Source: Picochlorum sp. SENEW3
Taxonomy: Eukaryota
Length of the DNA: 64,000 nt
Direction: 5' to 3'
Assembly: GCA_034226945.1 (NCBI GenBank)
Contig: CP120461.1
Location: forward strand, 620,001-684,000
Each line of letters opens with the position of its first letter. Within the stretch, counting starts at the first letter, position 1. This document shows, piece after piece, positions 1 through 64,000 of this stretch. The position numbers were made by a program, and so were the translations under genes. The notes below the pieces were generated by a model. The model was not told the origin of the DNA and ran no database searches. It saw only the letters and a list, made by a program, of their open reading frames with translations.

Positions 1-532
1 AGCAACGTACAGCGGCGGTGGTGGTTTGTCATTGAAAGAATTGGAGCGATTGCAACGACGGGTCGAACGTCTTGGACGAGGTCGCAGCGAATTGGCTCGG
101 TCAGATCTCAAGAGTATTCCAGAGTTGTCTCAAAATCCGTTTATGGAGTCTATTTTTAGGATATATGACGGGGATGGGGATGGGTTGTTAGAGTTGGGAG
201 ACCTGAAGAGGCTCATGGAAAGGCTTTCGGCATTGGTCAAGGATCAGGAGGCTCAGTGCAAGTTTGCCTTTGATATTTTTGATAGGAATGGAGATGGGTG
301 TATAGATAAAGATGAGTTGTTGCGTGTGTTACGAGTGACGCATGGGGGGAGGAGAATGTCAGAGGAGGATGTTGACAGGGTTGCCACGGCAACCCTGGCA
401 GAGCATGGGAGTGAGGTTGAGATGGGGGGCGTGTTGACGTTTGAAGACTTTACCAGGCTGATGCTGAGCAATTCTACGATGCTTGTGACCAGTGCTGGTG
501 GTGGTGGATGTGGACAACACAACCAAGGGTGA
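1..532 (+). CDS. EF-hand calcium-binding protein, calcineurin B-like (5' end outside window)
   Basis: Frame open from position 2; EF-hand loops DGDGDGLLELGD and DRNGDGCIDKDE; IPELSQNPF resembles calcineurin B. Confidence 0.75.
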   Translation, partial: ATYSGGGGLSLKELERLQRRVERLGRGRSELARSDLKSIPELSQNPFMESIFRIYDGDGDGLLELGDLKRLMERLSALVKDQEAQCKFAFDIFDRNGDGCIDKDELLRVLRVTHGGRRMSEEDVDRVATATLAEHGSEVEMGGVLTFEDFTRLMLSNSTMLVTSAGGGGCGQHNQG

Positions 533-650
533 TGCACATACAAGCCAGTTGAGATCCATGGCACTCGAGATGAGTGAATCTTAGAGAATAGATGAGGATA
601 TGCAGTCAATTGGTTCAGCAGTCCCTTTATATATAGTATTATTATTCATC

Positions 651-1618
651 ATGAATGGTAATAAAGCAAAGGAACAAGAGAGATTGGCGTTGCAATCAGC
701 GGAGCAATTTGAAAAAGGTTGGAGACGGGGTCAGCGTTTGATTGATTCCCTTCCATACGTCGATGATGTAACAGAGGATGAGAAAATTAATATTCAGCGG
801 ATGATTCAGGAAGAGGTGCGTGTTGTATACGGATACAGGGAGACTGCATGTTCATGCGAATCGACGCTTTCTTCTTGCATTCTTCTCTCTATACGAGTAG
901 GAAGAGACGAGATTATACTGATTTCATGTGTTTGGTTAGTTGTCAGAAAAAACGTGGCATTCTTGGCGCTGAAGAAGGCTATTGCTGCTGCCTTCTTCTT
1001 CCTCTTCACGAATGCAGTGAGTGAATAATCTAACGTGAAGAATACTACATGTGGGTGCAGATGCGAGGTATGGGTAAGAGTGCGTCAGATTATCTGGATG
1101 AGACACCTCAGATGCCGAGTATCAGATCTGCGGGCGATGGAGCCAAGATGTTGCATGAACAGGATGTTGAGAGGGTGGGGCAATTAATAGAGGAGTCATC
1201 ACAGGACGGGACGATAGCTGTGCCCTTTTCGGATGGGGTTGATTTGGAAAGGTACAATCTACCTCGACCGCAGGGTGACGATGAGAATAGCGTGGAGGCG
1301 TGGGAGGTGGCGTTGGATAATGCCAGGGCGCAGTTGGAGCACCAAAAGACAAGAATAGTCAATTTGCAATTGTTGCTCAAGCATGGGCCCACCTCATGGA
1401 GAGCTCATAACGAAGTATTGAGCACTATGGCGGGTCAGATTGATGAGAAACTACAGATACTACAGGGAGATATAACTCATATCAACAAGGAGCGGAAGAT
1501 TGAGCAGTTGACTGTGGGGAGCGAGTTGGAAAGCCTCAAAAACACATACTTTCATCTTGTTGAGAAGAATATGCAGTTGAATGCAGCCTGCTCGGAACTT
1601 GAGAATAGAATTCGATGA
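651..1618 (+). CDS. SPF27: Pre-mRNA splicing factor SPF27/BCAS2/MOS4
   Basis: Exons 651-815 and 1061-1618 (intron GTGCGT..TGCAG, phase 0); motifs IDSLPYVD, DLERYNLP, AQLEHQ..RIVNLQLLLKHG..W. Confidence 0.9.
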
Positions 1619-1976
1619 TACCAATGTATATGTAAAGAGAACCAATGTTTCGTACCACCATGTACACAACATGCTGCCGTGGGCAGCTTCTTCTTTAGCC
1701 CCCTTGGTGCCTTGGTGACCAGTGAGTGGCGGGAATCAACCCCTCCTATGAAACAAAGTACTCGTGCTTCGATCCTGAATATTTAGTAGTATTATTTCAT
1801 ATTCTAGTAGATATTTCATTATTTGATGTACGTATCGAGTGATCGTCGATTTTGTGGGTAGGAGACAGATTCAAATTCAACTCTACCGATCGTCGAGTTT
1901 AACGCCCGATTGTCTTGCATTTAGATTGCACAAAGATTTCATCTTTTGGATTGCTGGTTCATTGAGGGCAACGGCC

Positions 1977-2954
1977 ATGGGATCGCTCACACATAGTATG
2001 TCAAGGTCACTTTACCTGCTGCTGCTGTCCCTCCTGGCGGTCCAGGCATACGAGTCGCCGAGCAGATATCCAGGTCCAGATTCCTATTGTACCAAAGAGT
2101 ACAACCACAAGAGAAAAGTGTGGGTGAAGACAAGTGACATGCTCCAGCGGGCGATGAATGCCGCCATCCCTGGCGATCTCATCTACCTGGCAGATGGGAT
2201 TTATTCAACAAATTTGACTGCCACCAGAACGTTTGAGATCAAAAACAAAATCGCAAACAGATGGAGCCCAATAACTCTATGCGGTTCTGAAAATGCTATT
2301 CTGGATGGGAACAATCGCCACGCTGGTATATTGATCCAAAAGTCAAAGTTTGTGAATGTGGTGGGGCTGACAGTCAGGAATGTTGCCAAAGGCATCAAAA
2401 TGTGGACTGTGGAAAAATGCATCCTGGATAACGTCACTGTGACTCGCTCGAATGTGGAGGCTATCCATATTCAGTATCATAGCCATCATAACACTGTCAA
2501 AAACTGCACAGTCACGTATACTGGGCTAACAAAGAAGGGTGTCGGAGAGGGAGTATACCTTGGCTCTTCCAGGAGAAACTACAATGGTGATACCTGCATT
2601 GGAAACAGGATAATGTATAACAGAATCGGTCCTGGTGTCACAGCAGAGCCTATTGATGTGAAAGAACACTCTAGAAATGGCCTTGTCATTGGAAATATTC
2701 TCGATGGGCGGGACTTGTGCGCATGCCCAGATGCGGTATCCCTGATCAATGTCAAAGGAACTGGCTATCGAATTGAAAACAACGTGGGCAGAAATGGCAA
2801 GGAGCACTTTTTCAAAACATCCACAGTCCGAACGGTCCCAGGAAGCGGACGCAATAACGTCTTCAAAGGAAACAGATGCATTGGCAGGATTCGAAAAGGC
2901 TACAGGTGCACAGGACGGCCAGCCAATGGAAACAGAGGCAACAAGTTTTATTGA
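1977..2954 (+). CDS. Secreted right-handed beta-helix protein, polysaccharide lyase family 9-like
   Basis: Signal peptide (LYLLLLSLLAVQA); A.PGD.IYLADG.Y, GEGVYLGS, GPGVTAEPIDVKE, INVKG motifs; intronless. ATG at 1977 or 1998. Confidence 0.7.
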   Translation: MGSLTHSMSRSLYLLLLSLLAVQAYESPSRYPGPDSYCTKEYNHKRKVWVKTSDMLQRAMNAAIPGDLIYLADGIYSTNLTATRTFEIKNKIANRWSPITLCGSENAILDGNNRHAGILIQKSKFVNVVGLTVRNVAKGIKMWTVEKCILDNVTVTRSNVEAIHIQYHSHHNTVKNCTVTYTGLTKKGVGEGVYLGSSRRNYNGDTCIGNRIMYNRIGPGVTAEPIDVKEHSRNGLVIGNILDGRDLCACPDAVSLINVKGTGYRIENNVGRNGKEHFFKTSTVRTVPGSGRNNVFKGNRCIGRIRKGYRCTGRPANGNRGNKFY

Positions 2955-2973
2955 TCAATGCATGCTTTTTCAA

Positions 2974-3696
2974 TCATTTTGAACTATTACTATTTTCATT
3001 CTCAAGTTCATTTAATTTCCTGTCAAATGCATCCAACTCTGTCTGTATCCTCACAGCATCGTCATCATCATCATCATCATCATCACTCTCATCTGTTGTT
3101 GATTCGAGAAGAGAGGAGAGCCACGCTCCCTTCTTCTTCTTCTCCTCCTGCTGCGGAAGCAGCTTGATTCCAGCATCCTGCAGCTGCCGCCGCACAAGAC
3201 CCGCTTCCGTCTTTCCAATTCGTTCAATTTGTGTATGAATCACACACAATATAAGGCAAAGCACCGTAAACCCGTCCAACCTGAGCCCATCAACCACATA
3301 GGGTGCTGCATACAAGCACGCAAACACCCAATACATCTGTGCATTCTCCTCATCATCCAACGCCGCAAACACCCATCCCATGTAGTTCAAATATGGAAAG
3401 CAGGAAAGAACCGCCATGACAGACCACCGAACATTCCCAACCTCGTCCTCCTCGCCGTCAGCTGGTACCTGCTCAGTGCTCTCCACAAAGAGTGGGACAA
3501 CAGATGCCCCAATAATACCATATGATATTCCAGCCAGCACCGCAACCTCTCCAACCCCTACATGTGTCCGAACAGGACTCTTCTGTTGCACTTGGAGAAG
3601 AAGGCCCTCTCTTGTCCTTCTACAGGAAGGGTTGGAAATGTAAAATCTCTCGCATCCTCGTGAAATGCCACTGGTATATGGCCTACTTCCCTCCAT
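2974..3696 (-). CDS. Conserved-looking membrane protein of unknown function, probably plastid-targeted
   Basis: 240-aa ORF, basic Ser/Arg-rich N-terminus, several hydrophobic helices, acidic C-terminus ending ELDAFDRKL. Confidence 0.65.
   Translation of the reverse strand: MEGSRPYTSGISRGCERFYISNPSCRRTREGLLLQVQQKSPVRTHVGVGEVAVLAGISYGIIGASVVPLFVESTEQVPADGEEDEVGNVRWSVMAVLSCFPYLNYMGWVFAALDDEENAQMYWVFACLYAAPYVVDGLRLDGFTVLCLILCVIHTQIERIGKTEAGLVRRQLQDAGIKLLPQQEEKKKKGAWLSSLLESTTDESDDDDDDDDDAVRIQTELDAFDRKLNELENENSNSSK
3062..3084. repeat. (TCA)n microsatellite encoding poly-Asp in the minus-strand gene
   Basis: tcatcatcatcatcatcatcatc seen directly. Confidence 0.85.
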
Positions 3697-3976
3697 ATAC
3701 GACCACTTCTACCGAAAATAAAAAGGATTCATTTCAGAATGATCAACAAACAGAAGCATGTGTCGTTTCTACCTTTGTATCAGGAAACCCTTTCAAAGGT
3801 CCCTGCTGGGTGTCGGAGATTGACACATGTATTCGATCAAAGATAACCTTTGATCGAATCAATAAAATCTATCGCATTCGTGGCCCAGAATCTCTGCGTA
3901 TACGTCGTCCACCGATGACACGTGTCCATTAATTTTTTCACTATTTTCTGCAGAAAGGATTTAATAAAGAATCGCC

Positions 3977-6520
3977 ATGTCGGTTCCGTGTACCCGTGGG
4001 TGCACTGCGACGACCACAAGCACGACATGTCGGATGCCTGTTGTGGCTTCCCGAACAGGTGGTAGTGGTCGCCATGATCGAAAGATGCCAATAGACAAGT
4101 CGACAAAGGAGTATCTAAGACAAAAGACAGCTTGTTCGGCATTAAGTGTGCCTAGAACACAACATCCCTCTCTTTCGGAGGAAGAGGGGGGCATCCGTCG
4201 ACAGAAGAACCCGGGCAAGAGGCGGGATCTTTCTGAGACTGTATTCGAAAATGCAACTATTTTTTCAATGAAGACGGAAGAGGGGGTTCGTTTGACTATG
4301 ACGCAGCAGGGTCAGTTGACGCTGTGGGATGAGGACTTGAGCCATTCGTCTCGGGGAGTTGCTCGATTGGTGTCGGAAGCGAGTTTGGTGCTGCCTGATG
4401 TTTGTGCAGGGGTTTTACCCAGTATTATTACGAAGAAGGACTGTGGCTCTAACACGATTTCGGCAAAGGGGAAGGACGTGGAGGAGGTGCTTGTTCGTTG
4501 GGGACCAAAGGAGTCTCCGTATGCACTGCTCCATGTGATTGCTCACCACCGTCATGAGGAGGAGTGGACGGGAGGTATGAAGAAAGGATTTGTATTGGAA
4601 TTTAAAGTACAGGCAGATGCAGCTCCATCGAGTGGGGCGGAGATTTCAGTGAAATTGGAGCCCAGCGGGCATTGGTTTGGTGGGGGTCATTTTATCAGGC
4701 AGATTTGGCCACTGAATGACGCGTCGCTGGAGGTAGGGCCATGGTATGCATTTGATAATGGGCCAAATGGTGTCAATAACTTGGTGGGGGCGCACTGGAT
4801 CACGAGCTGTGGGCTGTTGGTGTCAGTGGACCCCTCTACTCAGTATTTGCATATTGGAATGAATGCACCAAACAAGAGCAGAAAATGGCAATCGATATCG
4901 AGGAAATGGGGGGTCGGTATTCAGAATGCTACTCGGGAATTGTTACCTCTGACAAAGGGGCACGGGAAAGTTGCGAGGGCTGGTCAGGATGGATTGTTGA
5001 GAATACAGGTCAGGTCAAATTATGTGGATGCGCAGATGGAGCACCCTCTGCGGCACTGGCAGCATGATATGACATCATCGGATGAGTTTGGGGGCTCTCT
5101 TTGTAATGATATGGACATGCTTACGGTTCGTGTGTCCATGGGGGTTGCAGAGAATGCAGCAGAAGCGTGCAAGATGGCTCTCGGAGGTATGGTGCCTCCC
5201 AAGGAGACTCCTGATCTCGCCTTGTTTAAACGACCTATTTGGACTACATGGGCTCGATATAAGACACGGGTGTGTCAGGATAAGGTACTAAAGTATGCCC
5301 AGGAGATTGTTGACAGAGGACTTCCAAGGTCTGTGATGGAGATTGATGACAGATGGCAGGTGGCGTATGGAGACTTGGCATTTGATGAGAAGAAATTTCC
5401 AGATCCAGTTGGAATGGTGAATACATTGCATGAAATGGGATTTAAAGTAACGACGTGGGTCCATCCATTCGTGGAGAGACAGTCAGAGGCATATTTGGAG
5501 GGAGCGAGAAAGGGGTACCTTGTTGGCTGTGACATGGCTGATCATCCTATCGAGAGTGGACCTCTAGGATGGCTCTTGCGGCAAAATCGGGTAATTCATG
5601 ACCACTTTGCTGAGGGTCCAGGGGGATCAAAAGTAGGATTTTTCAAATGGTGGAACACGCAGCCTGTGGCTGCATTAGATGTGACAAATCCTGACGCAGT
5701 GGATTGGTTTGTGAACAGATTGAAGGAGCTTCAAGAAAAAACAGGTGTAGATGGATTTAAATTTGACGCGGGAGAGCCATGCTTTCTCCCGAGAATGCCA
5801 AGAACATACCAGCCATTGTCAACACCAGCAGAGTACACACAGTTGTATGTACAACGGGTTGCAGGTCAGTTTGCAGGTGGAGTATCAGAGGTTCGTACAG
5901 GGCATTCAACTCAGGATGTAGCACTCATGTACAGAATGGGAGATAGATTTTCTACATGGGATGCAGCGAATGGGCTCAGATCCCTGATTCCCACCCTGCT
6001 CACATCTGGGATCTTGGGATATCCATTCTGTCTGCCAGACATGATTGGTGGCAATGCGTACTTCAACACATTCCCAGACCAAGAATTAATGGTCCGATGG
6101 ACACAAGTGAATGCTTTGATGCCGGCCATGCAGTTTTCTCTGGCACCATGGGATTTGGGCAGAGACACAGAAATGCTTGTTGCCAAGGCCCTGAAGACAC
6201 GCTCCAAATTCGAAGACCACCTTGCAGCCTTGGCTCAAGAAGCTGCAGATACATTGACACCAATCTGTCGTCCAATGTGGATGATTGCTCCAGAGGAGGA
6301 AGAAACGTATGAAATCGAGGACCAGTTTGCACTTGGAAATGACGTGATTGTAGCCCCTGTTGTGAGGCGAGGAGCCCGACAGAGGGATGTGTATTTGACT
6401 TCAGGGATGTGGAGGGACTTTGTAGATGGATCGCTCATAGAGGGTGGACGGTGGCTAAAGAATGTCGCTGCTCCCTTGGATCATTTGCCCATCTATGTCA
6501 GGGATGGAATTTTCCAGTAA
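3977..6520 (+). CDS. Glycoside hydrolase family 31, MYORG/KIAA1161-like
   Basis: PIWTTW, EIDDRW, KFDAGE (nucleophile), LPDMIGGN (acid/base), DQFALG..VAPV; intronless 847 aa. Confidence 0.9.
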   Translation: MSVPCTRGCTATTTSTTCRMPVVASRTGGSGRHDRKMPIDKSTKEYLRQKTACSALSVPRTQHPSLSEEEGGIRRQKNPGKRRDLSETVFENATIFSMKTEEGVRLTMTQQGQLTLWDEDLSHSSRGVARLVSEASLVLPDVCAGVLPSIITKKDCGSNTISAKGKDVEEVLVRWGPKESPYALLHVIAHHRHEEEWTGGMKKGFVLEFKVQADAAPSSGAEISVKLEPSGHWFGGGHFIRQIWPLNDASLEVGPWYAFDNGPNGVNNLVGAHWITSCGLLVSVDPSTQYLHIGMNAPNKSRKWQSISRKWGVGIQNATRELLPLTKGHGKVARAGQDGLLRIQVRSNYVDAQMEHPLRHWQHDMTSSDEFGGSLCNDMDMLTVRVSMGVAENAAEACKMALGGMVPPKETPDLALFKRPIWTTWARYKTRVCQDKVLKYAQEIVDRGLPRSVMEIDDRWQVAYGDLAFDEKKFPDPVGMVNTLHEMGFKVTTWVHPFVERQSEAYLEGARKGYLVGCDMADHPIESGPLGWLLRQNRVIHDHFAEGPGGSKVGFFKWWNTQPVAALDVTNPDAVDWFVNRLKELQEKTGVDGFKFDAGEPCFLPRMPRTYQPLSTPAEYTQLYVQRVAGQFAGGVSEVRTGHSTQDVALMYRMGDRFSTWDAANGLRSLIPTLLTSGILGYPFCLPDMIGGNAYFNTFPDQELMVRWTQVNALMPAMQFSLAPWDLGRDTEMLVAKALKTRSKFEDHLAALAQEAADTLTPICRPMWMIAPEEEETYEIEDQFALGNDVIVAPVVRRGARQRDVYLTSGMWRDFVDGSLIEGGRWLKNVAAPLDHLPIYVRDGIFQ

Positions 6521-6590
6521 TTCATTTGATGATTTGATGATGACAGGTATCACGCGTTCAATTTTCATAAATTCATTACAAAACATTTCT

Positions 6591-7353
6591 TTAACAACAA
6601 GATGACTGGTTTGTCCTTGGTCCACTGCGGGCAGCAACATCTACAGTCTCTGGCAAGAACATTTCATCATCCTCATCCTCATTGTTCAATGCCACCCTTG
6701 CCACAGCCTGGAATGCAGTCTCCACATTGGTATCCTCTTTCGCCGAGGTCTCGAAATACTGCAAATCTCCTCTCGACTTGCACCATGCTTTTGCCTGCTT
6801 TTCAGTCACCTGACGAGATTCCTCAGTCCCCACATCAATCTTATTTCCAAGAACAATAAAAGGGAAATTCGCAGCATCAGCTGGAGATGCCTGTGCCAAA
6901 AACTCCTCCATCCAGTTCTCCAAATTCTCAAAAGACTTTGCACTGTTCACATCAAACGTCAACACGCAGCAATCTGCACCTCTATAAAATGCAACACCCA
7001 AACTCTGGAATCGCTCCTGTCCAGCCGTGTCCCATATTTGCATTGTGACAACCCTGTCATCCACTTCCACCTCTTTTGTCAAAAAATCTGCCCCTATTGT
7101 TGCTTTGTACTGACTACTAAACTTTTTATTCACATACTGATTCATCAACGACGTCTTACCAACCCTGCACAAGACAGAACCACCAGGTTGGCATCCAATA
7201 TTCTCCCAGAAACATCACAATGAAACTCGTCAACCATAGTCAATGTCGTAGATTCATCATGGTGATGTTTTGATTCAAAGAACCGTACCCACTGTCCCCT
7301 AATATGATGACTTTAAGCAATGAACGAGTATTTCTTCTTGTTTGACTGGCCAT
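6591..7353 (-). CDS. RAB7: Rab7/RABG3 small GTPase
   Basis: Exons 7353-7289 and 7164-6591; [45 protein letters not shown]-terminal CC. Confidence 0.96.
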
Positions 7354-7600
7354 TATCTCTCAACGGTTCGTATTCACAGACGACAATATAGATAATGTAA
7401 TTTGGTGAATGAAAAGGATGATTTGAATGAAGAGATTTCCTGACTGTACTGTCACCTTCACTAGGGTCAGTGAGTTGCGAAACGTTTTAAATTCCGTATG
7501 TGGGTATTTAGAAATCTCTTGTGGCTGAATCTGACATGGATGTGTGCCCAAATCTGTTGATACATTGCCCGATGTCCACACATTTATATATGTATTTGAA

Positions 7601-8629
7601 ATGAATAGAACGTGTGGTATTGCTCATTCTGGTACGAGTACCCGATACTCGTGTTGGGTACCTTACTCAAATACACACAATATCTGCACCATATCCATTA
7701 CAAGGAAGAAGATCAGCCTGACTGATGGGATTCCGATCTCTCGTCAACGACTCGGGTCTCATGTGTGTTGTAGCTCGAATCGGAACGAGGAATCTGGCTC
7801 ACAAGATGAAGTGGAGAAGAGAGTGTCTGGACTGTCAAAGAATCAGGCGAGAGCTCTGTTGAAGGCATGGAAAGAAGCTGGTGCCAATGATCCAAAGGCA
7901 TTGAAACGTATGGTGAAGCAAAGAGGATCTAAGAGAAGTGTCTTGGCGCTTCGACAGCTTGGTGTGGATCTGGGATCAGCTATAGTTGCGTGGTATAGTG
8001 GAACCGCTTTGGCAGAGAGTAAAGTTTCTGTTCCTGCAGAATTCTTATTGTATACGTTGGCCATGTATTTGACGATAAATGCAACTATAGATATTTTTGA
8101 TTTGATTGCCGTTGGTATTGCGACGAGGAAATACAGTGGTCAGAGTGCAGTTCTGTTGGAAGCTGTCAGAAATCTTGCAGATGAGGATACTGGATTTGAA
8201 TTCGTCGACAAGGCTAGGCGCGCCGTTGTCACGGTAGAGGTGTTGAAAGCGTTGGATGAGATATTGGATGATTTGAAAAAGTATGTGGAGAAGGGGATTG
8301 GGGGGTCGCGTGACGAGGCAGACTTTTTCAGAGACCTTGGAGCATACTTGGTTCTTGCTAATGCAGCAAAGAATGGGTTTTCGTTTGAAGATGATGGAGA
8401 GGGACTCGATGGAGAGGTTATCGGCGAGGTTGCAGCTGAATTTGCGTTAGCAGATAAAGATGACGATGGGTTCATTGATGTATCGGAATTTCAAGCTTTG
8501 GGGAGGAAGACAGTTCCCACCATGTCCATAAAAGAGGCTGAAGCTGCCTTGAGCTTGCTTGATTCCAACAAGGATGGTGTTGTGGATTTCAAAGAATTTC
8601 TCAGCTGGTTTGCAAACCAAAAAAAGTAG
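7601..8629 (+). CDS. Plastid-targeted membrane protein with C-terminal EF-hand pair
   Basis: Transit-peptide-like N-terminus, two hydrophobic segments, EF loops DKDDDGFIDVSE and DSNKDGVVDFKE. Confidence 0.8.
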   Translation: MNRTCGIAHSGTSTRYSCWVPYSNTHNICTISITRKKISLTDGIPISRQRLGSHVCCSSNRNEESGSQDEVEKRVSGLSKNQARALLKAWKEAGANDPKALKRMVKQRGSKRSVLALRQLGVDLGSAIVAWYSGTALAESKVSVPAEFLLYTLAMYLTINATIDIFDLIAVGIATRKYSGQSAVLLEAVRNLADEDTGFEFVDKARRAVVTVEVLKALDEILDDLKKYVEKGIGGSRDEADFFRDLGAYLVLANAAKNGFSFEDDGEGLDGEVIGEVAAEFALADKDDDGFIDVSEFQALGRKTVPTMSIKEAEAALSLLDSNKDGVVDFKEFLSWFANQKK

Positions 8630-8635
8630 GAAACA

Positions 8636-11420
8636 TTAATTATTTTCAATTTGATTGAAACAATGAAGACATGCCACATGAGGGCCATCGTCATGCGCCT
8701 TGATGACAACACAGACTTTGCTTCCAATTTTGAGGGAGCAATAGCGACATGTTGTGTCTGGTACGATGACGCATGGTTGATCGCATTCTTTCTCCGTGAC
8801 ACGAGACTTTAGAGTCAAGAGTTTATTCTGATATATGGCCTTTCTCATCTCATGCTCTCGCTTTTTGTGAAACATGCTCTGGATCATACAACTCAAGGAA
8901 TGCAACCCTGCGTTCAGTTCCATATCATCAGGCATTTTCATCATCACTGCAGTCGGGTCAAATGAATGGCGCTCAAAAGATGCTATAATATTCCCCGCGA
9001 TTTCCCATGGCATTATTTTGTCACTTTTCATGATGTGGTCCAGTAGCATTGGATGAGCCTCATGGGGGAGAAACTTTCTCGCATATTCGATTGCTACTGG
9101 TCCATTGCCGAGCAAATCAACCAGAATAGTGATGATTGTCTCATGGTCTGATTTTAGAGAGGCGACTATGGCCTTTTCTGGAATCATGGTGTCTGGTATC
9201 TTGGCAAACAGCTCTTCCATGTTCAAGAACTCAGCATGTACCACCAGATGCTGGTGCAAAGACGATCTAAGGGACTGTATCTTTGCCCTCTCAGATCCTT
9301 TGTGTCCCCCTGAAAAGAATTCTGCGAGAAACATGGCGGGGCTTGCGGTATCACTCGTACAAGAAGCGAATGTCTGAGAAAAGCATGAGGGATCTTGACT
9401 GGAAATTTCCTCCAAGAGGGCCAAGGCAAGTTCAGTGTGTAAATATTCATTCGATCTATTTTCCTCGACTTGTACCGCAATTTGTAAAAAGCGAAACTTG
9501 CACTCGTTATCCGAAATTGTGTCCAAGATGTCCGTGGCAGTGACATCCGTACGCATCTGAAGAACTCTCAAGGTTGCCTCAGCATCCCTATCCATGAGCC
9601 ATGTGATATTGTTCACCACACATGCAGAGTCACAAGCAGATTGATTCGACAGTATACGCTCAATAGCTTCCAAAGCGTCACATTTGTTCTCATTCGAGGA
9701 TTCTTCTGCAAGTTGCCTCCACAACCCAAGTGTTGTCTCCACATGATGAGCATCTGAGCCCAACAGGCGTGCTAGACATTGGGTCCAATCTTTCTTAGAC
9801 TTCACTCTTTGATGCAACTGATCAACTGATACGTTATTTGGAGAGCTTAAAAATGCATCAGCAGCTTCTTTCAAATCCAAATCGATCAATATATGTAAGA
9901 TCAAAGAGTCAATCCCATCTTTTTGCCCAACACTAGGAAACTCCCTAACCCTGAATAAATACTCCAAGATATCCTGCAAGTCTTGGGCTTTCTTATCACC
10001 CATACCAGTACAACCATTTCTCTCCCAGACAGACTCGAGACTGCTGTGGATTCTCAACCTGGAAGCATCTCTGGCAGAGGCCATGAAAGTTTTCATGTAC
10101 TCGGGAAATAAAGGGAACAACTCTGCCGGCTCAAAAATCTCAGATTGGCACTGCTCGATGCAATCTATTCCTCTCCTTATATTACCAATCTCAATAAATA
10201 AAATTCCGCAACGCACCAGGAATTCCATATACCCAGGAGCTGATATACCATGGTGCTGGATCAGTTGAAGGGCTAGTTCTGCATTCCTCTCCTCCAACGC
10301 ACGTTGTATCCGATCCCTATATGATATTGCACATACTAACCACAAAGAAGAGCTGGTAAAAATTGGAATGAGAGGCTGCCCCTCCTCGTCAGTACCAGGA
10401 ACACCAATGCTCCAGGGAGCAGAGGGCAGTTCTGCAAGTGGTACAAAAACCTCACTCCTAGAGTCAATATCTATTATCCGCACAGCATTATCGGTCAAAA
10501 GTACCAAGTTCGATTCTATTATTGCAGCATCTAATATTTTCATCGGCGATCGGTGATGAATCAAATCTAAACTATCACCTATTGGCTCCCCCTCCCTGTT
10601 CACAAGAATGCCCACGTCACCAGCCAGCATCAAAGCTTCACCTCTGCCCGACACGTGCAAGACACGGTTCAACGAGGAAATAACATCATTCACGAAAACC
10701 ACTCGAGAGCCACCATGCCGAGTACGCTCATCGAACCCCACCCACAAAAAGGTCTGTTCAACACAAACAATCAATGACCATGGAGCCTTGATGCTTGCAA
10801 TACTCGCCTCTGTAGATATGTTTCCTTTGGTCTGAACATCAACATGACTTTCCCATAAAATTTTAAGTCCAACTGAATGATTTCTTGCTTCTTCGATTCG
10901 ATACACGGTTGCCCGAAGTGCCTTGCTCACTGGCCCTGTTCTCAGCACAGCAATACAACCATCCTCATCTACAAAGACTGCCACAATACAATGCTTCAAA
11001 AATGTCTTGCTTTCGTTCAACTTTATGTTATGTATGCATAGAGACCCATCCCGTGTCCAAATTACAAGCAAATCCATCGAAGAAACGTGAGCAAGTCTCC
11101 TGGCATCATCCTGCAAACAAACAGAATTGTTTCTGTGAGTCACTGCGCCCACAAACCCTTTCAGCAGGAGCCCAGAGATCTTTCTAGACACTCAGAAAAA
11201 ACCAACGCACAGATTTCAGCAAGGGTTTCTGCAAAATCGTGTTACAATAAACCGTTTCCTCTTGTCTTGTGACTTCACAAGTTTCGACAGTCCCTCCAGC
11301 CATGCCCACATATGCGAACTTTCCTCCCCTTGGGATGCAACATGATGTTATTCTAGAGTCTCGTTCAGCCACATACGTCGCCTGAAACGGTACTTTGGGG
11401 TCACCCTGTGTTTCGCTCAT
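8636..11420 (-). CDS. Vps39/Vps3/TGFBRAP1-like HOPS/CORVET subunit
   Basis: N-terminal CNH-like beta region, FEPAELFPLFP, clathrin-repeat-like solenoid (YLHTELAL), C-terminal CRYC..IG...ACLHC. A first exon from ATG 11420 joins ORF 8636-11191 at an unresolved junction. Confidence 0.75.
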
Positions 11421-11507
11421 CTGTTCCACGTTTCACTTGTAGAACCCATTTTGAGGGTTTGTTGCGTTAAAATCTCCATTTTTAACATAAATAATAAATT
11501 AATGGCA

Positions 11508-14120
11508 TCACATTGTGCTCTTTTGGTGGAGAAATTCGTATAACCGTTTTCCAGCTGTGGAACTGCCCATGACTTGAATCATCTTTTCCATGGACATGGA
11601 TGCCAATCCAGAGAGGCTACCAGCTTCTCTTGACACGTCCCGGAAATTATTCTCATTGATCCCTGGGAGGCGTCGTAACATTTCCAATGCGGTTGTGTTG
11701 ATCGTGGGTTCACTAGTACCAGCATGTCCTTCAAGACCCACCTGCCCAGCTGTCACAGGATCTGGTTCATCATAGTTGGCCTTTATTTGTCTGAAGATGT
11801 CTGCTGTTGCGTGGAGGGATCTAGACCATACTAGACGAAGCCTTGGATGGTGCAAGCAGAGGAGAACAAGACGTGACATGATGTGCCCTGCTTGAATGTC
11901 TTCTCCTAGTTCTGCAGAAGATTGCAAGGCAAAGGCCTTTTCACCATCGAATTCTATCAACAAGATAGCTATGGAATAATGCTTGCACATCGCTTCTGCT
12001 TGATGATATAATCTTCCTGATTGGAGACTTCCCCTGAGGTCTGGAATCGTCTTCCTTTCTACACAAATCTCTGGGCTCAGAACATAATCTCCAACTTCCA
12101 AAGTAATTGGGATGATATTGTACCCTTGCGAATACAAAACCGCCGGGAGATGACTCATGAATTCTCTCACGTCTACTATGACTCTGATTTTTTCCGTTCC
12201 AGGGAGAGCTGCCCGGCCTCCGCCTTTTCTAGTGATTGAGTTGGCTGATGCTGAATTGTCAGCTCGCTCTATTGGAATGTACGGTGTGCTCGTCCTTGAT
12301 GATATATTGAGTGCCATGGATCCCTTGGCCTTGATCAAATCTTCGAACGAGCTCCTTTCTCGTAATAATCGTGAGTGATATTTGTCAAGCTCAGGACTGG
12401 GCTCGTATCGAAGGAGGTACACTCGTACCTTGGAGTAGTCATGCTGGGCACAGTACAATTCCAGCTGCCGTATCAACGTGATGTCTGGATCATGCACGAC
12501 CACATAAGAAGGACAGTTCTCCCATAAACTAATATATCCTACAGAGTTTGATGGGATGAACCTGACGTGCTCGCGAAACCATTCATCAGTTTTATCGCTC
12601 CCATTCTTCTGCTCATCATTAGAATGCTTTTCCAATGCACCAAGTTCCTTTGCCTGCGCACGCAAAGCAGATTCTTCAATCTGTGACTGTGGGGCCATAT
12701 TGACAGGTATTCCACTGGACGACCTCTTGACTCCCGTTTGTGCTTTTTCTACTTTGGAGGCCAAGTATTTCAGGTACTGTGCCTCCATGTATCTCTTTGC
12801 CCCATCTGGCCTAATTACCTTTTGGAGCTGCTCACAGGTGAATTCATCATCACAGAAAACTAACACAGGGGTATCGTGATCTTTTTTGTCATCCATTACC
12901 TCGTACAAAATGTCCATGAGAGCCTTCCATTTAGGAAGCTCTTCCAGAATAGGTTCCACTTCTGCTGTTTGTCCTTCCTGTTTTATCTTATACACCCGTC
13001 CTTTGGCAGCCTCGAATATCACATGCGCAGCACTATGAAACATCCAAGCGCTCTTACTTCCATCAGTCACCCGAAGATTCTCGAGGTATTTTAAAAACGT
13101 AATGGCATCAAATTTCAAGAGGTAGTTGGCCAGAGATCTCAATGTCCTCATATCAGCAACAATTTGTCTAATCTTTGGCGAAACAGTGTGCCAAACCGGT
13201 GCCAATTGCTTTTTTACAGTCTCATCAAACGCGGACGTCAGGCCTTGTGATGGAGATAGGTCCGTGGTATCCAACCTTTCATGCTTTCTCAACTCTTTCA
13301 CACTAACATCCAATAATTCAGCAATAGCTTCGTATATAATGCTAGCCCCTGGGTCAGCAGCCAAAGATACCTCAACCAACTGCATCAAGTAGTGTATATA
13401 TCAAAGAAGGAGAGCCTTAGGAACGATATCAGAAGAAAAACCCACCTGTGGCGCCTTGTTCTCAAAATCATCCTGTACAGCATTTCGAAAACGAGGCCAA
13501 ATCTGTAAATTTTGGACATGTAATGCCTTTAAAACTTTCTCAGGCTTGGCAAATTCAGATGTAAATGATCCAGGACTCTCGCTGAATGCTCTGATGTACC
13601 CCTCCCCTCCCTTTGTCTTGTACAACTTGATAATAAAAGCCTCCCCTGAGGAGTCCGTCAGGCGATGAGCATTGATCACAATAATTCCAGATACTTGTTT
13701 TGGATCCAATCTTTCAGACAGCAGATCGACCACCAGGATCCTGGTGGTGACAAATAAACAAGAACTTGATGCGTAGAGCCCAAGTCTGTCTGTGGTGGAC
13801 AAATCTGCCGTCACTTGCTTGGGAAATTCCGATTCGGTATCAGGAACGAATCTCTCTTCAGAGGGATATATACGATTCAATTCCATCTGCAGCGTCGTTC
13901 GCTGAGTGGCATCAGCTCCAATCACAAGGGTCACACCATGCTCTCCAGACAGTTTTCTCCTCTCGTCCTGCAACTTGAGCAACACAGCCACAACCTGGTA
14001 CAACCCCAGTCCCGGTGCCAGCACAAAAAGAGCATCATTTTCGATGGCAGAATCTATTATGTCTCGCTGAAAGTTCAGCAGAACGTGTTTCTTGTGACGA
14101 GTTTCCTGCCCCTCCTCCAT
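11508..14120 (-). CDS. XPF: DNA repair endonuclease XPF/RAD1/UVH1
   Basis: Exons 14120-13446 and 13379-11508; VDVREF, VGDYVLS, VERKTIPDL nuclease motifs, HhH C-terminus, N-terminal LLNFQ..TTRILVVDLL. Confidence 0.95.
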
Positions 14121-14361
14121 TCAATGTATTTGAACAGCGTTCGTCTTTCGTCACCCAAATGGCACTTTTATGCACTGTCAAAATGCATTTTGACAAACTA
14201 TTACAGTCGACATGTGTAATTCACTGATTGAAGGTTAATATCAATTTAAAAATGTCGATTGGCTGCCAGCCAATTTCAAACATACACATACATATAGGTT
14301 TGCTTGAAGGGCTTCATCGTGACATACAAATTGTGGGTATTTGTATTTATATCATGAATAA

Positions 14362-15507
14362 ATGATTCAGAGACTCAGATCTGCCGGTGTCTGCCGGATG
14401 CTGGCGGTTTCCTTGGAAGGAGTGCAGAGTTTGGGACCCACAACTGCTGTGGGCATAGTCGATGCATCTCTGTTAGAAGAACGAAACATTCATTATGAAT
14501 CAAATAATAGACGTGATGGGCTGTGGAAACCATTGGTTGGGCAGCGTGATATGCGGTGGCCAGTTCTGTTGGAACAGGTCTCTCAGACCAAACGACACTA
14601 TGGAACGCAATCGTCGGGATCTACTGGTCTTGTGGAAGATTTTAGAAGATACATAGCACCATGTATGCAGCTTTCAAGGATAGAAAAGCCGATAGGGACC
14701 TGGCTGTTGGCGTGGCCTTGCTTTTGGTCCATAGGTCTTGCAGCACCTCATGGAGGACCCATTGATGTGTATACCCTGGGGTTGTTTGGCATGGGAGCCA
14801 TCTTGCTTCGGGGATCTGGCTGTACAGTCAATGATATGTGGGATAGTGATTTTGATAAAAAGGTTGAACGAACGGCATCGAGACCGTTAGCCGCTGGCAC
14901 AGTGACACATCGGCAAGCTCTTGCCTGGCTTGGATTGCAGTTGTCTGCTGGTTTGGGAATCCTTCTTCAATTGAACGAAACCAGTCAGCTACTTGGTGTG
15001 GCTTCACTGCCATTTGTCATAGCATACCCTTTGATGAAAAGGATTACAGGATGGCCTCAGGCATTCCTTGGCCTAACAATAAATTGGGGAGCCTTCATGG
15101 GATGGGCTGCAGTTCATGGATCCTGTTCTTGGGAGATTGTTGGTCCTTTGTATGCGTCTGGCGTGTTTTGGACCCTTGTATACGATACAATATATGCTCA
15201 TCAGGATACACGGGATGATGTCAAGGCAGGAGTGAAATCCACTGCACTGACATTTGGTGAGAGAACAAAGCCAATGCTCTGGGGCTTTGCTGCATGCAAT
15301 ATTGCGAGTATGGCTGTGGCTGGCGTCATGGCAGACTGCCATGGCCCATTCTTTATCGGTATGACAGCAGCGGCAGCACAGCTTGCGTGGCAAATCCAGA
15401 CAGTAAATTTGACCAATCCAGAGGACTGTGCTAGAAAATTCAAGAGCAATTGGTGGTATGGATGTAGTATTTTTGCTGGTATTGTGGCAGACAAGCTGTT
15501 ATCTTAG
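14362..15507 (+). CDS. COQ2: 4-hydroxybenzoate polyprenyltransferase (UbiA family)
   Basis: RIEKPIGTWLL, GCTVNDMWDSDFDKKVERT..RP, YDTIYAHQD..DD. Confidence 0.95.
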   Translation: MIQRLRSAGVCRMLAVSLEGVQSLGPTTAVGIVDASLLEERNIHYESNNRRDGLWKPLVGQRDMRWPVLLEQVSQTKRHYGTQSSGSTGLVEDFRRYIAPCMQLSRIEKPIGTWLLAWPCFWSIGLAAPHGGPIDVYTLGLFGMGAILLRGSGCTVNDMWDSDFDKKVERTASRPLAAGTVTHRQALAWLGLQLSAGLGILLQLNETSQLLGVASLPFVIAYPLMKRITGWPQAFLGLTINWGAFMGWAAVHGSCSWEIVGPLYASGVFWTLVYDTIYAHQDTRDDVKAGVKSTALTFGERTKPMLWGFAACNIASMAVAGVMADCHGPFFIGMTAAAAQLAWQIQTVNLTNPEDCARKFKSNWWYGCSIFAGIVADKLLS

Positions 15508-15766
15508 TTACATCTCTTACACATGTGTGGCCTTGATCATAGACGTAAAGAGGATGCAAATGCCGAAAAACCATTCATTCCAATCATGGAGTCATGAGTA
15601 AGAAAAAGGTGATTAATTGGCACTTTGGACACTATTCAAAAATGTCATGCTTCAGAATATATACATTTAATATATACAATTAAGTGCGTTTTCCAGGGCG
15701 AAAATATGCAGCCGAAATACTCAGTGACCTATCTTTGCCCGGTTTGGGCACGTCACAGTTGTGCCA

Positions 15767-17426
15767 CTACCCTCTGACGACCACCTCCACAGATGAAGGG
15801 TTTGTAAATTTCGTAGCACTGTCCTTGCAATCATCGAATGTCCCATCTTCCTCGGAAACGTTGCAAGTTGTAATAGTATCAGTTCCTGACTGTGATATAA
15901 ATGCCAAATTTTCAAAGAAAGAGACACTAGTTGGGGCTGAGAGGCCAGCAATTGCAACCTTGCAGTTTTCAAACTCACCAATTGCGTCGACTTGGCATAC
16001 TGTCACGTAACCAGGACCTTCTATTGTTGGTGTACCATTAAAAAGGTCAAACGTTGCATTTGAGCTCACAATGTAAGCAATAGTTTGATTGTTTGTGAAT
16101 GCAATTGCTGTTGGTATATCAAACTTCTCTGACATGGCACTGCATTGATCAAAAGCACCAGTTGTAGCATTCACATTGCATCCCAACACCGTTTGATTTG
16201 CATCTGGTAGATAGGCCCGTAATGACAATGTATTCACTGACACCATTGGGTACAGTATCTGTGGATCTGATATGATATCAATGCAATCTTGGATCTCCAG
16301 TGATTCCACATCAAGGAGGCAACCTTGAATGCCAGAGTACAGGGTTGACAGGAAAACATTAGGTCCTGTATAATTAGTGCTCCTGAACGCTCCCGCGACT
16401 GATGTTGGAGGAACTAGAACATCGGAACTAAATATGATTCCAGAATCCATGGACTTCTGTGGTATAGGTGGACCGTTATCCTTAACTGCAGCAACACCCC
16501 CTTCTAATTCTTCACAATAGCTCACTAGAGTGGCCACTGAGCCAGCCCCAGCCCTTGTCTCTTGAGAAGGCAAAATGAAGGTATTGCTTGACAACGGCAC
16601 CACTGAAGTATTACTGAATATCTCTGTACATTGACCAATCAGGCCTGTAGATGTCAGGCTGCACTGGGACACTGATCCAGCAATGTCTGCTGTCTGATTC
16701 CCTGCAGCAGTCACAAATAATGCGAGTGGCTCTGGCTCCGGCTCGGACTCTGATGTCGGTTCTTGTGTAGAATCTGAAGGCGGGGGGGCTGGCATTGAAA
16801 GAGGGGTCGCCTCTTGGCAATAGGAGACTTCTCCATCTCCAGATAAAGATGTTTTGACATAGCAGCTGTATGTCTGATCTCTGTCCAGGCCTTGGACAGT
16901 TCCTTCAACAGCAGATGGCTTGATAGGTAAATACCCGATGACACTTTGCCCTTGCGCTGGAGAATTACATTTCTCATCTTTGAAGACACATTTGATGGTA
17001 AACTGAGTTCCTGGAACGTTGGGACCAGTTTTGAAACTGACAGTGATTGTCTCCAAGTTGGCTTCCAGAATGACAGGCTGTCTGACCGAGGTCAACAAAC
17101 GATCAGAGGTATCTGCAATGGGCATCCACCAGGACTCAGATTCATAGAATTTGATCGAAGATTGATCAGTATGTAAGATGGATAGGACTGCCATAATGGT
17201 AGCGAGTGATTCCTGCGGTGTAACCAACACACCCTATTGGCACTCCTGGCAACTGCTCTGCCCAAGTAGTCAACAGCAGGTGATACCGATTCTAAGTGCA
17301 TTCATCACATAAGAATCATCGTACGTGGCTGCAGTATATGGATTGAATTTTTACAGAAAACGCACCGTCTCTTGCCGTGGCACTCAGTGCGAGCACCAGC
17401 ATTGATGCAAGTATCCAAGCTTTCAT
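15767..17426 (-). CDS. Secreted protein: FN3-like domain, Pro/Glu linker, Cys-paired beta-propeller-like repeats
   Basis: Signal-peptide exon 17426-17366 (MKAWILASMLVLALSATA, GTGCGT donor) can join in phase to 17112-15767; repeats C-x(6-8)-G-x-F-x-x-C. Internal exon structure uncertain. Confidence 0.65.
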
Positions 17427-17692
17427 TGGTATCAGGTTACTCAAAAGAATATGGAAGGGATTGTAAAAGGAATTCGGTATGAAGCCAAACTCTGCCTTCT
17501 TCTTGATATATAGAATTATTTTTTCCCTCCATCGTGGAGACACATCGTTCAAGGATGTTGACCGATCTGGTCCAAGGAAGCTGCTGGTCAAGAGCACAGA
17601 AGCTTCCTGTAAAAGATCCTGTCCCTTGACCCCGGTGACATGACAGATCATGATCTCTTACAGAAATAACAATCAATATAACTCGAAACAGG

Positions 17693-19252
17693 TTACATCA
17701 TTCCAAACATGCCACTCGCATATTTCATGGCCCTCACAGGTGGATGAGGAGACGCTTCAAACTGGGTAAAGTGTGGCACCATATCCTCCCCATTAAACCG
17801 AATGAACGCCCCCTTGTTCCCCATCTGATCACAATAATTTGGAGCTGAGAAAATAGTACAACAAAATCCATCGTGAGCCAATTCATATCCCGCATCCTTC
17901 ACCTCATGGCTCCTCACGAGCAGACTAAGGCCATTCTGCTGAAGATACCTTTTTGTGACATCAGGACCAAATGCATACCCAACACCTCTCTTACTAGGAG
18001 ACACCCCTGGCTCATCCTGTGGATCATTCCACAAACACTCACACATAGGTCCAGCATCAGGTGGCTCTCTCACCCTATCAATCTTTCTCAGCGACGCCAA
18101 ATCACACCCAGTATCACCCGTTGGCACCCCACCATGAACCACCATGACTGTCTTTCTCAACACATATGCCAATGGCATGGCACAGAACAGCTCTCTGAAA
18201 ATTTCAATACTACTCTGACCCATTTTTTCCTTCACCTCCCCATAAAATCCATAAATAGTATTCATCGACTTGCTCTCATGATTCCCTCGTGTCAAGTGCA
18301 TGCAATTTGTATCCCATGCCTTGAATGCCAACAGCGTCATAATAACTTCAAACGAAAACGACCCTCTATCAACGAAATCTCCATTAAATACATACGGATT
18401 CGACGCCGACGGCATGCCATTCAACTCAAATATCTTTAACAGATCGTAAAACTGACCATGCGTGTCCCCACACACAGTAATATGTGTCCCTTCTGGCACA
18501 TCAACATCCACCAGAGAAGGAAGCTCACGCAACCGCTCATACGCCTCCAATATAATCTGCATCGAAAACCGCCTATGAATCTTCCTCTGCTCCCGAAACT
18601 CCTTGATCATCTCATGCACAAAAGCCTCTGTCACCACATACTCCCCAGCCTCATTCTTCTCCATCACAGGACCATTATACGACTCCTCCACAAAGATATC
18701 CTCCAGCACAATCGTATTCAACGCCGACGTTGTATCCTCTGGCAACGCAACCGCCGCCTCAAACCGCACCCTCTTCAACTCCCTCTCAGCCTCCTGCAGT
18801 TTCCTCCTCAAATCAGGATCCCTCGGATTCAACCTCGCCGCACATCTAAAATTAGAAACAGAATCTTTAAAATGACTCAATGCAAACTGCGCATCCCCAC
18901 GCCGATAATACGCTTTCGCGTATTTTGGATCCAATTCGATCGCCCGAGTGGCATCCTGAATCGCAGCCCCGTACTCTTCAATACGGATATGCGCAAACGC
19001 CCTGTTACTCCAGTACACAGGATTCGATGGATCCAGACCAATAGCTTTCGTATACCCTTCCACAGCCTCGTTATAATGCTTCTCTGAAACATGCAACAAC
19101 AAAAACAATGTGAGTCAAACCACATCCATCTTCCACACACACACCCACACGCAGCGATACCTACCTTTAAAATACGCATTCGCTTCATTCTTAATACTCT
19201 CCGCCTCTTCTTTCATCCCCTCAGTGACAATACTACCGTTTTGGTGTTCCAT
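17693..19252 (-). CDS. PP5: Serine/threonine protein phosphatase 5 (TPR + PPP domain)
   Basis: Exons 19252-19165 and 19083-17693; three TPRs, GDTHGQ, GDFVDRG, RGNHE, SAPNYC. Confidence 0.96.
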
Positions 19253-19447
19253 TGTTTGGACTAATCTTTTGCTTTTGTTCTATTGATTCAAAAAGAACAG
19301 CATTCCTTCCTTGAGTAGTAATAAATAACAAATATGTATTAAATAATGCTAACAGAATATCCTCATCATCAACATCAACATGAGGCTCATGCCAACTACA
19401 CTGTGCTACTACTAATTAGTAGATTATTTGATCATTATTAGTACTGG

Positions 19448-19786
19448 TCACTTGCCTGGTTTTTGTTGCTGCTGCTGAGCTTTTCGAGCCCTCTTCTCTT
19501 CCATCGCCTTGGCATCCCTCTCCCGTCTTTGCTGGGGTGTCAATCCATCATCCTTTGTTTTCCCAGCATGTTTCTGGGCTCTCTTCTGGGCTCTCTGTCG
19601 ATCGACTTCCCTCTGATTCCCTCTCGTCTGCACATGGTATTGCATATATTGTGACTTTCAGTCAATATTTCTGTAATAGGATGCAGATGTTTTCAGAGAA
19701 GAAGATGTGATCTCAGCGTGTGTGAGGGTTTTCTGACGTCATCATGCCAATGAGGGGCAGGATACCAAAGAAAAGGGACGTACCAT
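19448..19786 (-). CDS. SERF: SERF/4F5 family small protein (60 aa)
   Basis: ATG-only first coding exon 19786-19784 (ATG|GTACGT) plus exon 19627-19448 gives MTRGNQREVDRQRAQKR...RRERDA. Confidence 0.9.
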
Positions 19787-20042
19787 GTCAATATCTATCT
19801 AGTATGTATACATATAATGGAAAAGAATGCTGCTGTGGGGGAGCAAGCAAGAGGCATGAATACATGGATGCTTTTTTTGGTATATATCTATTTACGGACG
19901 ATTCTGTGAAGAGGAGCAGGATGATCAAGGCGTGGGTGATGCGTTTGTCATTCCAAGCCAAGACAGGTGGTGAGATTGATTCAAATAATAATCTCAAACA
20001 AGTAAAGATCCTTCCGTGTGGTTGTGGATATACTGCGTCGTT

Positions 20043-22142
20043 ATGGGAGCACTCGACGTCCAACGACTGATGCGGTTGTCCGTCGTAATCTACGTGCTCC
20101 TCTTGGGAGGGGTTCCATTCTTTGGAAATACCGGTGGTGTTGGTTTTGTGGATGGATATTATCTTCCTGGGACGTATCCGCAGGAGTTTAAAGAGGGACA
20201 GACGCTTCAGGTGGAGGTGAACTCTTTGGTTAGTTCTGATACGGAGATGCCCTATGATTATTATTCCATGCCGTTTTGTAAGCCAGGGGAGGGGGTGAAG
20301 AAATCTTCAGGATCTATTAATCCTGGAACTATACTGTTGGGGATTCGGATTGAGAATTCTCCGTACAAGTTGTCCATGATGGAGGAGAAGCATGCTGTGC
20401 CGGTGTGTCGAGGAAAGCAGTATCCGAATGGAGCGTATACTCCATTGTCAAAGGTGGAGGCAAAGGTGTTGAAGGAGAAGATTAAGGAGGAGTATCGTGT
20501 GAGGATGATTTTGGATAATTTGCCGATTACGACGTATGATTTGGAGAAGCAGCCTGATAGCGTGCGGCCTGGGTTTGAGGTGGGATTCAAGGTGAAGGAC
20601 AGGTATTATGTGAATAATCATTTGATGTTCAAGGTGTTGGTGCATGAGTCGAATGGACAGTATGCCAGGCTTCGCCAGAGGGAGGCGGAATTAGAGGCTG
20701 CAGCTGCTGCAGAGACCACTGGGAGGAAGCTCAAGGTTGATGTTGGAAGAACGTTGAGGGGAGATGAGATGGGGCCAGAGTTTCCAGAAGATAAATTGTA
20801 CATGGTTGTTGGGTTTGAGGTGGTTGCATGTTCGATTCAGAGAAAGCCAGGGTCAGAGTTTAAGAATGTGCCTTGCAGTTCTACACCAAATGATGTTTCT
20901 GGCCCAACGCCTCAGGAAGTGAAGGAAGGGGCTGAGATAGTGTATACATATGATGTGTATTGGGAGACGTCGGATATTACATGGGCTTCTCGATGGGATG
21001 CGTACCTGAAGATGCCTGGGGGCCGTGTGCATTGGTTCTCCATTATGAACTCGTTGATGGTTGTTATTGTGATGAGTTGCATCGTGGCCATGATTATGAT
21101 GAGAACCATCAGAAGAGATCTCCAAAAATATGAGCAGTTGCTTGTTGATGGAAGTCCAGGAAATGAGATGGAAGAGAGCGGATGGAAGATGGTGAGCGGT
21201 GATGTATTTAGGGCACCAGAGAAGAGCCTGTCTCTTGCCATGCATGTAGGAAGTGGAGTTCAGATCATTGCCTCTGGTACTATTACATTGATTTTTGCGA
21301 CATTTGGATTCTTATCACCAGCATCCCGTGGATCGTTGTTGACAGCTGCATTGATCCTGTACCTGCTCATGTCAGTTGCAGCAGGGTTTGCATCAGTCTG
21401 GATCTGGGGCGCCATGAACCGCAGCCACGATGGGTGGCACAAGGTGTGCTGGAGAACAGCATGCTTCTTCCCTGGAGTGACAGTCGCAGTCATGTCCTTG
21501 CTGAACTTGTTCTTGTGGGCGACAGGTTCCTCTGGTGCTGTACCTCTTGGGTTCTTCTTTTCCGTTCTCTTCCTCTGGCTTTTGATTTCCATTCCATTGG
21601 CATTCTTGGGAGGAGCGTTGGCTTCTAGAAGAGAAATTCTCCCATTCCCAACGAGAACGAATCAAATTCCTCGCCATATTCCAGCACCACATTGGGCATC
21701 ACACCCAATCGTCCTCTTCTTGGCTGCAGGATCTCTGCCATTTGGAACCATCTTTGTAGAGTTGTACTTTGCCATGACCTCTATTTGGCAGGGATACTTC
21801 TATTACATTTTCGGATTTTTGTTCCTGGTGGCCTTCCTCACCATCATCATTACGGTGGAGGTGTCCATTGTCTGCACCTATGTGCAGCTCTGTGCTGAAG
21901 ATTACCACTGGTGGTGGAGATCCTTCTACAGGGGCGGATCAATTGCGATTTACATCTTCCTATACTCCATAGGATTCTTATTCAATACCCTCCACAACTT
22001 GTCGGGTGTATTGCCAGTTATTCTCTACCTGAGTTACACCTGCCTCATGGCATGGTGCCTCTCCCTGGCAATGGGTGCCATTGGGTTCTTGGCATCATAC
22101 ATTTTCACCGTCAAGATATTCGAAAGCGTCAAAGCAGACTAA
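20043..22142 (+). CDS. Transmembrane 9 superfamily (EMP70/TMN) protein
   Basis: YYLPG, YDYYSMPFC, ILDNLP, WASRWDAYL, VHWFSI, GWKMVSGDVFR, EDYHWWWRSF, C-terminal KxD. Confidence 0.95.
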   Translation: MGALDVQRLMRLSVVIYVLLLGGVPFFGNTGGVGFVDGYYLPGTYPQEFKEGQTLQVEVNSLVSSDTEMPYDYYSMPFCKPGEGVKKSSGSINPGTILLGIRIENSPYKLSMMEEKHAVPVCRGKQYPNGAYTPLSKVEAKVLKEKIKEEYRVRMILDNLPITTYDLEKQPDSVRPGFEVGFKVKDRYYVNNHLMFKVLVHESNGQYARLRQREAELEAAAAAETTGRKLKVDVGRTLRGDEMGPEFPEDKLYMVVGFEVVACSIQRKPGSEFKNVPCSSTPNDVSGPTPQEVKEGAEIVYTYDVYWETSDITWASRWDAYLKMPGGRVHWFSIMNSLMVVIVMSCIVAMIMMRTIRRDLQKYEQLLVDGSPGNEMEESGWKMVSGDVFRAPEKSLSLAMHVGSGVQIIASGTITLIFATFGFLSPASRGSLLTAALILYLLMSVAAGFASVWIWGAMNRSHDGWHKVCWRTACFFPGVTVAVMSLLNLFLWATGSSGAVPLGFFFSVLFLWLLISIPLAFLGGALASRREILPFPTRTNQIPRHIPAPHWASHPIVLFLAAGSLPFGTIFVELYFAMTSIWQGYFYYIFGFLFLVAFLTIIITVEVSIVCTYVQLCAEDYHWWWRSFYRGGSIAIYIFLYSIGFLFNTLHNLSGVLPVILYLSYTCLMAWCLSLAMGAIGFLASYIFTVKIFESVKAD

Positions 22143-22221
22143 TCTATCATCAATCTCTTTCTTATACATATACTGCGTGTGTGTGTTGTGTTTATATAAA
22201 TATTAAATGTAGTAATCATCA

Positions 22222-22767
22222 TCATCCTATCCGCTGCACATCGCTCTCTGCCACAAAGTACCTCCTCATATTGTATGCATCCTCCCCATCTGCATAATAC
22301 TTCTCCTCCTTGTCATGTATCTGATACTTCAGCGTCTCATTATACAAATGGAACGCCCCCTTGTTCGTCTCACGAACATGCAAGGACACATACTTGGCCC
22401 CAAACACCTCCTCCATAGCTCTATGTGCTGCATTCATCAGGGTCGTCGCAAGCCCCAACTTCCTATGACTCCTCGCCACTGCTAACGATGTAATGTGACC
22501 GTGTGGTACGCGTGCTTCCTCCTCCATCTTTGCCAGTACGTATCCAACAATAGACCCGTCATAGTCTTCAGCAACATACAAAAGCTGTGGCCACGACAGA
22601 ATGTGATACATGTAATACTGCACACCAGATAAATACTATTATATATTTTCATATACATCGGGACATCAAGGACGTACTTTGAGTTGATAATTCTCAGGAA
22701 GACATAAAAGATTGCAGCGCTGCATTTGAAGCAAATCGGCCACTGTGGCCTGACGAATACACACCAT
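22222..22767 (-). CDS. NAA10: N-alpha-acetyltransferase NatA catalytic subunit
   Basis: Exons 22767-22678 and 22617-22222; [33 protein letters not shown]. Confidence 0.96.
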
Positions 22768-22786
22768 GTTGTTTATTACTGGTTTA

Positions 22787-23973
22787 TTAAATATCTAAAT
22801 CATCGTCTGGGTCTTCATCTGAATCAGGCTCTTCTGAATCGCTGTCCCTGACGTAGAGGATGTGCCCCAGTGGGCCAGAGGATGGGCCATGACCCCCTGC
22901 CTGAGGGGGCAGGTAGTCTCGATAGTCATCTGTATCATAGAGGGATGAGGCACGGCCACGATGCTCGTATGGAAGTTTGACATGCGTTTTGGCTTCCTGT
23001 TCCTGCTCAGACAGCTCTAATTTCATGCTTCCGAGTGGGGCAGCAATGTTGGTATCCTTGGCAGTTGTTACTGTTTGCCCTGGTTCCTTCCACAATTTGA
23101 ATAGAATCTCATCGAGATCAGGGATCCAATACTCGTACGTTTCAGTCTTTTTGCATCCTTGCTTCTTTCGTATGTACAATGTCATGATGCCAATGGCATC
23201 GCTCTGGTCATGTCGTGATGCTGTCCCAGCTGTGGATTCGACGGAGGACGAGTCCATGATGAGCTTCCACCCTGGCTCGAGTTGCACCAAACACGTCGTG
23301 TCATGAGATACGGTGGCGATGTCATGCGGTGGTATCAGGTCACTGTGCAGTCCAACCACCACGCATCGTGTTGCCGTGTCCCGCCTCAATGCATCCAAGA
23401 ACATACGAGTCCTACGCGCTCCAAAGTGACGAACTATATGAGAAATATCATCCAGCCCTACGATAGCTTTCCCTGAGGGTGTGCTATGAAGGCTTGCTAA
23501 TATGGTATCAAGCAATGTATCCAGCATCTTGCTGGACTGCCTGCCTGCCTCACTGAAAACCGGCACTGATTCATATGGACCATCTCGTGTTGACTCTCGT
23601 TCTCCGCATGGATCTGTGCAACAGTCGATGATGGTGGATGATCGTTCCTCACCGTCTCCCTTGACAAGAGCACCAGTCGTGGTCTGATACTGAGCCGGTG
23701 GATGATCAACGCACACAATCACCGATGCAGCATCCTTACTCCCTGCCTTGATACGATGAAAAGCCTGCACATGTACCATGATCGATTACAATCCAAGCGA
23801 GAGAGAGAGAAAGACTGCAAGAAGCAGAACAGGAACAAGACACCCACCTCTTTAAATATCCTCTCTCCTCCTACAGTCTCTAATGAATCCTCTATGATGA
23901 TTACATGGGCTTTATCTGACCCAAATGTCGACGGTGGTGGCCGTTGTCGAACCAATCGACTAAGCGTCTCCAT
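22787..23973 (-). CDS. ELP5: Elongator complex protein 5
   Basis: Exons 23973-23848 and 23764-22787; [36 protein letters not shown]-terminal [10 protein letters not shown]. Confidence 0.85.
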
Positions 23974-24374
23974 GCTTATGTGTATGTGTATGCTGCAATC
24001 ACATGCAACGACAGTGTGCCTGCATTCTCAGTCTCCTTCAGTGCAAAAAGACAGGATTCAAAAGAATTATACAAGTGTTGCATTGTTGTAGGAATCGGAA
24101 TCGTCATGGTCATGTGCATTCCTTATCAAAGCAAAATAAAAAGTTGCAGCTTTGCTGACTGATTCGCAACGTCAATTGATTGCAATCGGACCAATCGGTC
24201 AAAGGTGCTTTTTGAAAGGCCATCATTGGAGAAATACTACACGTGGCTCAAGTACAATAATTCGCTCATCTTCAGCATATTCAGATTTTAGAATATTGTA
24301 AACAAGTGTCAGGTGCAATTGTGTTTGGGTTGAGGCGGTAGCACATCGTTTCTTGGTAAAGAGGCCCAACCAAG

Positions 24375-25880
24375 ATGTGGGGACCGAGGGCCTTCTCGCG
24401 TGGGATCACAGCATCCATCACTAGAATGCTGCTGTCTACGAAGGAATGCTCTACTGCTGCTGCAGTAGCAGCTATGCGGGCGGATACCTGTGGACTGAAG
24501 AGCCTGTGTCAAGGGACCAGGCTCAGCAAAGTTGCAACCTTTGAGCAAGCATGTAGCGGGGTGATGGCTCGTTATCAATGCACAGGTCTCTATAGGACTC
24601 TTGTCAATGAGACAAGAAGGACAGCTACAAGGACGGCGATGGTGGCGCCAAGTAGGACGATGTTTAGGTCTGTAAGCACCAGTGCACAGGCATCTGTTTC
24701 TGGATTAGGATCGCTCGTATCTGGGCTGTCGAACGGGCAGAGAAAGGCTGTGACGTGGTGGTTAGGGGCATCGTCAGCATGGGTGTTCAGTATGGTTGTG
24801 CTCGGTGGTGTCACGAGGTTGACGAGGTCTGGTCTCTCCATGACAGATTGGAAATTCACTGGGGAGAAGCCTCCTCAAAGTGAGGAAGAATGGCATGCAG
24901 AATTTGAACGGTACAAGTTATCTCCAGAGTATAAAAGAGTGAATAAATCGATGACACTGCAGGAATTTAAATTCATTTACTGGATGGAATGGGGTCATAG
25001 GATGTGGGGTCGGGGGTTGGGCATTGCATTCATCATACCATTCACTGCATTTTTGATGAACGGTGCCATTACGAAGCCCCTTGCGGCTCGTTTAGGATTG
25101 CTTTTTACTATGGGAGGAACGCAAGCTTTTGTGGGATGGTGGATGGTGAGAAGTGGTCTGCAGGAGCCTGATTCTCCCCATCAGGTTCCCAGGGTGAGCC
25201 CCTATCGATTAGCCTCTCACTTGACGTCTGCATTCGCGATTTATGCGCTCATGGTATGGACGACCTTATCTAGCGCATTCCCTGCACCTTTATCTGCAAC
25301 AACGAACGGATCAGGTGTGGCAGCCATGTCGCAGCTTCGTGCAAAGAGCCTTCCCTTTGCAGTGCTGTTATCTGTGACTGCCTTGTCTGGGGCGTTTGTT
25401 GCTGGATTGGATGCTGGGCATGCCTACAATACGTTTCCATTGATGAATGGGAGGTGGGTTCCAGAGGAATACTGGGATGTGCAAGGTTGGAGAAATGCAT
25501 TTGAAAACACAGCCGCAGTTCAATTTCACCACCGATGTCTTGCCATTTCTACCTTGGTGGGATCTGCAGCATTGTGGAAATATGGCGTGGGCCTTAAGGA
25601 TCTGCCAAGAACGCCAAGATTATTGCTTCATGGTTTAGCTCTCGGCACTGCCATGCAGGTGACGCTGGGCATTTCAACCCTGCTCATGTATGTCCCAGTG
25701 TCTCTCGGTGCAGCACATCAGGCTGGAGCGCTTTCATTGTTCACGATTTCATTAGCTTTGATTCATTCATTACGGTCCCATACACTGACTCCCTTTCAAA
25801 TCGCACTTTCAAAGTATGGTACCCCAGCTGCCGCTGCTGTGGTTGTGGGTCTTGGTGGAGCTGCAGCTGTTTCTGCATGA
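24375..25880 (+). CDS. COX15: Heme A synthase COX15
   Basis: GGVTRLTRSGLSMTDW, FKFIYWMEWGHRMWGR, VSPYRLASHL, QFHHR, AAHQ. Confidence 0.96.
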   Translation: MWGPRAFSRGITASITRMLLSTKECSTAAAVAAMRADTCGLKSLCQGTRLSKVATFEQACSGVMARYQCTGLYRTLVNETRRTATRTAMVAPSRTMFRSVSTSAQASVSGLGSLVSGLSNGQRKAVTWWLGASSAWVFSMVVLGGVTRLTRSGLSMTDWKFTGEKPPQSEEEWHAEFERYKLSPEYKRVNKSMTLQEFKFIYWMEWGHRMWGRGLGIAFIIPFTAFLMNGAITKPLAARLGLLFTMGGTQAFVGWWMVRSGLQEPDSPHQVPRVSPYRLASHLTSAFAIYALMVWTTLSSAFPAPLSATTNGSGVAAMSQLRAKSLPFAVLLSVTALSGAFVAGLDAGHAYNTFPLMNGRWVPEEYWDVQGWRNAFENTAAVQFHHRCLAISTLVGSAALWKYGVGLKDLPRTPRLLLHGLALGTAMQVTLGISTLLMYVPVSLGAAHQAGALSLFTISLALIHSLRSHTLTPFQIALSKYGTPAAAAVVVGLGGAAAVSA

Positions 25881-25957
25881 TGAGAATTCTTTGTTGTTTC
25901 CAGTCAAAATTGGTGGGTGAAATTTATCAGGATTAAATACAATACATGTAAATTTAT

Positions 25958-27079
25958 TTAATAATGACCCCTAAAATCTTCCTGCAATGTGCCTCCAGCC
26001 TCACAAATACTGGGGTGTTTATCTCCAGTCAAATATGCGCCAAGACTCGCCTTGCCATTCACGCGAGCAATCTCTTCTGCCTTGGTTTTACATTTTTGCT
26101 CGCTCCCTGGACCCATCGTCGACCACATCTTCAACACACTCGCCTGTAATCCTCTTCCAAAAGAGAAAGAAAGAGACCACGGTGCTCGATAGTCCACTGA
26201 TGACTTTGACACAACATTGAGCATGTTCAAGTTGGAAGTTGACTGGGTTTCAGTCATTCCACCAGACAAGAACATAATGCCTGGTACAGCAGGAGGCACA
26301 ATCTGTCTCATGATTCTCAGGGTTCGCGTTGCGATTTCTGTCGGATCTGGAGGTGGATTGGTGCAGTCAACTCCAGGAACTACCATCTGAGGCTTGAGAA
26401 GGACTGCCCCCAAATCAACATTGTATTCCCAAAGTTTCCCAACGCAAGCCTGAAGCACGCGCGCTGATATTCGCTCACAAGTATCTATATCATGATCTCC
26501 ATCGATTAATATCTCCGGTTCTACGATCGGCACGATCCCAACCTGGTGGCATATTTGAGCATATTCAGCCAATTGGGTTGCATTGACCTCCACACTGCAT
26601 GAGCTCACATCATATCCACCATCTGGCAATGCACATATCCGAATAGCCGCTCTCCACTTGGCAAACACAGCCCCCTGGTTCTTATATTCTTTGCATCTGG
26701 TAGCCAACGTGTCTAATCCTTTCGTACAGGTCTCACCAAGATGAGCATCCTCATGACTGTCCTCCAGAGGGGTGAGTCCTTGGTCTACCTTGACACCGAC
26801 GAGAATCCCTTGATCATTCAGCGCATCAACAAAACCTATACCTTCATCAGTCACCATTTGTAGTGCCTCAGGGAACAAAATCGCCCCACTGATGGAACTG
26901 CCAAGCTTGGCCGAGTAAAACAGAGATCGGTATTTTCTCCTATTTTCTTGGGTATTCTCGATACCATGCTTCTCTAATCGCTTTCCAATTGTATTAGGTG
27001 ACTCATCTGATGCCAAAATGCCCTTTCCAGGGGTCGCAAGTTGCCGGGCGATGCCTCGTAATTCAATTTGTTCAATCAT
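25958..27079 (-). CDS. FBA: Class I fructose-bisphosphate aldolase (no transit peptide)
   Basis: GKGILASDES, FAKWRA, VPIVEPE, LLKP Schiff-base Lys, FLSGG, SFSFGR. Confidence 0.94.
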   Translation of the reverse strand: MIEQIELRGIARQLATPGKGILASDESPNTIGKRLEKHGIENTQENRRKYRSLFYSAKLGSSISGAILFPEALQMVTDEGIGFVDALNDQGILVGVKVDQGLTPLEDSHEDAHLGETCTKGLDTLATRCKEYKNQGAVFAKWRAAIRICALPDGGYDVSSCSVEVNATQLAEYAQICHQVGIVPIVEPEILIDGDHDIDTCERISARVLQACVGKLWEYNVDLGAVLLKPQMVVPGVDCTNPPPDPTEIATRTLRIMRQIVPPAVPGIMFLSGGMTETQSTSNLNMLNVVSKSSVDYRAPWSLSFSFGRGLQASVLKMWSTMGPGSEQKCKTKAEEIARVNGKASLGAYLTGDKHPSICEAGGTLQEDFRGHY

Positions 27080-27208
27080 GCTTTGAACTCGCTCCTAATG
27101 ATATACATTCAAAATCGTATACTTTACAGGTATTTGATGTTACAAAATTTCAACTAGTAGTATTCAATGCACAATGCAAGATCCAAAATCTCTTTTTATT
27201 CCTTATGC

Positions 27209-27721
27209 TTACTTCTTCTTCTCAGCAACATCTTCCTTCTCATCCTTGTCCTTTGCAAAACCTCTGACAAGGCATGCTGTCGCCAATCCTGCATGCAGAC
27301 AAATGTGCCCAATGGCAAGTGGCTTCTTCACGTCCTCCTTATACAGATCGTATGCCATGAGGCCCGCCATGGAGCCATGGACTACAGACAAGGCTTTGAG
27401 TGTGTCCTTCTTTGCGCGGACAGTGTGGTCTTCTGTATTATGCGACGCCGTCATTATGGCAGTCGATGTGACCGCATGTCCCAGCCTACATAATCGGCAC
27501 CAGCATGTGATCCAAAAATACCAGGCACATGTACATGTTTAGGTAGCATTGTAGGCAACGTACCATCGGGTGCAGGAAGGGTTCTTTGGTGTAGCCTCTT
27601 CGAAAAACATATCATGCCCTTCGTTCGGGGCAAACAGGTTGACAGCCCCACATGTTGCTCCCGACAATGCGGAGAGACTAAGTATGGTCGACTCCGGGTC
27701 CTCAAATGAAATGAACTTCAT
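27209..27721 (-). CDS. Small hydrophobic membrane protein of unknown function, copy A (144 aa)
   Basis: Exons 27721-27564 and 27485-27209 (GTACGT..TGTAG); intact, with the same exon lengths as the paralogue at 28435-28950. Confidence 0.85.
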
Positions 27722-27870
27722 TTTCTTTTTCCTCTTCTTTCTCAAGTGCTCTTCGATATCTATGAATTAATGTATTCACGTGTTTGTGAAAAATCTCTTC
27801 TTCGTTTGACAAATATAATATCTCATTAGTAGATTTAGAATTGATGAATGCACTTTCGGATTCGTCGCAA

Positions 27871-27911
27871 ATGTGCTGAGTTGGCAGCATGGTGGTGCTG
27901 ACTCAGCACAT
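27871..27911. promoter_or_regulatory. Inverted repeat of TGCTGAGT/TGCTGACTCAGCA upstream of copy A
   Basis: ATGTGCTGAGTTGGCA-9 nt-TGCTGACTCAGCACAT; near-identical copy at 29124-29164. Confidence 0.55.
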
Positions 27912-27934
27912 CTCTCTTTGAACTTTGAGTGTCC

Positions 27935-28314
27935 GGTTGGTACAATCAACTCCAGGAACAACACACGTGCCTCTAAGCGCGCTAATATTCGCTCAAAAGT
28001 CTCCATGAATCAATAATTCTGGTTCTATGATTCCAGACTGGTGGCATATTTGAGCATATTCAGCGAATTGGGTTGACCTCCATACTGCATTATATCCACC
28101 AACTGCTAATGTTCTTATCCGAATAGCTGCTCTCCACTTGGCAAATACAGCCCCTTGATTCTTATAATGTTTGTATTTGGTATCAGCCAACGTGTCTAGT
28201 CGCTTTGCAGCTGTAAGAGGTGACTTAGCCGATGCAGGAATGCCCTTTCCAGGAGTTGCAAGATGTCGTGCCTTGCAAGGCACTTTACAATTGTAATTTG
28301 ATGCGTTCGATCAT
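27935..28314 (-). pseudogene. Truncated, internally deleted duplicate of the aldolase 5' part
   Basis: Recognisable LATPGKGI.AS, YKNQGAVFAKWRAAIRI, AEYAQICHQ, EPE fragments; TAA at codon 10 after ATG 28314; several deletions. Confidence 0.88.
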
Positions 28315-28434
28315 GCTTTGAACTCGATCCGAACCATATACATTCAATTCCGTATAATTTACAGTTATATAGCACTACAAAATTTCATCTAATAATATTG
28401 AATGCATGATTCAAAATCTCTTTGCACATCATGC

Positions 28435-28950
28435 TTACTTCTTCTTCTCGGCCACATCTTCCTTCTCATCCTTGTCCTTTGCAAAACCTCTGACAAGGCA
28501 TGCTGTCGCCAATCCTGCATGAAGACAAATCTGGGCAATGGCAACTGGCTTTTTGATCTCTTCTTTGTAGAGATCGTATCCCATAAGGCCCGCCACAGAG
28601 CCGTGGACTACAGACAACGTCTTGAGCGTGTCCCTCTTGGCGCAGACAGTGTGGTCTTCTGTGTTATGCGATGCCGTCATGATGCACGCGGATGTAACCG
28701 CATGTCCAAACCTACACCATCATCAGGAGTATAATGAGTATCATCAGTACCGCGTATACTCGATGTACGAAGGAGCATTCTTGGCAACGTACCATCTTGA
28801 GCAGGAAGGGTTCTTTGGGACAGTCGATTCATAAAACATGTCGTGAGCTTCGTTCGGAGCAATCAGGTTGAGTGGACCGCATGTCAATCCAGACAACGCG
28901 GAGAGACTAAGTATGGTCGACTCCGGGTCCTCGAATGAAATGAACTTCAT
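28435..28950 (-). CDS. Small hydrophobic membrane protein of unknown function, copy B (144 aa)
   Basis: Exons 28950-28793 and 28711-28435; 23 aa differences from copy A by manual count. Confidence 0.85.
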
Positions 28951-29123
28951 TGCACCTCCTTTTCTACGTCTTCTTTGTTCCTCTGTGTTTTAACCCAGTT
29001 TCTTTGATATCCGCGAGTATGTGTATTCACGCGCTTGTGAACAATCTTTTCTTTGTGTGATAGGTAGAATATCTCGTTAGTAGATTTAGAAATTGATCAA
29101 TGGTACTTTCGGGTTCGCCTCAA

Positions 29124-29164
29124 ATGTGCTGAGTTGGCAGCATGATGGTGCTGACTCAGCACAT
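29124..29164. promoter_or_regulatory. Second copy of the TGCTGACTCAGCA inverted repeat
   Basis: Arms identical to 27871-27911; one substitution in the spacer. Confidence 0.55.
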
Positions 29165-29369
29165 TATCTGATGGATCTTGCCATCCCATCAACAGTCATT
29201 ATTGATAGAAGCCTTGATAATATTAAAACTCCTTCGATCACAGGATATCTTTGATAGGAAGATCTCTCACAAAAGAAGATCTCTCCTTGCGTCGTGAATT
29301 TTGAAATACAGAAGGCGGGTGGTTGGCACTCGAGCCATTCTGATTTAGCACAATTTTGTACCTTGAAAA

Positions 29370-30657
29370 ATGTCTATAGATAAACGTGGTCCTAAATTAG
29401 GGGATGCGGCATCTTTGTACGTGTTGTTTGGCCTGGTTGAGTGTGAAAATACAAGACCGTTGTTGTTGTTGTTGTTGTTGAGACACGTTGTTCCACCCGG
29501 CAATGCCTCGTGTCTTCGAAAGCACGCCTTATCCAACTAATTCTATATTCCGAGAGAATGGAACGTGTCCATGATACGGATGGATCACACGTGACCTGAC
29601 ATGGTTGTGCAGGTGGAATTTCACACCGTCTCCAGGATGGACCAAGGAGGAAGCACAGACATTGAAATTATGCCTGATGAAGTATGGCATTGGAAGATGG
29701 GTGCAGATTTTAGACACTGGCCTGCTGCCTGGAAAACTGATTCAGCAGTTGAATGGCCAGACACAGAGGTTGTTGGGACAACAGAGTTTGGCTGCATACA
29801 CGGGTTTGCGGGTGGATATTGATCGCATTCGGCAGGACAATGAGGCCAAAGTGGATGCCCAGAGAAAGTCTGGTTTGATTATTTACAATGGACGTGCGTG
29901 TCTGTGTCTGTTGCGTCAACTGATGATGAGCATGTGTTGAGGTGTACACAATTTCTTTGCAGCTAATTTGACAAAAGAAATGAAAGAAAAGCTTCAAAAA
30001 GAAAGTAAAGTTCGGTATGGTTTAACAGAAGAGCAGATGATGGATGTGGAGCGACAGCTTGAAGATATATTTGAGGCCAAGATGAAGGAGCAGGGAGAAC
30101 TGAAGCATCACCGAGAAGTATTGAATCAGCTCAAATCCCTTAGATTTCCTGCGATCGATGAAATTCAAGCATTTTCAAGGGAAGAAAAGTTGCGTCGGTT
30201 GAGGGAGTTGTATCAGAAATTGCAGGAGGCTCATGCAGTGTACAAGTATCACACTTCCAGACAGCAATGTCATCACATGTTCCAAAGAAATCACAAAGCC
30301 TCGATGAATACGAGTGGTGGAAGAGAGAACGTTTCAGAAAATGGAAATATTAGGAGAACCTTGTCTGGTTCCAAGAATAAAAAGGGTGGTGACAAAAAGA
30401 AGAAGAATAATGGTGTGTCAAAGAAGAGAAGAGTGTCAGATGAGTCAGGGATGAAAGCGTCATCAACGGATGAGGAAATAGACGTCACGTATGATTCTGA
30501 TACTGCCAAAGAGTGTGAAGTAGCAGGTTTAGAAGCAAGCATCGCGACCCTCACAGCCATGGGTTTTGCTCGGAGGCAGGTGATTGATGCCTTGGACGAG
30601 GCAAATGGAAGCATAGAGGGCGCTGTCGAGTGGCTCACCGTGCATTGTGTGTATTGA
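29370..30657 (+). CDS. Myb/HTH-like p1 (AMTP1) subunit homologue of the MTA1/AMT1 DNA N6-adenine methyltransferase complex, with C-terminal UBA domain
   Basis: Exons 29370-29416, 29613-29893, 29963-30657 (340 aa); SPGWT.EE...LK..LMKYGIG.W..I...G.LP.K...Q.N.QTQRLLGQQSLA...GL matches my recollection of ciliate p1; UBA motif LTAMGFARRQVIDAL..ANGSIEGAVEWL. Confidence 0.8.
29459..29480. repeat. (GTT)n microsatellite in intron 1 of the p1 homologue
   Basis: gttgttgttgttgttgttgttg seen directly. Confidence 0.85.
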
Positions 30658-30699
30658 AATATCAGTTACAATTTTAATATTTAAAACGAAACGAAAAGA

Positions 30700-31461
30700 T
30701 TACTGAGCAGGCTGCTCACTCGGTACTGAGTTGGATATTATGGACTTGTCCGGATTCCGTAGGAATTGATTTTCTGCTTCTTCTGAATGATACACGCACG
30801 AAACCTGGGGATTCCCGGTCAGATCTCCAACAAAAGCAAATGTATTCATATTTCTCTTACAGTCCTGAACCTGTTGGCTATCGATCAAACCCCTGCTTTC
30901 CAAGACATTAAAGTTTGCTCTTCTCAGCACGCACCCAGGCTTGACTTCCGGTTGGGAGACGTACACATTGAACGGATTGAAAGACACAAATAGCCTCTGA
31001 TCAAATACCATGGAAGAATACCCATTTGCCATGCATACCTCAGAATTGGGAGTCTTGGTATCCACCAAGACTGTTGATGCTACATTTTTGGGGGCAAATG
31101 TGACTTCTGAAGCAAACCAAATACCAGCCCCCATGCCTAAAATAAATGAACCAGCCACAAATGCCTTTGTCAAATTTGAAAAGGGCCCCCCACCACCTGT
31201 ATCCCCTCCATTTCCTTGTGGTGGCCCACCAGGTGGACCAGAACCTCCTCGGCTAGGAGCTGTATCATACGTTCCAGGAATTGGATCAGGAACTCGTCTA
31301 ACTGCTACTGGATCTCTATTTGATCCTTCATACTGCTGTGCTCGTATCATGAGGCACCCACGTGCCATGCGAGAGCGACACGGACGTCCGAGAGGTTGCA
31401 GCCCTCTGCATTGCAGTGTCGTCGAAAGCGACGCACGCAGATCTGCCTGATAGAAAGACAT
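30700..31461 (-). CDS. DUF3172-family plastid protein (cyanobacterial type)
   Basis: Transit peptide, one TM helix (FILGMGAGIWF), C..GYSSMVFDQRLFVSFNPFNVYVSQP..KPGCVLR, CKRNMNTFAFVGDL. Confidence 0.8.
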   Translation of the reverse strand: MSFYQADLRASLSTTLQCRGLQPLGRPCRSRMARGCLMIRAQQYEGSNRDPVAVRRVPDPIPGTYDTAPSRGGSGPPGGPPQGNGGDTGGGGPFSNLTKAFVAGSFILGMGAGIWFASEVTFAPKNVASTVLVDTKTPNSEVCMANGYSSMVFDQRLFVSFNPFNVYVSQPEVKPGCVLRRANFNVLESRGLIDSQQVQDCKRNMNTFAFVGDLTGNPQVSCVYHSEEAENQFLRNPDKSIISNSVPSEQPAQ

Positions 31462-31643
31462 GTCTTACTATTTCGCAATAGCCTCATGTAAGGAAGTTTT
31501 AGGCATGTGAGGAATGGAATTCATCCCAAAATGTTCCGTATTAAAATTTCCAAAGTCGCCGAATTTTCAAGACAAGAGAAGGATATCATGTCCTCCATCA
31601 GTGCATTAATAATATATTGTGTGATCTTTAAATTGTATTTGTA

Positions 31644-33158
31644 ATGTCTGCGCCCAGTTTCGGTACGTTGTTGTGTTCACAAATGGAGTGGGAAATCGTT
31701 TCTGTTTTGCTTGATGTATTTTAGAGCCTTGCTATTGTACTAAATGGCTACATAATTGCATATTTTTTCATCGCAGGAGGTGGGGCCTCGTCTGGTTCAG
31801 GATTCGGAGGGGCGAGTGGAGCAGGCTTTTCTTTTGGGGCAACACCATCTACGCCTGCGAGTGGAGGTGCTCAGCAGTCGGGTCTCTCCTTTACGGCATC
31901 ATCAGCCCCTTCTAGTGGATTCAGCTTTGGTGGAGCGAGTTCTGCAGGAGGTCTCTTCGGGGCATCAACAGGAGCGTCACAGGCATCATCATCAGCGCCG
32001 TCCTTTGGCACTGGAGGGTCAAGCTCTGGTGGCGTATCATTCAACTTTGGTGGTACATCTGCTTCAGGGGGATCATCCACGCCTGCATTTTCATTCAGTG
32101 GATCTAGTGCGGCAACGAGCAGCCCTTCCCCTGCATTAGGTGCTTCGTCAGGTGGTTTGTCCTTTGGGCAGACGACTGCATCTTCCTCTGGGTTTTCCTT
32201 TGGTAGTGCAACCCCGCCATCGACTGCGGCACCTAGTACACAAGGATTTTCTTTCGGAAGCACTGGTGCTGCCGCTGCTGCCTCGACTGGAGCTGCTGCC
32301 TCATCGGGAGGATTCTCATTTGGAGGCGCTTCGTCATCTGCTGCTACTACTACAGCTCCAACTCCTGCATCAACAGGAGGATTTTCTTTTGGGGACAAAA
32401 AACCTTCTTCCACCCCAGCAGGTACAACCACAGCCAATTTCTCGCTTCATTCATCTAGTGGTGGGGCAGCCACCACGGCAAATGCATCGAGCTCAGCGGC
32501 AGGTACATCCATATCATTTGGAGCGTCTTCAGCTGCCAACAGTGCTCCAGCAACAACAGCAGTGAACGTTGCAAGCTCTGGAGCCACCCAAACCACCACC
32601 ATATCGGCACCCAGTACCATCCAAGGCCAAGTCGTGGAAAACATTATTAATGAATGGACAGTCGAGTTGGAAAAGAGGTCCAGATCTTTTGTCAAGAATG
32701 CTGAGGAGTTGGCAAAGTGGGACAAGTCTATTTTGGAGAATAGACAAGCTCTAATTCAATTAGAGGAGGAACTAAAGAGAGTTTTAGCCGGACAAGACGC
32801 ATTAGAGAGACGTTTGCAAATGGTCGAAGCCCATCAGAAAGGAATTCACGAGGCTCTCAACGGCATGTCCTCTGAAGCAGAGCGTCTGTACAAGGAGGAG
32901 CAAGGCCTCGCTGATGATCAGGCAGTGGAAAGAGATGTCCTGTATGAAAGAACATCCCGCCTTGGTGTGACTCTGAATCAGATTGGTGAACAACTAGGGG
33001 AAGCAATTCAAGATGTGAATTCAGTGACAGCCTCCAGTCTTGGAGACGAGACAGGATCTGTGAGCAAGCTGGTTCGAGTTCTCAATAATCAACTGAATGC
33101 GTTGATACAATTAGAGGGAAAGACTACAGAAATTCAAGCAGAACTAAATAAAATATGA
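31644..33158 (+). CDS. NUP62: FG-repeat nucleoporin NUP62/Nsp1
   Basis: Exons 31644-31662 and 31777-33158; many GFSFG repeats; Nsp1_C region IINEWTVELE...A..LAKWD. Confidence 0.93.
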
Positions 33159-33215
33159 GACTGTTGTAACGTATATAGATAACGTACTCGTATCTTATTA
33201 GCCCGAATTTGTGAC

Positions 33216-34043
33216 ATGTCCCTAAACCTGGTCCAAACGTTTGTCCGTGCGAATCCGAGCAAACCCATTCGAGCGCCTGTGAACCATACTTTTCTACCAC
33301 AAAAAACACGGATTCATTCGTATGAAGAAGGTAGGTCCTGTAGCACAGCATGAAACAGGAAATTTGAACAATGCTCCATGGTCACAGTCAATTCTTGACC
33401 CATTCTTTCACTCGTATACTTTCTTGCTACTGCAGATTCGCCTATAGACCGAGAGACGAAGAGGCCCCTGGTCATACAGCCGAAGCCAGCTTCAAGAAAG
33501 GCAGCAGAGCCACCCAAACCAGTTCAAATAGAGAGGTCTTCTTCGTTTCTGATTCGACGGAGGGATCAAGACAAGGTATGTAATCATGTACCATGAGTGG
33601 TAGTATCGATATACATGTCTGATACTCACCATGGCCCTGTGTGTATGATGTAGCCAGTAACACAGAAACATACAGATTCTCTCAAAGTCCAGCATCGAGC
33701 TCGAATCGCGGGAGAAGAGGGTGAGATAGAGAGTGATTTCAACGATAATCCTATAGAGTGGGTCCTGAAGAAGACGGATGAGTCGCTGGATGCCGTGGAG
33801 GAACGAGTCCCAGACGCTGCAAAAAGTGCCGTCACCTATGTCACCGGCACATTCGGGACAAACACATCCAAATACGCCGTCGACGCGATGAAACTAGCTG
33901 GGAAAGGAGGAGCAAAGGTATTAGAAGTTGCTGTACCTGCGAGTAAATGGGCCATATCCAAAGGGGTTGGCCTCATTGTCAAGTCAATCACACAGACGCA
34001 ACAACAAAACAAGGATAGCAACAAGAAAAACGACACGTCCTAA
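33216..34043 (+). CDS. Hypothetical protein, probably plastid-targeted
   Basis: In-phase model 33216-33330, 33436-33575, 33654-34043 (GTAGGT and GTATGT donors); N-terminus MSLNLVQTFVRANPSKPIRAP; amphipathic C-terminal region. Confidence 0.6.
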
Positions 34044-34095
34044 TAACGAATGATTTGATGTTACACAAAGATGCTACAGAATATATATATAATAT

Positions 34096-34503
34096 TTACT
34101 CGTCCTCCTGTGTGCGGAGGCGTGCATGACCGTTTGTCAAACGAATGTTGAGCTCTGCAGCACGCTCCACGATAGCCTTGCGCTTCAACGTGGAAACATT
34201 GTGGGCAACTTCTCCGCAGTATCTTCTGTTATGCATCATCAACAATTCAAGATCCTTCACGTTAGACACCACAATCTTTTTGAATCCGTTTGGCAAAACG
34301 TGTCTAGTCTTCTTGTTGGTTCCATAACCAATGTTTGGCATGATGATTCCGCATCCCTTAAACTTTCTACGCACGCGAGAATCAATACCCTTTGGACGAC
34401 GCCAGCTCTCAGACACTGCGATCTTTCTATCACTCTGGTGGCGCTTGAAGCTATTATGCTTGCGCTTGTTCACATTCTTGACCTTCTTCAGTGGCTGCAC
34501 CAT
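34096..34503 (-). CDS. RPL32: 60S ribosomal protein eL32
   Basis: [39 protein letters not shown]. Confidence 0.97.
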
Positions 34504-35073
34504 CTTGAACCGCCGCAATTCTGCACACAATACGTTATATCGTCTTGTTACATTACATTACCAACGGCGATATTGCTGAGAAACTCAAACACAAATCGTC
34601 GGCCGTCACGCCCTTGCGGAGTCAAGACTGCCATCCACCCCTCCGCGGCAACCCCTCCCGAATCCATTCATTGATATTTATAATTTCAATTGAATACAGA
34701 GCAACGCAGTCCTCTGTGGGGGAGCCGCGAGTGGATACCTCATGGCCAGCCCACCGCCGCAGCCATCCCAACAGCTCTCAGACACGCCGTGTCCATGATT
34801 GGCCTGAAATATACACAAGTACGCACCTATACCTATGAATAATATTATTGTTTAGGAGGAGGATGGATGTATGGGGCATGTATCATGCACAGAGCATCTG
34901 AATGGAAAAAACCACGATGCGGGCAACGGGTTCGGTCAAATATCTATTCGACCGATACGTGACAGCGACGTGCACATGTTTGGTGCTTTCTGATTCAATA
35001 CGTGCAAAACTGATGGATTGAATGAATAAATAAAATCCAAGATTTTATATGTAGTGGAAAAGAAGCGGTAGAC

Positions 35074-36346
35074 ATGGCTGCGCAAGACCAGGTTGTGTAC
35101 CTGGAGAAATTTGTCGAGTGTACGAAATTTGTAATTTCTTTCTTCTTCCATACCTGCCAACGTGTCCATCGAGTACTAACAGATATTTACTATTGCTATA
35201 TTGCAGCAACCGTGGCCATGCCATCGGAATTGACTCGTATACTGAACATGATTCGGGATTTGGACCATAAATGTCAAGGTACGTGGCAGATTGGCGTGAT
35301 TGAATCTGTTGTTGCGATGCATACATGTTATTATGATACTTCCGAGTGTAGATTTGAGTCAGAAAGTCGAAGATCAGGTGAATAGGATAGCACAGATTCC
35401 GTCTGGGAAGTCTCGGTCTGAGGAAGTGAAGCAGGAAGCTGAGAAATTAAAGGCAGACCAATCCTTGCTGATACAATGGTCGGAGGAAAAGGTGCAGTTA
35501 GCGGTTCAAGGTCATGAGCTTTTAGGAAAGTATGCTCAGAGTTTGGAGGGAGATATTACGAATTTGACGCAGTTTTTGACTGAGACTGGTCAGCTGGAGA
35601 TTGACGAGTACATGCCAGATGATTATGTGATGAATCAGGAGCCTCATCTGTACGAGTCTGTACCAGCTCGGCGAGCTGGCTCATCTAGGCTTGGGTACAC
35701 CTCATCCATCGATGGATATGAACCAGATCAGCCTCCAACAGCAAAGCCTTTGCAGCAGCAGAAACTGAGAACAAACATACCTTTGACAATCAATCGGCAG
35801 ACAAACAGTGCGTATGGAGATGGTATTTCATCTCTGAATCCAGACGATGTATCAATGGGAGGAATTGAAGCAAATACAACATCGAAACGGCGTAGGAACC
35901 AGGCTGATGGGCGAAGGCGATCAGCAGCAGCTGCAGTCAGCCAAGCCACGGCCATGGTGGCAGCTGCCATGTATGACGATGATGACTACCTGGATGAGAA
36001 GAATGCAGTTGATGACAGTATGATGCAAGTTGATGGGTCTGCTCAAATGCAATATGCACCAGTCCCTTCTGAACCGTTCATTCCAGGGTTGAAAGAGTGT
36101 GCCAAGAAACCTCAAGCAGCGAGGAGAAGGCTCACTGAGGATGACATCACTATTGCACTGGTAGGTAAGATTGCAGAGGTTTATTGGGTTGCTGATAGCC
36201 CTGAGGAGAGTATGTGGTATCTGGTAAAGGTGGAAAGCGTGGACTTGCCAGCCAAAACAGCATGTGTTCGTTACCAGAATGGGGAAGTGGAAGCAGACTT
36301 GAATCTCGCGGAGGTCGCCCATGAAGGCCACATGCTTCTCGTATAG
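35074..36346 (+). CDS. ING-family protein with C-terminal Tudor-like domain and no PHD finger
   Basis: Exons 35074-35119, 35207-35278, 35352-36346; YLEKFVES...PSELTR.L..IRDLD and EEKVQLA (ING N-domain); C-terminus LVGKIAEVYW...WY.VKVESV.....ACVRY..GE.E. Confidence 0.8.
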
Positions 36347-36470
36347 CGGTTATTTATTTAATTAATTATTTATATCGATGTAAACGGGAGAAAGATTGCG
36401 CGAGAGTGCTGTCGAGAGTGTCAGCAAACAGCCTATTGTAAACGGAGAAAATCTCACAGAACACGCACAA

Positions 36471-37445
36471 ATGGAGACGAATTCGGGTTTCAAGAGTACT
36501 AAAATGGTAACTAAGAAAGTTCCTTTAGATCAAATGAGCCGTCAGGAGCTGAAGGAGTGTGCACAAGTCTTAGCGATAAACTGTGAACGGTACAAGGAAC
36601 AACTCCGGCAAGCGCGAAAGAAGTATCAGGATCTTCAGGGGGCATACCAGAGGCTTAAAAATAGGAGTGAGGCCCTTGGGAAGCAGTTGGAGGATGCAGC
36701 CCTCGGTGCAAATAGAGATGTGCCAATAAAGAAGGAGCAGGAGGAGAAGGTTGACCAGGACAGGTTTGGCCACAGCAACTCACGCCCATCGCGGAAGAAG
36801 GGCATGGAAGATGATGACATGCAGACTCCTAATCAAAAGCTTCAGATGAGTAGCGGTGATGATGATGAGGCGGGCTTTTCGCGCAAACATGGGCGTGATG
36901 ATTCAGCTGAACTCAATACACCTGTAAGTATCACGCACCTCGGTGGAACCATTCCATCCTGTCTCAAAGTGGTAGCCGAGACAGAAGAAAGCCAAAACAC
37001 CAGTCAGAAAGATCGTCGAGAGAGTTCCTCTGTAACATTTCTTGAGAAGAAGGAACGGGGTGTAAAATCACCACCATGGAAGTCTGTGAAGAAAATGCCC
37101 CGGCCAGCAAGAGCCTCAGCAGCAGTCGACAGCTCAACATGTCTCGTTCCCGAGCAATTACAGGAAAAGAAAGGTGCATTCAATGAAGATAGAGCATTCA
37201 AGTATATGGAGATCATTCGTAAAAAGGATGACAGGAAAAATTTACCAGCATGGTTTTGTCCAGATTGTGCAAAATTCTATAAAGTGTACGCCCAGTATGG
37301 AGACCTTGATAGGGCAAATGAGATGGTCAAGAGACTGTGTGGTCATAGTGTTCATCAGGAAACGTCTCGGCATCGACGAAAATATGACCCACCACCATCT
37401 CCACCAGATTATTGGGACATTCAGCACCTTGAGCCTCACACATAG
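36471..37445 (+). CDS. COM1: CtIP/SAE2/COM1 DNA end-resection factor
   Basis: N-terminal coiled coil; C-terminal E.IRKK.DR..L...CPDC.KFY, SRHR, P.SPPDYW. Confidence 0.85.
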   Translation: METNSGFKSTKMVTKKVPLDQMSRQELKECAQVLAINCERYKEQLRQARKKYQDLQGAYQRLKNRSEALGKQLEDAALGANRDVPIKKEQEEKVDQDRFGHSNSRPSRKKGMEDDDMQTPNQKLQMSSGDDDEAGFSRKHGRDDSAELNTPVSITHLGGTIPSCLKVVAETEESQNTSQKDRRESSSVTFLEKKERGVKSPPWKSVKKMPRPARASAAVDSSTCLVPEQLQEKKGAFNEDRAFKYMEIIRKKDDRKNLPAWFCPDCAKFYKVYAQYGDLDRANEMVKRLCGHSVHQETSRHRRKYDPPPSPPDYWDIQHLEPHT

Positions 37446-38140
37446 CGATCTATCTCATCAAAAACATCTCCAATCTGTACTTGTTCTCCTTCATGACCTA
37501 ATCGTGTAATAACATTCTCAGAAAGTTGGGTAGCCACTGTATTTAAATTAATCTTCTGAGGTTTGAGTTCTTGCTCCAAAGATGTCGTCTTGGACATGGT
37601 GTCTCCGCATGCTACTATATCACGAAAAGTCGACAAATCGGGTGATGCATTAAACGATATTCCATGATAACTAACTCCGCCAGAAATAGCAACACCGACC
37701 GCTCCTATTTTGTTCCCATGCAGCCAAACCCCAGTCTTCCCTGGAACCCTGCCCTGACATGATAGGCCGTATATTGCCGCGGTGTCAATCATAGCATCTT
37801 CCAAAGACTCGACATACTTTCGTGCTCCTAAACCAAGACTGCGTAGATTGATAATGGGGTAGACCACTATTTGCCCAGGACCGTGGTACGTTGTCTCACC
37901 ACCTCTGGAGACTCCTGAAACAATCTCAATGCCCTTTGACTGAATCTCGTCCATGCTGGATTTCAAATCATTCATACTTCCTCTCTTTCCCATTGTATAC
38001 ACAGGAGAGTGCTGAAGCACCAGGAGAGTGTCATCCACAGTCCCAGCCTTACGTTTAGCAAAAAGGAGTTTCTGTAGTTCCAGAACACGGCTGTACAGAG
38101 CAGGGACTCTATTCAAGGATGTCACTCGTATACGTGACAT
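37436..38140 (-). CDS. LIP2: Octanoyltransferase LipB/LIP2
   Basis: LQHSPVYTMG.R, RGGETTYHGPGQ.VVYP, KIGAVG, HGISFN, IVACG. Confidence 0.93.
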   Translation of the reverse strand: MSRIRVTSLNRVPALYSRVLELQKLLFAKRKAGTVDDTLLVLQHSPVYTMGKRGSMNDLKSSMDEIQSKGIEIVSGVSRGGETTYHGPGQIVVYPIINLRSLGLGARKYVESLEDAMIDTAAIYGLSCQGRVPGKTGVWLHGNKIGAVGVAISGGVSYHGISFNASPDLSTFRDIVACGDTMSKTTSLEQELKPQKINLNTVATQLSENVITRLGHEGEQVQIGDVFDEIDRYV

Positions 38141-38437
38141 ATTGTAGATCTTTCTATGGTACAATACAACCACGCATGTCCCTTGGAAAAAAATTCAGAC
38201 ACGACACCACATGTCAATGTCCATGCAAGTTTTGTTTTGTTTGGATTCAATGCATCATAAAGATACAACTACCTCTCAATTAATAGATCATAAATTACTA
38301 CACTATATTTTACGATATGGCCACCATCCCCTCCGTCACATGCGTTTTGAATCAGGATTGATGGCACCCATGATGGGTACCCACGACTGTCATCCCATGA
38401 TATCATCTTCAAATACCGTTAATACCCCATCATTGTA

Positions 38438-39728
38438 ATGCATTTGGCAATAGTATTGAAAATGTGTTCTATATGGAGTCCAGGAAGACTTCTAGACGCC
38501 CATGATGCTGTGGATGCCTATACACCCAAGGTTGGTGGAAGAGCTGTATTTCCACGGGAATGGGACCAAAAAAGCGACTCAATATCATGTCCTAGCTGCT
38601 CCAAACCTATGAGTTTTATACTATCGGTATGTATTGGTATCTGAGGCGAATGCCATGAAGCATTGCATGCCACTGAATGAATCTTGCTTTCATTTGCAGT
38701 CACCACTAGAGTCAGCATGCCTGGCGAGCAGGAAGAGTACGGCGACCATATTGTATGTTTTTGGGTGCTTAAAAGAAGATTGTGGTGGGAAGAAAGGATC
38801 GTGGAGAGTGCTTCGATGGACAGATGCAATGCAGACAGAAGATGTCGTAGAAGACAGTGAGCCAAGTCCCAGCCAGAATAGCAGTCATGAGAATGATGAC
38901 GATGCTCACGATGAACAGGACGCTGATGCGTGGGGACTGAATTTAGACGATGAAGCATTACATTCTGAAGCGTTTGATTTTGGGGATCTACAGGAGCAAC
39001 TGAAGACAGTGACTGCTGGCATATCTTCCTCTAGCATGAAGAGTAAAAAAGATGCACAGAGCACGGTACGTGATATGAGAGAAGACCGTGCATCTACACA
39101 GCAAACATCGGTGAGAAAATTTGATGGATATTTCCCAGAATTCTTCTTGGTGCAATCGGGGACTGTCAAAGATCCTCAGCAGAGGGATCCAAAGGACAGC
39201 AGTAGTGATGATGAGCAACTGTCCACAGACGCTGTGCAGAATACATACACAAACCTCTCGGATGAAGAAGAAGAAGAAGGTGATAATGTAGCATGGGAAG
39301 GGGAGACGTACGAGCCGGACAATGTCATTTGTGGAGACGGGAGAACTGCGCCTGATGGTCACATGCTCAAGTTCATTCAACACATGGCAGCCATCCCTGA
39401 TCAATGTCTGAGGCTCCTATACACGGCGTCGCGTGCAGGCTCGCTGCATTTAGAATCAAACAAAGATCTACGTGAGAAATCAGGCAACAATTGTCCATCC
39501 TGCAATGCCCCACGAGCATGCGTTGCCCAAGTAACCTCCCCACTCATTGCAGCACTGATCGAGTCCTTGGATATGGTTCCAGCAACAGACCACTTCCGGT
39601 CACCTCCCTCCTCCTGGGAATGGGCCATCATAGAAATACGGATATGTAGCAAACTTTGTACGCATGCAAATGATCGAGGCAAGGCCATACCGATCGAAGA
39701 AGCTGTCAACACTATGGGAGAAGCTTGA
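38438..39728 (+). CDS. PDCD2L/TSR4-like protein
   Basis: Exons about 38438-38626 and 38700-39728; KVGG..., CPSCSKPM, LYVFGC...C...SWRVLR, PDQCLR, CPSC.APR...Q, WEW....CS..C. Start codon uncertain. Confidence 0.8.
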
Positions 39729-39890
39729 ACTTTTGCCTGGGTCAAAAGGATTCCACCTCGTCCCGAATTAGTTTGGACACAATCGCCTGGAACGTCCAAA
39801 AAGATAACAGCAAAATCTCCACATTCCTCCTTATCGATTATCCTACTTTTACCCCTTTCCAACTTGGCTATTTCCTTGGATTATTAGAAA

Positions 39891-40818
39891 ATGCAATCTG
39901 TTTTGTCTTTGAACGCGTTGACCCAGCAGAGAGTGCTCAAGGGAGCCTCCGTCCGCCAGAACAAGGCATCTGCTGGACGTGCCCTTCGTGTCACTGTCCG
40001 TGCTGAAGAGAAGGCCAAGGAAGCAGAGAAGCCATGGGCTCCACCAGCCTTGGATCCAAATACTCCCTCTCCAATCTTTGGAGGTAGCACTGGTACGTAG
40101 GAAGTCTTATCAAGACTGTTGATGAAGCGGATGTCAACTCGCTGGAATTCTGCGTCTTTGGGCCGATGGCTTCCATGTAGAGTAGTATTTTGTTTATTAT
40201 TTATATCATGAGTTGATCGCGTATGGTTATGGGATATTATTGAGTGTGTGAGTGTCACCACCAGCGAGGATACGGCGAGTCCAGGATGGGGCTCGGATTC
40301 TGTGGGCGATGGGACCCAAAGAATCAGTGTTCCAGAGAGGTGTATTTGTAGGGTTGGGGAATGAGAAGGCTACCAAATACATGAGTAGCTCAAGATACGG
40401 GTTATGAAACAAGGCATTGCTCTGACATGAATGTTGTTGGTGTACAGGTGGCCTTCTTCGCCAGGCTCAGGTTGAGGAGTTCCATGTGATCACCTGGGAG
40501 TCCAAGAAGGAGCAGATTTTCGAGATGCCAACTGGAGGAGCTGCCATCATGCGCGAGGGACCAAACTTGTTGAAGTTGGCCCGTAAGGAACAGTGCCTTG
40601 CTCTCCTCACCCAGCTCCGCACAAAGTTCAAGATTAACGGATTCATCTACAGAGTGTTCCCTAACGGAGAGGTTCAGTACTTGCATCCAAAGGATGGTGT
40701 GTACCCAGAGAAGGTGAATGCTGGACGTGTCGGTGCCAACGAGAACATGAGAAGAATTGGACAGAATGTGAACCCAGCCACCGTCAAGTTCACTGGAAAG
40801 GACCCACAAGACTTGTAA
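39891..40818 (+). CDS. PSAD: Photosystem I subunit II (nuclear-encoded)
   Basis: Exons 39891-40092 and 40448-40818; [40 protein letters not shown]. Confidence 0.97.
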
Positions 40819-40882
40819 ATTGATAGACACAATCTAGTTTTTTCTGTTATGTGAAAATAACAACTTATATTGCAATGTTTTA

Positions 40883-42246
40883 CTATCCCTCTTCTCCAAA
40901 CTCTTGCGTGAATTTCTTGTACTCATCCAAATCTTTGGGGCTCACGGTTGGGCGTGCGCGCAGCAACACCTTTCTAAAATCATCCATGCAGATATCAGGA
41001 GGACGAACAATCGCCGCCTTGCCACTTTCTGCTAAACTAGCCAGCGTTGCTTCAAAAGCCTTGGGATCACCTGGTGAACAAGGCACGAGAACCTTTTCAT
41101 TTTCCTTGGTCTTGACGAGTTTGAAATGTGTCGCATCTTGTGTCTTTCTAATCGGTTGCATCAACACGTCTTTCACAATCACAGAAATATCCGACCCACT
41201 AAAACCAGCCGTCTTTTCTCCCAACTCCATATAATCCTCTCTGGTCAAGTTGTTGGGAGTGTCCCCCACATGAATCTCAAACATGCGAGCTCGATCCCTC
41301 GCCTCTGGAAGAGGAATGTGAATCCTTTTATCAAATCGCCGTCGAACAGCCTGATCCAACGCATACGGCAAATTTGTGGCACCTAATAGCAATACTCGAG
41401 CCCCATCATCGTGCCCCACCCCCTGCATCTGCACCAAGAATTCAGTCTTGATCCTCCGAGCAGCCTCACTCTCCCCCTCCCCTCGAGTGCTACACAAGGC
41501 ATCAATCTCATCGATAAAAATAATAGACGGCGCCTTCTCTCTCGCCAAAGCAAATAAACTACTAACAAGCTTTTCACTCTCACCCATCCACTTGCTCACT
41601 AAATCAGATGACGAGACGGAGAAAAAAGTTGAATCAGCCTCTGTTGCAATCGCCTTTGCCAGATACGATTTACCCGTCCCCGGTGGCCCATACAACAAAA
41701 TCCCATTCCACGGCCGTCTCTTTCCAGTAAAAAATTGCGGATACTTGACCGGCAAAATGACAGCTTCCTTCAACGCATCCTTTGCCGCATCCAACCCAGC
41801 CACATCATCCCACTGCACATTCGGCTTCTCCTCCAGTATCGCATCCCCCAAAGTCGCCTTCAATGCAGCCAATTCCTCATCTTTCCCCTTTGTCTTCGCC
41901 CCAGTCATGGTAGCCGCTGCAGACCCATTCCTAGCATTCGAACCACCATCAGAATTCTGTTGACCATTCAAAGCATCCTTCAGTTCCTTAATCCTCGCCA
42001 GATACTCCCGGCACTTTTGTTCTATGATACTCTTTTGAGAAGGATTCTTATTGTACTTGTTATGATACACAAAGAATTCGACAGCATTCATGTAATGCTC
42101 ACACGCGTCTTCGTATTTCTTCTCCCTATCAGCCTCAACAGCCTTTTTAGCACACTCTGCAGACACATTCGGCATCACGATACAAAACCATACCACTCCA
42201 TCACCCCATAAAACCCACCTAAAGCACGTTCTTTAAATTCTAGCAT
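40883..42246 (-). CDS. VPS4: AAA ATPase VPS4/SKD1
   Basis: Exons 42246-42219 and 42156-40883; MIT domain, GPPGTGKS, IFIDEID, PCSPGDP, C-terminal FGEEG. Confidence 0.96.
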
Positions 42247-42617
42247 GGTCAATGACTCCCTGGAACTGTCCTGTTTGCTTGTCACGAGTGATCTGTTTTC
42301 CTCGTTTGTGTCCTCCTTCCCATCATGGGATATTCCGCGATACCAGTTTGATTTTTTTCTGTGCCTCTATGTTTTTTTATTCATATACAGCAACAATAAT
42401 AATAGAGGCGCGTGTTGCATGGTATCCAACAACAATACCCTCCACCACCAGTACATGGAAAAAAAAGGATTCTGAATATGGACATGAGAAAAGACAATCA
42501 TCTTCGGTCAAATACAGTTTTGACCGAATATAATAGATCCTCTAGACACATCCGGGTTCCATATAAATATTGAGCAGGCATGGTCTGATACGCACACCAA
42601 TATTGTATCACAGAGCT

Positions 42618-45038
42618 ATGGAGAGTGGAGATACGGAATCGATATTTCATCTCAGCAGTCACCTCGTGGGTCACAAGGAAGACGTATGTTTGATTGTATT
42701 TTCTTTTCTTCTTCTTGGATTTGGATTTCGAGAGAGGTCGGTGGTCTCATGGATGCATGTGTGTGTGGTATAGGTTCGATGTTTGACTACAGATTCAGAG
42801 GGAGCGTATATTGTGACTGGTTCGAGGGATCGGACTATCAAAGTATGGAAGCAACAGCCTGATCCAGAGTGTGTGTGTGATCTGTCAGGGCATGGGGATT
42901 ATGTGACGGCGCTGTGTGCTGGTCCTCGAGAGGGGTGCTTGATATCTGGTTCGAGGGATGCGACGGTGCGGGTGTGGTTGGCAGATGAGGGGTTGGTGTG
43001 TAGAGAAGAGGGACAGGTGGTGTTGACAGGGCATGAGTACCAGGTGACTGGTCTTGCATGTTTCAAGGAGGGTGACATTATTGTGTCTACATCGTTGGAT
43101 AAGAGTACGAGAGTATGGAAGATGAATGGGGATTATTCGAGTGGGACATGTCTGCATGTCATGCAGGAGCATGATGGGCCTGTCCTGTGTGCTGCAAAAG
43201 TGTCAGAGAGTGCTTTGGTTACTGGAAGCGGGGATTGTACGCTGCGATTCTGGTCTATTGATAAAAGTGGGAATATAGCGTGTACTTCTGTGCTCAATGG
43301 GCATACGGATACGGTGAGGAGCGTTGCAAGTTTGCCTGGTATTGGGATTGTGTCTGGGTCGCATGATATGACCCTCAAGGTGTGGACGTTGGATGGGGAT
43401 TGTGTTCAGACTTTCGAAGGACATGGTGCGCTGATATATTCAGTTGCCGCGCATAGTGATAGTTCATTGATTGCGTCAGGGTCAGAGGATAATACTGTGA
43501 GGATCTGGAATTTGAGTGGAGAATGTGTCCAAGTGATCCAACATCCAGGATGTGTGTGGGCAGTCTGTTTCCTGCCGAATGGGGATTTAGTGACTGCATG
43601 TTCGGATGGGATTGGTAGAATATGGTCTCGGGATTCGAGTAGAATTGCCTCAGAGGAGGTGCAGTCCATGTATGAGGCCCAGGTGGAGGCATACACAGCC
43701 AAGCCTGAACAGCAGGAGGATGGACAGGGTAAAATGAAAATGTATGATAGTAGTGCTCTTCAACAGCCTGGTCAATACGATGGGCATACGATTGTTGTTG
43801 ATGAGGGCTCCTGTGGTATGGTGTATGCTTGGAATCAATCGGCTGCGGATTGGGAAAAGGTGGGTGAAGTGATGACAGATGGTGCAGCAGCTGATACTGG
43901 CAGTCAGTGGGATTTCGAATTCGATGTGGACATTGCTGATGATCAGCCAAAGTTAAAATTGTGCGCGAATGCGGGTGAAGACGCATATACCGTTGCTGAT
44001 CGATTTATAGCTGAACACAATCTTCCAACCAGTTACAAGGAACAGATTGCTCAATTCCTCGTCACAAACACCAGTGGCAAGGTGAATATTCATATGGATA
44101 CGTCTGGTTCGTATGTGGATCCATTTACGGGATCGAATGCATATGTACCGACGTCGAATGCTGCTCCTGCTCCGCCGTCATTTGCTGGTGGAGCAAATGT
44201 GGACCCATTTACAGGATCAGCTCCAGGTCAGAGCAGCAGGTTCCCTGTGAAGGAATATGTACTGTTTACGTCTCCTCTGTCAGCGAGCGCGAGGAAAAAG
44301 CTGAAGGAATTCAGTGACGACATAGCCAAGAAGGACGAAACGCTTGCCATTCAGGAGGATGAATGGGCAGCAATAGATGCCCTCTTGGATACTGCAACAC
44401 AAGGCCCCATGCCAGGTGTCATTGATAAAATTCTATGCTGGCCCAGTGACACAGTTTTTCCTCTCCTTGATATTTTTAGAGCACTTCTCTCGAATGACAA
44501 AGGTAGAGTCATGATGACGACATACCTGCAGAGCATCAAGGTACACCCAGAAAGTGGATCATGTGGTGCCACTATTGAGAAGATTTTGAGGGATCCAGAA
44601 AACAATGCGGGCAAAATCGCTGCTCTAAGAGTTCTTGTGAATCTATTCCACACAGACACAACTCCGATCGTCCTGGAGAATCTGGACCACCTGGTAAGCT
44701 TGGTGTCTCTGTGCAGGGACAGTGAGGTCAAGGGCATCCAAAATGCATACACTGCATTTGTCCTCAATACAGCTGTATTGCTCGCTAAAATGCTCGCTCC
44801 AAACGCTGATAGTATCTCAACAGTAGCGAATGAAGCAGCACAGTATGTGTGTAAGCACAAAGACTCGCCCAATGCTACAGCCTTGATGCAAGCATTGCTC
44901 GCTGTTGGAACGCTCAGGAGAGAATCCCTGTTGAAACGCTCAGATGTCCTGCATCTGATCGGATCCGACGTGTTTACGTCAATCTCTGCGCGTGCAGGAG
45001 AAGAAGCATCGATTGCTATAGAGTTACAAAAAATGTAA
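42618..45038 (+). CDS. PLAA: PLAA/Ufd3/Doa1 (WD40-PFU-PUL)
   Basis: Exons 42618-42683 and 42774-45038; WD40 repeats, WEKVGEV, DFEFDVDI, YVDPFTG..AYVP, FPLLDIFR. Confidence 0.93.
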
Positions 45039-45067
45039 ATCATTGACATGCACAGGAGAAGAACCCA

Positions 45068-45644
45068 CTACTCCAGAGCCACAGCATCAATCTCCACCTT
45101 GGCACCCAGGGGAAGTCCCTTGACAGCAAATGTCGCCCTCGCTGGCGGATTCTCTGGGAAATACTTTCCATAAATCTCATTCACAGTTCCAAAGTCGCTC
45201 ATATCCGCCAACAATATGGTCGTCTTCACCACCTTATCGAATGAAGTACCGGCTGCTGATAAAATAGCCCCCAGGTTGGCCATCACCTGCTCCGTCTGCC
45301 CAGCCACGTCCGGAGATGCAAATTCCTTGGTCTACAACCACACATGACAACGTCATACGCACGATCGTGATATTGTACATACAATACACCGTTCATCGCA
45401 CCCCTGGAACGAGAGCCACCTGTCCCGACACATAGACCATGCCATTGGCCTTGATGGCTTGGCTGTATGGTCCAACCGCACCAGGAGCATTCTCTGTGCT
45501 GATCACCTCACGAGAAGACGCCATCACAATTGATGAGAATGCGCTTCTTCTTCTGTGCCTGGCAATCAAAGCTGTGCTTCCTTTGGTTGCAGATTGAATT
45601 CTACAAATCTGTTGCAATGGCTTTGCCGATGCCGCCCCAATCAT
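45068..45644 (-). CDS. RIDA: Reactive intermediate deaminase RidA (YjgF/UK114), organelle-targeted
   Basis: Exons 45644-45402 and 45331-45068; AP.AVGPYSQAI, VSGQ, PPAR, LPLGAKVEI. Confidence 0.94.
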
Positions 45645-45873
45645 GATTCTTCGTATTCAAATATTCCACTATTTCACAATACAATGCCCATCATGACTCA
45701 TGCGATGCCTGTTCTTGCCAAATTCCTGAGTTTTTAATCCATCTAAAGTAGGAAAAGCACTACCAACGACCATGGAGGCAGCAGCCTTCCTGTCAAGCAA
45801 GATCCATGATGTACCACCTCTGACGCTGCTATGAATTGACATTTTATTTAATTGAGAATTTACGATACTCACG

Positions 45874-48675
45874 ATGGCGTCGGTTGATGTGACGGGCATC
45901 TTACAGGCTTGTCAAAGCCCAGATGCAGGACAACGGCAGCACGGAGAGGCAAAGCTCAAGGAATTGGAGTCAGATCCTTTGACATTTTTCATATCTCTCA
46001 GCCAGCATCTAGCAACGACGTCGAATCCAGTGGATACCAGGAAATTATCGGGTATGTGGCATTATCGTTGACGAATGGGCCAACACGAGTAGCAGTATTT
46101 GTGACGGTTGTGTGATATATTCTATAGGTCTTGTATTAAAGAATGCTTTAGATTCTCGGGATAGCGCTAAAAAGGTGCGAGGACTGGGCCATGTTGTTTT
46201 CTTGATCAGAATCAGACCAACGACTGGTGGTCTGCTGCGCCGAGGAATCGCGATGCTTACTGTATTGTACATGTGTTGCAGGATGAGCAAGCTTCCCGTT
46301 GGATGGGGCTGCCGGAAAATGTCCGCCTGCAGACGAAGGAGTCTCTCCTGGTGGCCCTGGAGGCACCTGAGATGGATATTGGGCATACTTCAGCCCTGGT
46401 GATTGCCAAGGTGGCTGCGATCGAGATTCCCAAGAATCAGTGGCCGCAGTTGGTTCCTAAAGTGCTGACGAATGCGGATCAGGGTGCCCCGTTGAATGTT
46501 CGGCAATCATCAATTGAGGTGCTGGGATATCTCTGTGAGGAGCTGGCAGAGTTTGAGGAGGATTACCTGGATGAAGAGATGGTGAACAAGATACTGACTG
46601 GAGTGGTGACGGCGATGAGGCCAGAAGAGCCGAGTATGGATTTGAGATGTGTGGCGACAAAGGCTCTCACGAATGCGCTCGATTATGCATCAGGCAACTT
46701 CCAGAGGGACCAGGAGCGTAACTACATTATGGAGACAATTTGCCATGGGACTGGTGCAGCAGATGCTAAAGTGAGAGAAGCTGCATGGGAGTGTTTGGTT
46801 AGAGTGGTAGAAAATTATTATGAGCATCTTCCAGCGTATATTGGGGCAATATTTACGTTGACTCAGACAGCAATGGGTGACCCTGTGGAAGGTGTGGTCA
46901 TGCAGGCCTTGGAGTTTTGGTCTTCCATTGCTGAAGAAGAATTCATGTGCTTGTTAGATGTCGAAGATGGCAAAGAAGACAAGAGCTATAAATTTATCCT
47001 CAACTCTCTGAACCAGCTCGTCCCTCTTCTCTTGGAGCAGTTGACCAAGCAGGATGAATTTGCAGACGAGGGGTCTTGGAACATTGCCCTTGCAGCAGGT
47101 ACAGCACTTTCCCTGACGGCGACCGTCGCGAAAGACCCGATTGTAGGATTAGTGATGCCATACGTGGAGCAGAATATACACCGTAATGCCACTCAGGATG
47201 ACTGGAAATTTAGGGAGGCTGCCACGTTTGCATTTGGCTGCATCTTGGATGGGCCAGATTGCCAGGCACTGGGTGGTCTTGCGAGATCCGGTCTGAATTA
47301 TCTATTGAGTGCTTTGTCTGATGGCCATCCGTTGGTGAAAAATACAACTGCTTGGTGCCTGGGACGTATTTTCGAATTTGTGCATGGTCATCTCAAGGAT
47401 CCTCCCCTCATCACTCCAGAAAACCTTCCTGTAGTCATTGAGGCGCTGCTCAAGTCACTAGACGATGAGATTCATATAGCAGAAAAAGTTTGTTATGCAA
47501 TCAGCAAGCTTGCCGCAGGATTTAGTGACATGAGCCCATCACCATTGTCACAGTACTTTGAGACTATTGTTGGAAAGCTTTTGGCAACATCGACACGTGT
47601 TGGAGAGCAATTTTCAAACATTCAAATTCAGTCATTTGAAGCAATCAATGAGGTTGTGACAGCATCGTCACAGGATGCTTTGCCCATTGTTGCTCATCTC
47701 ATTCCTGTGGTCAATCAGAGAATAGCAGAAGTGAGCTCAATTCCACCAACATCTCAGGAATCCTCTGAGCAACAAATCGAGACATTGAATTTGCTTTGTG
47801 GAGTTCTGAACGTCATTATAACAAAGATGTACAATTGTAGTAGTGAAAGTCAGCAGCTGATATCGTCACAAGTGGCTGACAGTATCATGCAGGCCCTTCT
47901 GACTGTGTTTTCATGCCGACAGTCATATGTGCCCGAAGAGGCCATGTTGGCAGTCGGAGCATTGACGTATATCACTGGAGGAGCATTCCAAAGATACATG
48001 GAGTCGTTTTATCCATTTTTGGAGAAGGGATTGCGACAAGTTCGTGACTGGCAAACATGCCTCATCACTCTGGGCATTCTCGGAGACGTGTGCAGGGCTC
48101 TGGACAAACAATTTAGTGTATATTGTGACCCTATCATGACGATCCTGATTCAGAACTTAGAAGATCCAGAGGTCCCTAAATCTGTGAAGCCGTCGATTTT
48201 ATCCTCGTTTGGCGATATTTCGATCGCGATCGGGGACGATTTTGTCAAGTATTTGAAGGCTGTTGCCGCACCCCTTGGTGCAGCTGCAGCAATGAGCGTA
48301 GAAATGGCCAGGACAGTTGGAGATGATGAGGATGAGATTGCGTACATTAATTCTCTTAGGCAACATATCCTTGAGGCTTGGAGTGGGATACTAAATGCAC
48401 TGTCGAAAGAAATGATTGATGAGCACCTGAAGATGTATGCTCCAATGATAATTGAATATGTGGAGCACATAGCACACGATCCCCACAAGGATTTGTCCGT
48501 TCTAAATCGAGCGACAGGTGCATTAGGAGATGTTGCAGCAAATGTATCAGAAATCGGTATCATTTTGAAGCAGAAGGCATACGTCAAGCCATTCCTTGAA
48601 GAGTGTATGGCTCAACCTGGTCTCGATGAAAAGGCAAATTGGGCTCTTACAATGGTGAGGGCCGCAGAACAGTAG
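45874..48675 (+). CDS. KPNB1: Importin subunit beta-1
   Basis: Exons 45874-46051, 46128-46174, 46282-48675; GLVLKNAL, QALEFWSSI.EEE, W..REAATFAFG.IL.GP, KPSILSSFGDI. Confidence 0.95.
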
Positions 48676-48703
48676 AACTTTGTGTAATAAATACATGTAC
48701 ATT

Positions 48704-50220
48704 TTATTCTTCTTCTTCATACACTAAACCAGCATTTGCTTGTATTCGCTTTGCTTTGGGAGGGGCGCTAAAATTGAACAAACCAGAGGCATCATGCCTG
48801 TCAACATTTTCAATTCCAACCTGAACCAGCGCATCCAACATTGACCTCAGCAAAGATACATCAGCAACCATCTCAGCCATCTCATGAGCCTCTGCACAAT
48901 CCTTTGCATAGCATTCTCCAGGTAGCCATGCTGCGTAGCGCTCATCTCGCTCAGACTGAAACACTGCTGCATCTGACCCATTTGCAGGGACAACCCAGTG
49001 AAGGATATCTCCCATGGAACGGGACAATGCTCTATATACATAAAAACTATCGAATGAGTCGTAATTACGCGGCATCAATTCAATGACAACGGATCCAGGC
49101 TGCAAGAATAGCGAATACCCTAGATGAGAAGTGTGACGAGCAACCAGTATATGCGTCTGAGCCATCCTCCTTGCAAACGACTCAATGGGCACCCCCAAAG
49201 TCGGGCTGTATGGCCTCACATAGAAAGCTCGACCACCTAACGTATTTTTGTACTCATGGAAAAGCCGCAATACCTCTCCAGCATTAAATATTCCAGCATC
49301 ATCCGCGGACAAGATGAGAGTAATATCTTGGGGAGGAGATGCAAAAGAGACATTAAATTCTTTCCTCACATCTTCCCTGAACGAACGCGCAATCTCCTTG
49401 GAGACGAATATATTCCGATTCTCATCCCCTTTCAATATCTTCTTATCCCGTTTCAAGAGGATGACCCGCTGAAAGCCAACCCACTGCTGGAAATCTCTCC
49501 CAATATCCTGAATGAACCAAAGCTTTGGTTTGAATCCCTTGTGAAACGAAGCAGCGGGCTTCACAGCGACACTCAACAATTCCATAATCCAAGGGTACTT
49601 TTGAACATCCTTTTTCAAAAGGTTTCGGATGATCACATGCTTGAAAGGCAGGGTCTCCCCATTGTTTTCCCTGACTGCTTGCTCAAGAGCTGCCACCACA
49701 AGCCCCCGAACTCTTCCCACAATCTCAAACCAATACGCCATATTGCTCACTCGATCCACATCCGGGAAATCAATCATCAATGAAACACCGTCCACCCATC
49801 CAACCTTGACATTCTCCAGAAATCTGGGTACAGATTGAAATGACAGGCAAGAGACTGGAGAACTGATACCCAGTATTTTGTACTCATCGAAACGGCACGT
49901 TTCACTCACATTTGACCACTCTGACAAAATAAAATACTTGTTTATGTGGAAATACAACCTATCGATCGTCACCCAGTCCTTACTATCGCTGATTTCCGTA
50001 GATTTTCCTGCAGAATTTTTAAACGACATGTTGACTCTTTCTCCTTCTTCCCTCCCAACCATCCCCTGGTGACCCAACTCTTGTATATACACACACCATA
50101 TTCAGGTTGGTAGTCCACAAACCACGATGCGGCTGAAGTTGAACCATAGCAAACGGGAAACGCGAGCAGAATGGTCAAGCCCAAGGTCAGCGCAGACCGA
50201 TTCATTGATTCTCCATTCAA
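48704..50220 (-). CDS. GT61/DUF563-like glycosyltransferase
   Basis: Possible exons 50220-50097 (signal anchor) and 49920-48704; NMAYWFE, ILVARH..LG.SLFLQPGSVVIELMP resembles the GT61 motif. Confidence 0.65.
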
Positions 50221-50247
50221 TGTATTACAGGGACGTGTACTTAATGA

Positions 50248-52040
50248 TTATTCTTGAGATTCAACCCAGGATCGCAATGTTTTGATGCGATCCTCGAGTT
50301 TGACTACTGGATGGCTTGTGACATCTCCAGATTCCAGAGCCAATAGACGCATAACATCCCCAACATCTGGACCCTGCATTCGCCCAGTCAGTGCAATACG
50401 AATGGGCATGAATAATCTCTTACCTTTACGCTCTTGTGCTTTACCTATCGAGTTGATCCATCCCTTGAATTCCTTGGCATCTCCTGCAATCGCCTGCTGC
50501 AGTTCGCCGGCGTCATATGCAGCCACGACAGCACGGGCAACACTGAGAAAGTCATCATCCAAAATCTTCTTTGCAGGCTCAGATGCGAGCGTTTCTTCCA
50601 ATGGGTATCCAAGCAAAGGTACAAGCTCTTGTTCGGCGTCGTTTACTAGTTCAAGTGAGCTTGCAACAATGTTTACGGCTGCTTTTGCAAATGAGGAGTC
50701 AACAGCCCCGACAAGGCCAGCATCCAACAGCGCTTGTCCCACCATGTTTTGCATATTATCCTCATCCAGAGCTCTCAAGTGCTGTCCATTCATCCAGCAA
50801 AGTTTTGTCTTATCAAACACGGCCCCACTCTTGGTGATTCTGTCGAGGGAAAACTTCTCACACAACTCCTCCTCTGTGAAAATTTCTTGCTCCGTTCCGT
50901 CATTCCATCCGAGCAGCGACAAGAAATTGAGCATTGCTGGAGCCAAAAATCCTTCGTCTTTGAATTCACCGACAGATGTCGCTCCGTGTCTCTTGGAAAG
51001 CTTGCTCTTATCTGGAGCTAGAATCAAGGACATGTGTCCAAACATTGGAACAGGGAATCCAAGAGCTTTATAGATCAGCACCTGCCTTAATGTATTTGGC
51101 AAATGCTCTTCTGCCCTCAAAACATGGGTGATTTTCATGAGAGCGTCGTCAATAGCAACACAAAAGTTGTACACTGGAAGGCCATTGGACCTCAACAGCA
51201 CAAAATCTCCCAGGGTATCGGTATTCCACTGAACATCACCCCTCACAACATCCTGTATTTTGATGATTTCATTCTTTGGCACCCTGAAGCGATAGCAATA
51301 GGGAGTTCCCTTGGCCATCTCAGCCTCCACCTCCTCCTTTGATGCCGTTGCCCATTTGCCTCTGTAAATTGGAGGCAATTTCTTCTCCTCCGCTTCCGCC
51401 TTCATCTTTGCTAATTCCTCGTCAGTGCAGAAACAAGGGTATGCAACCCCAGCCTCGACCAACTGATCCACATACTTTTTATAAATATCCTTCCTCTCTG
51501 ACTGTCTATATGGGCCATATGGACCACCAACATCTGGACCTTCGTCCCATTCGATTCCCAGCCATGCAAGATCCCGCAACACTGCTTGCTCCGACTCCAG
51601 TGTGGATCTAGCTTTATCCGTATCTTCCACTCGCAGAATCATTTTCCCTCCCTGATTCTTGGCATACAGCCAGTTGAACAGGGCAGTCCTTGCTCCTCCA
51701 ATATGCAGATTTCCTGTGGGCGAGGGAGCGAATCGAACACGAACTCCCGTCGTGGTAGAGTCAGAATCGTTGATATTCTGAGCAGAAGACACTTCTGCGG
51801 CAGCACATGTCACGGAGGCACGAGAGGCACGTCCAACCAAAGCAGCCTGCAACATCTCACAACATGTAGGCACAATCCTTCCATAAAGACATTCAGATGC
51901 TATATATTATTCAATCTATCAGTGGAATCACGCACCTGTCGACTTCCTTGACTCGCCTGTACTCGTCCATGGACACGAGAGGCTCGGAGGACACGCGAGT
52001 TCCTCAACAGGGAGGAAATTCCCTTTGTACTCAATTGCAT
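50248..52040 (-). CDS. gltX: Organellar glutamyl-tRNA synthetase
   Basis: Exons 52040-51936 and 51846-50248; VRVRFAPSPTGNLHIGGAR, KLSKR, transit peptide. Confidence 0.95.
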
Positions 52041-52173
52041 TGTGACGAAAATTTAATAAAATTTGATTTAAAGCCTTGCAGATTGCTTATTATTGGATGT
52101 ACATTGCTCATGAAGAAAAACAAGGCCCCACCTTATCGAGATTGATCTACCCTGTACCCACATATGATATGTC

Positions 52174-54090
52174 TTATGACAGTCCCAAAATCTTACCGCT
52201 GTCTGGATCGATGTCAATTTCATAGAAGGCAGGTCTCGTGGGAAGTCCAGGAATCATCATCATGTCTCCACAGATGGCCACAAGGAACCCTGCTCCAGCA
52301 GACGCTCGGATCTCCCGCACAGTGAGAACATGACCAGATGGAGCACCCTTGAGGGATGCATCTGTACTAAAGCTGTACTGTGTTTTTGCTATGCACACTG
52401 GGAGTTTATCAAGTCCCATCGATTCGTATCTTGATATGGCAGCTTCTGCTTCGGGGGAGTATTGAACTTCAGATGCGTGGTAAATCTCCCTGGCAACAGT
52501 CTCAATCTTTTCCTTGATTGGTTTTGAGGCCTCATACAGAAATTTAAACGACTCTCCACTCTTCTTGAACTGCTGACATGTTGATTTCACAGCTTTTGCG
52601 AGATCGACGGCGCCTGCCCCTCCTTTGCCGTGGTGTTCACAAATCACTGCCTCTGCTCCATTCGCGAGAGCCTCAGCTCTCACTGCTTCCAATTCACCAT
52701 CTGTATCGGTAGCAAATTTATTGACTGCAACGACTACTGGGACGTTGAATTTTTTTATATTTTCTATATGGCGTCGCAGATTCGAACATCCTGCTTTCAC
52801 AAGGTCAACATTCTCCGTGGTGTATGCAGGATCCAGAGGTTTTCCGGCTGACACGGGAGGACCTCCACCATGCATTTTCAATGCTCTCACCGTCGCTACG
52901 AGAACAACGCAACTAGGTTGCAAACCACTGTAACGTGTTTTGATATTAGCAAACTTTTCAAAACCAATATCAGCGCCAAAGCCCGCCTCTGTCACAACGA
53001 ATCCTTCTTCTCCTACAATCTTGAGAGCAACCTTGTCTGCAACAATACTGCTGTTTCCATGCGCAATGTTGGCAAACGGCCCAGCGTGCACCAAGACAGG
53101 CGTGCCTTCTAACGTCTGCATTAACGTAGGATTGATCGCATCCTTCATAAGAACAGTGAGAGCTCCACCGACGCCCAAATCGTCAGCTGTAATGGCTGCA
53201 CCAGACTTGGAATTGGCCACAACAATATTGCCCAATCTCTCCCTCATATCCTTCAACGACGTCGCAAGAGCCAAAATAGCCATAATCTCACTTGCAACAG
53301 CAATATCAAACCCTGTTTCCCGCACCATGCCTTTCTCTTGAGGGCCTTGTCCGATGGTTATCTTGCGCAAGAATCTATCATTGGTGTCCAGCACACGCCT
53401 CCATGTGATGGTCTCTTGGTCAATATCAAGCCGCACAAATGCCCTCTTCTCTTCTTCACTCAGTTCATCTGGATCGGTTGTATTTTTAATACCAAGCTTG
53501 GCAAGGCGCTTCGTCATAATGCTGGAGAACCTCCTCTTCCCATTCTTTTGAACAGGGCACAAGCGATTAAAGAGGGCTGTATCCGACTGTGTTGCCTCAT
53601 GGAACATCCTCGCATCAATCGCCGCAGCCAAAAGATTATTCGCAGCAGTAATAGCATGAATATCTCCAGTCAAATGCAGATTGAACTCTTCCATAGGAAT
53701 CACCTGACTGTAGCCCCCTCCAGCTGCCCCACCTTTGATGCCAAATGTTGGCCCTTGACTCGGCTGGCGAACACACGTCATCACCTCCTCACCACAATGC
53801 GCCCCAAGCGCCTGGCACAACCCAACCGTTGTCGTGGATTTACCTTCACCAAGCGGCGTTGGAGTGATACCAGCAACACACACATAATATCCATCCTGCC
53901 TCTCCTGCAACCTGTCCAGGACATTCAACTTGACCTTTGCCTTGTGAGGACCGTAGTATTCCACGTCCGATTCCTTCAGACCAGCATTGACTGCAACATC
54001 CTTAATCAGCAATGGCTCCAGAGATTGAGCGATGTCGATATCGGATGGCGTCGGGCTCAGAATGTTTTCCAGCACGCGTTGGGTTGCCAT
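52174..54090 (-). CDS. FTHFS: Formate-tetrahydrofolate ligase
   Basis: [55 protein letters not shown]. Confidence 0.96.
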
Positions 54091-54620
54091 GTGTAGTAGA
54101 GTAGAGTCTCGTCCAGTCCAGCGATGCACCTGATATTCTCCCAATCAGTCCCTCGATAGCTAATGCTGTTCAATTATCTATGCAATGGATCCATGGATCC
54201 ATCAATCGTATGGCAATCGTACGACTCGCGCGTGGGTTTCATCCGTATTTAGAATATATAAGAAATCTAATGTTTACGTGAATACCACGCGTCACCAGTG
54301 GTTGCTATCCAAGTATTTCTTTATTGTATCATCACTGTGGGGTAGAAATTGAGAAGAAGGAGGCCCGATAATGATGGCATAGATTATGCCCACAAGTTCC
54401 ATTGACGCCTTTGCACGTGGACGACTATTTTGGGCCAGTGCGGCTGATTGTGATTTTTTCATACATTGAAATATCTCATCTGACGCTGGAAGGTGTGTTG
54501 ATTGGAATATACAGGCACACAACGTGATCTGGTTGGTTCGGTGGAGATCATTCGACTCATCCCGTGTGCTATCATTCTATCCTACAGGATTGATAAATTG
54601 GAATTAGAGGGAAGATAAAA

Positions 54621-64000: not shown

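Follow-up and report, generated by a model that had tools for sequence, protein, structure and literature searches.

A probable p1/AMTP1 orthologue that carries a C-terminal UBA domain in the green alga Picochlorum sp. SENEW3, and its possible link to ubiquitin

The AMT1 (MTA1c) complex maintains symmetric 6mA at ApT. This mark lies in the linkers of the first nucleosomes downstream of active promoters, to which the writer must return after replication, and this raises the question of how AMT1 complexes locate the correct linker DNA. In the published Tetrahymena thermophila complex, the N-terminal loop (S13-S15) and the PGW linker of the accessory subunit p1 (AMTP1) dock at the AMT1 active site, residues K44, Y63, M64, Q67, R68, Q73, K101, K114, R117 and K118 contact DNA, and the segment 152-183 (L167, L170, I177, L181) binds the N-terminal helix of MTA1. 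The companion subunit p2 (AMTP2) was reported to make no DNA contact and to brace the AMT1 N-helix. Other published work describes Tetrahymena complexes that are recruited through add-ons, namely a PIP-box in AMT6 that works with PCNA, and bromodomain/MLL1 factors; it is therefore plausible that a recruiting module specific to another lineage exists elsewhere. P1 of the fungus Rhizopus microsporus, likewise a Myb-like DNA-binding partner of Mta1, is essential, and ChIP shows its enrichment at 6mA-rich linkers that lie downstream of the TSS. A 2018 preprint on MTA1c predates p1. Among green algae, the supplement of PMC12019607 (2025) gives Chlamydomonas reinhardtii Cre11.g467637 as p1. Green-algal p1 is thus already in print, and the novelty that the first-pass annotation of our locus gave to p1 homology is over-rated: this is a known family in an expected lineage, and its presence in a trebouxiophyte is not news.

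The locus lies in a 64-kb window, the whole stretch of DNA that we analysed, and comprises three exons on the plus strand, the third spanning 29963-30657, that together encode a product of 340 amino acids. Its start codon, the ATG at 29370, is preceded by an in-frame TGA two codons upstream. The gene had initially been described as three in-phase exons; there are indeed three and the spliced frame is continuous, but the exons are not strictly in phase, as codon 16 is interrupted by intron 1 after two bases and codon 110 by intron 2 after one. Every peptide quoted at that stage is present in the translations of exon 2 (P0001, 93 aa) or exon 3 (P0002, 230 aa), including the Lys-rich stretch and the terminal MGF...AVEWL. 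Intron 1 contains a (GTT)n run at about 29460-29480.

Table. Features of the Picochlorum p1-UBA gene, with positions in the 64-kb window
Feature	Position	Strand	Description
Exon 1	29370..29416	+	residues 1-15 and two bases of codon 16; N-terminal tail KRGPKLGDAASL with invariant S15, L16; donor GT at 29417
Intron 1	29417..29612	+	196 nt, GT..AG; acceptor AG 29611-12; spliced out in X7 contig, retained in X3 contig
Exon 2	29613..29893	+	residues 16-110; p1-type homeobox/Myb-like DNA-binding domain (WNFTPSPGW...QTQRLLGQQSL...RKSGLIIYNG); donor GT at 29894
Intron 2	29894..29962	+	69 nt, GT..AG; acceptor AG 29961-62; skipped in X3 and X7 contigs, present in DNA run X15
Exon 3, start	29963..30027	+	residues 110-131, PNLTKEMKEK...RYGL; extension of DNA-binding region (K114) and conserved Y128-G129-L130
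Candidate AMT1-binding helices	30145..30249	+	residues 171-205: short helix, turn, start of long amphipathic helix (FSREEKLRRLRELYQKL); predicted structure
Lys/Arg-rich NLS-like stretch	30373..30432	+	residues 247-266 (KNKKGGDKKKKNNGVSKKRR), within disordered linker; putative NLS function
UBA domain	30532..30636	+	residues 300-334; three-helix bundle, M309-G310-F311 loop, AVEWL in helix 3
Stop codon TGA	30655..30657	+	

Both splice joints are seen in public contigs. The joint 29416->29613 is exact in the contig of run X7, and the joint 29893->29963 is exact in the contigs of X3 and X7; the DNA run X15, identical in sequence, is unspliced. None of the listed runs is recorded as RNA, and it is from their spliced contigs that X3 and X7 can be said to behave as such. 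The 1432-nt contig of X3 extends from exon 1 across exon 2, the spliced intron 2, the UBA-coding part and the stop codon to beyond 30800, so that the UBA is not encoded by a separate transcript. A database protein, P0003 (340 aa, eukprot label jgi/Picre1/30464), shares this exon structure; its identity to our gene is 100% over exon 2, and it matches at 227/230 residues over exon 3. The strain differences in exon 3 amount to nine synonymous and three non-synonymous changes, with none in exon 2 or in the UBA, and this variation shows purifying selection across the whole gene.

The N-terminal region had been taken for a p1 homologue, and comparison with solved structures bears this out. A phmmer search of the PDB with exon 2 retrieved the Tetrahymena p1 chains 7yi8_C, 8xyl_C and 7f4l_E at E 1.4e-24; the alignment covers residues 17-109 (93/93 of the exon) with no gap and with about half of the positions identical by eye. 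By comparison, c-Myb came next at 7.5e-5, and p2, despite its related homeobox-like fold, reached only 0.6-1, far behind p1. A profile of 89 homologues matched p1 at E 1e-64, with an alignment that extends from the N-tail to NPTKE...YGLS and sets the start of exon 3 against NPTKEERKRR...IYGLS of the Tetrahymena protein; the profile includes a ciliate-like row, so this value is not independent evidence. When an AF2 model (pLDDT 79.5) was submitted to Foldseek, the top matches were p1 chains of DNA-bound MTA1c, 9u9e_C (E 5.7e-9, target TM 0.63) and 9o6k_C (E 7.4e-8, target TM 0.72), followed by p2 chains at E 0.05-0.5.

Of the residues through which AMTP1 acts, some are shared and others are not. 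S15, P23-G24-W25, Q67, R68, Q73, K101 and K114 are all kept in the alga; S15, L16, P23, G24, Q67, Q73, K101 and G109 are invariant in 89/89 homologue rows, R68 is nearly so, and Y128, G129 and L130 are at least 90% conserved. The N-terminal loop and the PGW linker are thus preserved at the sequence level. Two DNA-contact residues show conservative swaps (K44 to R44, R117 to K117), while others are changed: Y63/M64 to N63/G64 and K118 to E118, together with the clasp residue D110, which is P110 here. From these results, we consider that the gene probably encodes a p1/AMTP1 orthologue, the accessory subunit that binds DNA in the eukaryotic AMT1 (MTA1c) complex.

Beyond the DNA-binding region, the AF2 model predicts helices at residues 174-178 and 182-225, with block pLDDT of 88-94 over 171-200 and leucines in a heptad pattern. 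On the basis of this pattern, we propose residues 171-205 as the predicted counterpart of p1's helix-turn-helix-like motif, which binds the N-terminal helix of AMT1. HMMER's alignment of this region to Tetrahymena 152-183 is weak, and its mean identity to the Picochlorum protein is 0.20 (rows not named as non-green). A basic, disordered linker of about 85 residues precedes the UBA (AF2 pLDDT below 50 over 228-287), and its Lys/Arg-rich stretch resembles an NLS.

The protein ends in a canonical UBA domain, as had been noticed from the sequence. The C-terminus matches Pfam PF00627 at 39.2 bits (E 5.8e-10; cutoff 22.4) and PF22562 at 27.6 bits (cutoff 27), and its closest UBA sequence matches are USP5 and USP13 (E ~8e-4). 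The AF2 model places helices at 288-308, 313-322 and 327-338, with block pLDDT of 89-97 over 301-340; Foldseek superposes this fold on the solved UBAs of Mud1, USP5, Cbl-b and HHR23A with an rmsd of 0.4-0.8 A, and on solved UBA-ubiquitin complexes (2oob_A, 2g3q) at 0.5-0.8 A. Across the homologues the MGF/Y loop is almost unvarying (M in 77/78, G in 77/78, F or Y in 77/78), and L334 is found in 70/76.

A UBA-type domain (UBA_7) was found in 76 of the 89 aligned full-length homologues, and by these sequences the p1-UBA arrangement is general across green algae, in nearly all green-algal copies examined. It includes the Chlamydomonas protein (P0042, locus tag CHLRE_11g467637v5, 507 aa). By Pfam scan, none of the red-algal, amoebozoan, fungal or ciliate-like homologues examined has the UBA, the fungi being represented by a single scanned homologue, Ramicandelaber P0233. 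A Balamuthia entry named "UBA domain-containing protein" has no UBA by Pfam scan or by eye, and we take its name to have been transferred. P0103, which has a UBA and is labelled "Pavlova lutheri", was considered as an independent lineage and set aside: it nests within the green clade beside Chloropicon with moderate support, and could be a contamination or a green-derived gene. Faulty gene models seem to account for the green-like rows that lack the domain. In the Mamiellales-like P0069, P0086 and P0098 the tail is frame-shifted or merged, the Prasinococcus row P0164 contains unusual insertions, and the Acetabularia-type transcripts P0051, P0064 and P0073 may have been cut at TAA/TAG codons, which are read as Gln in such algae. 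A UBA on p1 is not mentioned in the text or in six of the seven supplement files of PMC12019607, and the fusion is apparently undiscussed in the literature searched; an AMTP1 alignment in bioRxiv 10.1101/2025.07.08.663716 (File S3) may show green-algal sequences. Databases give the relatives no name beyond "UBA domain-containing" or hypothetical protein.

Could the resemblance to p1 be generic, the protein being an ordinary Myb/SANT factor? The database names are compatible with this, and the exon 2 domain does match Pfam Myb_DNA-binding (PF00249), weakly, with scores of 23.6 bits (exon 2) and 21.6 bits (entire protein) that fall short of the cutoff of 24.4. However, the match to p1 is some 20 orders of magnitude better than any to Myb, it covers 93 ungapped residues against a Myb core of about 45, the homology reaches into the N-tail and NPTKE...YGL, and the best fold matches are p1 and then p2. 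The sequence, profile and fold matches have already refuted this explanation, and we give it almost no weight. Alternatively, AMT1 may have been lost in this alga and the protein retained for a different function, such as sequence-specific DNA binding coupled to ubiquitin signalling. The AMT1 pathway has been lost repeatedly in eukaryotes, cases are published in which AMT1 and its partners do not occur together, and in published tables the chlorophyte Ulva lacks any MT-A70, so that loss does occur. Our own scans do not place a writer beside the gene: a Pfam scan found no MT-A70 among the 123 stop-to-stop ORFs of at least 110 aa in the window, and a crude screen, which misses split exons, found no DPPW ORF of at least 70 aa beside p1 homologues at 80 metagenome loci (956 kb). 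Against loss, the same tables record AMT1 in 8/9 sampled chlorophytes and both AMT1 and AMT6/7 in all three sampled trebouxiophytes, and the strain variation described above points to purifying selection over the whole gene. We therefore regard loss of AMT1 as very unlikely, and think it likely that the protein is a member of an AMT1 complex in this alga. The alga may also retain a 6mA system, a view based on the conserved AMT1-contact positions together with the published presence of AMT1 in chlorophytes. 6mA has been measured in Chlorella, Micromonas, Ostreococcus and Chlamydomonas; our literature search returned no 6mA data for Picochlorum, which is absent from the 12 supplement files of PMC12695648 and from six of the seven of PMC12019607, and which the one 6mA paper that names it treats only for 5mC.

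If the protein is a p1 orthologue, the UBA could still be a protein-protein or stability module that does not read ubiquitin: its partner might be another subunit or something other than ubiquitin, or it might mediate dimerisation or protect the protein in cis from proteasomal degradation. Ubiquitin binding is not shared by all UBA or UBA-like domains, and a UBA can serve as a stabilisation signal, as in Rad23. In addition, ciliate, fungal, red-algal and amoebozoan p1 proteins work, or at least persist, without a UBA, from which it follows that ubiquitin reading is not intrinsic to the complex. Set against this are the near-invariance of the MGF/Y loop and of hydrophobic positions in helix 3, including L334, which form the ubiquitin-binding face in solved complexes, and the fact that the nearest sequence and fold matches are the ubiquitin-binding UBAs of USP5, USP13, RAD23, Cbl-b, Ede1 and Dsk2; the disordered linker, as modelled, would also suit a tether better than a packed subunit interface. 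On balance, we judge a non-reader UBA rather unlikely. A further idea, that the UBA stands in for p2, is weakened by PMC12019607, which lists a Chlamydomonas p2, Cre16.g692750, in its supplement and also gives MTA1 (Cre06.g288100) and MTA9 (Cre10.g452300) for that alga: as Chlamydomonas is reported to have p2 as well, the UBA is not needed to replace it.

We hypothesise instead that the UBA of algal p1 binds ubiquitin, the textbook partner of such domains, and that it may read ubiquitinated chromatin. By homology with the Tetrahymena protein, K101 and K114 would contact the DNA backbone and the helix-turn-helix at about 171-205 would anchor p1 on the AMT1 N-terminal helix, leaving the UBA as a flexible tether on the disordered basic linker. 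The UBA could then hold or recruit the writer complex to a chromatin or replication protein that is ubiquitylated, beside the linker DNA that the complex methylates, with H2Bub1 on 5' gene-body nucleosomes as a first guess at its ligand. Such ubiquitin-dependent tethering by a putative ubiquitin-binding UBA is a tentative proposal, in which we place somewhat less than even confidence. The fuller version, in which the target read by the UBA, either a nucleosome with H2Bub1 at the 5' end of transcribed genes or a replication factor, is ubiquitylated and so sets where and when the AMT1 complex restores linker 6mA, is more speculative, and we offer it as an unlikely possibility.

A UBA fixed to p1 in nearly all green-algal copies examined is a simple, testable candidate for an algal recruiting add-on. 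If the fuller version of the proposal is true, ubiquitin signalling would have a direct connection to the writer of adenine methylation in green algae. No earlier reader would have joined histone ubiquitylation to adenine methylation of DNA, and cytosine methylation would offer the parallels UHRF1-DNMT1 and H2AK119ub-DNMT3A1. Chlamydomonas lends itself to genetics, and 6mA maps exist for it. The finding also corrects the naming of these p1 proteins in databases.

Taken together, these comparisons place the Picochlorum protein beside Tetrahymena p1, with which (in the five chains named above) it shares the N-tail with S15, the PGW linker, the three-helix DNA-binding domain, the NPTKE...YGL extension and, as predicted, a later helix-turn-helix; the role expected from the ciliate protein is that of a DNA clamp that activates AMT1. 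The two differ in that Y63/M64 and D110 of Tetrahymena p1 are not kept, and in that the ciliate protein, at 360 aa, lacks a UBA and carries a long acidic/basic region at its C-terminus, the match of the profile to it stopping before the UBA. Chlamydomonas P0042, of the same family and architecture, is 77% identical over the DNA-binding domain and likewise ends in a UBA, with a low-complexity linker longer than that of Picochlorum. Fungal P1 differs in lacking the UBA, as judged from Ramicandelaber P0233. As regards placement on chromatin, plant DRM2 carries UBA domains, DNMT1 reads UHRF1-made ubiquitin on H3 and PAF15, and DNMT3A1 reads H2AK119ub. These proteins and AMT6, with its PIP-box for PCNA, share the idea of a small reader module on a writer complex; unlike all of them, the algal system has its module, a candidate reader, on an accessory subunit that binds DNA for an adenine methyltransferase.

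The N-terminal part of the protein is p1/AMTP1, the DNA-binding subunit of the AMT1 (MTA1c) 6mA-writer complex. When its exon 2 translation was compared with all PDB sequences, we found that it matched the Tetrahymena p1 chains 7yi8_C, 8xyl_C and 7f4l_E (E 1.4e-24) in an ungapped alignment of query residues 1-93 with chain residues 17-109; the next match after p1 was c-Myb (E 7.5e-5), and p2/AMTP2 reached only 0.6-1. Pfam alone cannot name the family: its Myb_DNA-binding model scores 23.6 bits on exon 2, below the cutoff of 24.4. A profile of A1, our alignment of 89 full-length homologues, matched p1 at E 1e-64, a score that is not independent, since the profile includes one ciliate-like row; the alignment reaches beyond the domain on both sides, into the N-tail (..SLWN..) and, past residue 110, through NPTKE...YGLS. 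An AlphaFold2 model built on A1 (mean pLDDT 79.5; high-confidence stretches at about 22-215 and 290-340, disorder at 1-21 and 228-287) had as its top Foldseek match 9u9e_C, the p1 of hemimethylated-DNA-bound MTA1c (E 5.7e-9, 46% identity over 124 columns), followed by AMTP1 of 9o6k (E 7.4e-8) and then by p2 chains. These data uphold the close match to p1 that the first-pass annotation had proposed, and the best hits are not ordinary Myb/SANT proteins.

Features of the p1-UBA gene and its product (window coordinates unless stated)
Feature	Position	Strand	Details
p1-UBA gene, three exons	29370-30657	+	start ATG 29370, end TGA
Exon 1	29370-29416	+	donor GT after 29416
Exon 2	29613-29893	+	translation P0001, 93 residues
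Exon 3	29963-30657	+	translation P0002, 230 residues, terminal TGA
UBA domain	residues 300-334		Pfam UBA 39.2 bits (cutoff 22.4), UBA_7 27.6 bits (cutoff 27)

The spliced frame is unbroken and encodes 340 residues, with an in-frame TGA two codons 5' of the ATG. All peptide strings first read from this gene occur in translated exons 2 and 3. The accompanying description of three in-phase exons stands as to their number and continuous frame, but the introns differ in phase: intron 1 falls between the second and third bases of codon 16, intron 2 between the first and second bases of codon 110. To follow the transcript, contigs (not reads) of four public sequencing runs, none with RNA as its recorded type, were aligned to 29200-30800. 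The X7 contig carries the joints 29416 to 29613 (196 nt skipped) and 29893 to 29963 (69 nt skipped), both GT..AG, and the X3 contig (1432 nt) retains intron 1, lacks intron 2 and extends past the UBA-coding part, the stop codon and position 30800. The DNA run X15, near-identical to the window and possibly its source, has no joint at either intron; because these exact GT..AG joints are missing from DNA, the X3 and X7 contigs speak for spliced RNA. The database protein P0003 (jgi/Picre1/30464; 340 aa) is 100% identical over exon 2 and agrees with exon 3 at 227 of 230 residues, the three differences being alleles also present in runs X1, X3 and X7. The label 'Picre1' presumably denotes Picochlorum renovo, a trebouxiophyte. 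Both domains also occur in complete transcript-derived ORFs of other species (MMETSP P0008 and P0083). The objection that the UBA part might be a separate transcript fails, because the contigs (X3 joining spliced exons to the UBA and stop), P0003 and the MMETSP ORFs all link it with the p1 part: the fused transcript is real.

Intron 1 contains a (GTT)n microsatellite (29451-29486), masked as a repeat in the contig alignment, where the X1 contigs are apparently cut. Translated from the ATG, the X3 form with intron 1 (29389-29893) reaches a stop at 29538-29540 after 56 codons, and may represent intron retention or pre-mRNA, not a second product. Strain differences number 12 in exon 3 (29998-30483, residues 122 to 283; 9 synonymous and 3 non-synonymous, K122E, R170S and N258K), 7 in intron 1 and 5 in the 3' flank, with none in exon 2 or the UBA. 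The convergent neighbour (30703-31464, minus strand) encodes a DUF3172 protein (PF11371, E 9e-59) with 46 bases between the end of its ORF and the p1 stop; the 3' ends of the two genes probably overlap, since the X3 contig continues from one into the other. Upstream of p1, about 3.5 kb away, is a COX15 gene (24360-25877, plus strand), and an aldolase gene separates the two. The Auxenochlorella entry P0050 (627 aa, 'COX15-like') holds a COX15 and a p1 domain together; probably the result of merging two gene models, it hints that the neighbourhood is conserved. Some 12 kb downstream of p1 lies the gene of a WD40-PFU-PUL protein (PLAA/Doa1 type, ubiquitin-binding; 42774-45035, plus strand), just one of the window's many housekeeping genes, others being EMP70, PPP5 phosphatase, ERCC4, Vps4, importin-beta, Sec7 GEF, PsaD and RPL32e.

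The terminal UBA proposed in the first-pass annotation is borne out by its Pfam UBA score, above the cutoff, on the same transcript as the p1 part. Among sequences with solved structures, it is closest to the UBAs of USP5 and USP13 (E ~8e-4 with the single sequence, 5e-7 with a profile). It is modelled as a three-helix bundle (block pLDDT 89-97 over 301-340) that fits UBA structures to within 0.4-0.8 A, among them those of Cbl-b and Ede1 in complex with ubiquitin; for such short matches the Foldseek E-values are weak (0.5-3), with probabilities of 0.96-1.0. Right after UBA helix 3, 1 to 3 residues from the C-terminus, green algae in A1 carry a conserved N-C dipeptide (N in 64/75, C in 57/74), at which position Picochlorum P0003 has H-C (residues 337-338).

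Judged by sequence, this fusion is found across green algae and is not peculiar to Picochlorum. A word-indexed search gave 264 relatives with E <= 1e-3 among 339 candidates, and an exhaustive search 579 representatives, 355 of them at E <= 1e-10. Named members of the family belong to the Trebouxiophyceae, Chlorophyceae, Ulvophyceae, Chloropicophyceae and Mamiellophyceae. Homologues at 47-58% identity include the red algae Galdieria, Cyanidium and Cyanidioschyzon, the Amoebozoa Balamuthia and Soliformovum, the fungus Ramicandelaber, and an unnamed Q/N-rich eukprot entry taken to be a ciliate. A UBA-type domain was precomputed for 79 of 120 relatives among the matches listed (counted from the table), those without it being mostly fragments below 250 aa or merged models. 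The survey across relatives suggested at first reading found UBA_7 in 76 of the 89 A1 members on rescanning, and MG[FY] lies within the last 70 residues of 77 of 113 stored sequences (255-520 aa, with the N-terminal motif). A1 excludes redundant Cyanidioschyzon cluster members and 12 sequences of at least 255 aa without MG[FY] (P0017, P0024, P0051, P0064, P0067, P0069, P0073, P0074, P0086, P0095, P0097 and P0098); the excluded sequences that were inspected resemble gene models that are truncated, frame-shifted or merged, or transcripts of variant-code algae. In rows not named as non-green, the UBA loop has M, G, and F or Y each in 77/78, and identity to the Picochlorum protein averages 0.37 over the UBA versus 0.12 over the linker; only the N-terminal tail and the DNA-binding domain with its extension are better conserved than the UBA. 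By tblastn, 39 of 80 metagenome loci (counted from the results) cover the N-terminal region to at least residue 334 in one genomic stretch. No UBA was found at E <= 0.01 in any of 10 more distant homologues (red-algal, amoebozoan, fungal, ciliate-like and unnamed), and the Tetrahymena chain alignment stops where the UBA starts. The UBA-bearing sequences make up the green clade (support 84/90) of a 25-row tree. Within it, P0103, a p1-UBA protein under the haptophyte label 'Pavlova lutheri' in eukprot, groups with Chloropicon (support 86/87) and may reflect contamination or a gene of green origin. Balamuthia mandrillaris P0221 and P0262 are named 'UBA domain-containing protein' at source, although neither Pfam (E <= 0.01) nor inspection by eye reveals a UBA; green-algal relatives are the probable origin of the name.

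The Chlamydomonas member, P0042, has the locus tag CHLRE_11g467637v5, and the PMC12019607 supplement gives Cre11.g467637 as p1, with MTA1 Cre06.g288100, MTA9 Cre10.g452300 and p2 Cre16.g692750. PMC12695648 describes the co-occurrence of AMT1 with AMT6/7 and p1/p2, exceptions included, and 6mA measured in Chlamydomonas, Chlorella variabilis, Micromonas and Ostreococcus. Its Supplementary Table 1, from which Picochlorum is missing, scores AMT1 in 8/9 and AMT6/7 in 6/9 chlorophytes, with neither in Ulva and both in 3/3 trebouxiophytes. Because Chlamydomonas p1 (PMC12019607) and this AMT1 distribution (PMC12695648) are published, it is expected, not new, that a trebouxiophyte should have a p1 orthologue, and the Picochlorum gene is an ordinary representative of a family already in print. 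MT-A70 was not found among the 123 ORFs of at least 110 aa in the 64-kb window, nor DPPW adjoining p1 homologues in a crude motif screen of metagenome loci (956 kb). Picochlorum likely keeps a 6mA system.

Databases name the relatives 'UBA domain-containing protein'. The word UBA is absent from the main texts of PMC12695648, PMC9852454, PMC12019607, bioRxiv 10.1101/2025.07.08.663716 and bioRxiv 10.1101/475384, and from the supplement files searched for two of these papers. Our literature search found no paper with UBA domain, 6mA and MT-A70 together, no 'ubiquitin-associated' among the ten listed papers matching 6mA, Chlamydomonas and MTA1 terms, and Cre11.g467637 in no main text. The UBA itself is on record; its attachment to a 6mA writer seems undiscussed.

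On the pattern of the Tetrahymena structures, the Picochlorum protein would serve as DNA clamp and activator of the AMT1-AMT6/7 heterodimer, and we hypothesize that its UBA, on a disordered basic linker of ~85 residues, tethers the complex to a ubiquitylated chromatin protein. Our guess at the ligand would be H2Bub1 on transcribed 5' nucleosomes, the best fit to 6mA location, or alternatively a ubiquitylated replication factor. The main rival explanation gives the UBA on p1 a different role, in another contact or in protein stability. A module for recruitment on p1 would make sense because Tetrahymena recruits its two complexes via add-ons, through PCNA (AMT6 PIP-box) and bromodomain/MLL1-linked marks, and because Micromonas and Ostreococcus are scored without AMT6/7 (PMC12695648 Supplementary Table 1). 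The green-algal fusion offers a testable handle on targeting of the adenine-methylation writer.

Since the exon 2 match to Tetrahymena p1 is ungapped, Tetrahymena numbering is valid for residues 17-109. Across the 89 A1 homologues, S15, L16, N18, P23, G24, Q67, Q73, K101 and G109 are invariant. The N-tail holding S15 is disordered when modelled alone (pLDDT < 50), and because an invariant residue stands in a tail that is disordered by itself, its conservation is hard to explain otherwise than by a predicted contact with AMT1. The modelled region of the candidate AMT1-binding motif consists of a short helix (174-178) that a turn separates from a long helix starting at 182 (FSREEKLRRLRELYQKL), whose leucines match the heptad positions of Tetrahymena L167/L170/L173/I177, in a stretch where the HMMER alignment is unreliable and identity low (0.20); the likeness of these helices to the motif is only a pattern. 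The structural papers on Tetrahymena AMTP1 describe PGW 23-25 as a conserved linker, Y63, M64, Q67 and Q73 as recognition-helix residues in the major groove, K44, R68, K101, K114, R117 and K118 as basic contacts, and D110 as part of the clasp to AMT7. The Picochlorum protein differs from Tetrahymena AMTP1 at N63, G64, P110 and E118, has conservative changes at R44 and K117, and shares with it S15, P23-G24-W25, Q67, R68, Q73, K101 and K114.
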